Source: Pseudovirgaria hyperparasitica
Lineage: Eukaryota
Direction: 5' to 3' (one strand)
Assembly (NCBI GenBank): GCA_010093815.1
Contig: ML996565.1
DNA length: 64,000 bases
Of the stretch, positions 1-64,000 are shown in pieces. Under the pieces are notes generated by a model. That model was not told the origin of the DNA. It made no database searches and saw only the letters and a program-made list of their open reading frames with translations. Made by a program: the position numbers and the translations under genes. Position 1 is the stretch's first letter, and every line of letters starts with the position of its first letter.

Positions 1-3000
1 TGAGCAAGATAAGAGGCGAATTCCTCGGAATCTGTGTTTGCGTGATCTTTTGCGCGACGTGGGGGAGCTGTCGAGCAACGATGGTACTAATACTCTTGTC
101 CACGACGAACCGCAATAGTTTGGTCTCCAATAATGTCGTGTTCGCAGCGTGACGACCGGCGATTGAGGTTGATCCAGGCTTGACTTGCGCGTCAAAGTAA
201 CAACTAAACTAGGCTCGTTGCATATTTCCTCGGTCAGAATATCCTCTGCATCGCCCCCGAGGGACGACTCACTTGGAATTCTGCCACGCATATGGTACAA
301 TCCAATCGAGCCTCTCTCTCTCTCTCTCCTCATCGTCGTCGTCGTCGTCGTCGTTCCACAACACAACACAACACAAACATAAGCAAGACGAACCCATCCC
401 CAAAGCGGGGTCCTGCCTCAAAAATCACCCACCCACTCACCCCGTATTCTCCCCGACCTCTCCAGTCCCCCCCAATCCCCCATCGCCCACAGGCATGCAT
501 CCCCAATCCACCCAGCACCCACGATCCTCCGTCCAGGGCGCTGCCCGCGCGCTATTAATCCGCCAGTCAGAGCCGCACGCCGACATCCAGGTCGATGGAT
601 GCGATCGGCTTGGCGGCGTCTCGGGGAAGGGGGAAGGAGGGGGGCATGCGGTTATCTGATACGCGGGAGGGGACAGGTTGGTAGGATGGGAGAGGGACAC
701 TGAATTCAGGGACGTTTTTGATCTATGCTGGCTGCAAGGTACGGGATTCATTGGGCGTGTGCTGTATGTGTGTGTGTGCGTGTGCGTTTGTCTATGTATG
801 TATGAGTGGGGGTTGGGGGATGGGTCATGTTGGCCGGGGGGGGAGCGGACGGTGTGGGCAAAGCAAGAGGTTATGTGCAGCGATCGGACCGACCGTTTGA
901 CGCAGTGAATTGAAAGCTACAGGATGATTCGTATGAAGGTGTTCCAATGTCGGGAGTAGTAATATATTTTAGGATGGATTCTTGAGATCAACAGATTTCA
1001 CACCTGAGCTTTGGTACTATTATTGTACGGTGCATGGTTTGTTTGACATGATTGTATCGGGCTTAGCGCCTTCTAGGCGAGAAAGTTCACCCCCGTGATG
1101 CCAACCTGGACCCGGTATAAGAGAGATTTATAAGCTTTATGTCAAACGGCACTAAGGCCTAAACTAGCTAGCCTCACGCCAAGCCACACAATCGTAGACC
1201 TCCAGGTCTGGACGTCTGCAGCTCGTACGAAACAATCGACCGATATACATGAGAGGTTTTCGAACGGCTACAATCCTACGGGCGTTCTTTTCGCACACAA
1301 CAGCCAGAACCAGCGACGATAACGGCCGAGTGACATGCAAAGCAGTCTGATGGCACCGTCTCCATCATTAACCCCCCCAAAAAAAAGGTGGAGAAATCTT
1401 ATAATAAGCAAGAAAAAAATGAACTGATTCTCAGTGGGGCCTTCATTATCCATGTCTCGGGAAAGAGAAGAATAGGGCAAAGGGGCCTAGATGGGTAAAA
1501 GGCTTCTTTTCAAGGCTAGCCATAGAGTGGATGCTCTTAGAACTCTTAATTCGTAGCGCTAATTATTAAGAATGGATACACGTAGAAATCTTCTCTGGCC
1601 CCAGTCCCGCCCGATTACTCGGAGATCTCCCGGAGCAGGGCGTGGAATGGTACGCTTAGTGGAGTAGAATAATGGGGTATCGATGGCGTCTAAAGGCTAG
1701 CTCATTTTTAGTTGAGTTGCTATCGCTCAGTAGTCATTGAGAGATGATTGTTTTGATAGATTGTCGTCGTATATTTCGGTCGGAGTCGTCGTTAGTAGCG
1801 TTGCTGGTTCCCTGTGCTTTTACTTTAGTGCAATGCGGGAGAACGATCGTGGAAGGCACGTCGAAGCCTGCGACGTCGACAGGGCCAGAGCGCCCGACTA
1901 GGAGGGAGCATCCAAATTGACCTCCTCTTTCTTTTTCACCCGAATCGCGGTCCAGATAATACCTTTCGACCAGGGCAAACGTCAAGCATCGGGTCACTGA
2001 TCTGCACCTGGGAATCTCTTAGCTCGTAGATAGATGATAGGACAGCCACCTGTTTTCCCGCTCTCGTCAACCCGGTTTCGGGCATTTCGGCGCGCTTGCC
2101 CGCCATCACTGCTACACCCCATGAACTGCCATGGGTTCGTTGCATCAGCCGCCAGGCTGATAGTCTGAAAGTCTGTATATGTGTGAAGTGCGCAGTCTGG
2201 TGTCAAGACTGTTGCCCATGCCTCAAGGATCCGCAACAATGCAGAGTTTCGTGGAGCTTCAATTCTCCGCTGCAGGAGACACAGCGTTCCTCTGTACGAT
2301 GACCTGGAGCAAACACACCCAAGGAGACCAAACTGACAGTCGCACTACTTGGCTTGTCAGGCATGATTATTGACCGGTCCAGGAGACTGTAAAGGATTGA
2401 GACGCGGCGGCGTCTCGACTTTCAAGACATCTCCCCACTTTCTGATACGTCAACTGGTTGGTAATAGTACCTACTGAACACGAGATGTCGTGATTGTGGC
2501 TTGGTAAAACGAGTCCGTTGTGACTACTGTCCCTTGTACATAAAGTCACGGCATATCCAACAGTACATATCCAGATCGCACAAGATGTGGACAGTCGTGA
2601 CTCTCTTGTCTGGAGTCAGCCGCACGAGATGAGCAGACAACTTGACGATTGAAGCAAGCGGCAGGTGGCAGGGGGCCAGCAACATGCATACATAGCAATT
2701 GTAGCACAAAGTTCGACGGACAAAAGCAAACAAACCCCTGAGAGACCGTCAGACAGACCTTTGCTCCGGGATTGTGAGGATAGTTGCAGAGCAAAGAGAG
2801 TTAGTATGAGGAGGCGTGCGTGCAGTGTGTGGTCGTTAAGGTACCCCAGGATCGTCAGCGTGGCTTGTGGACTCCCAAAGGGTAATAAGGAGACCCCCCC
2901 GGACCCCCCGACCCCCCACACCGAAGCCCATTCTCAGCCAGTGACAGCGGTTGTGCAGGCGACCTCAGCCACTGCACAATTGCGATCCCGATGCGGTGGT

Positions 3001-4744
3001 GATTGGCTGCTTTGTGAACGCCTGGCCTGTCCTGCTGGCATGCATGTGCAAATTCCCCAAAAGCATTGCCCCAGACTCCCTGCGCTGCACCTGCACCGCC
3101 TGTATCACCACCAGCAAAATAAACGAAGCCATCTCCGTGACAGATTCCATTTCCAGGCCGAATGACAATCTGCGGGGAAATCAGTGGCGCTGCACCCATC
3201 CACCATCCACCAGACACGGAGAGATAGGCGGACTCTCGAGCTCTTGACGGACCTTGGCTGTGCATGAACGAAATGAGGAGCGATCATCCTAGGGTTTGAA
3301 GGAATGACTGTCTTTGATATTTCTCCGCACAATCATGAATGACAGGATCCCCGCCTCACAAGCAGGCTTAGTGATGACCGTTGAAACAGTTGCCATGTAA
3401 GCGAAGAAGGGAGGGTCAGAATGGCCCAGTGAGATGGACATGGATCGAACAAGGTACGTTTGTAACTGCACCCAGCTGGGGCCTTGGTAACAGATGAGAG
3501 AGATGGGAAGTTGGACGAGACAAAAAGACGTGTGCATTAATTGCCCTTGGAAGACTTGGAACAAGTGATGGATTTCGCTGGAACACAGGAACGATCACGC
3601 TGGAACCCCGGATTCGCAAGCTGCATACCCTCCTCCCCCCTGGCCATTAGATTGAATGCTATAATCCCTTATCTCTCCCTTGAACGGGTACTCGTGTGTG
3701 TGGTGCTGCCTATCTATGAGGCAACAAACACCTGACTGCCCTGCCATCATCCGTCGACAGGCTGGGCCCATCCATCTGACCAGCGATTCAGGACGATGAC
3801 AGAAAATTTGTGAGACAAATCAATACTTTGCACAAGCTCTTGTGGTCACCTCCCGACGACTTGCAGGCCTCATTCATTTACTCACGGCACGTTCCTGACG
3901 AGGCTCATCTCCTCTTGCTCCAGTTATCTAGCATTCTTCGGTAAAGGACGACTTAGACTTGCCGAGGGCGGATTACGCCCGACGTATCTGCGATCTCTCT
4001 CGGTCATGCCGTTGGTAGCTTACAGGTAAAACTCCACAAAACTATCCGTCCTTTTGATTTTGTGGACCGTGTAGACTTGCACACACTTGTCATTGTAGGT
4101 AGGTAGCAGTTGCAGCGAACGATGATAGATGGCGAATTCATTCGCTCATACTGCACAATGGAGATAGAGCACGTGGGCCAGAAGTCGCAGCATCACAAGT
4201 GTACCGTGGTAGCAATTCTGGGTAGTCTGTCCATCTATGCGCAGTGACAAGTGACTTTCACCATCTCTACGCGTTCCTGGACCAAATCCGGCCATTTCCA
4301 CGAGTCGAACGCATATCCACTGTGCCAAGAATGCTCCGGAGTGTATAGGGACATAGGGACGCTACGCTACGACAAGCGAAGAGAAGCAAAAGAGTATTAT
4401 TGAGCATTGTAGGCGAACAGAGTGCCTTGCTTCACCCCTACAGACGGATCTGTGGCATAACATTCGCATCGACAAGCCGACCAAGGAAGGACCTTGCCCG
4501 GGTGCTTTTTGTGGACAGACAGCCTCATCGGCCTCACCTCATCCCCAGAGCAGGGCACGTCAGCGTCAGCGTTACGCCGTGAAACAGCTGGAGATCCTGT
4601 TCCCCGGACCCCATCTTTGGCCCTACCGCACGCCTCGCATCGCGGTCACAATCATCCCTGATACGCTCAACCAGTGTGACGCTGACGACGACGGGAGATA
4701 TTCCTGTTCGTCAGCTCAAGTTGGTCACCGGTAGCCGTCTCAGC

Positions 4745-4770
4745 TGTGTGTGTGTGTGTGTGTGTGTGTG
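4745..4770. repeat. (TG)13 microsatellite
   Basis: Direct reading of the sequence. Confidence 0.95.
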
Positions 4771-5252
4771 CTGGAGCTGGTGCAGCAAGCGGACGATATC
4801 GCAGTGAGAGGAGAGCATATTGTTTTTTTTTTCTTTCTTCAACTTGTTGGTGGGGTCACAGCGCAAGGACAGGCACGCCACTGGACGGCAGATTCCCCAC
4901 GTTCCTGCGCTGCGTCAGCCAACAAACCAGCAGCAGCCTGAGAGCCCTTCACCACCATCATCCTTTCTCTCCCTCCCAATCTCTCTTACTCTCTCCACAC
5001 CGATCCATCCAGCTAGTCTTTCAGTCCAGGATCCGACATCTGAACGGGCGCGACCAAGGCTCAAAAGGTTTAGACCGTGAAAGAAAAGAAGAAAAGAAAT
5101 AAGAGAGAGAGAGAGCGAAGAACAGAGCAACAGTCAGAAGAAGCCAGCGAGTCGTGAGGAGGGAGGCAGCCACTCCTGCCCGCCCACTCAGCCCACGCTG
5201 CTACTTTTGTGCCCACGCTGCCAATCTGCCACTCTGCCGCTGCCACCATCGC

Positions 5253-5287
5253 CGTCCAGCGTCCAGCGTCCAGCGTCCAGCGTCCAG
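5253..5287 (+). repeat. (CGTCCAG)5 perfect heptamer tandem repeat upstream of creA
   Basis: Five exact copies read directly. Confidence 0.9.
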
Positions 5288-5547
5288 CCCTCTCTCCTCC
5301 CCCCCTCCCCCCTGCAGTCCGCCGACCTTCTCTCCATCCCTCTATCCATTCATTCATTCCTTCCACTCACCACATACCCCCCTCCCCCCCCCTCTCACAA
5401 CCATCATCATCATCACAATCAACCCCGGCCGATAAAGCCTCCACGTCTGGCAGAGCTGGCCTGCACCATCCTACACCCCAACAACCCAACACCCTAACAC
5501 CCTAACACCCTACTTTTTCGCACCCTACGCCCGCCCAGCTGCAACAC

Positions 5548-5670
5548 CCCCAGCGCCCCAAGCCCCCCAAGCCCGCAAAGCACCCCCCTCCCCCCCCCAA
5601 AAAAAAGGTCCCCAGGCCCCCAGGCTCTCTTTCCCACGCGCCCTCCGGTCCTCCCACACTTCTTCTCCGG
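5548..5670 (-). promoter_or_regulatory. Cluster of five CreA consensus sites (SYGGRG) upstream of creA, putative autoregulation
   Basis: CCCCAG at 5548, 5610, 5618 and CTCCGG at 5643, 5665 are reverse complements of SYGGRG, about 100-220 nt before the creA ATG. The region is very C-rich, so some may be chance matches. Confidence 0.5.
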
Positions 5671-5768
5671 CTTTCACTCGTCTCTACTTAATCCGTCAAC
5701 CCGCCCCCGATCTATCTTCTTACACCTCTTTGGTGCTCTCAGAGTCCACACGTCACAAAAAGATTCAC

Positions 5769-7091
5769 ATGCAACACTCAACGTCTGCCGCCCCCTTCGG
5801 CAATCTCCTCCACCACCACTCAGATCCTCATACCCGCGATCCTACTACTTCTACCTCTCACCACCCGTCGCACCCTTCGTCTGATCATCAATCTCCACTT
5901 CCATCCAACAATCAGAACATGGCCACGGCCACTGTGAGTCTCATGGCTCCCATGCTTCAGGCTGCTCAGAACACCCAAGACGACAACCGTCAGGACCTTC
6001 CTCGACCATACAAATGCCCGCTGTGCGATAAGGCCTTCCACCGCCTAGAACACCAAACCAGACACATTCGCACTCATACTGGGGAGAAGCCACATGCATG
6101 CCAGTTTCCCGGATGCACCAAGCGCTTCAGCAGGTCGGACGAACTTACCCGTCACTCGAGAATTCACAACAATCCGAACTCCAGAAGAGGCAATAAGCAA
6201 CACCAGGCTGCCCAGGCAGCAGCAGCAGCAGCAGCCGCCAATACTGGGATCATGGATAATGGCTTTGGTAGTCAGGCACACATGATGCCACCGCCCAAAT
6301 CGATTTCACGTTCGGCACCGAACTCGAACTTGGCATCGCCCAACGTCTCCCCACCGCACTCGTTCCAAAGTTATACCTCGATGCCAGCCGGTCTGGCCGG
6401 ACTATCACAATTCAGACAGGCTGGTGCCAGCAGTCACATCAACATACTGGCGGATGCCGCCTCCAGAGTCGAGCGTGAGAACTACCAACATGGCCCTCAG
6501 CCAAACCGACACCTCAACACCCATCCACATCAATATCATCCTTATGGTGGCTCGTCCCATAGCAGCAGTCCTCGTCTGCCTGGTCTGCAAGCATATGCCT
6601 ACTCATCACACTCTCAGCCCATGTCTCGTTCTCATTCGCATGAAGACGACGATCCATATGCCCACCGAATGACCAAGAAGTCGAGGCCTGGTTCTCCTCT
6701 CTCCACCGCACCTCCATCTCCAACCTTCTCTCACGATTCCTACTCGCCTACGCCAGACCATACGCCTCTTGCAACACCAGCGCACTCACCTCGCATTCGA
6801 CCTTACCAGATGCATGATGTACAATTACCCCATCTCCGCAAGCTTACACTCCATAACCACACCCCAGCACTCGCACCTATGGAGCCGTCTACGCACACGG
6901 AGCAGCCATACGTCCCTGTGCAAAGCTCTGGACTTCGCATCAACGACATCATCTCGAGAAGTGACGGAGCGCAACGAAAGCTGCCCGTACCGCAAATGCC
7001 TAAAGTGGCTATTCACGACATCCTGAATGGGCCTAGCGTCGCTTCTGGCAACTCTTCTACTACTGGCTCAATGGCCGGTAACGACCTCTAG
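5769..7091 (+). CDS. creA: Carbon catabolite repressor CreA/Cre1 (two C2H2 zinc fingers)
   Basis: Intronless ORF with [55 protein letters not shown], poly-Ala, the SHEDDD acidic region, [25 protein letters not shown] and the C-terminal RKLPVP. First ATG at 5769 (alternative 5919). Confidence 0.97.
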
Positions 7092-7575
7092 GATCGCTAT
7101 TAAAGAGGTCCTCTCCAGTAACGATTCTCTTGACTACGAAACGGCCGCCCTTGGGACTCAATATAGACGGAGCGCATAACCCCATAAATCAGTTTAATCA
7201 CCAACTCGACCCTTGTATCACTCACCCCTCTCATGATCCTTTTTTTCCACTCAACCCCATAGATCTGCTGTTGTTGCTATTTTCACTTTTCCATACCCAT
7301 CCCCGCTTTTTACCCTGGGTCGCGTATGAACGCAGAGCCTAGTCTTGTTAAGTTCTCGGCAGAGTTTCGGCGCACATTCGGGCGCAGCACACAAGCATAT
7401 GTCACGCTGCAGATACTGGGATGGCTAGCATTGAATGTTTCAGGACAAATACGCAAGTGGCAATGGCGTTCGCGATAGACATTGGTATCGAGGTATGGCG
7501 TTATCAAACAGTTGCAATTCCGCGAGCAAGCAAGCACAGTCTAGCACTAGCAACCCTATAATTTACAAAGCACAT

Positions 7576-7576
<1 letters not shown>

Positions 7577-7617
<41 letters not shown>
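7577..7617. repeat. (CA)~20 microsatellite
   Basis: Direct reading. Confidence 0.95.
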
Positions 7618-7619
<2 letters not shown>

Positions 7620-10600
7620 CTCAACGGCCACTATCCAAAACTTGTGATACGAGCTAGTCGGTAGATCAGTGATGAAACAAAGTTTGGATGTGATCTTCAT
7701 CCCGTGACGGAACCCCGTCTCCGAACACGTTACCAATCCGCAGTGAAATAGTCAAAAGAGCCGTCGTTTCGCTACGTTTCCCTTGGCTAGCACCCGTTAG
7801 CCACAACCGTTACCGTTGAAAATGATGGACGGCAGAGAGACAGACGCGGAACGGCCTCGGCGTCGCCGTTTTTTTCTTTGGTTTCTAGACGAACTTTGGA
7901 CAACCCGTTTCTTTGGTTCGCTTTCGAGCATGTGCGTATCGTATGTATGTGTGTGTGTGTGTGCGCGTGAAGTATTGTCATGTGCATGGTGGTCTCGGGT
8001 AGGTAGGTAGGTATATCGTGGCATTGCAGGCGTATATAACGGCATGACACCGTATTCACACAGTACGTACAAACCTTGACGTGTTTCATAGTTTCGTATC
8101 TTCTTCATACTGTGCAGTACGCTACGCTACATTTCAATCCTGTATGCGCTCATAGCGTGTTGCTATGCTATGGGATGGGATGGCTTGCTATGGTCTACCA
8201 TGTATACGCAGCACGGAGTACACAATCCCCAATCCCCAATCCCACTCCTCTTCCTTCTCCGCCCTCCCATCCCATCCCATCCATCCTATCCCGCAGGATT
8301 GGGGAAAAGGGGTAGTGAACTACCCAAACCAAAGCCCGGGGTAATAATCACGTACAGTATGTACAGTACCAACCAAACCTCTCCAACCAGGCAAACTGCA
8401 AGGAAGGTTATCCATTACCCTTTTCCTTCCCCGGATTTGGCGTTTTTCCCTTTTCTTTTTTTTCTCCTGTTGATTATTGTTGCAGAATTACGGAGTTGCT
8501 CGGGTTGTGTGCGTGCGTTGCGTGTGCGTGTGCCGGACGGGGTTTGGGTGTTTTAGGGAGGGGGTCGGGGGGAGATTTATTTTAGTGGGGGATGGGGGAA
8601 TTGGGGGGATTGGGGTTAATAGTGCATGTGCTTTTGGGGTATGGCAGGCACTGGGCAGGGAGGGAGGGAGGGAGGGAGATGGATAGGACGGGTTGTGCTT
8701 GTTGCGTGTTATAATAGTATGTGTTTTGTTGATGCTTGTATGTCTGTTTATGTATACTTGTATGTATGTATGTCATACGTATAACAACATAATGAGAGCA
8801 GAGAAAGAGCCAAAAAAAAGAATGTATTTTTATTCTTATCCCTCCATTATTGCATTGCATTGCATTGCATTTTGGGGGAAGGCATAGATTGTGCTCAGCA
8901 TGTGATGAATTGGCGCGCACTGATGTCTTAGCCAGGGGTAGCTAGGTACCTACCCTAAGTACTTATGCTGCTATATGAGACGTCACTGGACCCTGTGTGT
9001 GGTTGGCATGTGCTGCCTACTTACCTCCACCTACATACCTACCTACCTATAGTACACACCCCTGCTTGCTTTTCCCTATCTGTCCTCAAGGTTTGCAGGG
9101 TACAGGCAAAGACTTTCCTTTCTTGAACAACGATTTGAATCCCTGGCAAACGCATTAAATTCCCCCCTATTTTTACATGGCTGGTGATTATGTTTCTGTA
9201 GGTGTGGTGGGTTTTTGATCTTTTGCGTGGAGGTGGAGAGGCCGTCGTCCCCCAATCCATGTATATGTCCTGCCTTCGTCTTGCTCATCTGCTCTGCTCA
9301 TGCTTGTCTGGTCTTTTTTCTGGGGGGGTGGGTGGGTACATGAGTCACGGATGACGAAAGAGACTGACTGTCAATTTGTGTGTTCGGCCTCCTTCAGTTC
9401 TCCGAAGACTTGGTTTGACTCATATTGCTCACCGGTACGAGGCAGACACGACACCACACCACACCGCACTGCACTGCACTGCGCTGCTTTCGTACGTACA
9501 TGATGAGATTGGGCAAAGACAAAAGCAGGCAGCATGCCAAGCCTGGGTGGAGGCGAACATTGCTCAAATGCGATACATATCCTCGCCTCGTCTCGTCTCA
9601 TCTCGTCTGGTTGCGTCGTGGCTCGTCTCGCACAGACCCCCCGCCTCCAAATACACCAGTAGAAAAATAATGGTGCCTCAACAAACAAACAAAAACCAAG
9701 GTGTGTGTCTGTGTCAAATAGTCAAGACTACGTATTCTCGCATGCCGATCCCCAGAGCTAGCCACTAGCTGCGGAGAATCTCGTTGAATGGCGAGATGCG
9801 GCGGTAGATCTGGTGCGAAGTTTGGTTTAGTCAACTGCATGCAAATGCATCTGGAAGCGAGGCCTCGCATCCGCGCCTGTCGTGTTACGACGCGTCAACG
9901 GGCATCCTCAAGGGTGGAAGAGAGGGAGGGGGCTAAGACACCCAGATGTAGGGCGTGCGAATGATCAGCGTGGAAAGAGAAAGGTGGTGTGGAATGCGGA
10001 GTGTGGAATGTGGAGTATGGACAATGGAATGTGGGATTGTGCTCTGCCATCAGAGGGACTTTCGTGTAGGACATCACGGTGGTGGTGGTATATTTGTCGT
10101 GGCGGTTATGACACCATTTTCAATGCGGTGCCCAGGGATAGAGCTTGCTTATCAGTCGATCGTGTACGTGTTGTAGGCCTACCTTCCCAACTCCATAACA
10201 CAATGCAAACGCATTACGTTGTGGTGGTGGTTGCGCGATTAGCTGCAAGGATGCAGTGCAGAGTGTTTCGTTGTCGCAATCCTCTCCAGATTTCGCGACA
10301 GCGAATCTCAACAATGCGGAGTAGGTCCCGCTCCGATGAACCGCCGGACTTGTTCCAGAATTGCAGTCGTCTGCGGCAAAGCATCTAGGTGGTAAAACAG
10401 CTGGAGCCGCCCGTTGAGCTGGGCCAAATAGGATTCCCCTGTGAACGCCTCGCTATAAGCCGATAAGCCGGGTATTGGCGAGGCATTGGCGAGGTGTTGG
10501 CGAGGCATTTGCGAGATAAAGATGACCTCGGGAGCTGGATATATCATAGGCACAGTCCTTCTGACTCTCCTCTCAGGCTCACACAGGTCGAAGCCGAGCT

Positions 10601-13600
10601 CGTGCCGACAGATAAGGATAATCTTAGACTTTTCGGTTCGCAACGGCCGAGAGAGGGACGGGAACGGCCTCTTTTCTTGGCTCCGTTGCGGAGAGGATCG
10701 GGTTGCATTCTCACACTAATTAAAACGCATACGTATATCCAAAGGCCAAGGCTGCTAAGAATGGTTGGCTGGTTTCTGTTGAGATACTTTTGATTCCGAA
10801 GAATGGGCCGCCAGTCTCTGGTGCTGTGCTAGGTAGTAGGGGCTATAAGGGGTATGGTTGGGGTAGGGTCTGATATACGAATGTATGTGACCGTACAGTA
10901 CGATATTACCGTGCTCATCGTGCAGTTGAACCCATCTGCCAGTTATACTGCTCTGGGACCTGTCCGCATATGCAGTGCATCGCCGAGAGCTCAGCGGTCG
11001 CAGAAGAAAAATGTTTTCGTTCACCGCTACTTCTCTCAGACTTTGACCCTGGAAGAATCGTCATACAAGTCTGTGGCTGGCTGACTATAGCCCACAACAA
11101 CAGGGAAGAAAGATGTGGGTGGATAGGACAGGGTTAACGATCTACGCTACGATCAGCCTAGCAAGCAAGGAGGTCAATACCGCGCTTACCGCTACGGCTA
11201 GCTTGTATTGTATTGCGTGCTGCCAAATTTTCAGATGTGCCACCTATTGTCGTGAACACCATGATGATGCTGTATGCAAGCCTACTTGCCATCTCGTCAA
11301 GCACATCTCTTTTGCTTCGACGAGCCCTGGAATCGGCTGAAGATTGTATTATTGATTTTTGTGGCGTCGTGCTGTGGAGTTGTTAGTTGTGCCGAATGCA
11401 CCTCAACCCTGGCCTGGTGCTGGAATAACACTGGGACCAACACAGAGTCAGTGTTTCGAACATTCCACGGGTGGATATTCTCCATTGTTTGAGACTAGCT
11501 TTTGAGAGCCTTGTGAACAGCAAAAAGTTCGCAAAGCCCCACACCCCAAGATACAGAGCCCGTGACGAGGAATAATTCAGCAATAGTGCAATCTGGCAAT
11601 ACTTGACGTCACCTCCAGAAAGCGGTCTCTTGCAGGTGCGCAGACAACAGCATAATGGCGCAGCGCTTATATGCGAACTTCCACGCGATTGATGGTGAAT
11701 GATGACAAACGCCAATAATGGCTTCAGGATGCATGGAAACACGAGGTTCTAGATGTTTTCAAAGGATTGATGACATGAGGCGGAGATGATAGGAGATCAC
11801 TGGCGGGGTAGTCCTATCACGCTATGAGGATGCACTTTCCGCATCCAGCACTGTGCCATTCCTCTTCGAGAGACTCGTGGACGAGTCTGACTCTGCACGC
11901 CATTCAATCTGGGGTACATATGTACATACCCGAGGGCCTTCGGGAACCGGGCAAGGGAAGTGGAAACGGAATTGGGAGTCGGGACTGGGCGTAGACTTAG
12001 CGATGGTGAGGGCAGGGCGTTGAACTCACGGTACAAACTAGCATTCACAGTCATTAATCGAAAGAAGCCTTGAGACCATAAGGTTGATGAGATAAAAACA
12101 GGTACCCACGCGCCACAATGCGCAGCGCACATTGGACGCCCTATTTTAGGCCTAGGGAACAACTACACGAACGCAGTCTGAATGCTGAATGGGCTGGCCC
12201 GATAGCGGACAAACGGATCCTTCGACAAACGACATAACCTGATGCCAATGAATGCTTCACGACAATGTCATTAACCAAGACGATCTGTTTCAGGATAGAT
12301 ACCTTGTCGCCCCATAGAAAAACATTGACACCAGAGTCAACACCATGGATCGACAAAGACGTACCGAATCGGTGAGAGACTTTGTCTTATCGCTGCCATC
12401 ACCGCCCAGCAATATACACTAAGACTGGTCCGGGTCGCATGTAGCTCTGTGACTGGCCACAGATTGCATGTCATCTGGGGCCCGCCGTTGCTCCTTTTTC
12501 GGATTTGCCTAATGAGTGCAGCCGGCACAGTCACAGGCAGACACACTCCTCAGCAAGTCGGACCGCATGACGAAGGGGGTATTGTGTGATGATTGAAGTA
12601 TTTGAGTAGAATGGCCTGATAGCGGTACCATGGCATGATAGGCATATCTCGGATCCCACACATATGCACTGTATAGCAGCATTAGCTTATCGTGGAGAGC
12701 AGATGCGAGAGCGACACTAACCTCGTGTTACGGATGCGGAGACCCCGGACTGTCTTGCTCCAGACTCAGCTAAGTTAGCTGCCTTGCATAGTGTGCCTTG
12801 GGCGTGATGGGGGAAATCTGGGGGGAGGGGGGTATCTAAGGGGGCCCCCACTCCATCACCATCTTGGCTGCATCGTCTTATGCTTGTTACCGCCAGCTAT
12901 TGGGGCTGATCTTATGCACTCCGAACCACCCATTCGACGCCACCACCAATTGTCCATAGCTCCAACAATACATTCACCTGAGCACCTCCTGCACCTTCTT
13001 CATCACTGGTCCATTCTGGCAAGCCTGCCACGTTGACTTATTCTTTGCTGCTGCTACCTTGCCCGGGATTCGGCCCTTGTGTGTTCTAGGTTTCATTACT
13101 TCATTCCGGTTTGCTCACATAAGGTAATTGCTAATTTGGGAAAAATCGTAGCCTTGCCCGCGTAGTCCATTCATTATTATGACTGCAAAGCTGGACTATC
13201 AACTCAGCTCATCCGAAGTACATCATGCACCTCAACGGAAAGCTCTCAGCTTTGCGCACAGCACACCCTTCGTTCTGTGTGATAGCTCATACGTCCTTTC
13301 GTACTGATCGGTGTCTTGGATCCTGAAACCTAGCCAATACCGCGCTTCGCTTGGGTCTATCTATAGAACTCTGCATCATACTGCTTTAAGGCCGATGACC
13401 ACATCTCCAATTCGCACTGGGTGCATAGCGAGGACGCGGGCACCAGGGTCCCTGGGGCTTAGGCATATATCACCCTGTCCAGTCGACAATATTTCCCAGA
13501 CCTTGCGGAAACGCAACGACTATCGAATATTGAGATAGCCTTCTGCTTCCGAGAGTCAATCGTCTGATACGCTCGAATCTCGTGCGAGTATAACCGCACT

Positions 13601-15585
13601 TCATCCAGACACACCACTTTATCCGCAAACCATGGACAACTATGGCACACAGGTAGCATCCACAAGCTCGCATGAAGGGTTCCAGAAGCTTGGATCCCTC
13701 CATCGGGATTGCAATTCGATATAGTCGGATGATTATTGGACGGTCACCGCAAGCCTTCAAGACACTTGTTCTACGAACCCTGACGCCTGGTTACACTACC
13801 AGATGAAGATATATTGCAACATGCAAACAACCCCACATCTCACGGCGGGATTTCTCCGCCATGTGTGGGACAACTTTGATCACGATCCAAGCTGCTGGGA
13901 CGTCGATCTCGCAACGGTGCATGGTCAAACATGTTTTCATGCGAAGACAACGGCATACCTTGCGCAGCCGGCGTTCATATGACGGCGCGCATATATGATA
14001 TGTCGATATGCATTGGAACATGCGGTCATTGGATATCCAACATGTAATTGTTGAGAGCTACTTGTGCACCGCTGACTTGCATACATGGATGGCATGACGC
14101 ACATAATCAACTCGAGTCGTGGTACGTTGCTCAACATCAACTGTTATCGTCACTCACTAACTGTGCGGCATACACGATAACGTGTATGCAGTCGCATATT
14201 GCTTTGCTGGAAGGATCTGGTGCAAAACACCGTTGTAATGGAGAGGTCATTTGAGCAGTGGTACATGATGATGTTCCACGTAGGGTTGCATTAGGAAATC
14301 CTCGTCTCACGAGAAGCCAGTTTTGCCTACATCGTCTGAGATTAGCCAAAGCACGCAACAGCACTGAGCGCTCTCTGGTGTCTCATCGCTAAGATCTGCG
14401 CACACTGTACACTACCAGGAAATCCCCAATACCATGATCTAAACACCTTTCAGTGTATATCTCAACCCAACCAACCCTCATTTACCCACGCATTTAGCCC
14501 ACCAGCCACCCCCACCCCATCCACCTCTTTACCCGGCGCTAGTTTCCCCAGTCCCGGCGCCCCGCCAGACAATTACCAGGATACAAACTACTAGGGTACA
14601 CCGACCGCATCCAAGCTCTCGGGTCGGATGAATTCGGTATATCAATCCAACGAAAAAGGACCGGGGTCGCGCATACAAGAAAAATAAATGGTGCCTCACA
14701 TGTGAGACGTATCACTTTTTGACAGCGGCTGCTCCGCGGCCCGCGTGGGTGCAGAGTTCCGTGGGGCTTGTCATGGAGGCTCTGTCCTCGCGTGGGTAAA
14801 AGGTCTAGATGGTTGTCTGATTTCTATGTGCTACTGCTGCTGCTACTGTTGGTTGGGGGTAAAAGGATGTGGTTGGGCAAGAAAAGGCTTCCGGTGGATT
14901 TTATCCGGCGGGTGGTAGAATGAGGGTGCCAGAGATATGGAAATGGCACGATGCGGAGGACAGGAACGAAAAGTGCTGAAATCGGTTGATGACGACAATG
15001 ACGGTAACGATGACATTACAGAGGGGTGGAGCAGGTGGTTTTGGAGTTGTGGAGTCAGTTCATGGAGTATCGATAACTAGAAATGGTCTGGTTTTGTGAT
15101 ATTATGCCTATGTCTGCGACTTGCCTCGTGTCGTGGAATCATCTACCGCTAACGCTTTCTTTGCAGCTTTCATTGTTGGTCGCCTATTCATACTCCATTG
15201 TAACGCATACGTATGGCTAGAAGCGGTATATAGACTTGGATCCGCAGTGAATGAGGTCATAGTCTGGCGACGGTCCCAACATACGCGATGACTTTAAGAT
15301 TAGAGATCAGGCCATCGTCTCAAGAAGACTCTCAGGATACTGTTTGCTCGCCTATAGTCAATAGACTTGTCCATATACATGAAGGCCAGTACCGAAACCT
15401 TGGGAGACGGCTCAATGATGGTGCAATAGCAACAATTACATTTGGGATATCTACCCGGACTTCCCTGTTGTGACCATACTACTGGAATCGTACGATATCA
15501 GTGAGTATCAGTGACAGGCCTCGAGGTGGCTTCAGGTGCGACTGTCGCCGGAAATGTCGTCTTGTGAGCTGAACAATCGTGTTGT

Positions 15586-17340
15586 CTAAACCTCTGTTGT
15601 GCGCTCACACAGTATAGGCAGACCTTGGCTGCTGCGATGCTGACTTTGGTTTGTGTGCGAGACCTTCATCAAACGCACCGGTGTCTTCCCAGGATATCGT
15701 GTACTGCGTTTTAGTTCATCGTATATCTGTATTGCAAATGCTTTGAGCGAGTCAAAATGTTCCTCCAAACGGCGCTGGAAAGAGAACAGAACAGGGTGGA
15801 TGACTGGCAGATCTTGTTCAAGCATGTCTGATCTAGTCATGACGAATCCCGAACTGTCCCAATGGTTCGAAAAAATCTCTCCCTTATCAGGAATTCGCGT
15901 CAGAAAACCTATGAGACACATGCCCAGTCCAGAGCATCCACCATGAACCATGGCGGAGGGAAACAAGGCCGACAGCATAGCCAGAGCCTGAACCACGAAT
16001 GGCTAAGAGTGCTGGAATGTTGACACTCGAAAGAGTAATCAGGGCGAGAATGTGACATGACCACGAACCTGCAGTCTATCAGGTCTCGGAGCTCTCCACT
16101 CAGGGCTACTCGCGGTTCCTGTTTCCTATCTTGGAGTGCCATAGGCTTGATGTGACCGCTGAGAGACCAGCCCCGTTGCGGGGAGTCATCAATTTCGCAT
16201 CCGTAGGATGTGCCACCAGAAGGCTTTTTATCTGTTTGATCCTTGAGGATAGCTAGGGATATCCGAATTCTGAAGATCAACTCAATAAACGCCCCAGGCG
16301 TCTGCACCCTCAACGGTGCAGGCTAGTCCGCTCATGGTGAGTGTTGCGAGGCGCAACATTGATCCTTGTTGCTACTACAGCGACTAGCACATAGAGGCGT
16401 TCCTCGATAATCGGTATACGCGTGAGGAGATCCAGAGTCCGGAGGAGTCAGATCCCCCAGTTGAGTTCATATGAGGATAATTCGCAAGTCGACCAAGCAT
16501 GCAGATTCATTGCCAACGTTGCCCGTGGATCATCAGACTTTCCTGGTTCGAGGAAAGTGGAACAGGTTGACCAGATAAGAGCATGTCACTTTCAAGGGCG
16601 ACATGAAGGAAACTGTTTCGATAGAAGCGGTACTCGTCACATTCCACGTCTGTAAAGTCATCAACGGACACATTGATGCCCTCGCCAAGTATATTGGCTG
16701 GCTTGATATCCTTATGAACGAGCTCTCATTAGGTGAAGGTCTTCAGAGGCATCTGCAAGGTAGTTGGACTTTGAGATCATTTGTCGATTTTGCGAGATGT
16801 TGTCGGGATGTCCGGAAGTGCAATCAGAATGTTACGTATATCTTGCATATTGCGTTCAGAAACGGAAATCAGGAGGATGCTAAATTCACCCCCGCGCTGG
16901 TTGGTGAACAGAATATTTGTGATGTTGCTGCGAGTCAGCCTTCCGATGCTATTCATTTTTCGCGCAAAATTGCCATCTCTCGGTCCAATCCAACCTCTGG
17001 TCTGGATAACCCGAAGTATTTAGGAGCAAATATGCTTGGGCACCATGGCTCGAAGTGCTTGATATTGGCCGATAAAGTTAGACGACTAGAACCCCAAGAG
17101 GCTTAGCAGGCTTGTAGAGTAGTTCGCTTTGGTGTTGATATCAAGAGTCGATCATCTTCGAAGAAAAGTAGGTACTCCAAAAAGGAGAGACCACGAATAT
17201 TCGACCACTGGCTGGTGATATGACATAGGACAGCTGGCTCTCTCACGGGTATAGTGTACTATGGAAGTTGAGCTGCCAGCCAATAGCATCGTCGATATAG
17301 TCAGCAGTCGACTGCCCATACTACATACAACGAGAGACAA
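15586..17340 (-). pseudogene. Degenerate Ser/Thr protein kinase gene, possibly with a decayed C-terminal domain
   Basis: Manual minus-strand translation gives FARK (16968-16957), RLTRSNITNILFTNQRGGEFSILLISVSERNM, then LADASEDLHLMR, a 1-nt frameshift, LV-HKDIKPANIL (HKDIKPANIL at 16716-16687), VDDFT (DFG position, 16665-16651) and HVALE (APE position, 16605-16591). Several stops and frameshifts. Outer limits are approximate. Confidence 0.7.
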
Positions 17341-17953
17341 AAAGAGAGGAGGCTATTGAGGCCTGACTCACTCTGCCATCAAGAGCGCAAAGAATTGCGG
17401 CTGCTTCACCAAGTTTCTCTCAGTCTTGTTTATCAATGGAGGTCGGCTTTCTTTTGATATTCCCAGGCGAGCACATGCTCGTAGTGCACCACCACTTTAT
17501 ACTATCATCGCTAGGGTTCGTCGCTTTAGTTACGATAAATCTAAGATAAGATTCAAAGCCATAGGCGTAGGAGCTGTGGTGCTACAAGAAGTTGTGGCTG
17601 GTATGTTTCATATACCACGAAGTAAGAACCGGTCAACTCGGACTCCCGGAGCAAGTTCTCCTCCGCTCCACACACAGAACGGATAAAGGCGGGTCACCCT
17701 GAACGCCACATTATTTAGCCTCTGTTATCGCTAATATGTTATATAAGCTGCTGACGTCCACTGATCAGGATCATTAAGTCAAAGCAAGACGTTCTTCCGG
17801 ACCCTCAATTCGTTATTGCTCAAGAACAGCTTTCTTTCTACAAGTGCCGCAATCAACAAGATCAAGCGGAAGGCTCAAAATCAGAGACCCTTCGTCTCAA
17901 TTAACATAAGTGCGCCTTCCCACAGAGCTGAAGCTGTGGTAAAAGCGCGAGAA

Positions 17954-18457
17954 ATGACATCCCTCTTTCCCCACCCCGACCATGCCGAAATCCAGCCTTA
18001 TGGGCATACGATTCTCACACTTCACGTGCTAGCCAGAGGCTTCCTTTCGGGCTCTTTCATCTCTCTCTTTTTCACAGGCGGCTCCGTCCTACTCAACCGC
18101 TCACCCGGTCTTCCTCTGTCAACACGTATCCTGTCAAACTCTGCGCGCGGCACATTATGGGGCACAGGACTGATCGGTCTCGCGCTCATTGGGCGCATGT
18201 GGGATAGAGAAGACATTGAATGGAAGGATAGATCATGGAGATTGCTCGGAAATGAGGGTGAAATGAAGACAGATTGGTGGCAGATCGGAGGAGCTACGTT
18301 GGGTGCGGCTGTGGCTTTGGGAGCCGGGAAACGTGTGAATGGAGCAAAGATGCTCAAGGGATGGGAGAAGGGCCTTGGAGGTGCTGGACTAGGTAGCTTT
18401 GGCGGTATGATTGGTTATCACACGTCAAAGAATATTGGTAGTAAGGTAAAACAGTGA
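17954..18457 (+). CDS. Conserved small fungal membrane protein (DUF1757-like)
   Basis: MTSLFPHP start, hydrophobic Gly-rich helices and the motif GRMWDREDIEWKDRSWRLLGNEG. Family assignment is from memory. Confidence 0.75.
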   Translation: MTSLFPHPDHAEIQPYGHTILTLHVLARGFLSGSFISLFFTGGSVLLNRSPGLPLSTRILSNSARGTLWGTGLIGLALIGRMWDREDIEWKDRSWRLLGNEGEMKTDWWQIGGATLGAAVALGAGKRVNGAKMLKGWEKGLGGAGLGSFGGMIGYHTSKNIGSKVKQ

Positions 18458-18677
18458 TTGACGCTGCTTGCGTTCAGTAAACACGATTCTAGGGTGGCAA
18501 TGAATCTGCGCTGCTATCCATCCTAACATTCTTTCATCCAAACAGAAGCATACTCTGGAGCATATAGAATATAATACAAGAAGTGAATTCTTTGCTGAGG
18601 AGGAGAGTGACTGCATCCCAGTCCTCACCAAGTTCAATCATTGGTAAGAGCGTCCGTCATTGACAAAGACTGTCTGC

Positions 18678-19517
18678 TCATGATCCGAGTTTGTTGATAA
18701 CAGCTTGCCGTAATGCAGGTGAGAGGGCACATAGCTTGCGTATTGCCGCTCGTATTTGGGATCCGGTCTTGCAGTTGAGCACGAGAGAGAACGAAGTTGC
18801 TCCATCGTTCCATGGCTTTGCAAGGTCTAGTTCAGTGGCTAAAGCGCGTTTGAGTGTAGGTGAGGGCCGAGAGATCTCCAATAGCATCTCTCTCAAAATG
18901 GCAGATGGAACACGCGATATGTCTGAAATGCTTTTCACAGAGGGGACGTTCCCTCTCAATGGATGGCCAGAATGTGACGGGTAGGTAATTCCAGAATACT
19001 CGAATTTATTGTCAAAGCTAGCTTGACGCCCAGCAATCCGGTCGTCCACCGGAATGATGCTGGTCTTATCCTCATGTCTGTATCGTCTCAGGAGCCTGTG
19101 TGTCATCACGAGTCTTCGCTTGAGCACATCCGTGAAACCGTTTTGCCCCGTGTCTGCCCCCATTTGGGGGCGTATTGATCTTATTTCCTTTATAATAGAA
19201 TTGCGCCTATGACTTTGCAAGAGGGACCACCGACTAGAAACATAGTCCGCATCTGCCATCATAGCCTCCTGTTGAAGTGCGTAAGCGCATCCATGCATTT
19301 GCGCATAGAGGTATTCAAATTCTGACTTGGGCATGCGTGCAAGGGCTAAGCGCCATCTGAACGGTTCAGACTCAGGATTCATCGCATATTTATCCCAGAT
19401 GTAGGTTCTAGACTCTACCATGTCAGGGAATATTATAGCATAGAGTCGCCAATAATCCCGGATCTTCCCTTGTTTGTAGTCGTAGTCATCTACCTCTTTC
19501 TTGTGGCGGTCCGTCAT
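18678..19517 (-). CDS. Hypothetical protein (279 aa)
   Basis: Long ATG-initiated ORF with protein-like composition, divergent from SMC2. No family recognised. Confidence 0.55.
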   Translation of the reverse strand: MTDRHKKEVDDYDYKQGKIRDYWRLYAIIFPDMVESRTYIWDKYAMNPESEPFRWRLALARMPKSEFEYLYAQMHGCAYALQQEAMMADADYVSSRWSLLQSHRRNSIIKEIRSIRPQMGADTGQNGFTDVLKRRLVMTHRLLRRYRHEDKTSIIPVDDRIAGRQASFDNKFEYSGITYPSHSGHPLRGNVPSVKSISDISRVPSAILREMLLEISRPSPTLKRALATELDLAKPWNDGATSFSLVLNCKTGSQIRAAIRKLCALSPALRQAVINKLGS

Positions 19518-19979
19518 GATATATTGAACTTAAGGTCGCAAAATTCGCTCTGATAGTAACTCTAAGGCATACTATAGACCGCAGCATCGGCCCATGAGTA
19601 GAGTGTGAGGCTGCCGAGGTGAAGTTGGATGTAATGCAAAGGACTCAGGGGGTCAGAGGAGATAGGCTAGGGTAGTCTGAACACGGCTAGGGACTGATGA
19701 GTTAGATAATTTTATGGAAGAATGCCCACTATATTGACGACGAATGGCCGCTGCCGGAAATGAGGAGCTCAGAAAGCGCGGATACTGATGATAGGTTTTG
19801 GAATCATGATAATTACCTTCTGGAGTTGCGGAGAACCTCAGCCTGGGCATGGGGTACCTCCGAGCCGCCCGCCTTAAGCTAGTCCTGGCTAGCGCATAAC
19901 ATCGCGTTCCCAGATAACAAACAATCGATTCCGCGAAGAACGCTGAGACAGATAGCAACGAAGCCTAATAACCACGAGC

Positions 19980-22900
19980 ATGAGGGTTACGGAAGTTATC
20001 ATTGACGTGAGCTCTGGTATTATTGCTGCGTAACTCAGCTGACAGTTCTCCCAGGGGTTCAAGTCGTACGCGGTGCGAACGGTGATTACAGGCTGGTATG
20101 CGACGCGATAAACAGACAGCCTCTCACGTAACAATCTAACGGCGCATCAGGGATGAGAGCTTCAACTCAATCACAGGTCTGAATGGAAGTGGGAAATCGA
20201 ATATTCTAGACTCAATATGTTTTGTTCTCGGTATTACGAATATGAGCACTGTGCGAGCACAGAATCTTCAGGTATGCGCAAAGCTATGGACTTGGTCAAT
20301 GTACTAATATTGTCTGCATGAAGGACCTCATATACAAACGTGGACAAGCGGGCGTAACGAAAGCCAGTGTCACAATCGTCTTTGACAACTCGGATACGAA
20401 GAAGAGCCCAATTGGATTTGAGACCTATACCCAGATTTCTGTTACGCGGCAAATAGTCCTAGGTGGAACGAGCAAGTACCTGATCAATGGACACCGAGCA
20501 CAACAGCAGACTGTGCAGAACCTCTTCCAATCTGTACAGCTGAATATCAATAATCCGAATTTCCTAATTATGCAGGGGCGGATCACTAAAGTGCTCAATA
20601 TGAAGGCCGTAGAGATTCTGGCCATGATTGAAGAGGCAGCTGGGACAAGGATGTTTGAGGACAGGAGGGACAAGGCTCTGAAAACAATGGAAAAGAAGCA
20701 GATGAAGGTTGAAGAAATATCAGGATTGCTGAAGGATGAAATTGAGCCAAAACTCGAGAAATTGCGACAGGAGAAACGCGCATTCTTAGACTTCCAACAA
20801 ACACAAAGCAACATCGAACAGATGACCCGACTCGTTGTTTCATATGACTACGCACGATACAACGAAAAACTGAAGCAATCGGGTCAAGACTTGGACGCCA
20901 AAAAGCAGCGAGCGAAAGACCTTGAAGACTCTGCTGCGCGGATGAAGAACGAGATCGTGCTGCTACAAGAAGATATCAAGAAAGTCAAAGCTACGAGAGA
21001 AAAGGAATTGCGAAAGGGCGGCAAATTTCAAGCACTCGAGGAAGAAGTCAAGACTCATTCACACGAAGTTGTGAGACTATCAACGGTGCTTGACTTGAAG
21101 CAAGCCAGCCTGGGAGAGGAGAAGGAACGGCGGGCGAAAGCCGAGAAGAGTGTCAATGAGTTGGAGAAACAACTGAAAGAGAAGACTAAGGCTCATGAAG
21201 TTCTTCAGAAGAAATACGAGGCAGCGCATACTGAGCTCCAGAAACAGACCGAGGAAGTCGAGAACAAAGAGGAACTGCTTCAGAGTCTTCAGACAGGTGT
21301 TGCGTCCAAAGAAGGTCAAGAAGGAGGTTATCAAGGCCAACTTCAAGAGGCTAGGAATCGTGTGAGCGCCGCCGCCACCGAGCAAGAACAGGGTAAACTC
21401 AAGGTATCGCATCTAGAGAAGCGAATCCAGGAAGAAGAACCTCGAGCAAAGAAAGCAAAAGAGCAAAATTCGAGTCTGACCAAGGATCTTGAGGCGTTGA
21501 AGTCACAGGCAAAGAAGCTTGCAAATGAGTTGACAAAGCTTGGACTTGAGCCTGGCAAAGAAGACGAAATGTATAACGAGGAGAAGATGCTGCAGTCTCG
21601 GATCCGTGACCTCAGGGGCCAAGCCGATGGTCTCAAGCGGAAAGTGGCCAACATAGACTTTACTTACACTGATCCATCTCCAAGATTCGATAGATCGAAG
21701 GTGAAAGGCTTGGTTGCGCAGCTTTTCACGCTTGACAAGGAGCATACCCGAGCCGGTACTGCCCTTGAGATCTGCGCTGGTGGTCGCCTTTACAATGTCG
21801 TTGTCGATACTGCAGAGACAGGTACTCAACTTCTGCAAAATGGTAAACTCAGGAAGCGTGTCACGATCATTCCACTGAACAAGATTGCTGCTTTCAAGGC
21901 ATCTGCACAAAAGATTGGCGCCGCGCAGAAACTTGCTCCAGGAAAGGTCAATCTTGCGCTATCGCTCGTAGGACATGATCAGGAAGTGACCGCTGCAATG
22001 GAATATGTCTTCGGGTCGACTCTAGTCTGCGAAGATGCTGAGACAGCGAAGCGTGTCACGTTCGACCCGGCCGTACGGCTCAAGAGCGTGACTTTGGAAG
22101 GTGATGTATATGACCCGTCGGGCACGCTCTCCGGTGGAAGTGCACCTCAGTCAAGTGGTGTTCTTGTTACCTTGCAACAACTCAACGAGCTGACGATTCA
22201 ACTCACAAATCAGGAGAAAGCTTTAGAAGTGCTCCAGGCGACGATTGCTAGGGACAAGAAGAAGCTCGATGGAGCTCGCAAGACCAAGCAAGAGCTTGAC
22301 CTAAAAAACCACGAGATCAGGTTAACGGAAGACCAAATCAACAGCAATTCCTCCACGTCTATCATTCAAGCTGTTGAAGAAATGAAGGCCAACATTGTTC
22401 GTTTGAAACAAGAGATCAGTGATGCAAAAGCTCGGCATGATGAGGCAACCAAGGAAGTGAAGCGTATTGAGGGTGACATGAAGGATTTTAGTAAGAATAA
22501 AGACAGCAAGCTTGCTGAGCTTCAGACTTCCCTCGATAAGCTTCGCAAAACCTTATCGAAGACGTCAGCATCTATCAAGCCATTGCAACACGAGATGAGA
22601 GAGGCATTGTCAGATGCTGAGCAATGTGGCAATGATCTCGCAGCTGCACAAGAACAACTCCAAGACGCACAGACTGCCCTTGCGACACAACAGGAAGAGA
22701 TTGATTCAATCGTTGCTGAACAGAAGCGTGTCAAGGATGCTCATGATCTTGCGCAGGCTAATCTAGAGGACGAACAGGCTAAACTCAGCGGATTTGACGA
22801 AGAACTGCGTGAACTTGACGACGCCATTCGCTCAAAATCAGCCTCTATCACAGAAGAGGGTCTCGAGATGCAACAACTTGGTCATCAGATCGAGAAATTC

Positions 22901-23717
22901 GACAAGGACCAGCAAGCAGCCTCGCAAACCATCGTTGCGCTCGAAAAAGAACACGAATGGATAGCAGATGAGAAGGAGCTCTTCGGGCGTCCCGGGACCG
23001 CTTACGACTTCAGGAATCGAAACATGTCCGAATGCAAAGCGGTTCTAAAGAAAGAAACGGAAGCGTTCCAGGGAAAGCGCAAAAAGGTTAATCCGAAGGT
23101 CATGAACATGATTGATAGCGTAGAGAAGAAGGAGGCAGCTCTCAATAACATGATGAGAACCGTCAAGAAGGACAAGAAGAAGATCGAGGAGACCATCACA
23201 AATCTTGACGAGTACAAAAAGGAGGCGTTGTACAAGACATGGGAGAAAGTGAACGGCGACTTTGGGCAGATCTTTGAGACTTTGCTACCTGGCGGTAGTT
23301 TCGCGAAGTTGGACCCGCCAGAGGGTAAGACCATTGCCGAAGGTCTCGAGGTCAAGGTCTGCCTGGGTAAGGTTTGGAAGCAGAGTCTAACAGAGCTGAG
23401 TGGTGGCCAGCGGTATGATATTCTGCACTCATTTGTTTGTTTGCACCTGCTGACTCGAATCTCACAGATCGCTCATCGCCCTATCTCTCATCATGGCGCT
23501 CCTACAGTTCAAACCTGCACCAATGTACATTCTTGACGAGGTTGATGCTGCGCTCGATCCAGACCACACGCAGAACATTGGTCGATTGATCAAGACGCGG
23601 TTCAAGGGATCACAATTCATTGTTGTCAGCTTGAAAGATGGTATGTTCGAGAATGCGAATCGTATCTTCCGGACGCGATTTAGCGATGGTACGAGTGTTG
23701 TTCAGGTCCTAAAATGA
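19980..23717 (+). CDS. SMC2: Condensin subunit SMC2 (5 exons)
   Basis: [14 protein letters not shown] start, Walker [10 protein letters not shown], coiled coils, hinge, LSGGQ signature, and Walker B/D-loop [11 protein letters not shown]. Three short 5' GT-AG introns and one near 23413-23468. Confidence 0.97.
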
Positions 23718-24153
23718 GGCGTTATTCATGGGGATTAAATTTTTGGATCGGTTTGGGTAAGGCATGGGTACTGGAGCGATGCATATGAAGCGGAGGTGGC
23801 GTTAGGGAGGCTTGTCGACTCGAGCTGTTAGCGTACGCAATGTGATCATGAATATGATATCAGAAGTGTATGAGGAGGGGCGTTTTTCGCATATTGTTCA
23901 CTCATACCAGCTATTCACGTCCGCTTGAGGAGTGTATATCATGCAAAGTGGTTGTTGTATTAAAGGTCAGTGGCAGGTATAGAATGGGTATTAGTGTTAC
24001 TATGATGGGCTACGCTATGCTATGCTATTGGTAAAATCGCCTGTTATAAAAGAATATGCACCATTTTAGTCTTAGTGTCGGGAGATTCGTCTGTTCGAAT
24101 GAGTGTTGTTACAAGCTCTCCAACTGCTTGACTCGGCGTTGCATGCGCAGCAT

Positions 24154-24597
24154 TCACTGGGGCTTCGCACACCCAATATTCGCACTCTGGACATTCGTAT
24201 ACTGCCCCTGCTGTGCCTCAACAAAATCATCCGTTGTCAGGTACCGCGAGAACATAAGGCAAGCCTCCTCTAGAACTCCGCCAGCACCATAGTAACCTCC
24301 AGCCGGCGTTGGGGCATTCGCCGCCTTGAACACGGATGTGCAGCCGCTCAGCCCATAGCATTGCTCCTGGCACTGTGTGAAGTTGACGTTTGGGTTGTAG
24401 TAGTAGTAGACGTTGGCGCCCATTGCGGCGTCGGACGGTTTGTAGCCGCCGGTAGAGGACTCGGAGAGTTCGGAGGTGGGCGAAGTGACGGGGCAGTCTG
24501 CAGGAAGGGGAATTATGGCTGGGCCGCCGGCGCGTTTGGGAAGAGAGGCGGCGGCGGTGAGGGAGAGGAGGGAGAGGATTGCGGTGAGGGACTGCAT
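24154..24597 (-). CDS. Small secreted cysteine-rich protein (147 aa), PAN/apple-like
   Basis: Signal peptide MQSLTAILSLLSLTAAA, KR (Kex2-type) site and six Cys including CQEQCYGLSGC. Confidence 0.8.
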   Translation of the reverse strand: MQSLTAILSLLSLTAAASLPKRAGGPAIIPLPADCPVTSPTSELSESSTGGYKPSDAAMGANVYYYYNPNVNFTQCQEQCYGLSGCTSVFKAANAPTPAGGYYGAGGVLEEACLMFSRYLTTDDFVEAQQGQYTNVQSANIGCAKPQ

Positions 24598-27061
24598 TGT
24601 GATGGACTTTTTGGTGTTGTGTCGCGACAGTTGGTGAGGATTATATCGGTGGTAGTTTGTTGAATGGAGATGCGAGTGTTCGATGAGGTCTGTCTATGTT
24701 GATGATCAGCAGTACCAAGCCGCAGGGCACAGGCAGATATATATAATTCTCTCGTGTTGCATGTCGATCCTACCTCGTAACCATCTGTGTGAGGATGGGC
24801 TGGGGCGCATCCTACAAGCAATAATACGACCTGAGCCGCATCCCTCGATTGATGTGCGTCAGTCCATCGCCTAAGCGTGCAGTCAGCGAAAGATTGAATC
24901 GGTATTCAGAGTATGTGCCTCGAAGGTTTAGCAGGCTATTGGACACTCTACAAGGCAATGAAACATTGCTGGACTTGGGTTTGAAGGGGTGCATGGGAAA
25001 ATCACTCGCAGGAATCAATACTCGGTACGTCAGTGTGGTGGCAGCGTGGCCAATGGATGCAGGTGCGGCGTTGCAGCGCTTGGGCTTGCGCTTACTACTG
25101 GCGCCTCTCCGCTGCCGAGTAGGCCGGTGGAGGGTGTGGGAGAGTGCTCATCCACCCAAGAGTAAGACAAGGCTTCTTCTCACTCCATCTCACCCACCAC
25201 TGTGAACGGAGACCTCAATACTTGTATGTTCTCTTTATCATCTTCTTCTGTACCACTGTTTCGCTACAATAATGGTCGCTGGATGCCTATAAACAGCGTT
25301 CGCCATGCTCCCCATCTTGCAGACAGTGGCAGACTTCATAAATGTAACATCTCACTCCTCAGTTCAGACGACTGCGCTTTTCTGTGGCACAGCCAGTTGC
25401 CAGCATTCCAAAAGTATCTTCCAAAACCCTGTGGTCCGAAAATACATGCCACAGTCGAGGCTGATACATTACTGATCTTCCCGGCCCCTGGCTACTATGT
25501 AACCATTTGCCATTCCAGGTAGCAAATGGTTTACGCGATGGCCACTATCGACTTTATTGTGTCACTGATACCATACCATGGCTGTGCTGAAAAGACCAGC
25601 TTACTATCAGCGCATTTCCGAGGCTAATATGTTATTTTTAGTCACTAATTAACTGACGATCAATTTTTCCTAGGTTGGTTAGGCCTTTTTCTATACCTCC
25701 GGTCTATCCTGTTCTTCTTTAGTGTATGTCTTCCATACAACTACTCTCAACTTTAAAGCTAAACGTTTCCCTTCTTATGGCCACTGCTTCCTCTGAGTTT
25801 GCTTTCCTTCTATCAAGACCCTTGACGTAAGTACATTCGTGAGCAATCCGTCCCGACTTGTTTTATACATTTTTGCTCTAGCCAAGAGGTTCTTGAATCT
25901 TGACCACGCCATGCCATACTTCGATGCTTAATCCTGCTGCTTCACGTTTTTTCCTCGAGTTCTTTTGTCAAGATCACTCTATTCTGCACCTTTATGCATT
26001 GCCCGAAGTCATGTGCGATCTCGACCTGTCTTGACCTCCGGTGCTTTATACCTATGTATTGTAGATATTCTTTCTCAGAGTGTCACATATCTCTTTTGTA
26101 GAAATATAAATCGATCGTATAACAACGCTTTGTTCAAATGTCCAGTTTGTAGGTCCATCTGCCATCTGCAAATGTCTAGGGCAGTTCAAGCATATCGTCA
26201 TCATCTCTTGCTTCGATACAGTGTGTCTTCTAATGGTTGGCCGGAGGTAGAGGCTATAATTTGCTTAGACTCTAGAGGCACGTGTCGTCCGTATGAAATT
26301 CGTCTGAAAGGAGAAATATAGGGTTCTTCTTCTTGCTGAGGGAGTCGCATGAAGCTCAGTGGTAAACCTAAGACTAAGGTTGCTCGCACGACTGAACGAG
26401 GTGTCAGTGGTATTTGATGTCCAAGAGATATCAAAGGCAAGACCGCAAAGGCGCAAAGGTCCAGAAACACACAAAGAGGTCGCATTGTTGCAAGAGTAAC
26501 CTACAAATGACTATCATTAGTCCTACAAAGACGCATGTCGAACCTTGATCGACGTCTTGGAGGCCACTTGATGCTGGGTGTGGTACGAAAATAGTTGTAT
26601 ATGCGTAACGACATCAACCGGATGACCAAAGACGGAGACAGCAATGACAAAGCACATGTGGATTTCACAGTGCAAGTGTACCGCATATCTGATCGCTCAT
26701 TTCAACCCATGGAGATATACCTGTCCTTATACGCCTCTTTACGTCCGATGGAATGCTCTATATGCCAAACTTTGACGCGTGGATGGGTCTGACGGAGACA
26801 TGACATCGACCCGACACTCGCAGCCATCCGCACACTAACCCGGCAGTTCGGACGACTATAAGTATCATGTACCCGCTCGAGTAGATCTCTCCTCTCATCC
26901 TCCAACCGTTCCTCACCACCACAACAATCTTCTCACTTCAGCAAGATCTTAAGCCTTCAATCTATCTCCTCCTTCTCTGAACATAGACGTAAGACACCTT
27001 ATAGACTATCATATATTTGGTTCGTAAAGCACAACTACCTATACAGCCCAAATCGTCCTAG

Positions 27062-27493
27062 ATGCATTCTCTAGAGCAATACATAAAGGAGCTTTCGGAC
27101 CTTGAGACATTCATGTATGCCCGCCTGAAATTGGCCCATGCATGCCAGACCAAAGAAAAGGAAGGCGAGGAGAAGCTCATTGAGGACCTTGCGATGAACC
27201 GTACTGCCATCGAAGAGAACGAGAAGAGTTCCACGCTCGATGAGTCTCGGAAGCTCCAGGAAGATGACGGTCCGGCACAGAAGAACACAATGTTTGAGAT
27301 TCGCACATCCGAGGCTCCGATTGAGGTATTAGTCGCCAATTATACATATGTATGCATGTTTCAGCACTGACATTACATGATCCAGGGTCGTACAGCTCAA
27401 CCCACTGCTCACCAGGCATGTATGTCCAACGAGAAAGGCAAAGGCAGCAAAAAGATGCCACAGGAAAACAAACTCCCTATCGCGAGGCTCTGA
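27062..27493 (+). CDS. Possible hypothetical charged protein or gene relic
   Basis: E/K-rich ORF followed by a plausible 60-nt intron (GTATTA...CTGAC...CAG, 27326-27385). No family recognised. Confidence 0.3.
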
Positions 27494-28419
27494 GCACGCA
27501 TTTGGAAGGACGCACGCGAGGCAGCGCGTGCCACGGCTGGTCGGACGAAGCACATCGGCACTCGGTCCATTCTCAATCCGCGAATATCGCAGAACAGAGT
27601 CAACAAGCCAGATATAAGTTATAACCAAGCAGGTGCGCATCAAGATGCAGAATGGAGAAGCTAAGGGCACCAAGACGGATCACATCAAGATACAGGACGG
27701 GAAGCGTTCTGAAGGGTCATACCTGAGTCCATCTCTAGAATCATCCATTACAACTAGTCCAATATATCGATTTACATATTTTGATACCAAGTGACAAGGC
27801 GTATAATCCTACCGAATGTACCCCTCTCAATCAAGGCCGTCATATATCTAAATACTAATAGTAGTATTGACTAGCAGTGTAACTTACCTTTCTCCGTATG
27901 ACACATAACTCTGTTATTTCTTTTGTTCCTCGTATTATCTGCTGTGTGTCATATCTGCCTTGCGCGGCATACCTAAACGGCGCTAGCATGTCAGCCATGG
28001 ATTCATGCTCAAGGCTGATCCAGGCAGCAACATAGTCAGTCGACCATAAAAAGGTCGCAACGTAAGGGATACACAAGACGCACCTCCATACCTTTCTGTC
28101 CAATTCCCCGCTGCAGAATTTTCGTTTCTGCTAGATCCCACGACATCACCCACCATTCATCAACCAAAATATCATTCAGATTATCAACCAGATCATCATC
28201 AATAACATCAACAACATCATCAACAAGACCATCACCAACAACACCAGAAACCCAACCAAAAAAGTAAACCAGATCCATTCCTCCACGTTTGTCCATCCTT
28301 TCTCTCCACATCCATCCATCAACCCATCCAACAACCCACTATCCAATCAACCAACCAACCAACCAATCCCCTCAGAAAAAAATACAATAACTCACCCACC
28401 AAGAAGAAGAAGAAAAACA

Positions 28420-29121
28420 ATGGCAAACATCCCCTTCCCCCACCCCTTCACCACCACCCCCGCCACAACCCCCTTCCACATCCCCAAAACCGACTGGCTC
28501 GCCGCCAACCCACGCTTCGCAAACCTCGCCATCGGCGCCGTCGTCTTCAGCCCCCCGCTCCCCCAATCCCCAAACCAAACCACCACCACCACCACGCCCA
28601 AAATCCTCCTCCTCCAACGCGCCGCCCACGAAGCATACGCAAACACCTGGGAGCCCCCCGGCGGCGGCTGCGAAGACGCCACCATCGACCGCACGCTCCT
28701 GCACGGCGTAGGGCGCGAGCTATGGGAGGAAGCGGGGCTGGTGATGACGCGCGTGATGGCTCGCGTAGGCGGCGTGCATGCGTGGAGCCATAAGGTCAAG
28801 GGACAATGGGCGAAGATTGTGTTTTGGGTGGAGGTCGAACGGGGTGCGGACGGAGACGGAAACGGAAACGGAAACGGAAACGGGGAGGGCGATGTTGTTG
28901 TGAGGCTGGATCCGAAGGAACATCAGGCGTTTGTGTGGGCGAGTGAGGAGGAGGTTTTGGCGGGACGGGTTGGGGGCGTGGAGGTGGGGTTTATGGAGGG
29001 GGCGAGGGAGATGTTTGTTGATGCGTTTCGGGTGAGGAGGGAGGCTGTTGCTGCGTTGGGGGAGGGAGGGGCTGGATTTGCGGAAGGGGGTGAGGATGGT
29101 GGTGTGGGTGTTGCGGTGTAG
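28420..29121 (+). CDS. NUDIX hydrolase
   Basis: KILLLQRA...WEPPGGGCE...GVGRELWEEAGL Nudix box and downstream LDPKEHQAFVW. A (GGAAAC)n tract encodes a GN repeat. Confidence 0.9.
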   Translation: MANIPFPHPFTTTPATTPFHIPKTDWLAANPRFANLAIGAVVFSPPLPQSPNQTTTTTTPKILLLQRAAHEAYANTWEPPGGGCEDATIDRTLLHGVGRELWEEAGLVMTRVMARVGGVHAWSHKVKGQWAKIVFWVEVERGADGDGNGNGNGNGEGDVVVRLDPKEHQAFVWASEEEVLAGRVGGVEVGFMEGAREMFVDAFRVRREAVAALGEGGAGFAEGGEDGGVGVAV

Positions 29122-32100
29122 AGGCTTGCGTTCATGAGAGGTGGCTAGATGGGATAGAGGAAAGCTGGCGGTGGAGACATGGTATCATGGTAGATGGATG
29201 GATAGGAGAAGAAAAGGGCACGAACGAGCTGACGAAAAGTCATTGGCAAGCCAACCAGTGTGTGGCTTCTTAGCATTAGGTATAGAATAGAATTAGTTAT
29301 AGACTTATTATAAGGTACTTTGCTATACAAAGCTCCTCTAGCCACCTATAAAACATACCATGGCGACACGCGTGACGCACCAATTCTCACGATCATCAAC
29401 TTTACACATCTAGAATTATGTTCATATGTGTAGAACAGATGACATCGTTAGGATATGTGTGTTGGGAGGAAGAAGAATTGCTATCACACATAGTTCGTGA
29501 CTTACTCATTCACTGCCTTAAGGCCTTGATGCCTTGTCGCCTTGATGCCTTGGTGCATTGTAGTACTGAGTGTTGATGATGACATTAGAACCCGAGAAGA
29601 TTGGATGCATAAAAATATCCCCATGGCCCTCAGTCTTGCGCGCAAGACCAAGGTTTTTCTTTTTTCTTTTTCTTTACGAGAGTGTGCGGTGGATGTCGAA
29701 ACCGGTACGTTCATTGATGCTGTATCGAAACATATATGGAGACGTCACACAAAGCCCTCCTCGCATCCTCCTTCTACGCACAACACGTCTATGACACGAC
29801 AGAGACACAGCATATCAAGTATACACACCAGAATAGACTTTCGTGTTCGGACGCCGGTCGTATGTAACAACCTGACGCGTGAACGAGCACGAAAGCGAGT
29901 GTCGTCGCCCCTGCCGAAGCGCGAAATGTAAGGCGTGCAATCGGGGAATTTAAATGATGTAGGTAGTTGGTAGGTTGTATTGCCACCCGTGGCGTCATCT
30001 CCAAAACCACGACATTTAGTAACTTTGATGAACAGACGCGAAAGTTTAGTAGTCGCGGAGGGGAAGGAGAGTATGTATACGTGATGCAGCAACAAGCAAG
30101 TGAGTTTCGAAGAGCTTTGATTATAATTGATGACCTGTGCGCTAATAGGGCTTTAGTTGGACGAGCATACTAGAGAAGAAACGTCTGTGTACGATAAGTA
30201 AAGACAGCGAAACAGCGAGCCGGAGAAATCCGCTGTCAAGGCTGTCGCTCTAATTAGCGAGACTCCCTTGACGTTTTTTTGCCGTTGTCGTCGATCCTAA
30301 TCGTGTGTCTCGACGGACGGAAGTGGCGCTAATGTAATTACCTGAGCTATTGACATCCATAGCTGGACGGCAGCTGAAACGCTAACCGCGAGACTGGGAG
30401 TGAGACTGGGTTTGGATGTGGGAGATGGAGATGGGAGATGGAACATTGCCGGTAGGATTGCGCAGATGGATGGAGATGGATCAGTAGAGGGATGTGGTGT
30501 GGTTTGTGGCCGTCCACTAGAGCGGCACTCCAGCCAATTGGTTGAAAGATAATTTCTCTCTTGGAGGAGCAGGAACTCTATTCATTGTTCGATACGTGCG
30601 TAGAAGCAGTTTGTGGGGAGGTCTCGGTATGCAAAACAAAAAGCCACGTTGGAATCGATCCTTTAGACGGATAATTTCCCCGCGACTTCCAAGGTCACTC
30701 CCGGGATTTTGTTAAACATGACCGGAGCGTGGACTTTTGACGGGAAGCACGGCTTCGGGGGATCAATTCCGCTCCGGGATTCGCGGTCATGCCGGTAACA
30801 GATACCTATATATGTATGCACAGTATATGTGCCTGTATGATGTAGGTACTGTAGGGTGGTATTCGCCCGCGTGGATACCGGCATATGAGGGCAAAACGAC
30901 CCATTCTAGAGGCAACCGTGCGTGCGTATACTAGGTCATTGATCGCACGAGCAGTGGACCCTCCCTTACCAAATGACTCCCAGGCTATCTCATCCTTTAC
31001 TTAATTGTTTAGTGAGGTACTCAGCTCAAAAGAGCGGTCGGCGACTCTTCGTGTCCATTTCCACAGACGTAGGATTGAATTCGAGTCTTCATCGGTCCGA
31101 GCGAAGTATTGCTCTGTGCTCTCACTCACTCCATGAGGCCCCTGCTGACCCTGTGGAGATGTCCGGCTGTGTAGATCAGTACTAAGTAGTGACGAAAGGC
31201 AGATGAATTGCAGGGGTGTCGTATGGCAGACGAACCCGCCCGTGCACGCGTGGGAGGGCTGGCTGCTGTTTCTGACATCAGCCACGAGGCATCAGATCAT
31301 GGAGTTCATGAAACACTTCTTTGGTATTTGTGGCAGTTGCCCCTGATAGAGATGCACATGGCAGAGGACAGACTGTCTGTATGCTGCTGTATATGCGAGA
31401 TTTTGCATCAGATCTTCCCTGCAGGTATTAGTGGTGTTAGTGTGTAGAGGCTACACAGAACATGCATGTAGTGAACATTACATATACTATTACCATGAGA
31501 TGGCAGCCACGTTTGAGGGACTGATCGTCTACCGAACTGATAAATGGTTGAATCCTTCAGGCTCCAGAGCACTACTGTTTCATGTCTGAAACCTTGTTGT
31601 GGCCTGATTCTACATTTGCGTGCTCTTCAATCGAGAAACCAATTCGGCCAGCAACAGGGATCCGGAAGTGGCGGTCCAGATGACCTTTCCCAGACCCTGG
31701 ACGACCAGACGGGCTAAGATTGAAGCCAACCAGAAGTGTACAGAGCTGATGCAATGTCTGTGCCCTTACTGGCCAGTTACGAGGGTTCAGGACCTCTAGA
31801 CCCGATTGCTGATCGAGTGGTTGGAGATCTAATAGCTGCGCCGGTGCAGTTTCCCCGCATGTCTTCTTGCTAATGTCTCCTTGCTACGGCTCCAACTCTT
31901 GCAGTGTGCCAGATGTGTAGAAATGTTGCTAGCCGGCCCTGTTGCGATGAGAACCTGCTAGGTATACTCTGTTACACCCATACTACAAGCCTACAGCACG
32001 CAGTATTGCCGAGGCTCAAATGAATTTGTAGTGGAAGGATGCCTGTACAAAGCACACTGTGCAGCGGGGGCATAGACAGGACGCATGAAAAGATGTCTTG

Positions 32101-33420
32101 CTAGGACCAGGGCAGATGACCAGGGAGGTCGTGATGGGGGTGCGAGAGTGACCTGGATGAGGGACTTGCGGAGTTGCAGGCGGCTTGGGAGCGATCGCGG
32201 GAGGTTCGTCCATTTGGGCGGAAGAGATGGGTGGCGCGTGCTGGTCTGAGAGCAATGTGCGCCTCTGATTTGACGACAGCGCCCCGCACGCGCAGACAAA
32301 GAAGGATGTGAGGTCAAGTAAAGATGCGGTCAAGAGGGCGTGGGCGGGCCAGTGGAAGTGTGGAAATGTCATCGAGTGTGATGTGCATTGAGGAAGATAT
32401 GGCATATCATACTGAAGTGGAGGTAAGGATGGCAGGGCAGGCAGTAGGTTACAGGCCACTATTATGGAGCTTGGTGGGCTCCTACGACTAACAAGCATGG
32501 ATTGCACACAGGACGTAAGACGGAGGTACCTAGCTAGGTAACTCTTGTGACTTTGTGATGCTGTACCAGGTCTTACTCTTCGTTGTTCCACGCAGACATA
32601 GAAGCAGAAGCATATTAGAAGCAAGGTCCTGACTCGTGCGTAGGTTTGCAGCAGAGGCCATCGACGGTGACCTGCGACCAGGACAAGGACGGGCGCACCG
32701 TTTAATCGTTAAATACCACCACTCCAGCGCTGACCATATCTGTCGTACGTACCACCTGGGCCACAACTCACACATCAAGACAATTAAACTGACTTGTGTT
32801 TGTTAGTGTTGGCGAAGAAGCCAGCCGGACAGCGAGCTAAGGTGGCAGCAAGCCACAGATTCTGGGGAAGCCTGGGGCCTGGCCTAAAACTACTAAATCA
32901 CTAAACCACAGCGGGCGATCCACCCACCCAACAAACCGTCTTGTTCGCCTGTCGCCGCCGCCCGGTTCTGGCTCTGGCTTTGGCTTTGGGGCTCCCTCTA
33001 GGCTCTTTGCCCCTCGCTGTCCGCGCTGTCCTCGCTGTTCTGGCTGTTCTGGCTGCCCTCGCTGCCCTCCCTCCTCCCTGCACCCACCCACCAACATCAC
33101 TGACTGCCGCCGCCGCCGCTTCTGCTGCAGGCTGCAGTAAGTAATTCCTCCTTCTCTTACCGGCCGCTCAGGCGCCTTCCCCACACATTTTGCTTTCCGG
33201 TCCTGCATCCATCCGCCGCTCGCATAGAACGCATTCACGCACACGCACACACACCCTCACACGCTACGCATATCCACCACACTCACCCTCACATACGCTT
33301 CCTCCCACCGCCCTACACTTCCATTCTCAACTATATCCTCTTCTCCTGTATGACCTCTCAACGCACCACTTAATCTCCGTCCTCCAAAGGCTGCGCTGCC
33401 CACTTAATAATACTGCTCGA

Positions 33421-36400
33421 ATGGCGACCATGGCGACCGAGACCACCCTGCATTCTCCCACTTCTGTCACTTCAAAGTCCCAGAGCATAGGGCCTGCGAA
33501 TAGTGCACAGGCTCACGCTTCATTCCGAAGGTGAGTGCGCGCCTCGACATGCACCAAATATCGCAAGTCTGACTGCTAACCTGTGTCGTGTGCTTGCAGG
33601 CAAAGAGCGTCAAGAGCATGCGAGGTACGTCTTGATATTTATTATCCCGCCCAGTTTCGCGTCGTCCTCTCGGTGCCGAGGATCTCGGTGCCCACCAACT
33701 TCACGACCACGATGGCTAATCATGACCACAGACCTGCCACGCTCGAAAGGTACGATCCGTCATCGCGCCTTAAGAGTCTATCGCTTTGTCGACCTTCGCC
33801 ATTAACTTCATCACAGGTACGATGTGACGCCGCCAGCCTGGGTGTACCATGCACCAATTGCACCGCCTTCGGCATCGAGTGTCGCATTCCCACCCCGAAA
33901 CGGAAGAAGAATAACTCAAAATCAAAGGACTCAGACAGGTAAGACTCAACTGTTGCTTGTTTCGACGGCCTGAACACAGAGGGGCATCTATGCCGGCGTA
34001 TCAACGTCGACTTCAACAACATCTCCGCATTTCACGACCCCGCCTTCTGCCTCCGCAACACGCAACACTGCCACCCGCGAATGCGAGAAAGAGAAAGAGT
34101 ACCGATGCAAACCTCAACATGGAGATGCGCTAGCTGAGAGCTGGTCAGATTGTGGGAAAGCAAATCTGAAAACTTGGCTTGCGACCTGTTTCGCTACTCG
34201 ACCCATTGGGAAAAGGACATTTGCTAATCAACATGTCTGCTATAGTGACGAGCGCGATCAATCCGTCACCCAAGATGCACCGTCCGAGAAATCACCCATC
34301 TCTGAGCTGTCCATCGCTCCAACATACCAGGGCATGGAATCAACCACACGAGATGGCAAGTATTCAGCGGTAAGTTCTGCTTTATATCTCTAGTCTGCAC
34401 TAATTAAAGTACTGACCTGTGATCAGTTTATGAAGCCACGCTTTGCCAGAGCGCCAATCAAGGAAGCTGGCCGTGTAGCATATCTCGGAGAATCGTCGAA
34501 TCTGTCATTATTAGTGCACGATAGATACGGAGCATCAGACGTAGTACATTACCCACTTCCTGAGAATGTTCGTGGCGCCAAAGGTAAGGTCAATGACCTC
34601 GACAACATGGAGATTGAGATTCTCCATCAAAGAGGTGCCTTTCTCTTACCACCTCGAGCACTGTGTGACGAGTTGGTCGAAGCATTCTTCAAATGGGTTG
34701 CGCCAGCTGTTCCAGTAATCAATCGCAATCGTTTCATGCGCCAGTATCGGGATCCGAAGAACCCTCCTTCTCTACTACTACTTCAAGCTGTGCTCCTGGC
34801 TGGCTCCAGAGTATGTAGTAATCCCCAGCTGATGGACTCAAGTGGGTCGACAACACCTGCGGCGATGACGTTTTACAAACGTGCTAAAGCACTGTATGAT
34901 GCGAACTACGAGGATGACAGGGTCACCATTGTGCAATCTGCTATTCTAATGGGTTGGTACTGGGAAGGTCCCGAAGGTGAGCAACACACTCCTTGGTCAT
35001 AGCCTCGCAAATCATTAATGACGATCCTAGACGTGACCAAGAACGTCTTCTATTGGACCAGAGTCGCTATAGTGGTGGCGCAAGGGTCGGGAATGCATCG
35101 CAGGTCAGTTCTCTCGTGTCTGCACACCCTACATTCGCTGAGATTCAATAGTGTCGAGACGTCCCAGCTCAGTCGATCTGACAAGCGTCTGTGGAAGCGC
35201 ATTTGGTGGTGCCTGTTCTCCAGGGATCGTTCTGTTGCCGTTGCTTTAGGGCGACCCATCGCCATCAACCCCGAAGACTCGGACGTCGAGATGATTTCAG
35301 AAGACGACTTCATCGAGGATGAAGCTGATCGACCCACCGAATATCCTCTTGATTCGGTTCATGTGCACTTCTTCATCAATTACGTCAAGCTGTGCGAAAT
35401 CATGGGCTTAGTCCTGTCGCAGCAGTACTCGGTGGCCGCCAAATTCCGGAGGACCGACGCAATCGATCTGACGCACAGCGACATGGCTTTGGCTGACTGG
35501 CTACAACATTGCCATCATGACGTGCAGTGGGACAAGTCTCGACACCACTTCTGGTCTGCCTTGCTGAATGCAAACTACTAGTAAGTTGTGCTTCACATGT
35601 GATATCAGCCGAGGCTAACGATCCTAGCACTACGCTCTGCTTACTACATCGAGCACATATGCCGCCTTCAGGGTCTCCCAAGGCGCAGAATGGCCATGTA
35701 CAGGTGGAAGAGACAGCATACCCCTCTCGAACCATTGCATATCATGCAGCTGGCATGATTACGTCGATCATAGAGCAGCTAATGGCGCAGGACGAGCTCC
35801 GTTACGCCCCTGCGTTCATCGTCTACAGCCTGTTCTCGGCTTTGATCATGCATGTCTATCAAATGAGATCGTCGAACAAGGCCATCGTAACTGCTACGGA
35901 GCAGCGCATGCACACATGCATGCAGGCGCTCAAGGAAGTCTCTAAAGTGTGGCTGGTGGCCAAGATGGTGCACACCCTCTTTGAATCAATCCTCGGGAAC
36001 AAACATCTGGAGGAGCGGCTGCAGAAAGCTGCAGGGAAGCGTCATCAGAAGAACAAACACTCAGCCGCGGCAGCCGCAGCCAGAATGCAACAGACCCAGC
36101 AAATGCAGCAGCAGCAGCAGCAGCAGCAGAAACCGAAAGATGAAGCCCTCAAAAGGAAGTTTGACGACATGGAGCTCGGCTATGGACTCGGACCAGCTCC
36201 CCCAGTGTCATACGAACGATCGCGCCCCCAGACACCAGCGATGACTCCCTCTCGCGAACTTCCTCCGCAGCAATCCCAGCCTGGTCAACAAATGCCTTCG
36301 ATGAGTGCTACGTCTCCGCATATTTCTCGCCAAAACAACGATGCATTCATGGGTAAAGCCGATACCCGCCCGACCACTCCTTTCAATCCGTCTTACTCTT

Positions 36401-36986
36401 ATCCAGGCACACCTCCAGAACTGTTCCTTGTAACCCGCAACTCACCAAACATTTCTCAAGAAATATGGCAAAACTTCCAGCCTGACCAGCTATTCCCATC
36501 CGATACCAATGTCACATTCCCGCAGATATCGCCTATTCAACAGCATGGCATGGTCGATCCTGCACTAACACGCCAAACGCCACAGCAGCAGCCAATGATG
36601 CATAACTTGCAGACTCAGGGTCAGCCCCAACAACAAGCACGCATGCAAAGCCCACCGCAAGGGTCTATACACGTCAACGGTGGTGTTCCTACATATAACC
36701 ATGGTGGCCAACAAGAGTGGCCAATGCAAATGGAGGGTCTCCAGCAGCAGCAGCAACAACAACAACAACAACAACAACAGCAACATCAACCGCCACATGC
36801 GGATCAAGATACGTGGAGTAACAGCAGTAGCAACGCCGGACCATTTGTGCCAACTGCCCTGAATGTGGAAGACTGGTATGCCTTCTTATCCCGTACCCAT
36901 TAGTCAGAATTTGTTCTAATCAACCATGCAGGTTCAACTTTTTCGGGATTCAAGGAGACGCCAGCCATTTGCATAACTTTAGCTAA
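33421..36986 (+). CDS. farA: Zn2Cys6 transcription factor FarA / cutinase transcription factor 1 alpha
   Basis: Spliced N-terminus SFRRQRASRACE-TCHARK-VRCDAASLGVPCTNC (exons 33421-33530, 33600-33624, 33732-33749, 33817-33938, 34246-34369). Then MKPRFARAPIKEAGRVAYLGESSNL, the fungal TF middle domain, poly-Q tracts and the C-terminal LNVEDW/FNFFG. Confidence 0.92.
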
Positions 36987-37601
36987 TTGAGGCGTAAGTC
37001 TCTGGTCTTCCGGTCACTCTTTGTTCGTCACGGTCGTGTATTGTTTAGCGTTGTACATGGGGAACAGGCGATATTTGCCTAATAAGGGGCGAGAATGTGT
37101 GGTACGCCATGACATGAACATATTTTTGGCGACGTACACAACTGCACTTATTAGTGCCATCAAAATGTATAATTACCAAAAACGGCGACAGACATAATGA
37201 TATTTATGTAATTCACACATAAGCCAGGCCGTATTCGCAAAACCGAGAGACATGGCACCGCCCGGGCTTCTATCCGTGCAGCTCTGATTTCCTTGCCTTA
37301 CCCAGATTTCCACTTTTGTCGACGCGGGGTCCGGAATTACCAGAAAAGGAAAACCGTCAACCACCTCTTGATATCAAATAGAGCAAGTGGCAACCCCGCG
37401 GAGCACAACTTTTCTGCTCGACATCAACTTCCTCAAAACCACGAAGACCTTTCAATTGAGCTTCATCATTCACTGCTAGACCATCCTCTCTACGTTTGCA
37501 AGGAAGGAGTATCATCGAGCCTGCGAGACACAAATATACCCTCCAAATCGAGCTCTACTCTGCATTCACAGCTTTCAGTCTTCCTCCATATACTCTACGT
37601 C

Positions 37602-38114
37602 ATGGCAGCAGCCACTTCACTCACGCCCCTCCGCATTGCCATCGGCTGCGACGAAGCAGGCTTCAACTACAAGACAGCACTCAAGAAAGACCTCGAAGCC
37701 TCACCCCTCGTCTCGTCCGTCACCGACGTCGGCGTCCCAGCCCACACAGACAAAACAGCATACCCACACGTCGCAGCTGCAGCGGGACAACTTGTCGCCT
37801 CGGGCGCCGTCGACCGAGCAGTCTTGATCTGCGGCACCGGGCTAGGCGTTGCCATCGCAGCGAACAAAGTGCCTGGCGTGCGCGCGGTGACGGCGCATGA
37901 TGGGTTCAGCGTCGAGAGGGCGGTGCTGAGTAACGATGCGCAGGTGCTATGTTTAGGCGAGAGGGTTGTCGGGTTGGAGTTGGCGAGGCGGCTGGTCAAA
38001 GAGTGGTTGGGGTATCGGTTTGATCAAGGCAGTGCGAGCGCGGAGAAGGTGAGGGCGATTATGGGGCTTGAGGGAAAGGGGCTTGGGGAGGGCGAGGAGA
38101 AAAGAGGGTGTTAA
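37602..38114 (+). CDS. rpiB: Ribose-5-phosphate isomerase B family
   Basis: [29 protein letters not shown] and [15 protein letters not shown] motifs. Confidence 0.93.
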
Positions 38115-38395
38115 GGTGCGTTATACCGGTGGCTTCGATGATGTTGTCGGATGCAGCTTTGTGTGTAGTGCATGAAGTCGACCCATGAAGGGTCATTCGC
38201 TTGTAGACGTATGCATGTACCCTATACTATATAATTACTGGCACTCTGATGCTTCGTCAATATGACATCTCGAAAGCGAAGAGAACAGATGTACACAGAC
38301 TTCCCTATCCGGATAGACCATGCAGCAAGCTTGCACCCCACGTTTTACCCCCACATTCACTTTTCTTCCAGCACAACTCACGAACTACACTCTCC

Positions 38396-39010
38396 ATGTT
38401 CTCTAGACTCACCCTCCTTAACCTCAATCCCATACTCCGCATCGCAAAGATGTCTACGCACTCCGTCGCTTCGCTCCCGCGTATAACACGGGAAGAGCTA
38501 CGCGCCCTCCTCACATCGCCGCCAGGGTGCTCTTCCACCTCAAACACCGACCCCGCGCCATCGTCCACAGATGCAGCCTCCACTTCAACAACCACCCAGC
38601 CACCCGCCTCAATACCTGCTAGAACAGCCCTCCCCTCTCCTGTCCCCTCTAGCATAGCCATAATTGACGTCCGCGACGACGACCACATCGGCGGCCATAT
38701 CCGCGGCAGCACGCATGTCCCCTCACAACAACTCGACGTGCGAATGCCAGAGCTACTCAGACTACACGGCGATAAAGAGATGCTGGTATTCCATTGTGCA
38801 TTGAGTCAGGTCAGAGGGCCGAAGGCGGCGCTCGGGTACCTGCGCGCGCGGGAAGAGAAGATGGCGAAGAGTCCTAGTGGGGGAATCAAGGAGGGGCAGA
38901 AAGTGTGTGTTTTGCAAGGTGGGTTTGGGGATTGGCAGAGGAGCTATGGGAAGGATGAGAGGGTTACGGAGGCGTTTGATGAGGAGCTTTGGGAATTTGG
39001 GGGACCTTGA
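38396..39010 (+). CDS. Cdc25-like rhodanese-fold phosphatase / arsenate reductase (Ych1/Acr2 type)
   Basis: IIDVRDDDHIGGHIRGS and the CX5R active site FHCALSQVRGP. ATGs at 38396 and 38450. Confidence 0.9.
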   Translation: MFSRLTLLNLNPILRIAKMSTHSVASLPRITREELRALLTSPPGCSSTSNTDPAPSSTDAASTSTTTQPPASIPARTALPSPVPSSIAIIDVRDDDHIGGHIRGSTHVPSQQLDVRMPELLRLHGDKEMLVFHCALSQVRGPKAALGYLRAREEKMAKSPSGGIKEGQKVCVLQGGFGDWQRSYGKDERVTEAFDEELWEFGGP

Positions 39011-39435
39011 TATTTGTTCCTGGGCGTTCAAGAAGACTGGAAAGAAGTAGATGAAGGCGCTAGACTATCAGACGCTGAGTTGACCAGCGGGAACCCTCTT
39101 GAGCTGGTTGGCTCACATGTTACGTTTGAGGTATCGAAGTGGCATGGACAAGGCTGGAAAGTTGGTTTGGCATGGGATCCTGGATTTGTTGGTGTGCATC
39201 TTGGAGCGGTTTGGTCAACTTATTGAGCCTATGATGATACAGCTAGTCCCGAGAACGAAGATTAGATTCACCTAAAGTAATCATAGAGAATGTTGTGGTA
39301 CGGTATAAGGCGCACCATGAATGTCTTATATTAGCACGTATAGCGCGTCGCGCCGCTTGGTCCGAGCTCTAGGGCGGAACTAGAATCTTTGGATTGAAGA
39401 TTGCTGAGCTCGTGGCAGCTGCGCGTAAATCTGCG

Positions 39436-40157
39436 ATGCCGATCCGACCATTTCCAGCAGGCCTCACTGTTGGAGTAGATCTATGTTCTATCGATCGATG
39501 CCGTCAGATAATAACAAAATCCACAGAGACTGGCCGCGCACCGCACCGAAAGTCTCCCTTGTATCGCCTTTGTCAGAGGATCTTCACTCCATACGAACAC
39601 ACCAAGTTTTGCGCGACGTACAACCTCAAGCAACATCAGATCGGGACCGATGAGGGTTTTATAGACAGGGTCTCACACTTCCTGGCTGGTCGGTAGGTCG
39701 TCCTGGCCTGCTTCGTTGCACGTCCCACTGAGTACGTCCGTACAGCTTTGCTGCAAAAGAAGCCGTCATCAAGGCCGTCACATGGAGGAAAGTCTCGTTT
39801 GATATGATCATCATCAAGTATCACGCGCGCGGTCACCCCTATGCTATCGTGCTCGACAAACCATACGGCGACTATCCCTCTACCGTACGCCCAGGCCCAG
39901 GTCCTGACGATGGTCCCGACGACTGTTCGCGTATGGACGGACAGCATGTGCAGCTAAGCATTAGCCATGATGGCGCATATGCAACCGCTGTTTGTTTAGC
40001 ACCCGATACGACGGAATTGTCGGAAGAGTCCACAGATTCTGATGTACACGATCGACTTGGACAAAACAACGAGGATGACGACGGTCTGTTTGAAGGTTTG
40101 GGAGTATCAAGTAAAGACATGGACGGGGAACATGAGGACAATAAAACACCGAGGTGA
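39436..40157 (+). CDS. AcpS-type 4'-phosphopantetheinyl transferase (Ppt2/PptB-like)
   Basis: VGVDLC, FLAGR|FAAKEAVIKA across one intron (about 39693-39745) and LSISHDGAYATAV. Confidence 0.9.
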
Positions 40158-40385
40158 ACAGTATCAGTCAAGACTTCAGCTGACATATCTCTACGATATA
40201 CAAGTCAGGATCAGGCCATACAAGAAGCATATGGCGTAAAAGAGCAGGCGACGGACTTTGCAGTCCCTGACTCCCACGCGTTATGAACGACGTAAAAAGC
40301 CACCATAATGACGGTACTGAAAGAATCGCAGCGTAGCCGTGCTTCATACACTATTGGTACGACACTTCCTTCCGAGCCTACTGAT

Positions 40386-42194
40386 CTAGTCTCTGAGCAC
40401 ATCAGACTCAGGCCTCAGGCTTGCATTCTGAATGCTCGACGGTTGGGAGTATTCGCTGCCACTACGTGCATTACTACCTCGACTCGCGAATCTACCCATA
40501 CTCCTTCTCATGCTTCCAAATGCCGGGCGCGAGTATTTACTTGAACCGGTGGACTTTTTTGTCGTCCTGGCGTATTTTGAACGAGATGAGGTTCCAGGCA
40601 CGTTGGGCCAGTATGGGTCCACTTCGCTCTCGGCGGAAACACTTCTGCGGGAGTCCCCCGTCTGTTTGGGCATCGAGAACTGTGGCTGCTCGGCGATCGG
40701 TGGCAATGTGTAGGTGTCTTGACCCCAGGCCTCGTTCCTTGACTCCGGGCCGTTGGCCTGGGTGGTGAGATGAAGATTGTGTGCTTGAATGACAGGACTG
40801 TAAAATCTTGTTGCGTGCTTATCAAGCTCGTCTCCACGTCCTTGAACCACGTGCCCTCCTCTCAAAGACGACCTCCTCCTAGACGACGACGACGTTTCAT
40901 GGGACTGCATCGATCCTCTCGAGTCGCGCGCATTCGAACCATGATAGACTCGCGACTGCTCTACATCCCCGGTATCCTTCGCCGTCGCACGTTTTCTAGC
41001 CCGTCTGCTGAGGCAGCAGTACACGGCTAGACCGGCGAAGAAGCCGACAAAGAAGAGGACTACGCCAATAGCTGCGATCAGGCCGCTGGACAGTTGGCTT
41101 TGATTCGCATGTTGTGCAACGGCATTTGATGCGGTGTCGGGTGCGTTTGTCTCGTTGGCGTTTGCTGCAGTGGGGTTTGGCATGTTGATTGGTGATGTTT
41201 GTGAGGGTGGTGGTGGTGGTGTTGTTTGAATGGAAGGTTGTATAGATGGTGGTGTTGGTGTCTGCGATGGTGTCGGTATCGATGTGTATTCTGTTGGATC
41301 TATCAATGTTAGAGCTGGTGTCTGCATTGATGATGTTATTGGTGTCTGCAATGAGCTCTGGAGCGAGGGATATCTTGCTGACTCTATTACTGACGGAGCT
41401 GGTGTCTGCAGTGATGGTATTGGTGTCTGCAATGGTGTCCGTATCGACGTGTATTTTGTTGACCCCACTGATGAAAGAGCTGGTGTCTGCAATGAGCTCC
41501 GGATCGAGGTTTTGATGGAAGAATCTACTGGAGTCAACGCCGATGTCAGTACCGATTTCAGCATGGATGTTGGTATTGGTGTCTGGAATGGGGTCTGGAA
41601 TGGTGTCCGTATCGATGTATGTTCCTTTGATTCTACTGATGATGGAGCTGGTGTCTGCATCGATGATTGTAACGGTGTCTGCAATGAGCTCCGGATCGAG
41701 GTTTTGAAGGATGAAACTACTGGCGTCAGCGCCGATTCCAGCGCCGATTGCAGCATCGATGTTGGTATTGGTGTCTGAAACGGTGTCCGTATCGGTGTAG
41801 ATTTCATTGACTCCTCAGTCGTCAGCGCCGAAGTCTGCTTCGACGTTGGCATTGGCGCTTGTAACGAACTCCATATCGAGCTATACACGGACGACTCTAC
41901 AGATCCCAACGCAGACGTTGTTCTCGCTGCCGTCGTCACTACTAGCTCATCCGTCGCCGTGCTCAAGGCCGTCGTTATCGCCGTGTATTCCGAGGTCAAA
42001 ACCGAAGAGTCAATCACCAGCTCACTGGTCGCTTCTTGCACAGGCTCAAAAATATATATGACAATATCAGGCTCTGAGTCGGGCTCGTCTGGATCTGTGT
42101 CTGGGATGCTGGGAAATGGGAATGGGAATGGGAATGGTGTGTCGCTGATTGCTGATGAGAGACCTGTGGCGAGCGGGTTGGATGCGTCGGACAT
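40386..42194 (-). CDS. Ser/Thr/Pro-rich mucin-like single-pass membrane protein
   Basis: 602-aa ORF with repetitive QTP/TSIR units, TM helix GLIAAIGVVLFFVGFFAGLAVYCCL followed by RRARKR, and an S/R-rich tail. Confidence 0.8.
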   Translation of the reverse strand: MSDASNPLATGLSSAISDTPFPFPFPFPSIPDTDPDEPDSEPDIVIYIFEPVQEATSELVIDSSVLTSEYTAITTALSTATDELVVTTAARTTSALGSVESSVYSSIWSSLQAPMPTSKQTSALTTEESMKSTPIRTPFQTPIPTSMLQSALESALTPVVSSFKTSIRSSLQTPLQSSMQTPAPSSVESKEHTSIRTPFQTPFQTPIPTSMLKSVLTSALTPVDSSIKTSIRSSLQTPALSSVGSTKYTSIRTPLQTPIPSLQTPAPSVIESARYPSLQSSLQTPITSSMQTPALTLIDPTEYTSIPTPSQTPTPPSIQPSIQTTPPPPPSQTSPINMPNPTAANANETNAPDTASNAVAQHANQSQLSSGLIAAIGVVLFFVGFFAGLAVYCCLSRRARKRATAKDTGDVEQSRVYHGSNARDSRGSMQSHETSSSSRRRSSLRGGHVVQGRGDELDKHATRFYSPVIQAHNLHLTTQANGPESRNEAWGQDTYTLPPIAEQPQFSMPKQTGDSRRSVSAESEVDPYWPNVPGTSSRSKYARTTKKSTGSSKYSRPAFGSMRRSMGRFASRGSNARSGSEYSQPSSIQNASLRPESDVLRD

Positions 42195-44677
42195 GATGTG
42201 CGTGTGGTTGTGTCGGTGGTTGTCTGTGTGACAAGACTAAACTTGAAAACCTGAGAAGGAAAGTCGGATAGAAACGAAGGAAGTAAGGGAGAAGCACAGG
42301 AGCGCGCCACGCAGTGCGAGTCTATGAAAGATATGGGAGAAAGCAAGCATAACTCTTTTTCTGTCTCGGGTTCCTTTGTTCGCTCCGCGCAAGATGGGAT
42401 AGATATGTATGTGGTGGTGCCCTGGAACCAAGGGATTGAGAACAAGGGATGGGGTTTGGGCGTAGGAGACGAACAAAGAACGTCATGCGTATGTGGGCAT
42501 TCCTCATCACTAATATGATTCACCAGGAGAGCAGCAGAGCAAAGAATTAATCGGCTCATTCTCGTGGATTGGTCGTTGCTCGTCTAAATAAAGCTATGCT
42601 GCTGTGGTTATGTTCTGACGAATTCATTGCTTCGATAGAAATCACGGACATGCAGGCTAATGCCGATTTTCTTTCTATATGACATACGTCCCAGTGACTG
42701 GATAGATAGATGGATAGATGGATAGATGTGTGGTGATGTTCGGGGGTTAACATATGGATTCATGGCGACGAACGTACTGTGCGTAGACCGTAGGAGGGAT
42801 GTCCATGGGTTTGTTTACACGGCACATATGGCATCATGATCTTCTGGGGGAGTGGAGTTGTGAATAAGGGAAAGATGCTTGGAAGTTTATCGAATCTTAA
42901 TAGGATATTGGTGCTTGGAGATCTTTGTCGCAGTCATCGATTGTGGTACCTCTTTTCTGTGATATGTCTATGTCCAAGTAGCCGGTCAGACTGGGAGACA
43001 TCTTGACGGTGCGTCATAATGGCCAATCGGCACTTGCGACTTGGTAATGAGGATTTCATGATCCCATGTACTGATACATGGCTCCAGCTGGGATGATGCA
43101 TGGTCAAATTGCAGACTGAAGATCTTCATGAATGGAGTGTCATGACGGCAAAACCAAAAAAGCAACTTGACTGGATATTTTTAGATTCAATTTACCCAGA
43201 ACACGTGGCTGCAATATCCAACGTTCTACGAGGAGAGATCACACTACCATTTTGTGCTGTAATGGATGCAACAGACTCATGTGTGACGGTGCATCTCGAA
43301 GGTGGTGATGTACAAACATAAGAAGGAACGAGTAGTAACTGGGAGCAGATATGGATATTGGTGCCTGGTGCAAACGCCAAGGAACCAGACAAATTCGGCT
43401 TTGTTTTTCTTTTTACAAAGATAAGCCGGCATTTCGCTACAACTTTCCACCTGCATCTCTTGCAACTTCAATTCGTAGATCATAAGATACAGGATTCAGC
43501 ATATCGAGTATGTATACCCGTACAGGATTAATGAGGCTCAACCAGCGCGTGAATTATCATCATGATCGGCTCTATTCCAAGTTGCAGACCAGTATTGCAG
43601 TCAGTTATTAAAGGATTATCTATCATACGTTCAAGGCTGGCCACCCAATCAGTGATGCAACTCTATACCGTTTGTCTCGCGGAACAAAAATGTTACTTCT
43701 ACTATTCGAGCGTTTCAATCCCTGATGACGCACCAACGTTTCTTTCCATTCCACGAATGGTCCTGACATTTTGCGTGAAGCCAGATATAGCATCACGCCT
43801 GATCAGCTGTTGCGCAAACAGGTTACCTGCAACACAGGGGTACAAAGTATGACGCCGGTTGAAGAAGGAGGCTCAAGGATCGGGAGTGAGATCCAGACTG
43901 TCGGAGCCGCTCGACCGGGGTTCTGGTAGAAACGTAGACTCCATTGGATCTCCTCTACCAGGGCCGTACACATAATTGGATAGGAAATCCGTGCGCAATC
44001 CATGAGGGGTGACAAAGCACTCCCCCACGCAAGAGGAACTATCTTGAGTCCAATGGCCTGATCCTTTATTTCTTAGGACGTATGCGACGTATCGTGGACG
44101 CTGCGCGATTGGTTTTGAATGTTCAAGGACCAGTATGCGGTGACACTTATGTTGGTACAAAGGTTACACCCAGTGGTATCGAATCTCCCGAGAGTCTCTG
44201 GTTTGGCTCATTACTCTTCATCTCGTGGGAATGTGTTGGCTAAGTGGGAAGGGAAAAATCACACCTCGATACCTGATACAGCGGTATGCCGCACACTGAA
44301 GTATAATAAAGATCGCATCAATCCATGGTCTGACACCTGACGACTGCTGGGATATGCATGCTAGCCTTCTACGGATCGCTTCCCGCAGAATCGTATACAG
44401 GGTCTTTATATTTGATCTAGGATAGCTTCTCTATATATGATCACCGGCAGCACGAGCTAGCTATAATGGCCAATCGGCTGTAATTCCCTTGCACATATCC
44501 CTGGCACTTCTGTCTAGGATAGCCCCTGTAACAAGGAATATATTACATCGTCTCGCTCTCGTATGGGCGACTCACTCGTCGTTGAAGTATTCAATCGCCA
44601 AGCCAGGTACAATGGCATACTTAGCTGTACTTCAGGAAACCTAGGCCAACAATCTAGACTACAACTAACTCGAAGTC

Positions 44678-46137
44678 ATGTCTGGTGGTCTACATCCTCC
44701 GCTCAGTGTTATAGCCTCATGGCCGAAACCAAATCATCTCAATCCAGAGTTACGGGGATGGCTCGTACCTGCTGTCAATATCGTGCTTTTCTCACTAGCC
44801 CTTACGGTAGCCTCATTGCGACTCTTTGCTCGATTCTTTATCCTTAGAAGTGCAGGGATAGACGACTATCTAATAGCTTTGAACTTGGTAAGGACCATCC
44901 ATCGTCATATATCTGGACCCGGCTAATCGTCATCAGGTACCATTACTTGGCCTGACGATAGCTCTGTCCATAGGTGCGTTCGATACTCTCGGAACCGTGA
45001 TCGTGCTGATAATATAAAGCTGTGAAAGTTTACCATTTCGATCGTCATATATGGGACGTACCTATAGATGAGGCTACTGCGACTCGCAAAGTAAGGACGC
45101 GCGGAACACCTATCCGTTCCCGCTGACCACCTCCAAGATCTTGTTTGCAATTGAAATCCTGTATGTCATCTCGACAGGTCTGACCAAGTTATCAGTCCTG
45201 ACGTTTTACAAACGACTATCTGACGGTGGAATATCGCCAACTCTGATCAGAGTATCGCAAAGCTTCATTGCATTTGTTGGTTTTACCACAGCCTTCTTTA
45301 CCATACTGCCCTTTCTTGCCTGTACCCCTTTCAATGCTTTCTTCGACCAGGTTGACCCTCGCTGGTTCTACACCCACTTGAAACCAGGCCTGTGGAAATG
45401 CTTCGATGAGCTGACCCACTTCTACGCCAATGGCTCTATCAGTATCTTCCAGGACTTCGTCGCAGTTGGACTTCCTCTTGCCTTGTTCCATGGGCTGCAA
45501 ATTCCTCGCCGTCAAAAGATCCTTCTAGGCGCCGTCTTCTTCGTTGGATTTTGGTAAACACCCAACATTCCTGTCAGAGTCTACACGACACTGACTCCAA
45601 TATAGTGTATGTATCATTGGTGTTCTCCGTCTCGTCGCCATCTCACACCTCTATACCACCACCTATGACCTCACCTGGGAGACACAGTACGTATGGATCT
45701 GGACGGGCACCGAGGCCAACGTCGCCGTTATCTGCGCCTGTCTTCCATGCTGCCGTGTCTATGCTTCGCGCTTTCTCAACTACCCGGTTCGCTCGTGGAA
45801 CAGCAACCGAACCCCCGATCGAACGCCCCGTGCATCTGTCAAAGCAGGCTGGAGCGCAAACAGTAGCTCTGCAGCCGCAAATTCCACCAGTAGGAAGCAA
45901 TCAGTTGTGGCACCGCTTACAGCATACAACGGTACGACATCGACGGATTTGTATAGACCTCAAGGGGACTCCATCGATCAGATTGAAGATGTAGAGATGG
46001 GGTCGTTAAGGACTCTCCGAGTACCGAGTCCGGCTCGAACGATAGAGAGCTATGAGATGCACGAGTGGGATAGTCCGGGATCGCAACGAGATAGGCACGG
46101 CTTTGATCGGAATCGGAGGCTACATCTCGGCCCGTAA
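44678..46137 (+). CDS. PTH11-like (fungal rhodopsin-domain) integral membrane protein
   Basis: HPPLSVIASWPKPN, LRLFAR..RSAGIDDYLI, HIWDVP, KLSVLTFYKRL and W...EANVAVICACLP. Four introns. Confidence 0.9.
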
Positions 46138-46918
46138 TTAAGGGAACTAAGGTGTGAGCAGCGAGTACATACTCCCAAATAGCGTGATCGTGGTTCTGGG
46201 TTCTCTATGAAAGGAGAGCAAAATGCTTAATGTTAGAGATGATAGAGAGGGTATTTGCAGTAGAGTCCGCTGACAAGCTCTTATCGAGTGAATGACGATC
46301 AGTAGACAACTCTTTAGTTCAAGTTAAGGAGGAGAAAAGCCTACTTCTCGTCATTCTAAAGCTTCTCTTCCTTCACACTTGTTCCGGAGCCCTGCTATCG
46401 ACTATGATTTGATAATTTCCATAATCGATGGAGAAGCACAGAATAACACAGGCTTTCACGTGTTAAAGCAAGAATCACGCTTAAACCTGGGCTGCTTCGC
46501 TGCTGTTACCTGACTCTATCAAGCCAATATGTACGATTTGCCTAGCATTTTGCATTTGTGAGATGTACCCAGCCGAAGATACAAAACGGACTGAGTCATC
46601 AATAACTCAAAGGCTGGTGAGGTCGTAGGGGTCTCAGATCATAAGTGATATTCTTTGGATCAACTCATATGAAGCAGTGTTCATGATTTCAACTGGGTTC
46701 AGTTTCCGAGCCTGATGTCGTCCTGTGATGACATTCTCACGAATAAGTCTTCGTACAATACGAGTAGTATGAAGAGGCAAGCAGTTACTTGAAGGTCTCG
46801 ATCGATGGAATCCACGAAAGTGAGTCGTCGTAGAATGTAAAGACGGAACTGTTGAACCATTAGGGCTATCTTATCTCCGAGCTTAAGCCAGTCAAAGTGG
46901 TTTAGCGCGCTCCAACCC

Positions 46919-46929
46919 ACGCGACGCGA
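46919..46929 (+). promoter_or_regulatory. Tandem ACGCGA (MCB/SCB-like) elements upstream of ORC4
   Basis: ACGCGACGCGA about 80-90 nt before the ATG. Similar TCGCGT/CGCGAA motifs lie upstream of SMC2 (19902-19937). Function is inferred. Confidence 0.3.
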
Positions 46930-47009
46930 CGAGTCGTCCTTGAGCTCCCAGTGTCTGCGAACATCCTCACTCCACCAGCTGCCAGATAGTAGAAACACTA
47001 TCCAGTCCA

Positions 47010-49220
47010 ATGCCTACGCCGTCCCGAAGTGCGCGCAGAGTAGCATCCTCCCAATTGGCACAGCCGACTACGTCAAACACGCCCTCGAAGCGCAAGCGAG
47101 ATGAAGACCAATCGTCCGTATACGATGACTTTGAAGGTGCGCATGCCGCTGTCACGCCCCTGAAACGTCCGCGGAGAGGGCTCGTGAGCGTACCAAGTAG
47201 AGTTGAAAGTCCAAGGAGTAAAGAAACAGGAGTGAAAGGAACACCCCGAAAGCTGGCAAAGACAAGTCCTGTTATAGAAGATGACGAGCCAGCTCAGACT
47301 CGAACACCACGACGAAAAAATGGAGCAGCATATCGTGAGCCTGGAGCCACACCACAGAGCAAGAAAAAGCAGCCTCGAAAGAATGATGTAGTCGACGACC
47401 ACAATGAAGGAACGAACCATGGCACAGAGCAGGATGATGAGGATGAACTGGCGCCAAAGCCAGTGTCTACACCAAAGACACCGAAAAGCAGGAAGAATCG
47501 CGCGCTAGATATGCTCGCGATTGACATGTTACCGTCAGGCGCGAAGGCGCCGAGATCATCGGTGACGCAGAGTAGGAACATACCCATACTGGCGGACGAA
47601 GGCGAGGTGGACGGGTCAATGGATATGGAACACAGCTATACACCGGGAAGAACCCAGAAGCAGATGCCACGGACTCCATTCACGAAGAAACTGCTGGAAC
47701 TCAGCCCCAATGGAGTTGCACAGAACAGGCCCGTAGCAGAATGGACACCGAAGAAACCTATCAGCTCCTTGCAGACTGGCGACGTCGATAATCTGGGTCA
47801 GCTCAAGCTGCCTCGTGATGCCAAAGAACAGTTCCAAGCTTTCCTTCCAATTCTCCTAGAGAGAGTGACCAGCAAACGAGAAGGCCCGCTTGTAGGTCTC
47901 GATGAAGAGTACGCCAAAGTGCATCAACTACTACTCAACACAGTCGAGGCAGGGGAGGGCAATTCGATGCTACTCATAGGAGCTCGGGGGAGTGGCAAGT
48001 CTGCTCTTGTACGTAAGGCAATATCTGCTCTTTCAACAGATCATGCGGACGACTTCTACACCATACACCTGAACGGATTTATACATACGGACGACAAGAT
48101 CGCACTGAAAGAGATATGGAGGCAGCTCGGAAAAGAGATGGAAGTGGACGATGATAGCAAGAACTATGCTGATACTTTGCTCAAGCTTCTGGCGCTCTTG
48201 TCGCAGCCCACTGAGCCCGATAATGAAGAAGCTGGGAGAGTAGCGAAGGCAGTGATATTCATAATGGACGAGTTTGACCTCTTTGCTTCGCATCCTCGAC
48301 AAACCTTGTTATACAATCTCTTCGACATAGCACAGTCACGCAAGGCTCCCATCGCGGTACTCGGCCTTACAACACGGATAGACGTGGCAGAGAGCCTCGA
48401 AAAGCGTGTCAAGAGTCGCTTCAGTCATCGCTACGTCCACACCTCACTATCGAAAAGCCTGCCTGCATTCCGCGATCTCTGCAGAACCCTTCTCACCATC
48501 GAACCGACCGATCTCTCCGACACCGACCGCCACTATCACACCTTCACACCCAAATCACAGCCAAAATCAAAAACGCCAACATCCCCCGAGCCCTTCCTCA
48601 CCGCCTGGAACTCCGCCATAGCCGCCCTCTTCGCCCACCAACGCTTCATCTCACGCACTCTGGCGCCCATCTTCCACACCACAAAATCGCCCGCTGCCCT
48701 CCTCTCCACACTACACCCATACATCGCCTCCCTCTCCAAGCACTCCACGCCCCCAACCCGCAGCACCCTCGTCTCATCCTGCCTCGCCCACCACCATCTC
48801 GCGCCGCCCTCCGCGCCAGACTCCAAACTGCACCTCCTGCCTTCTCTCTCCGTCCTCGCCCTCTCTCTGCTCATCGCCGCCGCTCGCCTCGACATCATCA
48901 CCGACGCGCCCAGCTGCAACTTCAACATGGCGTATGCAGAGCTGTATGCGCTAGCAACGCGCGCGCGCATCAGTGCTGCGGCGTCTGGTCAGGCGGCTGT
49001 TGGCGCGGGTGTGCGTGTGTGGGGCCGCGAAGTCGCGCGGCGCGAGTGGGAGAAGTGTGTTGGATGGGAGCTGTTGCTGCCTGTTGTGGCGGGCGCGGCA
49101 GGTGCGGCGCTGGCGCCCACGAGTATGGTGCGCGCGGATGTGAGCCTGGAGGAGATTGCGGGAGTAGTGGGTGGCTTGGGTGTGGATCGTGTTGTGGAGG
49201 GCTGGTGTAGACAGTTATGA
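47010..49220 (+). CDS. ORC4: Origin recognition complex subunit 4
   Basis: GEGNSMLLIGARGSGKS Walker A, LNGFIHTDDKIAL, DEFDLF..HPRQTLLYNLFD and LEKRVKSRFSHR. Disordered TP-rich N-terminus. Confidence 0.96.
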   Translation: MPTPSRSARRVASSQLAQPTTSNTPSKRKRDEDQSSVYDDFEGAHAAVTPLKRPRRGLVSVPSRVESPRSKETGVKGTPRKLAKTSPVIEDDEPAQTRTPRRKNGAAYREPGATPQSKKKQPRKNDVVDDHNEGTNHGTEQDDEDELAPKPVSTPKTPKSRKNRALDMLAIDMLPSGAKAPRSSVTQSRNIPILADEGEVDGSMDMEHSYTPGRTQKQMPRTPFTKKLLELSPNGVAQNRPVAEWTPKKPISSLQTGDVDNLGQLKLPRDAKEQFQAFLPILLERVTSKREGPLVGLDEEYAKVHQLLLNTVEAGEGNSMLLIGARGSGKSALVRKAISALSTDHADDFYTIHLNGFIHTDDKIALKEIWRQLGKEMEVDDDSKNYADTLLKLLALLSQPTEPDNEEAGRVAKAVIFIMDEFDLFASHPRQTLLYNLFDIAQSRKAPIAVLGLTTRIDVAESLEKRVKSRFSHRYVHTSLSKSLPAFRDLCRTLLTIEPTDLSDTDRHYHTFTPKSQPKSKTPTSPEPFLTAWNSAIAALFAHQRFISRTLAPIFHTTKSPAALLSTLHPYIASLSKHSTPPTRSTLVSSCLAHHHLAPPSAPDSKLHLLPSLSVLALSLLIAAARLDIITDAPSCNFNMAYAELYALATRARISAAASGQAAVGAGVRVWGREVARREWEKCVGWELLLPVVAGAAGAALAPTSMVRADVSLEEIAGVVGGLGVDRVVEGWCRQL

Positions 49221-49438
49221 TCCTCTTGTTGCATGCTAGGTAGAGGAAACAGGAGTCGGTTGGCGATCAGTTTGTAGACCTCCGTGAATGGATCTGCCTT
49301 TTCGCATTTTATAGGCATTTGCATAGCGGGTTCAAGTATGGTAAGGCTATAACGTAGATATTTCGAGATTTATTTACATGATATGCATCTAGATCGTATG
49401 ACAGTCATACATAAAGGAACAATAAATTCACATCCTCC

Positions 49439-52368
49439 TCATAGTTTGGCCTTGCTCTGACCTAACAACTCCGCGCCTGCACCCGCAATGCACAGTTTTC
49501 CTGTCTCCACGACCTTCGTCTGGAAAATGACCTTATCTCCTTCTTTCCACATCTCCGTGCTCAGTGTCTGACCAGGCAGCACTGTGCCTGCGAAGCGCAC
49601 CTTAATGTTCTTGAACGCACCATACTTCTGTAGGATATGCTTGGCCGAGATGCCGAAGAAGCACAGGCCATGCAGAATTGGCACCTTGAAGCCACCGACC
49701 TTGCTGAACTCGGGGTCGATGTGTAGCGGGTTGCGGTCACCTGACAACCGGTAGACAGCGGCCTGCTCCTCGGTCGTCTTCTCCTCGACAGTCGCATCGG
49801 GAGCACGCTTGGGCGGCTGGTGAACTGCAGTTGCGGCACCACGCTGAGTGCCCTTCTTGGGGCCACCAAAGCCTCCAGATCCGCGGATGAATGCTGAGGA
49901 TTCGGAGTAGAAAACGTCTTCACCAGTGTTTGCGTCTTTGGTGGTGGCACCTGCCACGACGATAGCAGCGGCACCCTTGTCGACGACTTCGACAAGCTTG
50001 GGGTAGCAAACGAGCTTGGCTTCAGTTGGGATGGGGTATTTCTTGATCTCGAGATATTGTTCGCCGTGTAGCAGCATCATAGGGGAGAAGTTAGGTACGA
50101 TACTGGCGATATCATAGGGGGTCGCAGCGTTGAAAGGAGGTATAACACCGAAGGATGGGATGACTTGGAAGTTCTCGTCGTTCTCGAATACGAGGGGAAG
50201 GTCGGTGCGTTTGGCACCAAGGCCTAGATCTGTAGACTGTTAATTACGAATACCATAGTGCGCATAGTATGGACATACTGTATAGGATGACGTCCTTCTC
50301 GGTGTACTCGAATGGTGTGCCGTCGGCCTTTGCACTCTTCGCTTGCTCAATCTTGGCATTGTAGTCCTCCTCGTCATCATCACCTGAACCGTTGCTACGG
50401 TTCTTGAAGTTGGCCAGGATGGCCTCCAGGCCAGCGTTGGAGTCACCAGGGTGGTCCGCACGACCATCGTCGAAGTTGATGATCTTCTCCCACTTCTCGA
50501 GGACATGCTCAGGGGTAAGGGTGACATCGATGGGGAAGCCGTGACCACCACTTCGTTGCCACCTTGTCTGAGCTTGCCAGCCAGAACCGACTTCGTAGAG
50601 CCCGCCGGTCGGCTCAGGGCACTTGTCCGAGGCGAGCAGAAGGACCATGGGAGCGACAAAGTCGGGCTTGAGAGCTTGTACGACCTCCTCAGGCATGATG
50701 GTTCTCGTCATATTCGTGCCTGCGTTTGGTGCGATCGTGTTGACATAAATGTTGTACTTTGCGCCCTCACGGGCGAGCGCACGTGAGAACCCTAGGATAC
50801 CAATCTTGGCAGTAGAGTAGTTGGCCTGACCGAAGCTACCGTAGATACCACTAGTAGAGGCAGTGTTGATCACACGACCGTACTTTTGCTTGAGGAAGTA
50901 GGGCCAGGCAGCCTTCGTGACCTTGTAGGTTCCACGTAGATGGACGTTCATGACGGAGTTCCATAGATCCTCGGTCTGATTGTGGAAGGCCTTGTCGCGG
51001 AGGATACCAGCGTTGTTGATTAGGATATCAATGCGACCATACTTATCAATCGCAGTCTTCACCACCGCCTCACCGTCTTCGACATTGTTCTTGTCTCCAA
51101 CAGCTTCTCCGCCAAGCTTCTGAATCTCCTGAACGACAGCATCGGGGTTCATCAAGTCGTTAATAACGAGCTTAGCGCCTGCCTTGGCGAATTGCAGAGC
51201 ATATGCGCGACCTAGGCCACCACCAGCACCTGTGATGACCACAACCTTGCCCTTCAGGTTGACATCTTCACCCTGCTTATTCGTGGGCATTTGGTTCGCT
51301 TGCTCGAGCAGATCCATGAATTCTGCAGGGCCCGATGGATATTGAGGTTCCTTGTAGTTGACCACTTCGTCCCAGCGGGCAAGGATAGCACCAGGGTTCA
51401 TGGACTCGTCGGCCTTGAGGCAAGCACCCTTTGCACGCTCCCATCGGAGCTTGGCCACATGGCCACCACCAACTTCGAAGATAGAGCCAGTCTCCCTGGT
51501 GTTGTTCTTGTGTACCAAGGTAGCTACAAGTGGAACAACCCATTCAGGCTTGAGGTTCTCAAGAACGTCTGGTGGCATCACAGTAGCAGTCATACGGGAG
51601 GCGGCAATAGGTGCAATAACATTGCAGATTATGTTGTACTTGACACCCTCTTTAGCCAAGGTTTCCGTAAAGCCAACAAGACCAAGCTTAGCAGCTATGT
51701 ATGTGTTAGCGGTGCGTTTCGATCCTTATCCGTTTCATGACATACCGGAGTAGTTGGTTTGTCCAAAAGATCCGAACAGACCGGCCGCGGATGCAGTGTT
51801 AATGATACGTCCATATTTTTGTTTTTTGAAGTGCGGCCATGCGGCATGTGCGCATTTGTATGCTCCGAAGACGTGGACCTTCATTATCAAATCCCAGTCC
51901 TCGTCCTTCATATTCTTGAACGATATATCTCGCAGGATTCCGGCATTGTTGATGAGTACGTCAATACGACCGAAGGCCTTGATAGCGGTCTCAATGATCT
52001 TATCGCCATTCTCGACGCTGTCGTAGTTTGGTACAGCGTTACCACCGGCCTTCTTGATCTCATCGACAACGGTGTCAGCTGCCTAATAGTCTATTGTCAG
52101 CTCGCTGAGCTATAAAAAGATGATACTCAGTGCTCATCAGGCACCATATGGCCCGCCTGCTGACGCACTAATGCCCAGTGTTATTTGAGGAAATTGCCAG
52201 ACATACCTTGGCGCTACCACTGCCGTCGCCTTTGAAGCCACCGCCCAAGTCGTTCACAACGACATTGGCACCTCGTGCGCCAAAGAATGTAGCATAGGCT
52301 TTTCCGAGACCGCCACCAGCTCCCGTCACCACAACGGTCTGGCCGTCATATCTCAGCTCCTCTGGCAT
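49439..52368 (-). CDS. FOX2: Peroxisomal multifunctional beta-oxidation enzyme (two SDR domains plus hydratase 2)
   Basis: Two [11 protein letters not shown] domains, the hydratase motif [14 protein letters not shown] and the C-terminal PTS1 AKL. Several short introns. Confidence 0.97.
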
Positions 52369-52660
52369 TGTGTATATGTGCACAGCTCTTTCGACTATGT
52401 GGTATCCCAAATCGATTCGTCAATCTGAGCGCGCAGTAACTAGTCTTTTGTGCTAGCTAGCTTTCTCAGACTCTAGGTGGAGGTGTTTAGAAGAGCAGAA
52501 ATGTGGCTCGACTTTCGGCTTGAGTGGAATGTTTCGTTGAGAGAAAATAAGAGAGGCCACGAACTGTGGGAAGAGAAGAACTGAAGCTATACCGAGCATA
52601 TGATTGACGTCGGCATCGGCAGCAGCAGCAGCAACCACGGCACCGATGTCGTCAGCTGAG

Positions 52661-52918
52661 CCGAGGTAGATTCGAGCGCCATTTTCGGTAAGCGCCTGTG
52701 TGGGGTAATTAGTGCAGGAGTATCCACGGTGGTAGCTGCAGTTTTCACATGCTCGCAACATGGCAGGACGCTACTTGCTTACCTTTGAACCCTTATAGCC
52801 TTGCCTTATTTCGACAAGACGTCTACTTGAGACATGATACTTGCCTAAATGAATAGACTAGCATACATTACTCTTCTACAGTGAATGCCCCGGGAGAACA
52901 CATAAAACGCACCCGAGG
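52661..52918. promoter_or_regulatory. Two CCGAGG FarA/FarB-type fatty-acid response elements upstream of FOX2
   Basis: CCGAGG at 52661 and 52913, about 290 and 545 nt upstream of the FOX2 ATG. CCGAGG/CCTCGG is the established Far-protein core site. Confidence 0.6.
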
Positions 52919-55569
52919 AACTCTATGGCCTCGTCGCTTCCTGCGTACGCTGCTCGTCTTCGATGTCCAGAGTCTTTGGCTTTCAGTAACAACATAAGGA
53001 ACAGCATGACAATGAGAATATATTTTCTCTACTATGTCTTAGCAAAGACTCCACTTATAGCCTTCTTGGGACTACTCTTCCTACCCTGCCTGTTAAGCGG
53101 TCGTTGACTGTAACGCTAATCTGCCCGTGTAGATCTCGATGATCGTACATATTGCTACTGTATATTGGTACTTGTTGAGGTTCGTTCAAATAAAATCTAT
53201 GGTACACCGACGCGTCGTCCCGCTGGCTCCATCCGTCGCTGGAGAATCCTAGCAATCAGAAATGCTATTCGACAGGGCGGACGGGAGGGACGATCTCATC
53301 CCTTAACCAAAAAGACCTTGCAGTAAATTCTATAGAATCGGTAAGGGGCTGGACAGTCATAAAATAAAAATGCCCACTCGACGGTTTCGATGAGTCCTTG
53401 GGCGGGGAATGGGCGAAGACCACGCCCGGAGACGACAAGTATGACAAACGCCGCACTAACTGTGGCCAACATGGCGCAACGCGCATATTGTTGGCATAAC
53501 GTGATCGGAACGCCATGCGATCTACGAGGTCGGTGTGGACGGATGTTCGTGCCGCATGCTGCAGCCTACAGACGGCAAAGACTCAGGGCTGTGTTTACCG
53601 ACGTGAGGCGACATATACCGCGCCTCTACTCAGCTCTTTGATGATAGGATATAGAGCAATGGTGAGCGACACGACTAAAATTTGCCAGCTGTAAGTAAGT
53701 ACCTGGTGTTTTTGTTGGTAGCAAATTACGGTACCTGGATCGTGTCTGCCTTGTGTTTTGCAGTAGGCACAGGGAAGTGTCAGTCTTTGTGACACCGCAT
53801 GTTCACAGCCGCACCTGTAAGAGCTCTTATGTTAGGCATCGCACGAATCATGGTATCTAGTCGAATATATGCCGTTATAGGCAGGAGGCTGTATTCTTGT
53901 CCAGTCCATTACCGCGCAAGCGCTACAATTGAACTAAGCAGTAGGATGTAGTAGATTCAGCCATGGGGGGCTTGTTCACAGCTAGGGGGAACAAACGCAC
54001 ACCGTGATTCTTCTAAACGAAAAGAATGGGATACTTAAAACTCTCATTGGTGCCTGGCCTTCCAAATACTATCAGGTTGCTTGTGCCAAACAGATCCACA
54101 GGCGCAGACATTGAACGGACTTTGTAGAATATACCAGCACCATTGTACTCAATCAGACGTCATGCGCTAATAAAGGTCAGCAGGATAGGGTTACCCAACA
54201 CGACCATACTAGCTCTCGATGTCATAATTGGTTGTCGATCGTTCTCCTGACTGTCACAGTAAATTTACCATATACCTAATATAGATTTCACAAGCAAGGA
54301 CCATAGCCATGGTACCAAGTCATAGGGATGTGACCACACTTCGCGTCTAATATCCCATGTCCGCTAAGCTCAGTCTCCTGCAGATATACGGGGATCTAAC
54401 GACCCGGCATCGGTATTATAGCCCTATAGGGCTATGTTAGCAAGGATGAGTAGGCCAGGCTATCAGGTTATGTCGAGATCATCTGCAACTACCCGTCCAA
54501 TTGTAAACCTCAATTCTCATGTTACGAGTCAGATATACAACTCATCATGGTAATGTTGAAAGAACACCATTCGAGATGCACGTTGAGCACTCCGCTGGTC
54601 TCGAATTACAAGGGAGGCTATTGAGAGAACCTTCATATTGTAACGGTCAGATTAGTGCTGTATATGTAATATTACGGCTGGGAATTGGTTTTCCTAATCT
54701 TAGGCTGTTTATATACTGATTGAATAGTTGTAATGTAAGTACTGGCAGGTTTTCAGCGTTGATTTTGCTCTTGAACAATGCTTTGAGTAACTCAGGGATG
54801 AGTTAGTGGTATTTGCCTCTATGGAGGCGAATACAATATCATGGTCTTCTATTCTGCCTATTTGTTTGATTCTACGGCACGGCTCAAAGTTGCTTGAATG
54901 ACGTGGGTAAATTCCAGCTACGGCGTTAGATGTAATGTCCCAGTGGCTACGAGTGGCGTAGCCATCTCGCTTGAAGAAATGCATAGTCTTGTATGGCAAG
55001 GCCACTTATTATCTTTTCGACTTGGAGACGGTCAATGGACTAATCAGGCGGCACGCGTTGGCGTTCTTACGAAAGTGGAGAAATGCGGCGAACTCATAGC
55101 GCAAACAAAGTAGGTGCTTATCAGTATGCCTTGCTCGGTGTCTGAATGGACATGAACGAAGACACTGAAATATAGACACGACTGTGACCTAGGCACTTCG
55201 AGCCGACCAAGTTACGTTTCCAGAAGACGAGTCAAGGAGGCGTATAACAAGTCAGTGTGAAGATCCCAGCTAGAATGAGCCCATATCTCCTAAGTGAAGA
55301 CTCCACAGCAAAATTGGACCTTGACTCTCTCTTACTGTGTGCTAGACAAGCTCGTTTGACCGTTCCTGCAGTTGAGCCCCGGCTGTCACATCTAGGCCAT
55401 CCTAGAGCATGAAGGGGCGTCATAACCTCGTATGCCGTATAAAGTACCGCCGGTACAACTGACTGAATTGTTGATAGCATCACATTTTCACTTTGGACAG
55501 CCCACTGCACACATAATTCTCCTGAGTGGTACCACCCTTGATTCTCATAGAACGACATCAGGAGCAACA

Positions 55570-56775
55570 ATGTCCGACAGCTACGAAAACGCAGAGATAG
55601 AAGTTGAAATGGAGCGTACGGAATTCATGGGAAGGGAATATCAGACCTGGTCTGTAGAGCAGAACGTATATAAGGTTCCAATTGACGATGTAAGTTTGGT
55701 TGTAAGCCCTCAATCTCGCTTTCTGACCTAATTCTGGCAATACTGGCAGCGGCAACTAACTTGGTATATAGGAAGAAGAAGACCGTCTGGAAGAGGAACA
55801 TGCTATTATCTCTGGATTTTTCAGTACCACGGGTGAGGATCGTCTGTACTTCGCTCCGTTGACCAGACCCAAGAACATTCTTGAATGTGGCTATGGTAGA
55901 GGTCATTGGGCCATTGCGATCGCCAATCAGTTCCCAGATTCAACTGTAAGCTGAAATGGACGCATGGTAGCTGTAATTGAAGAGCGGTACTAAGTTTACT
56001 TGCAGGTTTGTGGCGTTGATATCAACTGGGAGGCACTTCCAGAAGAGCCTGAGAATCTTGTCCTCGAATGGGCTAACCTCAACAAGAATATAACATCCAA
56101 AAGTAAATCTGGGGAGCTGCAACAAGGAAAGTTCGATTACATCCATTCGAGATTCATTGCATTCGGACTCAGAGAAAAGAGATGGCCGAGCTACGTCAAA
56201 GAACTGAGAAGTCTCGTCAAGAGGGGTGGCTATGTTGAATTCGTAGAGTATGATTTCTTGTTCCAGTCTGATAGTGGATGGTGCGGCTATGATCCGAAGC
56301 AATTCGCAATTGGGCAGCTGTCGGATTATGTTCGCGATTGGCAGACGCGTTACCACTCCAGTGATGCGCGTGCTAGTACAAAGCTTGCGACCTTGATGGG
56401 AGACGCTGGCTACAAAAACGTAGTATCTGGGATGTATCAAGTACCTATCGGCAGCTGGGGTGATAGTAAGTTTCTAGTCTTGGGTATGTTGAACTGGTCC
56501 TTGCTTATGGCATCTCTTTCAGGTGAACACCATCGCTACTGGGGGGAGCGAAACAAAAACAACACCAAAAGGCTTTTAGAATCTTTTGCTCTATGGCCAC
56601 TTTCAGAATTTGGCTGGCCAGATTCAGAAGCCACAGTTCGCAGTTTGATAACAAGAGCTCAGCAGGATCTGGATAATCCGCACCTTCGGTTATACATCCG
56701 CCTGTAAGTGACTGGAGCCTATCGCCTAATCTAGCTAATTGTTGGTATAGCTATTATGCGTATGGATCGCGCTGA
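55570..56775 (+). CDS. LaeA-like/TAM-family SAM-dependent methyltransferase
   Basis: GREYQ...PIDD|EEEDRL, ILECGYGRGHW motif I, FDYIHSR, GGYVEFVE and VPIGSW. Four introns. Confidence 0.88.
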
Positions 56776-57794
56776 AGAGACATGTTTGGTTAGGTGGTAT
56801 ATGTTGTAGACTGTTCCTCAAGGAGATTCTGAAGCGGAAATTGCTTGATAGTTATAAGGTGTACTTATACGTAGCTTCTCCACGTGGGGCACCTCGTGGT
56901 GATGATGATTAGCTCATCCTTTTGACAAAGCTCTCTGTCGCTGTTTGTTGGCTTCTAATAGATGTTACCTTCAATTCTCTGATCATACTGGCTCGGAAAT
57001 CGATAACTGGAGCTCAATTGCCGATAGCGCATAGTGAAGAAATTTGTCTATCCTACTGTATACTTGAGCACAGTCACACGATCAAATAATGGTAAGGTAT
57101 GAAATCTTCTTGCCATAAAGAGGGCCCATGTAGGAAGTCTTATCTGAGATCTATTGTCTGAAACAGAAAGGTTTAATTTCTGCGTACGATACATCATTTA
57201 GGTATTTTTCATCACGCCTAGGTGCATCCGGATCTGCCCACGCCTCGTGTCATACGTCAACATGTTTTTATTTCCCCTGTGCTTCCACAAAAACTTCGGA
57301 AACGTCGGGACTTCGAACATTTCCGCCGTGCTACCGTGTCCGGATCAGCGCATCGCTTCGGTCCATTTGCATCTCAGAATCTCCGCACGCATCCGCGCTT
57401 TGTGTTGTAGCCAACCGTGGCCGAAATATTCCATTCGTCTTGTCGGAAAAATTCGTTGCCATGAAATTTCAGGTGGGCGGACACCATGACACCGATGATC
57501 ACTATAGCTATTTTTTCCTGACGGGAGCTCTTGTTCCGGTCGGCTCTGCGCATCCATTTAGCCAGAATCTAAACTTCGTATTTGTATCAGAAGCTGTCGG
57601 ACGATATCTGCAATATACCGCTGCATACGCTAGCCTAGCCACCCTGTAGTGCCGCGTTACATGGAATGCTAGTCAGTGCATATTCCGAGGCCTCAACCTT
57701 AGTGCTATATCGTTAATTAGTACTTAAAGCCATGTGGGTTCGCTGCTATGCCTGGTCTATGACGGCACGGCGCGATTCTTGCCACCTCACCATT

Positions 57795-59044
57795 ATGAAG
57801 TTCATCACTATCGTGGCGGTGGCTGGTGCTCTGGGTTTTGCTACTGCAATACCAACCCAGGAAAATGGTTACGGCAAAGGCTGGGATTTGCGAAATTTCA
57901 AGAGCCTCGTCGCTTTCGGCGATAGTTACACAGACGAGGTTTGTACAACAACGCGCTAGGCTTCATGCTTGGGGATTGACAATTCGTAGTCAAGACTGGC
58001 ATACTTTTCTGAGAACGGGGCTGCACCACCCGTCGGCACGATTCTACAGGAGGTCAGTAGCAGCACAAAAATTGATAGTCTTTTGGCTCATTGACGCAGG
58101 GCCTCGCAACCTCTACAGGCGGCCGTGTCTGGGCTCGTTATGTCGTGCAATACACTGGGGTCAACCTCTACAATTATGCTGTGTCTGGCGCGGTATGCTC
58201 AAACGATATAACGCCCCGATTCTTATCGGAAGCGCTTGGCCTATTCCCGTCCGTTCAGCAGTATGAGATCCCAGCCTTCATTGCAGACTCCGCATATGTC
58301 TCACCTCAGGGCAACAAGGTGCTCGATATCCCAGCAGACCAGACAGTGTACGCCATATGGATTGGGACGAATGATCTTGGTAACAAGGCATTCCTCACCG
58401 ACTCCCAGGTCAAAGGCAAAACCCTGGTCGACTATATGGACTGCGTCTACAGTGCACTTGACGAGGTGTACAAGAATGGCGGGAGATATTTTGTCGTGAT
58501 GAACGTTGCACCATTGCAACTACTCCCACAGTACGCAGTACCTGAAGCTGGTGGTCTCAGTGCGACGCAATACTGGAAAGATAAGCCCAGTAATATCACT
58601 GAAATAAGCTATCGTATGCTGGAGTCTGTTGTCACTGTCAACGACATCTACAAGTACAAAACGCCGTACGAGGTGAAAGTGGCACAACGCTACCCCGGCG
58701 CACAGTTTGCGGTATTCGACACAAATGCCTTAGTAAGTTGAACCTATCATTCGACGGCTTAACTTTCCTGACCAGTGCCTCAGCTTTCCGACATATACTA
58801 TCATCCCGAGCAATTTTTAAATGGTACTGCTCCTCTAGACGTCACAAGCTCTGTGAACGTGTGTGATGCGGTCACTGAGAAGTGTACGCGTGATCCTAAT
58901 GCAGATGCATATGCATGGTTTGACGCTCTGCATCCGAGTGAACAGACCGATCGCATTATCGCTCGCGAGTTTGTGGAATTGACCAAAGGAGCTAGCAAAT
59001 ACGCGACATACTGGGGCTGCGAAGAAGGAAATTTGAGCACTTAG
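57795..59044 (+). CDS. Secreted SGNH/GDSL esterase (CE16-like acetylesterase)
   Basis: Signal peptide, FGDSY, YAVSGA, WIGTND and WFDALHP blocks. Three introns. Confidence 0.92.
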
Positions 59045-59267
59045 AATAGTGATATAGCATCGATGAGATGATTTGTTCCAAGACATGAAGTTTGTATTGA
59101 TTGTCAAACAGTTTTGATTATCACGTGCATTGCTTAGGTATTTCGGTGTCCGTGCCGCTTTAGCCGCAAACACCGACCTCTCCTTTTGAACGAAACACCA
59201 AGCTCACACCACTAAACAAGTCTCGCTTCTTTGTAGCATTCGCGCAAATCGGATTGAAACATAGATA

Positions 59268-60143
59268 ATGGCGCGCTCTCTTTTCACGAGGAAAAAGGAC
59301 CTTATATATTTGATCTTCTTCTTTTCACATATTCCCATTGTGTTCCGTAAGTACCAGTACATTCCATGGCACACATCCTGAGGTCTCTTATATACAAATG
59401 TTGACCGACCCAACAATGCTGTTGATTGTGAATGTACTATACTGGAAAAAGCCCCGAGTTGACCATTTCTGCAGTGTTCGACTTGACGCCATTGTATCCC
59501 GACTACTTCAAGCCAACATGGATGAAAGATCTGATGACATGGTACATCGCGACGTATAAGGATCAAAACTTCATTTCTCCACAGTACGGGCAACACTCTT
59601 TCCCAATGCGGCTTTGCTAACTTATGACGTGCGTAAGACCTTGGTTCACTGCATGCCGTTGGATGGAGCTCTTCTACCACGCACCGCTTAGTCTGTGGGC
59701 AGTGCGGGCGATCTGGAGAGGTATGTCGAATCCCTCATCTCTTCTAGCCAGAATCTGTTATTGGAGCATGTGCGAGCGATGTGGAAGACGCCGTCAATCA
59801 ATCAAGCTTACCGCAATGTATGCCACGGCCTGATAACAATACGCAGACAACCCCAACCTTCCCATTCACCTTCTTGTCTTCGCAGTGCAAACCGCTGTCA
59901 CGACTTTCATCTGCATCGTCGATTTCGTCAGCTGGGATGTGATCACGACGGATGAGAAGGTGCAGATTGGCACGCTCTATGGACCGTATTTGCTGCTTGG
60001 TACGTTCTATGGCGTGTTCCGTAATGTGTAGGTGATTACTGACGTGGCGTATAGCGGTGCTCATGGGACTAGATATGCTGGGCAGGCTGAAGAAGACGAC
60101 GGGTGCATTAATGGGGAAGAGCAGGGCGCTCAAGAACAGATGA
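59268..60143 (+). CDS. TMEM97/EXPERA (DUF2781) membrane protein
   Basis: MARSLFSRKKDLIYLIFFFSHIP, DLTPLYP, WYIATYKDQNF, WMELFYHAP and LYGPY across four introns. Confidence 0.88.
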
Positions 60144-60327
60144 GCGAGAGTGACGCTAGAGTATCAGGATCGCGTCCAGCATGCGCGTGTAGGACGAGGA
60201 GAAGCATTTGCAGATAAACAAAGTGAAACATCACTTTGACGCCCAACCCCTAAGCGTCCCTACGTCATAGCAGCCAATAACCAATGATAGCAGCATAGCT
60301 ACCTAAACAGGCAATCCAATGACCACC

Positions 60328-61390
60328 ATCGTGGAAGTTCGTGGTCAAAAGTGATGCTCTTGGCTGGACCCTGGCTCAGGACCTGTTTCTAACAGACAAA
60401 TCTGAAACACGCCCTATGATATACGTCATAACAGCCGATAGCCAATAACAGCCACCTCTCATGGCGTACACACTGAAATAGGCAGTCTATAGTGTATTAT
60501 CGTGGAAGTTCGTGGTCAAAAGTGATGGTCTTGGCTGGACCCTGTATACTAATAAATAAACCTGAAACACAGCCTACCCCGTGTCATACGTCATAGTATC
60601 CGATAACCAATAATAGTAATCTCTCTGAGCATAGCCATCGAAATAGGCAATCCTTTAAGACATTATCGTGGAAGTTCGTGGCCAAACTTGATGGTCTTGG
60701 CTGGACCCTGGCTTAAGCCTATTCTGGCCGATAGTGGGTCTAGAAAAGTGAATAGGCTGATAAACAAACATTTGAACAAAGATAACACGCGACGGCGTGT
60801 GTCATAGTGGCCTATAGCTAATAATAGCATCTCCTTGGCCTAGGGCTGACCAAACAGGTAATAATACGACATCATCGTTGAAGTTCGTGGCCAAACTAGA
60901 TGCTCTTGGCTGGACCCTGAAGTAAGACCTGACCTTTTCAAAGTATAGAAGCAGGAGAAGTGAACAGCCGCTAGACAGAGTTAGAAGCGAATAGAGGGCC
61001 TAGGCCTTGGTGAAAGAGGTAATAAACTGTATGGTCATGGTCGTGGAAGTTCGTGGTCAAACTTGATGCTCTTGGCTGGACCCTGAAGTCGAATACAACG
61101 ATCTGAAACATAGGAGTTGAGGAACTGAAACGCCACTAGGAGCGGTATCAGAGCGAATAGAAGGCCAGGCCCTGGTGAAAGAGGCAATAGAGTGTATAGT
61201 CGTGGAAGTTCGTGGTCAAATTTGATGGTCTTGGCTGGACCCTGATGATTCTGAAACAGGAGACCAAACGCCGCTAGAATGGGTTAGAGCGAATGGAAGG
61301 CCCGGGATAGCTGGACGCTGGCGAAAGAGGTAATAGAGTGTATAGTCGTGGAAGTTCGTGGTCAAACTTGATGGTCTTGGCTGGACCCTG
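60328..61390. repeat. Array of seven 46-nt conserved direct repeats with 100-163 nt diverged spacers
   Basis: Cores at 60328, 60499, 60665, 60874, 61040, 61199 and 61345. Consensus RTCGTGGAAGTTCGTGGYCAAAHKTGATGSTCTTGGCTGGACCCTG. Confidence 0.97.
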
Positions 61391-61583
61391 GATACTGTAA
61401 GGCCTGCTGGGAGCTGTTCAAGGAGAAGTCAGTGGAGACAGTGAGAGATGATGCTTGAGTGAACGCTGAGCGTTACTTGAATTCACACACACACACAAGG
61501 TTTGTGTTCGCATCCGCAACGCAAAGCAGTCAGACGTCTCATGATTCTTTCCTCTCCTCTACATGCTGGATGGAGGACTATGA

Positions 61584-62958
61584 CTATGCAAAGTAGCCGT
61601 CAATGCTTCTCCGAAACACCCCGTTCTGTAATCTCCTTCCTATCAGAACGAGCTTGCCTTCACTGCCGCGTGTCTGGTCCGAGTTTCCAGGACTATCCTT
61701 CTCGTCTAGGATATCAAATACTTCACGCACTCCCTGTATCAGCTTCACTCCGCCGCCTTTGACCAATATCCTTCCCTTCAGCCTATGGATTTCGAAGGAA
61801 GCCTCCTGCTGTCCCTCTCCAGGGAGTATATTCTCCCACAGTGTACTCCGTAGCCACGCGTCCAGCTTTTCCAGCCCATTCTCATCAAGCTCAGGCACAC
61901 CCAACGTGACCGTAGAGATCGCGGGATCGAGATGGGAGTGGCCCTTTGATGCAAAGTCTAGCTCTGCGGTAGTTATCGAGTCGTACGCATGCAAGTCTAA
62001 TAGCACTCCTTCTAGCTGTGGTACCTTCGAATGACTTGTGATGTGGACTCGTGCAAGCCCATTCACTGCCTTGATCCGCCCTAGCACATTCTCCAGTTCC
62101 TCATCTGTGACTAAATCGCTTTTATTCAAGACGATGACGTCCGCGTGGCTCAACTGTAGATGTGCTGTTGTAAGCTCCGGGCCATTGTGATCGTGGTCCT
62201 GAGCATCTGGCCTGGTTTCTGGTGATGGTTCGTCGAGAGACTTGAGTACATTCTTGGCGTCGACAAGTGTGACAATGCCGTCGAGGTAGATGGTGCTGCC
62301 TAGACCTTCGTCGACCCAGAATAGGGGTGCGATGTTGCCTGGGTCTGCAAGGCCGGTCGTTTCGAGGAGGATGTAGTCGAAGGCGCCTTGGCGTTCCATG
62401 AGTGATTCTATGGCTGCCACACCGGAGTCTCTGGATGGTGTAAGTACTCGAACGAGGAGTATAGAGGATGATATACTTGACAGAGCAGCATATGCAGCCA
62501 TTCGCAAGTTCGAGCCATTCCTCGACTTCCTGGCCATCTTTGTTGACAGTAAGGGACTTTTCAATGTCCGTCGCTAAGGTATATCAGTGTGAAGATACTT
62601 ATATTAGAGCTAAAGCAGCTCACAATCGCCAAACTCTATGATATATCAGTATACATATGGTTGACAGTGCCGTTGTGTCTACATGCCGTTCAGGATGACG
62701 GCTACCCTTTTGCCGTGTTTTTCATTGAGGATATAGTTAAGCAGAGTGGTTTTGCCTGCTCCGAGATATCCTTATGATGTTCAGTGCCGCATCATCGCAG
62801 TTTGAGAGGTGTAGCACACCTGTGACGATTGTTATAGGCACTTTCGTAATGCTGCTGACTTCTTCTCGCTCCTGGTCTGGTGCTCCGATTGAAGTGGTCG
62901 TCTCGTCGGTAGGTACCAACGATGGGGGTTCGTCATCTAAATCTGCGTCCATGTCCAT
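61584..62958 (-). CDS. ZNG1: CobW/COG0523 zinc metallochaperone GTPase (ZNG1/CBWD)
   Basis: [37 protein letters not shown] and the CobW_C motif HRLKG. Several 5' introns. Confidence 0.93.
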
Positions 62959-63290
62959 TGTATATATTCCAAAAGGCGTTGTCGACGCCCGCTATCTAGT
63001 TGCTGGCTGATGCTAGCATGCAAATGTATTGTGTAAGAGACGCGAAACCCTCTGGGATTTCAAAATAAAGCCTAACGTGTGCGACCAGAGCAATCCAGTT
63101 AATCCTGACACGATGCAGTCTAAATGTGATATTGTGTATATCTTATAAGTGTGCTCAGTGGTTCAAGTGTGTAGGGTCTGATTCTTCTTGTAGCACAACG
63201 ACAACTCGGTGGCCCAAGCGCGCTCGAGCTAGCTACCTACTACCTGCGCGTGCATGTTCGTCCCAGCTCCAAGATACACTCTACATTGAC

Positions 63291-64000
63291 ATGGCTGCAT
63301 CACCCGCCAGCTCGCCACGGCTACCAAGTCCGCCGCCTATCGCAGAGGATCAAATAGGTCCAACATCGCCTGGACCTGCGACGGCTTCGACTGACGACTA
63401 TGGCAAGCTTGCCGTGCCGCAAAGTGTCGACCACAGCGCTGCGAGAAGGATACGGCCTGGAACGAAAGCAAATGACATGGCAAAAGGACCACCATTGGTA
63501 CCGCTGACTGAGGTACATGCCATCTATAGCCACAGCCATCAGACCTAATGTTCTGTAGATTGACTCGCCGTTCCAATTGACCGAGCATCTCAAAGCCCTA
63601 CATTATTCCTATACCCATCCGACCGGAACCCAGAACCCTTCACCTATCGACAAGACCTCGGCGCGGAAGCTCGCTCTGGCGCCTGAAGGCGTGTCGCGAG
63701 AATTGTGGCTGTACGAGCTGTGTCGTTTCCACACGCAGAATCTCAACTCAATTGTCATCACCCTCTTCGCCGCGAAACCTCCGTGTTCATCACAGACATG
63801 TCCCGATATGCGCGCATCTGAATGGCAATATCTCTGCGCCGTACATGACCCACCGAAATCGTGCTGTGCTATAGACTACTGCTGCCACACACTCGACTGC
63901 GCAGGCAACACTCTTACCTCGCCGAAACACTTTCCCAGTAGACTGCATCTGGGTTCAGATATCGGTAACCCGGACCAGCAAATACGACAGCTGACAATCA
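63291..64000 (+). CDS. mob3: MOB3/MOB4 (phocein), STRIPAK subunit, runs off the window
   Basis: MAASPASSPRLPSPPP, RRIRPGTK, an intron, then DSPFQLTEHL, WLYELCRF and WQYLCAVHDPPKSCCAIDYCCHTLD. Confidence 0.9.

Follow-up and report, generated by a model that had tools for sequence, protein, structure and literature searches.

Two convergent genes flank a tandem array

The DNA analyzed here is a stretch of 64,000 nucleotides (64 kb, in the following "the window") from the fungus Pseudovirgaria hyperparasitica. At positions 60207–61390 (+ strand), it contains an array of seven tandem units between two convergent genes. The upstream gene lies on the + strand, and its last coding exon at 60055–60143, delimited by an intron joint at 59998/60054, ends with the stop codon 60141–60143. 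A single exon of this gene, the one preceding the last coding exon, shows a weak match to the EXPERA/TMEM97 family (PF05241, E 0.0016), which is below the Pfam cut-off. The downstream gene on the − strand encodes a CobW/ZNG1-type GTPase (PF02492, E 1e-20). Its last coding exon, an open reading frame at 61584–62430 with the stop codon at 61584–61586, begins at an intron joint at 62430/62477, and its product shares 98% identity with a CobW-domain protein of Pseudovirgaria hyperparasitica, the next best match having 68%. In the initial annotation, the array was placed between the convergent ends of a TMEM97-like gene and ZNG1. The convergent orientation is borne out by intron joints in RNA-derived contigs for both genes and the ZNG1 assignment by the PF02492 match, whereas the likeness of the upstream gene to TMEM97 stays below the cut-off. 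The array starts 64 nt past the upstream stop codon, ends 193 nt short of the other stop codon and occupies 82% of the gap between them.

Four public sequencing runs contain this region. X1 and X2 are DNA, X3 and X4 come from one sample, and none of the four is recorded as RNA. The contigs of X3 and X4 show seven and six intron joints, respectively, with ends GT..AG, CT..AC or CT..GC, and X1 and X2 show none of them; because of these joints, X3 and X4 were taken as RNA-derived. The DNA runs, which are possibly the source of the window itself, tile the array with no mismatches.

Some further features were observed in the neighborhood of the array. The ZNG1-like gene contains a 12-nt micro-exon at 62624–62635 (−), where the contigs of X3 and X4 skip 62574–62686 except for these 12 letters, which occur only once in the window. 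The intron upstream of this micro-exon has an apparent GC donor instead of GT. In the 3′ UTR of the same gene, a short run of CA dinucleotides is found at 61485–61497, between the stop codon and the end of the array. Upstream of the EXPERA-like gene lies a GDSL-type lipase/acylhydrolase gene at 58091–59044 (+; PF00657, E 1.1e-7), for which X3 shows an intron joint at 58050/58098.

Seven copies of a 46-nt box

The repeat finder (family D1), pattern matching, alignment and profile searches all recovered seven copies of a 46-nt box on the + strand, namely box 1 at 60328–60373, box 2 at 60499–60544, box 3 at 60665–60710, box 4 at 60874–60919, box 5 at 61040–61085, box 6 at 61199–61244 and box 7 at 61345–61390. 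Measured from start to start, their spacings are 171, 166, 209, 166, 159 and 146, and the spacers between them are 125, 120, 163, 120, 113 and 100 nt long. When the seven copies are aligned, 39 of the 46 positions are invariant and no indels occur; the invariant parts include the final 16 nt and the 11-nt GAAGTTCGTGG. Any two boxes differ at 1–6 of the 46 positions (2–13%), and box 4 is the sole copy with a T at position 6. The copy number, spacings, spacer lengths and invariant positions reproduce the initial annotation, which had reported seven cores in the same orientation with the same number of invariant positions, no indels and the same periods and spacer lengths. Direct reading further shows that the hexamer TCGTGG is present twice in the box, 10 bp apart.

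A degenerate 40-nt pattern of the box, with up to three mismatches allowed, matched seven times in the 64-kb window, while dinucleotide shuffles gave matches in 0 of 100. The box profile recognized all seven copies with E values between 8e-18 and 8e-17, and the next best match in the window had an E of 0.92. The repeat unit exceeds the box, since each unit consists of a spacer followed by the 46-nt box in a head-to-tail arrangement. A profile of the whole unit tiles the region from 60207/60208 to 61390 as seven abutting matches, all others in the window having an E of at least 3. The boxes span 1.06 kb and the array 1.2 kb, and the unit period of 146–209 bp approximates one nucleosome repeat. 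In the alignment of the seven copies, conservation drops sharply in every one of them directly beyond the final box position, and the 5′ edge is fuzzier. A decayed eighth unit 3′ of box 7, at which one alignment hinted, was rejected, as the profiles find none.

Profile and similarity searches gave no further copies or fragments of the box elsewhere in the 64-kb window, and the window holds no antisense match to it. By repeat finding and folding, no inverted repeat or palindrome was detected in or around the box. Tandem Repeats Finder reported no rows in 59000–63000 at score 30 and none in the array on a whole-window run, which we ascribe to units too diverged for this program. A metagenome scan with the final 21 nt of the box yielded four loci, and the rest of the box accompanied none of them, identifying these as chance matches. 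Two 13-mers of the box were absent from the literature among the matches listed, and two 11-mers led, among the matches listed, to unrelated papers only (by title on zebrafish, mouse, viruses and the like). Among the listed papers that name Pseudovirgaria hyperparasitica, the titles and the starts of the abstracts mention no repeat of this kind.

The window contains a second repeat at 41230–41881 with a spacing of 165–180 bp and sub-units of 81–84 bp. It is located inside a 602-aa Ser/Thr/Pro-rich open reading frame (−, 40386–42194) and represents a coding repeat that is unrelated to the box array.

Two classes of spacers and an upstream island

The spacers fall into two classes. Class A consists of those before boxes 1–4, which are spacer 1 at 60207–60327, situated in the upstream gene's 3′ UTR and covered by RNA-derived contigs, spacer 2 at 60374–60498, spacer 3 at 60545–60664 and spacer 4 at 60711–60873, with 163 nt the longest. 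Spacers 5 (60920–61039), 6 (61086–61198) and 7 (61245–61344), which precede boxes 5–7, make up class B. With the boxes masked, a class A profile finds its four members (E 1e-24 to 2e-29; 1.5e-24 for spacer 1) and none of the three class B spacers, and a class B profile finds its three only, among them spacer 5 (E 1e-29), which the class A profile misses. All nine within-class pairs are similar, with z values of 5.4–22.9 that were reached by none of 200 shuffles, and they show 12–25% mismatch at aligned sites together with many gaps. The 12 between-class pairs gave z values from −0.7 to 4.7, below 1 in five cases, and most of them do not rise above shuffles. Over the spacer pairs as a whole, mismatch at aligned sites amounts to 12–35% with 15–95 gap columns per pair, whereby pair 3–7 was left out for having four aligned positions. 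RIP was rejected as the source of this decay: transitions and transversions are about equally frequent in spacer pairs (e.g., 13/10, 16/10 and 6/5).

One further element is kept in every unit, namely a 12-nt island, NAAANAGGYART, which sits 10–16 nt 5′ of the box. Its copies are located at 60304–60315, 60475–60486, 60640–60651 and 60851–60862 in the class A spacers and at 61012–61023, 61177–61188 and 61323–61334 in class B. Separately, the class A spacers share a 31-nt block (family D2) at 60261–60291, 60422–60452, 60587–60617 and 60798–60828. This block combines CGTCAT with one or two copies of CCAAT, has the look of promoter elements and is absent from the class B spacers.

The initial annotation had described the architecture as CRISPR-like. 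In CRISPR loci, near-identical direct repeats of one orientation are separated by spacers that are unique, short, similar in length and mutually unrelated, and the hosts are prokaryotes or viruses in which cas genes lie close by. The array resembles this in its near-identical direct repeats of one orientation and CRISPR-like length, which alternate with variable stretches. In contrast, its spacers are 100–163 nt long and are diverged copies of one another within two classes, and the host is a fungus with spliceosomal introns, so the comparison does not hold. Combined, these data show that the array is a genuine and undescribed repeat on a solid statistical footing, in which the conserved box is unusually sharp and the spacers are of two unrelated types. 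It is probably a lineage-specific tandem repeat with a unit of ~165 bp.

Transcript-derived contigs and additional units

The contig of the upstream mRNA continues unspliced into box 1, up to 60357 in X3 and 60363 in X4. An X3 contig at 60344–60527 links box 1 to box 2 across spacer 2, and another one at 60742–61044 spans box 4, both unspliced. From the opposite side, the mRNA contig of the ZNG1-like gene reaches 61506 in X4, and in X3 it extends to 61337 and overlaps box 7 in antisense. The X3 and X4 contigs show no joints within the array, and those of X3 are colinear across the spacers. Such contigs cannot reveal the ends, strand or level of an RNA. Parts of the array lack cover in X4 and are thinly covered in X3, and the per-contig depth falls from the flanking genes inward; as contig depth cannot rank the parts and both runs represent one sample, this fall is evidence of neither silence nor termination. 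Contig ends at the boxes occur in the DNA runs too and were therefore interpreted as assembly breaks and not as RNA ends.

Contigs of X1 and X2 and one contig of X4 carry box-bearing units unlike every unit of the window. In the reads on 60470–60550, these extra units resemble unit 2 over ~53–81 nt, with the box and ~29 nt upstream of it being close and the outer flanks differing. One DNA contig of 194 nt holds two box-like pieces 82 nt apart, and the extra unit in X4 is flanked by foreign letters. Therefore, more units exist, whether at other genomic sites or left out of the array when it was assembled. In one X1 contig, 23 loose letters directly before box 2 (60498) were also seen, which we take to be a sequencing-adapter tail and thus a library artefact.

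Coding potential and RNA-level explanations

According to the initial annotation, no open reading frame crosses the array and the periods break frame. The former statement stands as far as long frames are concerned, since the array contains four open reading frames of at least 40 aa (46–55 aa), all on the − strand, the longest having 55 aa. The latter applies to four of the six periods, while 171 and 159 are multiples of three. Stops are absent from frames +2 and −2 in all seven boxes but occur in the spacers; only two of the box variants leave the residue in frame +2 unchanged. A protein-word search with the 50-aa − strand frame through box 5 returned no candidate. A coding exon or repeat peptide was rejected on the basis of the missing long frame, the four frame-breaking periods and the lack of joints within the array.

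Across the whole window, the Rfam search gave no match at gathering score, and in 59500–62500 it gave a single chance match (E 5.6) outside the array. This agrees with the initial annotation, in which the core was not recognized as any known RNA family. ARAGORN found no tRNA genes, and a tRNA or SINE head was rejected on the negative ARAGORN and Rfam results. The folds of six 61-nt box windows were no better than shuffles on both strands (z −0.49 to +0.60), and the same was true for an 801-nt stretch of the array (z −0.47 and −0.02 on the two strands). In consensus folds with 15 and 4 predicted pairs, none of the 15 and none of the 4 pairs displayed compensatory changes. With no fold above shuffles and no covariation on either strand, a hairpin-type precursor (milRNA, H/ACA) was rejected.

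The box contains TGATG, which invites a reading as a box C/D snoRNA. The consensus of these RNAs comprises a C box (RUGAUGA) and a D box (CUGA) at fixed places. In all seven copies the C-like heptamer is without its final A; CTGA directly follows the box in three of the seven, the next CTGA being at variable distances from +7 to +76; and for all 11 C/D combinations tried, 0–3 of the six possible flank pairs could form a terminal stem. This candidate was likewise rejected. A C/D snoRNA would also carry a guide complementary to rRNA or snRNA; the window contains no rRNA of this organism. A structured form of the small-RNA precursor put forward in the initial annotation thus finds no counterpart in folding, covariation or C/D features.

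Small RNAs could in principle be encoded in another way, with one small non-coding RNA gene per unit or with a polycistronic precursor, the latter being the candidate named first in the initial annotation. The promoter element would then be the island, and the box would supply a constant, guide-like segment. The island does lie 10–16 nt before every box, units 1–4 share the further D2 motif block upstream, the X3 contigs represent unspliced RNA over spacers and boxes, and small non-polyadenylated RNAs would be missed by such libraries. However, neither strand gives a fold or covariation, Rfam has no match, the C/D features fail, and the X3 contigs continue without a break over the presumed promoter parts, which makes this explanation distinctly unlikely. 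A special form of it, which we consider highly improbable, would treat each unit as a mini-gene in which the island acts as a promoter for a short unstructured RNA, composed of the constant 46 nt and a freely changing remainder, that base-pairs with a putative target. If it were true, a filamentous fungus would encode, in tandem and at two or more loci, an RNA family with a constant handle and a variable body.

An RNA element that works without structure should also be considered. The box may then be a polyadenylation or termination module, or the site of an RNA-binding protein, in the upstream gene's 3′ UTR and read-through RNA and, in antisense orientation, in those of the ZNG1-like gene. 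This is in line with unit 1 being within the upstream mRNA contig, the X3 contig that bridges boxes 1 and 2, the entry of the ZNG1 contig into box 7, and the G+U-rich, unstructured + strand of the box. Seven copies of such a module would not be absurd, as termination at mouse rDNA occurs mostly at the first of ten sites (PMC3772059). On the other hand, while only the outer units are shown within the flanking-gene contigs, the inner five boxes are no less well preserved; moreover, the contig ends at the boxes are assembly breaks, and X3 and X4 are one sample. We regard an RNA element of this kind as rather unlikely.

A possible mobile-element origin

The box, or a module of 80 bp including it, could also stem from a mobile element, as its terminus or its recognition sequence, with the array built up by repeated insertion or by end-bypass beside earlier copies. 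The joining of one module to two unrelated spacer classes, the sharp 3′ edge next to the fuzzier 5′ edge and the extra copies in the reads would suit such an origin. Helitron termini have a subterminal palindromic hairpin and a fixed flanking base. In the array, the box has no inverted repeat and no fold above shuffles, and the base two places past its last G is a T in one of the seven copies. Additional difficulties are that the 64 kb contain no other copies or fragments, that no inverted repeat or palindrome exists in or around the box, that the spacers within a class are tandem duplicates and not independent insertions, and that no transposase-like open reading frame is nearby. An origin from a mobile element thus appears very unlikely. 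Should the extra units prove to be dispersed irrespective of gene ends, a mobile element or a satellite would become more plausible as the source.

Probable constraint on the box

The initial annotation stressed the contrast between core and spacers, which is real and larger than claimed, with between-class spacers mostly at shuffle level and their boxes equally alike. On average, boxes of class A differ from one another at 3.7 of the 46 positions, those of class B at 1.3 and boxes of different classes at 3.7, and the differences of 1–6 per pair do not rise with spacer divergence. This flat course of box divergence relative to spacer divergence argues for constraint on the box. It resembles a low plateau independent of spacer age, which fits what would be expected of a constrained element with about seven free positions. 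From this contrast between box and spacer, which is one among paralogous copies of a single array, we conclude that the box is probably under constraint of some kind. In our proposal, purifying constraint would keep the 46-bp box and the 12-bp island just upstream of it near-constant, and the remainder of each unit would drift freely. The earlier suggestion that selection or conversion acts on the core was a fair one, conversion being the less likely of the two.

The boxes could nevertheless be alike through concerted evolution, i.e., short-tract conversion or unequal exchange, possibly also with copies elsewhere, in a non-functional satellite or minisatellite that experiences no selection. 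Homogenization is common in tandem arrays, and the array shares with satellites and minisatellites of this type its head-to-tail monomers, which diverge except for one short box. A satellite family would also be present at several loci or in long arrays; the X1, X2 and X4 contigs carry extra units at an unplaced location, and the 64-kb window has no other copies. Two details look as exchange would leave them. Box position 30 reads C, G, G, C, C, G and G along the array, which runs against the spacer grouping, and the extra units in the reads match unit 2 over the box and ~29 nt upstream with differing outer flanks. However, the process would need to halt at the same sharp 3′ edge in all seven copies and to spare the spacers, which are at chance level between the classes. 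The abrupt 3′ end of conservation in all seven copies is easier to reconcile with a discrete element than with conversion tracts, whose ends vary. Furthermore, shared sequences of 46–80 bp are a poor substrate for homologous exchange. Homogenization limited to 46–80 bp with a fixed edge was therefore rated below constraint, and we consider it unlikely that concerted evolution explains the array.

A possible cluster of protein-binding sites

If the box is constrained, the explanation that we favor over the others, tentatively and by analogy, is that the boxes may form a homotypic cluster of recognition sites for one putative sequence-specific DNA-binding factor. Sitting between the convergent genes, this factor might act on passing polymerases or forks, as a terminator or roadblock, a barrier or a boundary; both that it acts on the DNA and what kind of factor it is are guesses by analogy. 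An element that is read on the DNA needs no transcript. The equal preservation of seven boxes, while contigs of the flanking genes reach boxes 1 and 7 only, therefore favors an element at the DNA level. The lack of an RNA fold and of Rfam and tRNA matches was counted in the same direction, as were the duplication of TCGTGG one helical turn apart in units of about nucleosome size, and the extent of the array over most of the convergent gap. Published precedents of same-orientation site clusters downstream of genes (TTF-I and RTS1) were counted as well. The layout of terminator or fork-barrier clusters, with several sites of the same orientation within ~0.5–1 kb downstream of a transcription unit, is also found here. 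Against binding sites on the DNA speaks the length of 46 bp plus the island, which is long for one site. In addition, parts of the array are transcribed (60344–60527 and 60742–61044 in X3), and a role at the RNA level may apply.

Comparison with known systems

The closest layouts to a binding-site cluster come from terminator and barrier elements, and the likeness to them is one of position and layout only. In mouse rRNA genes, the clustering of ten downstream TTF-I sites (T1–T10) is itself functional: the sites are bound cooperatively in chromatin, and most termination takes place at the first (PMC3772059). In the array, too, one site recurs many times downstream of a transcription unit. Unlike the array, the TTF-I cluster belongs to a Pol I system in which the sites are short and the factor, of Myb type, is known (PMC3772059), whereas here Pol II genes, a 46-bp box and a putative factor would be involved. 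In S. pombe RTS1, four motifs within ~450 bp bind the Myb protein Rtf1, with the polarity set by orientation (PMC10473836). RTS1 is likewise a fungal element with several repeated motifs within a few hundred bp; in contrast to the array, it is a replication barrier at the mating-type locus with a known function (PMC10473836), and the two have no sequence likeness.

Two families of repeats are related to the array in a different respect. The RPS/MRS of Candida albicans contain sub-repeats of 80–170 bp which share the 29-bp COM29, whose function is given as unknown in PMC6896093. As in our case, this is a fungal tandem repeat in which the segments differ mutually but carry one short common sequence (PMC6896093). 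RPS forms large arrays on most chromosomes that are nested in a 2-kb unit (PMC6896093), whereas the array here has seven units in one gene gap and a few more in the reads, its 46-bp box is longer, and the sequences are unrelated. Satellites with CENP-B-box-like motifs in nematodes, and Meloidogyne repeats with a common 19-bp box, are reported in PMC3694981 and PMC8097292. These boxed satellites resemble the array in that their monomers, of about nucleosome length, are free to diverge outside a single short box (PMC3694981, PMC8097292). They constitute large centromeric or heterochromatic arrays (PMC3694981, PMC8097292); in contrast, the array here covers 1.2 kb in gene-dense euchromatin between two expressed genes, with no link to a centromere seen.

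Implications

Whether the box is a protein site or a drifting satellite, the evidence does not support a CRISPR-like or guide-RNA system in a fungus. If the array is merely a drifting satellite, it shows how sharply a short segment can persist inside a decaying tandem repeat. If, instead, the box is a protein-recognition site, the array would be a compact natural cluster of such sites between two convergent, expressed genes of a filamentous fungus. It would then offer a handle on how compact fungal genomes separate converging transcription or replication, and the 46-bp box could be used as a bait for the factor.
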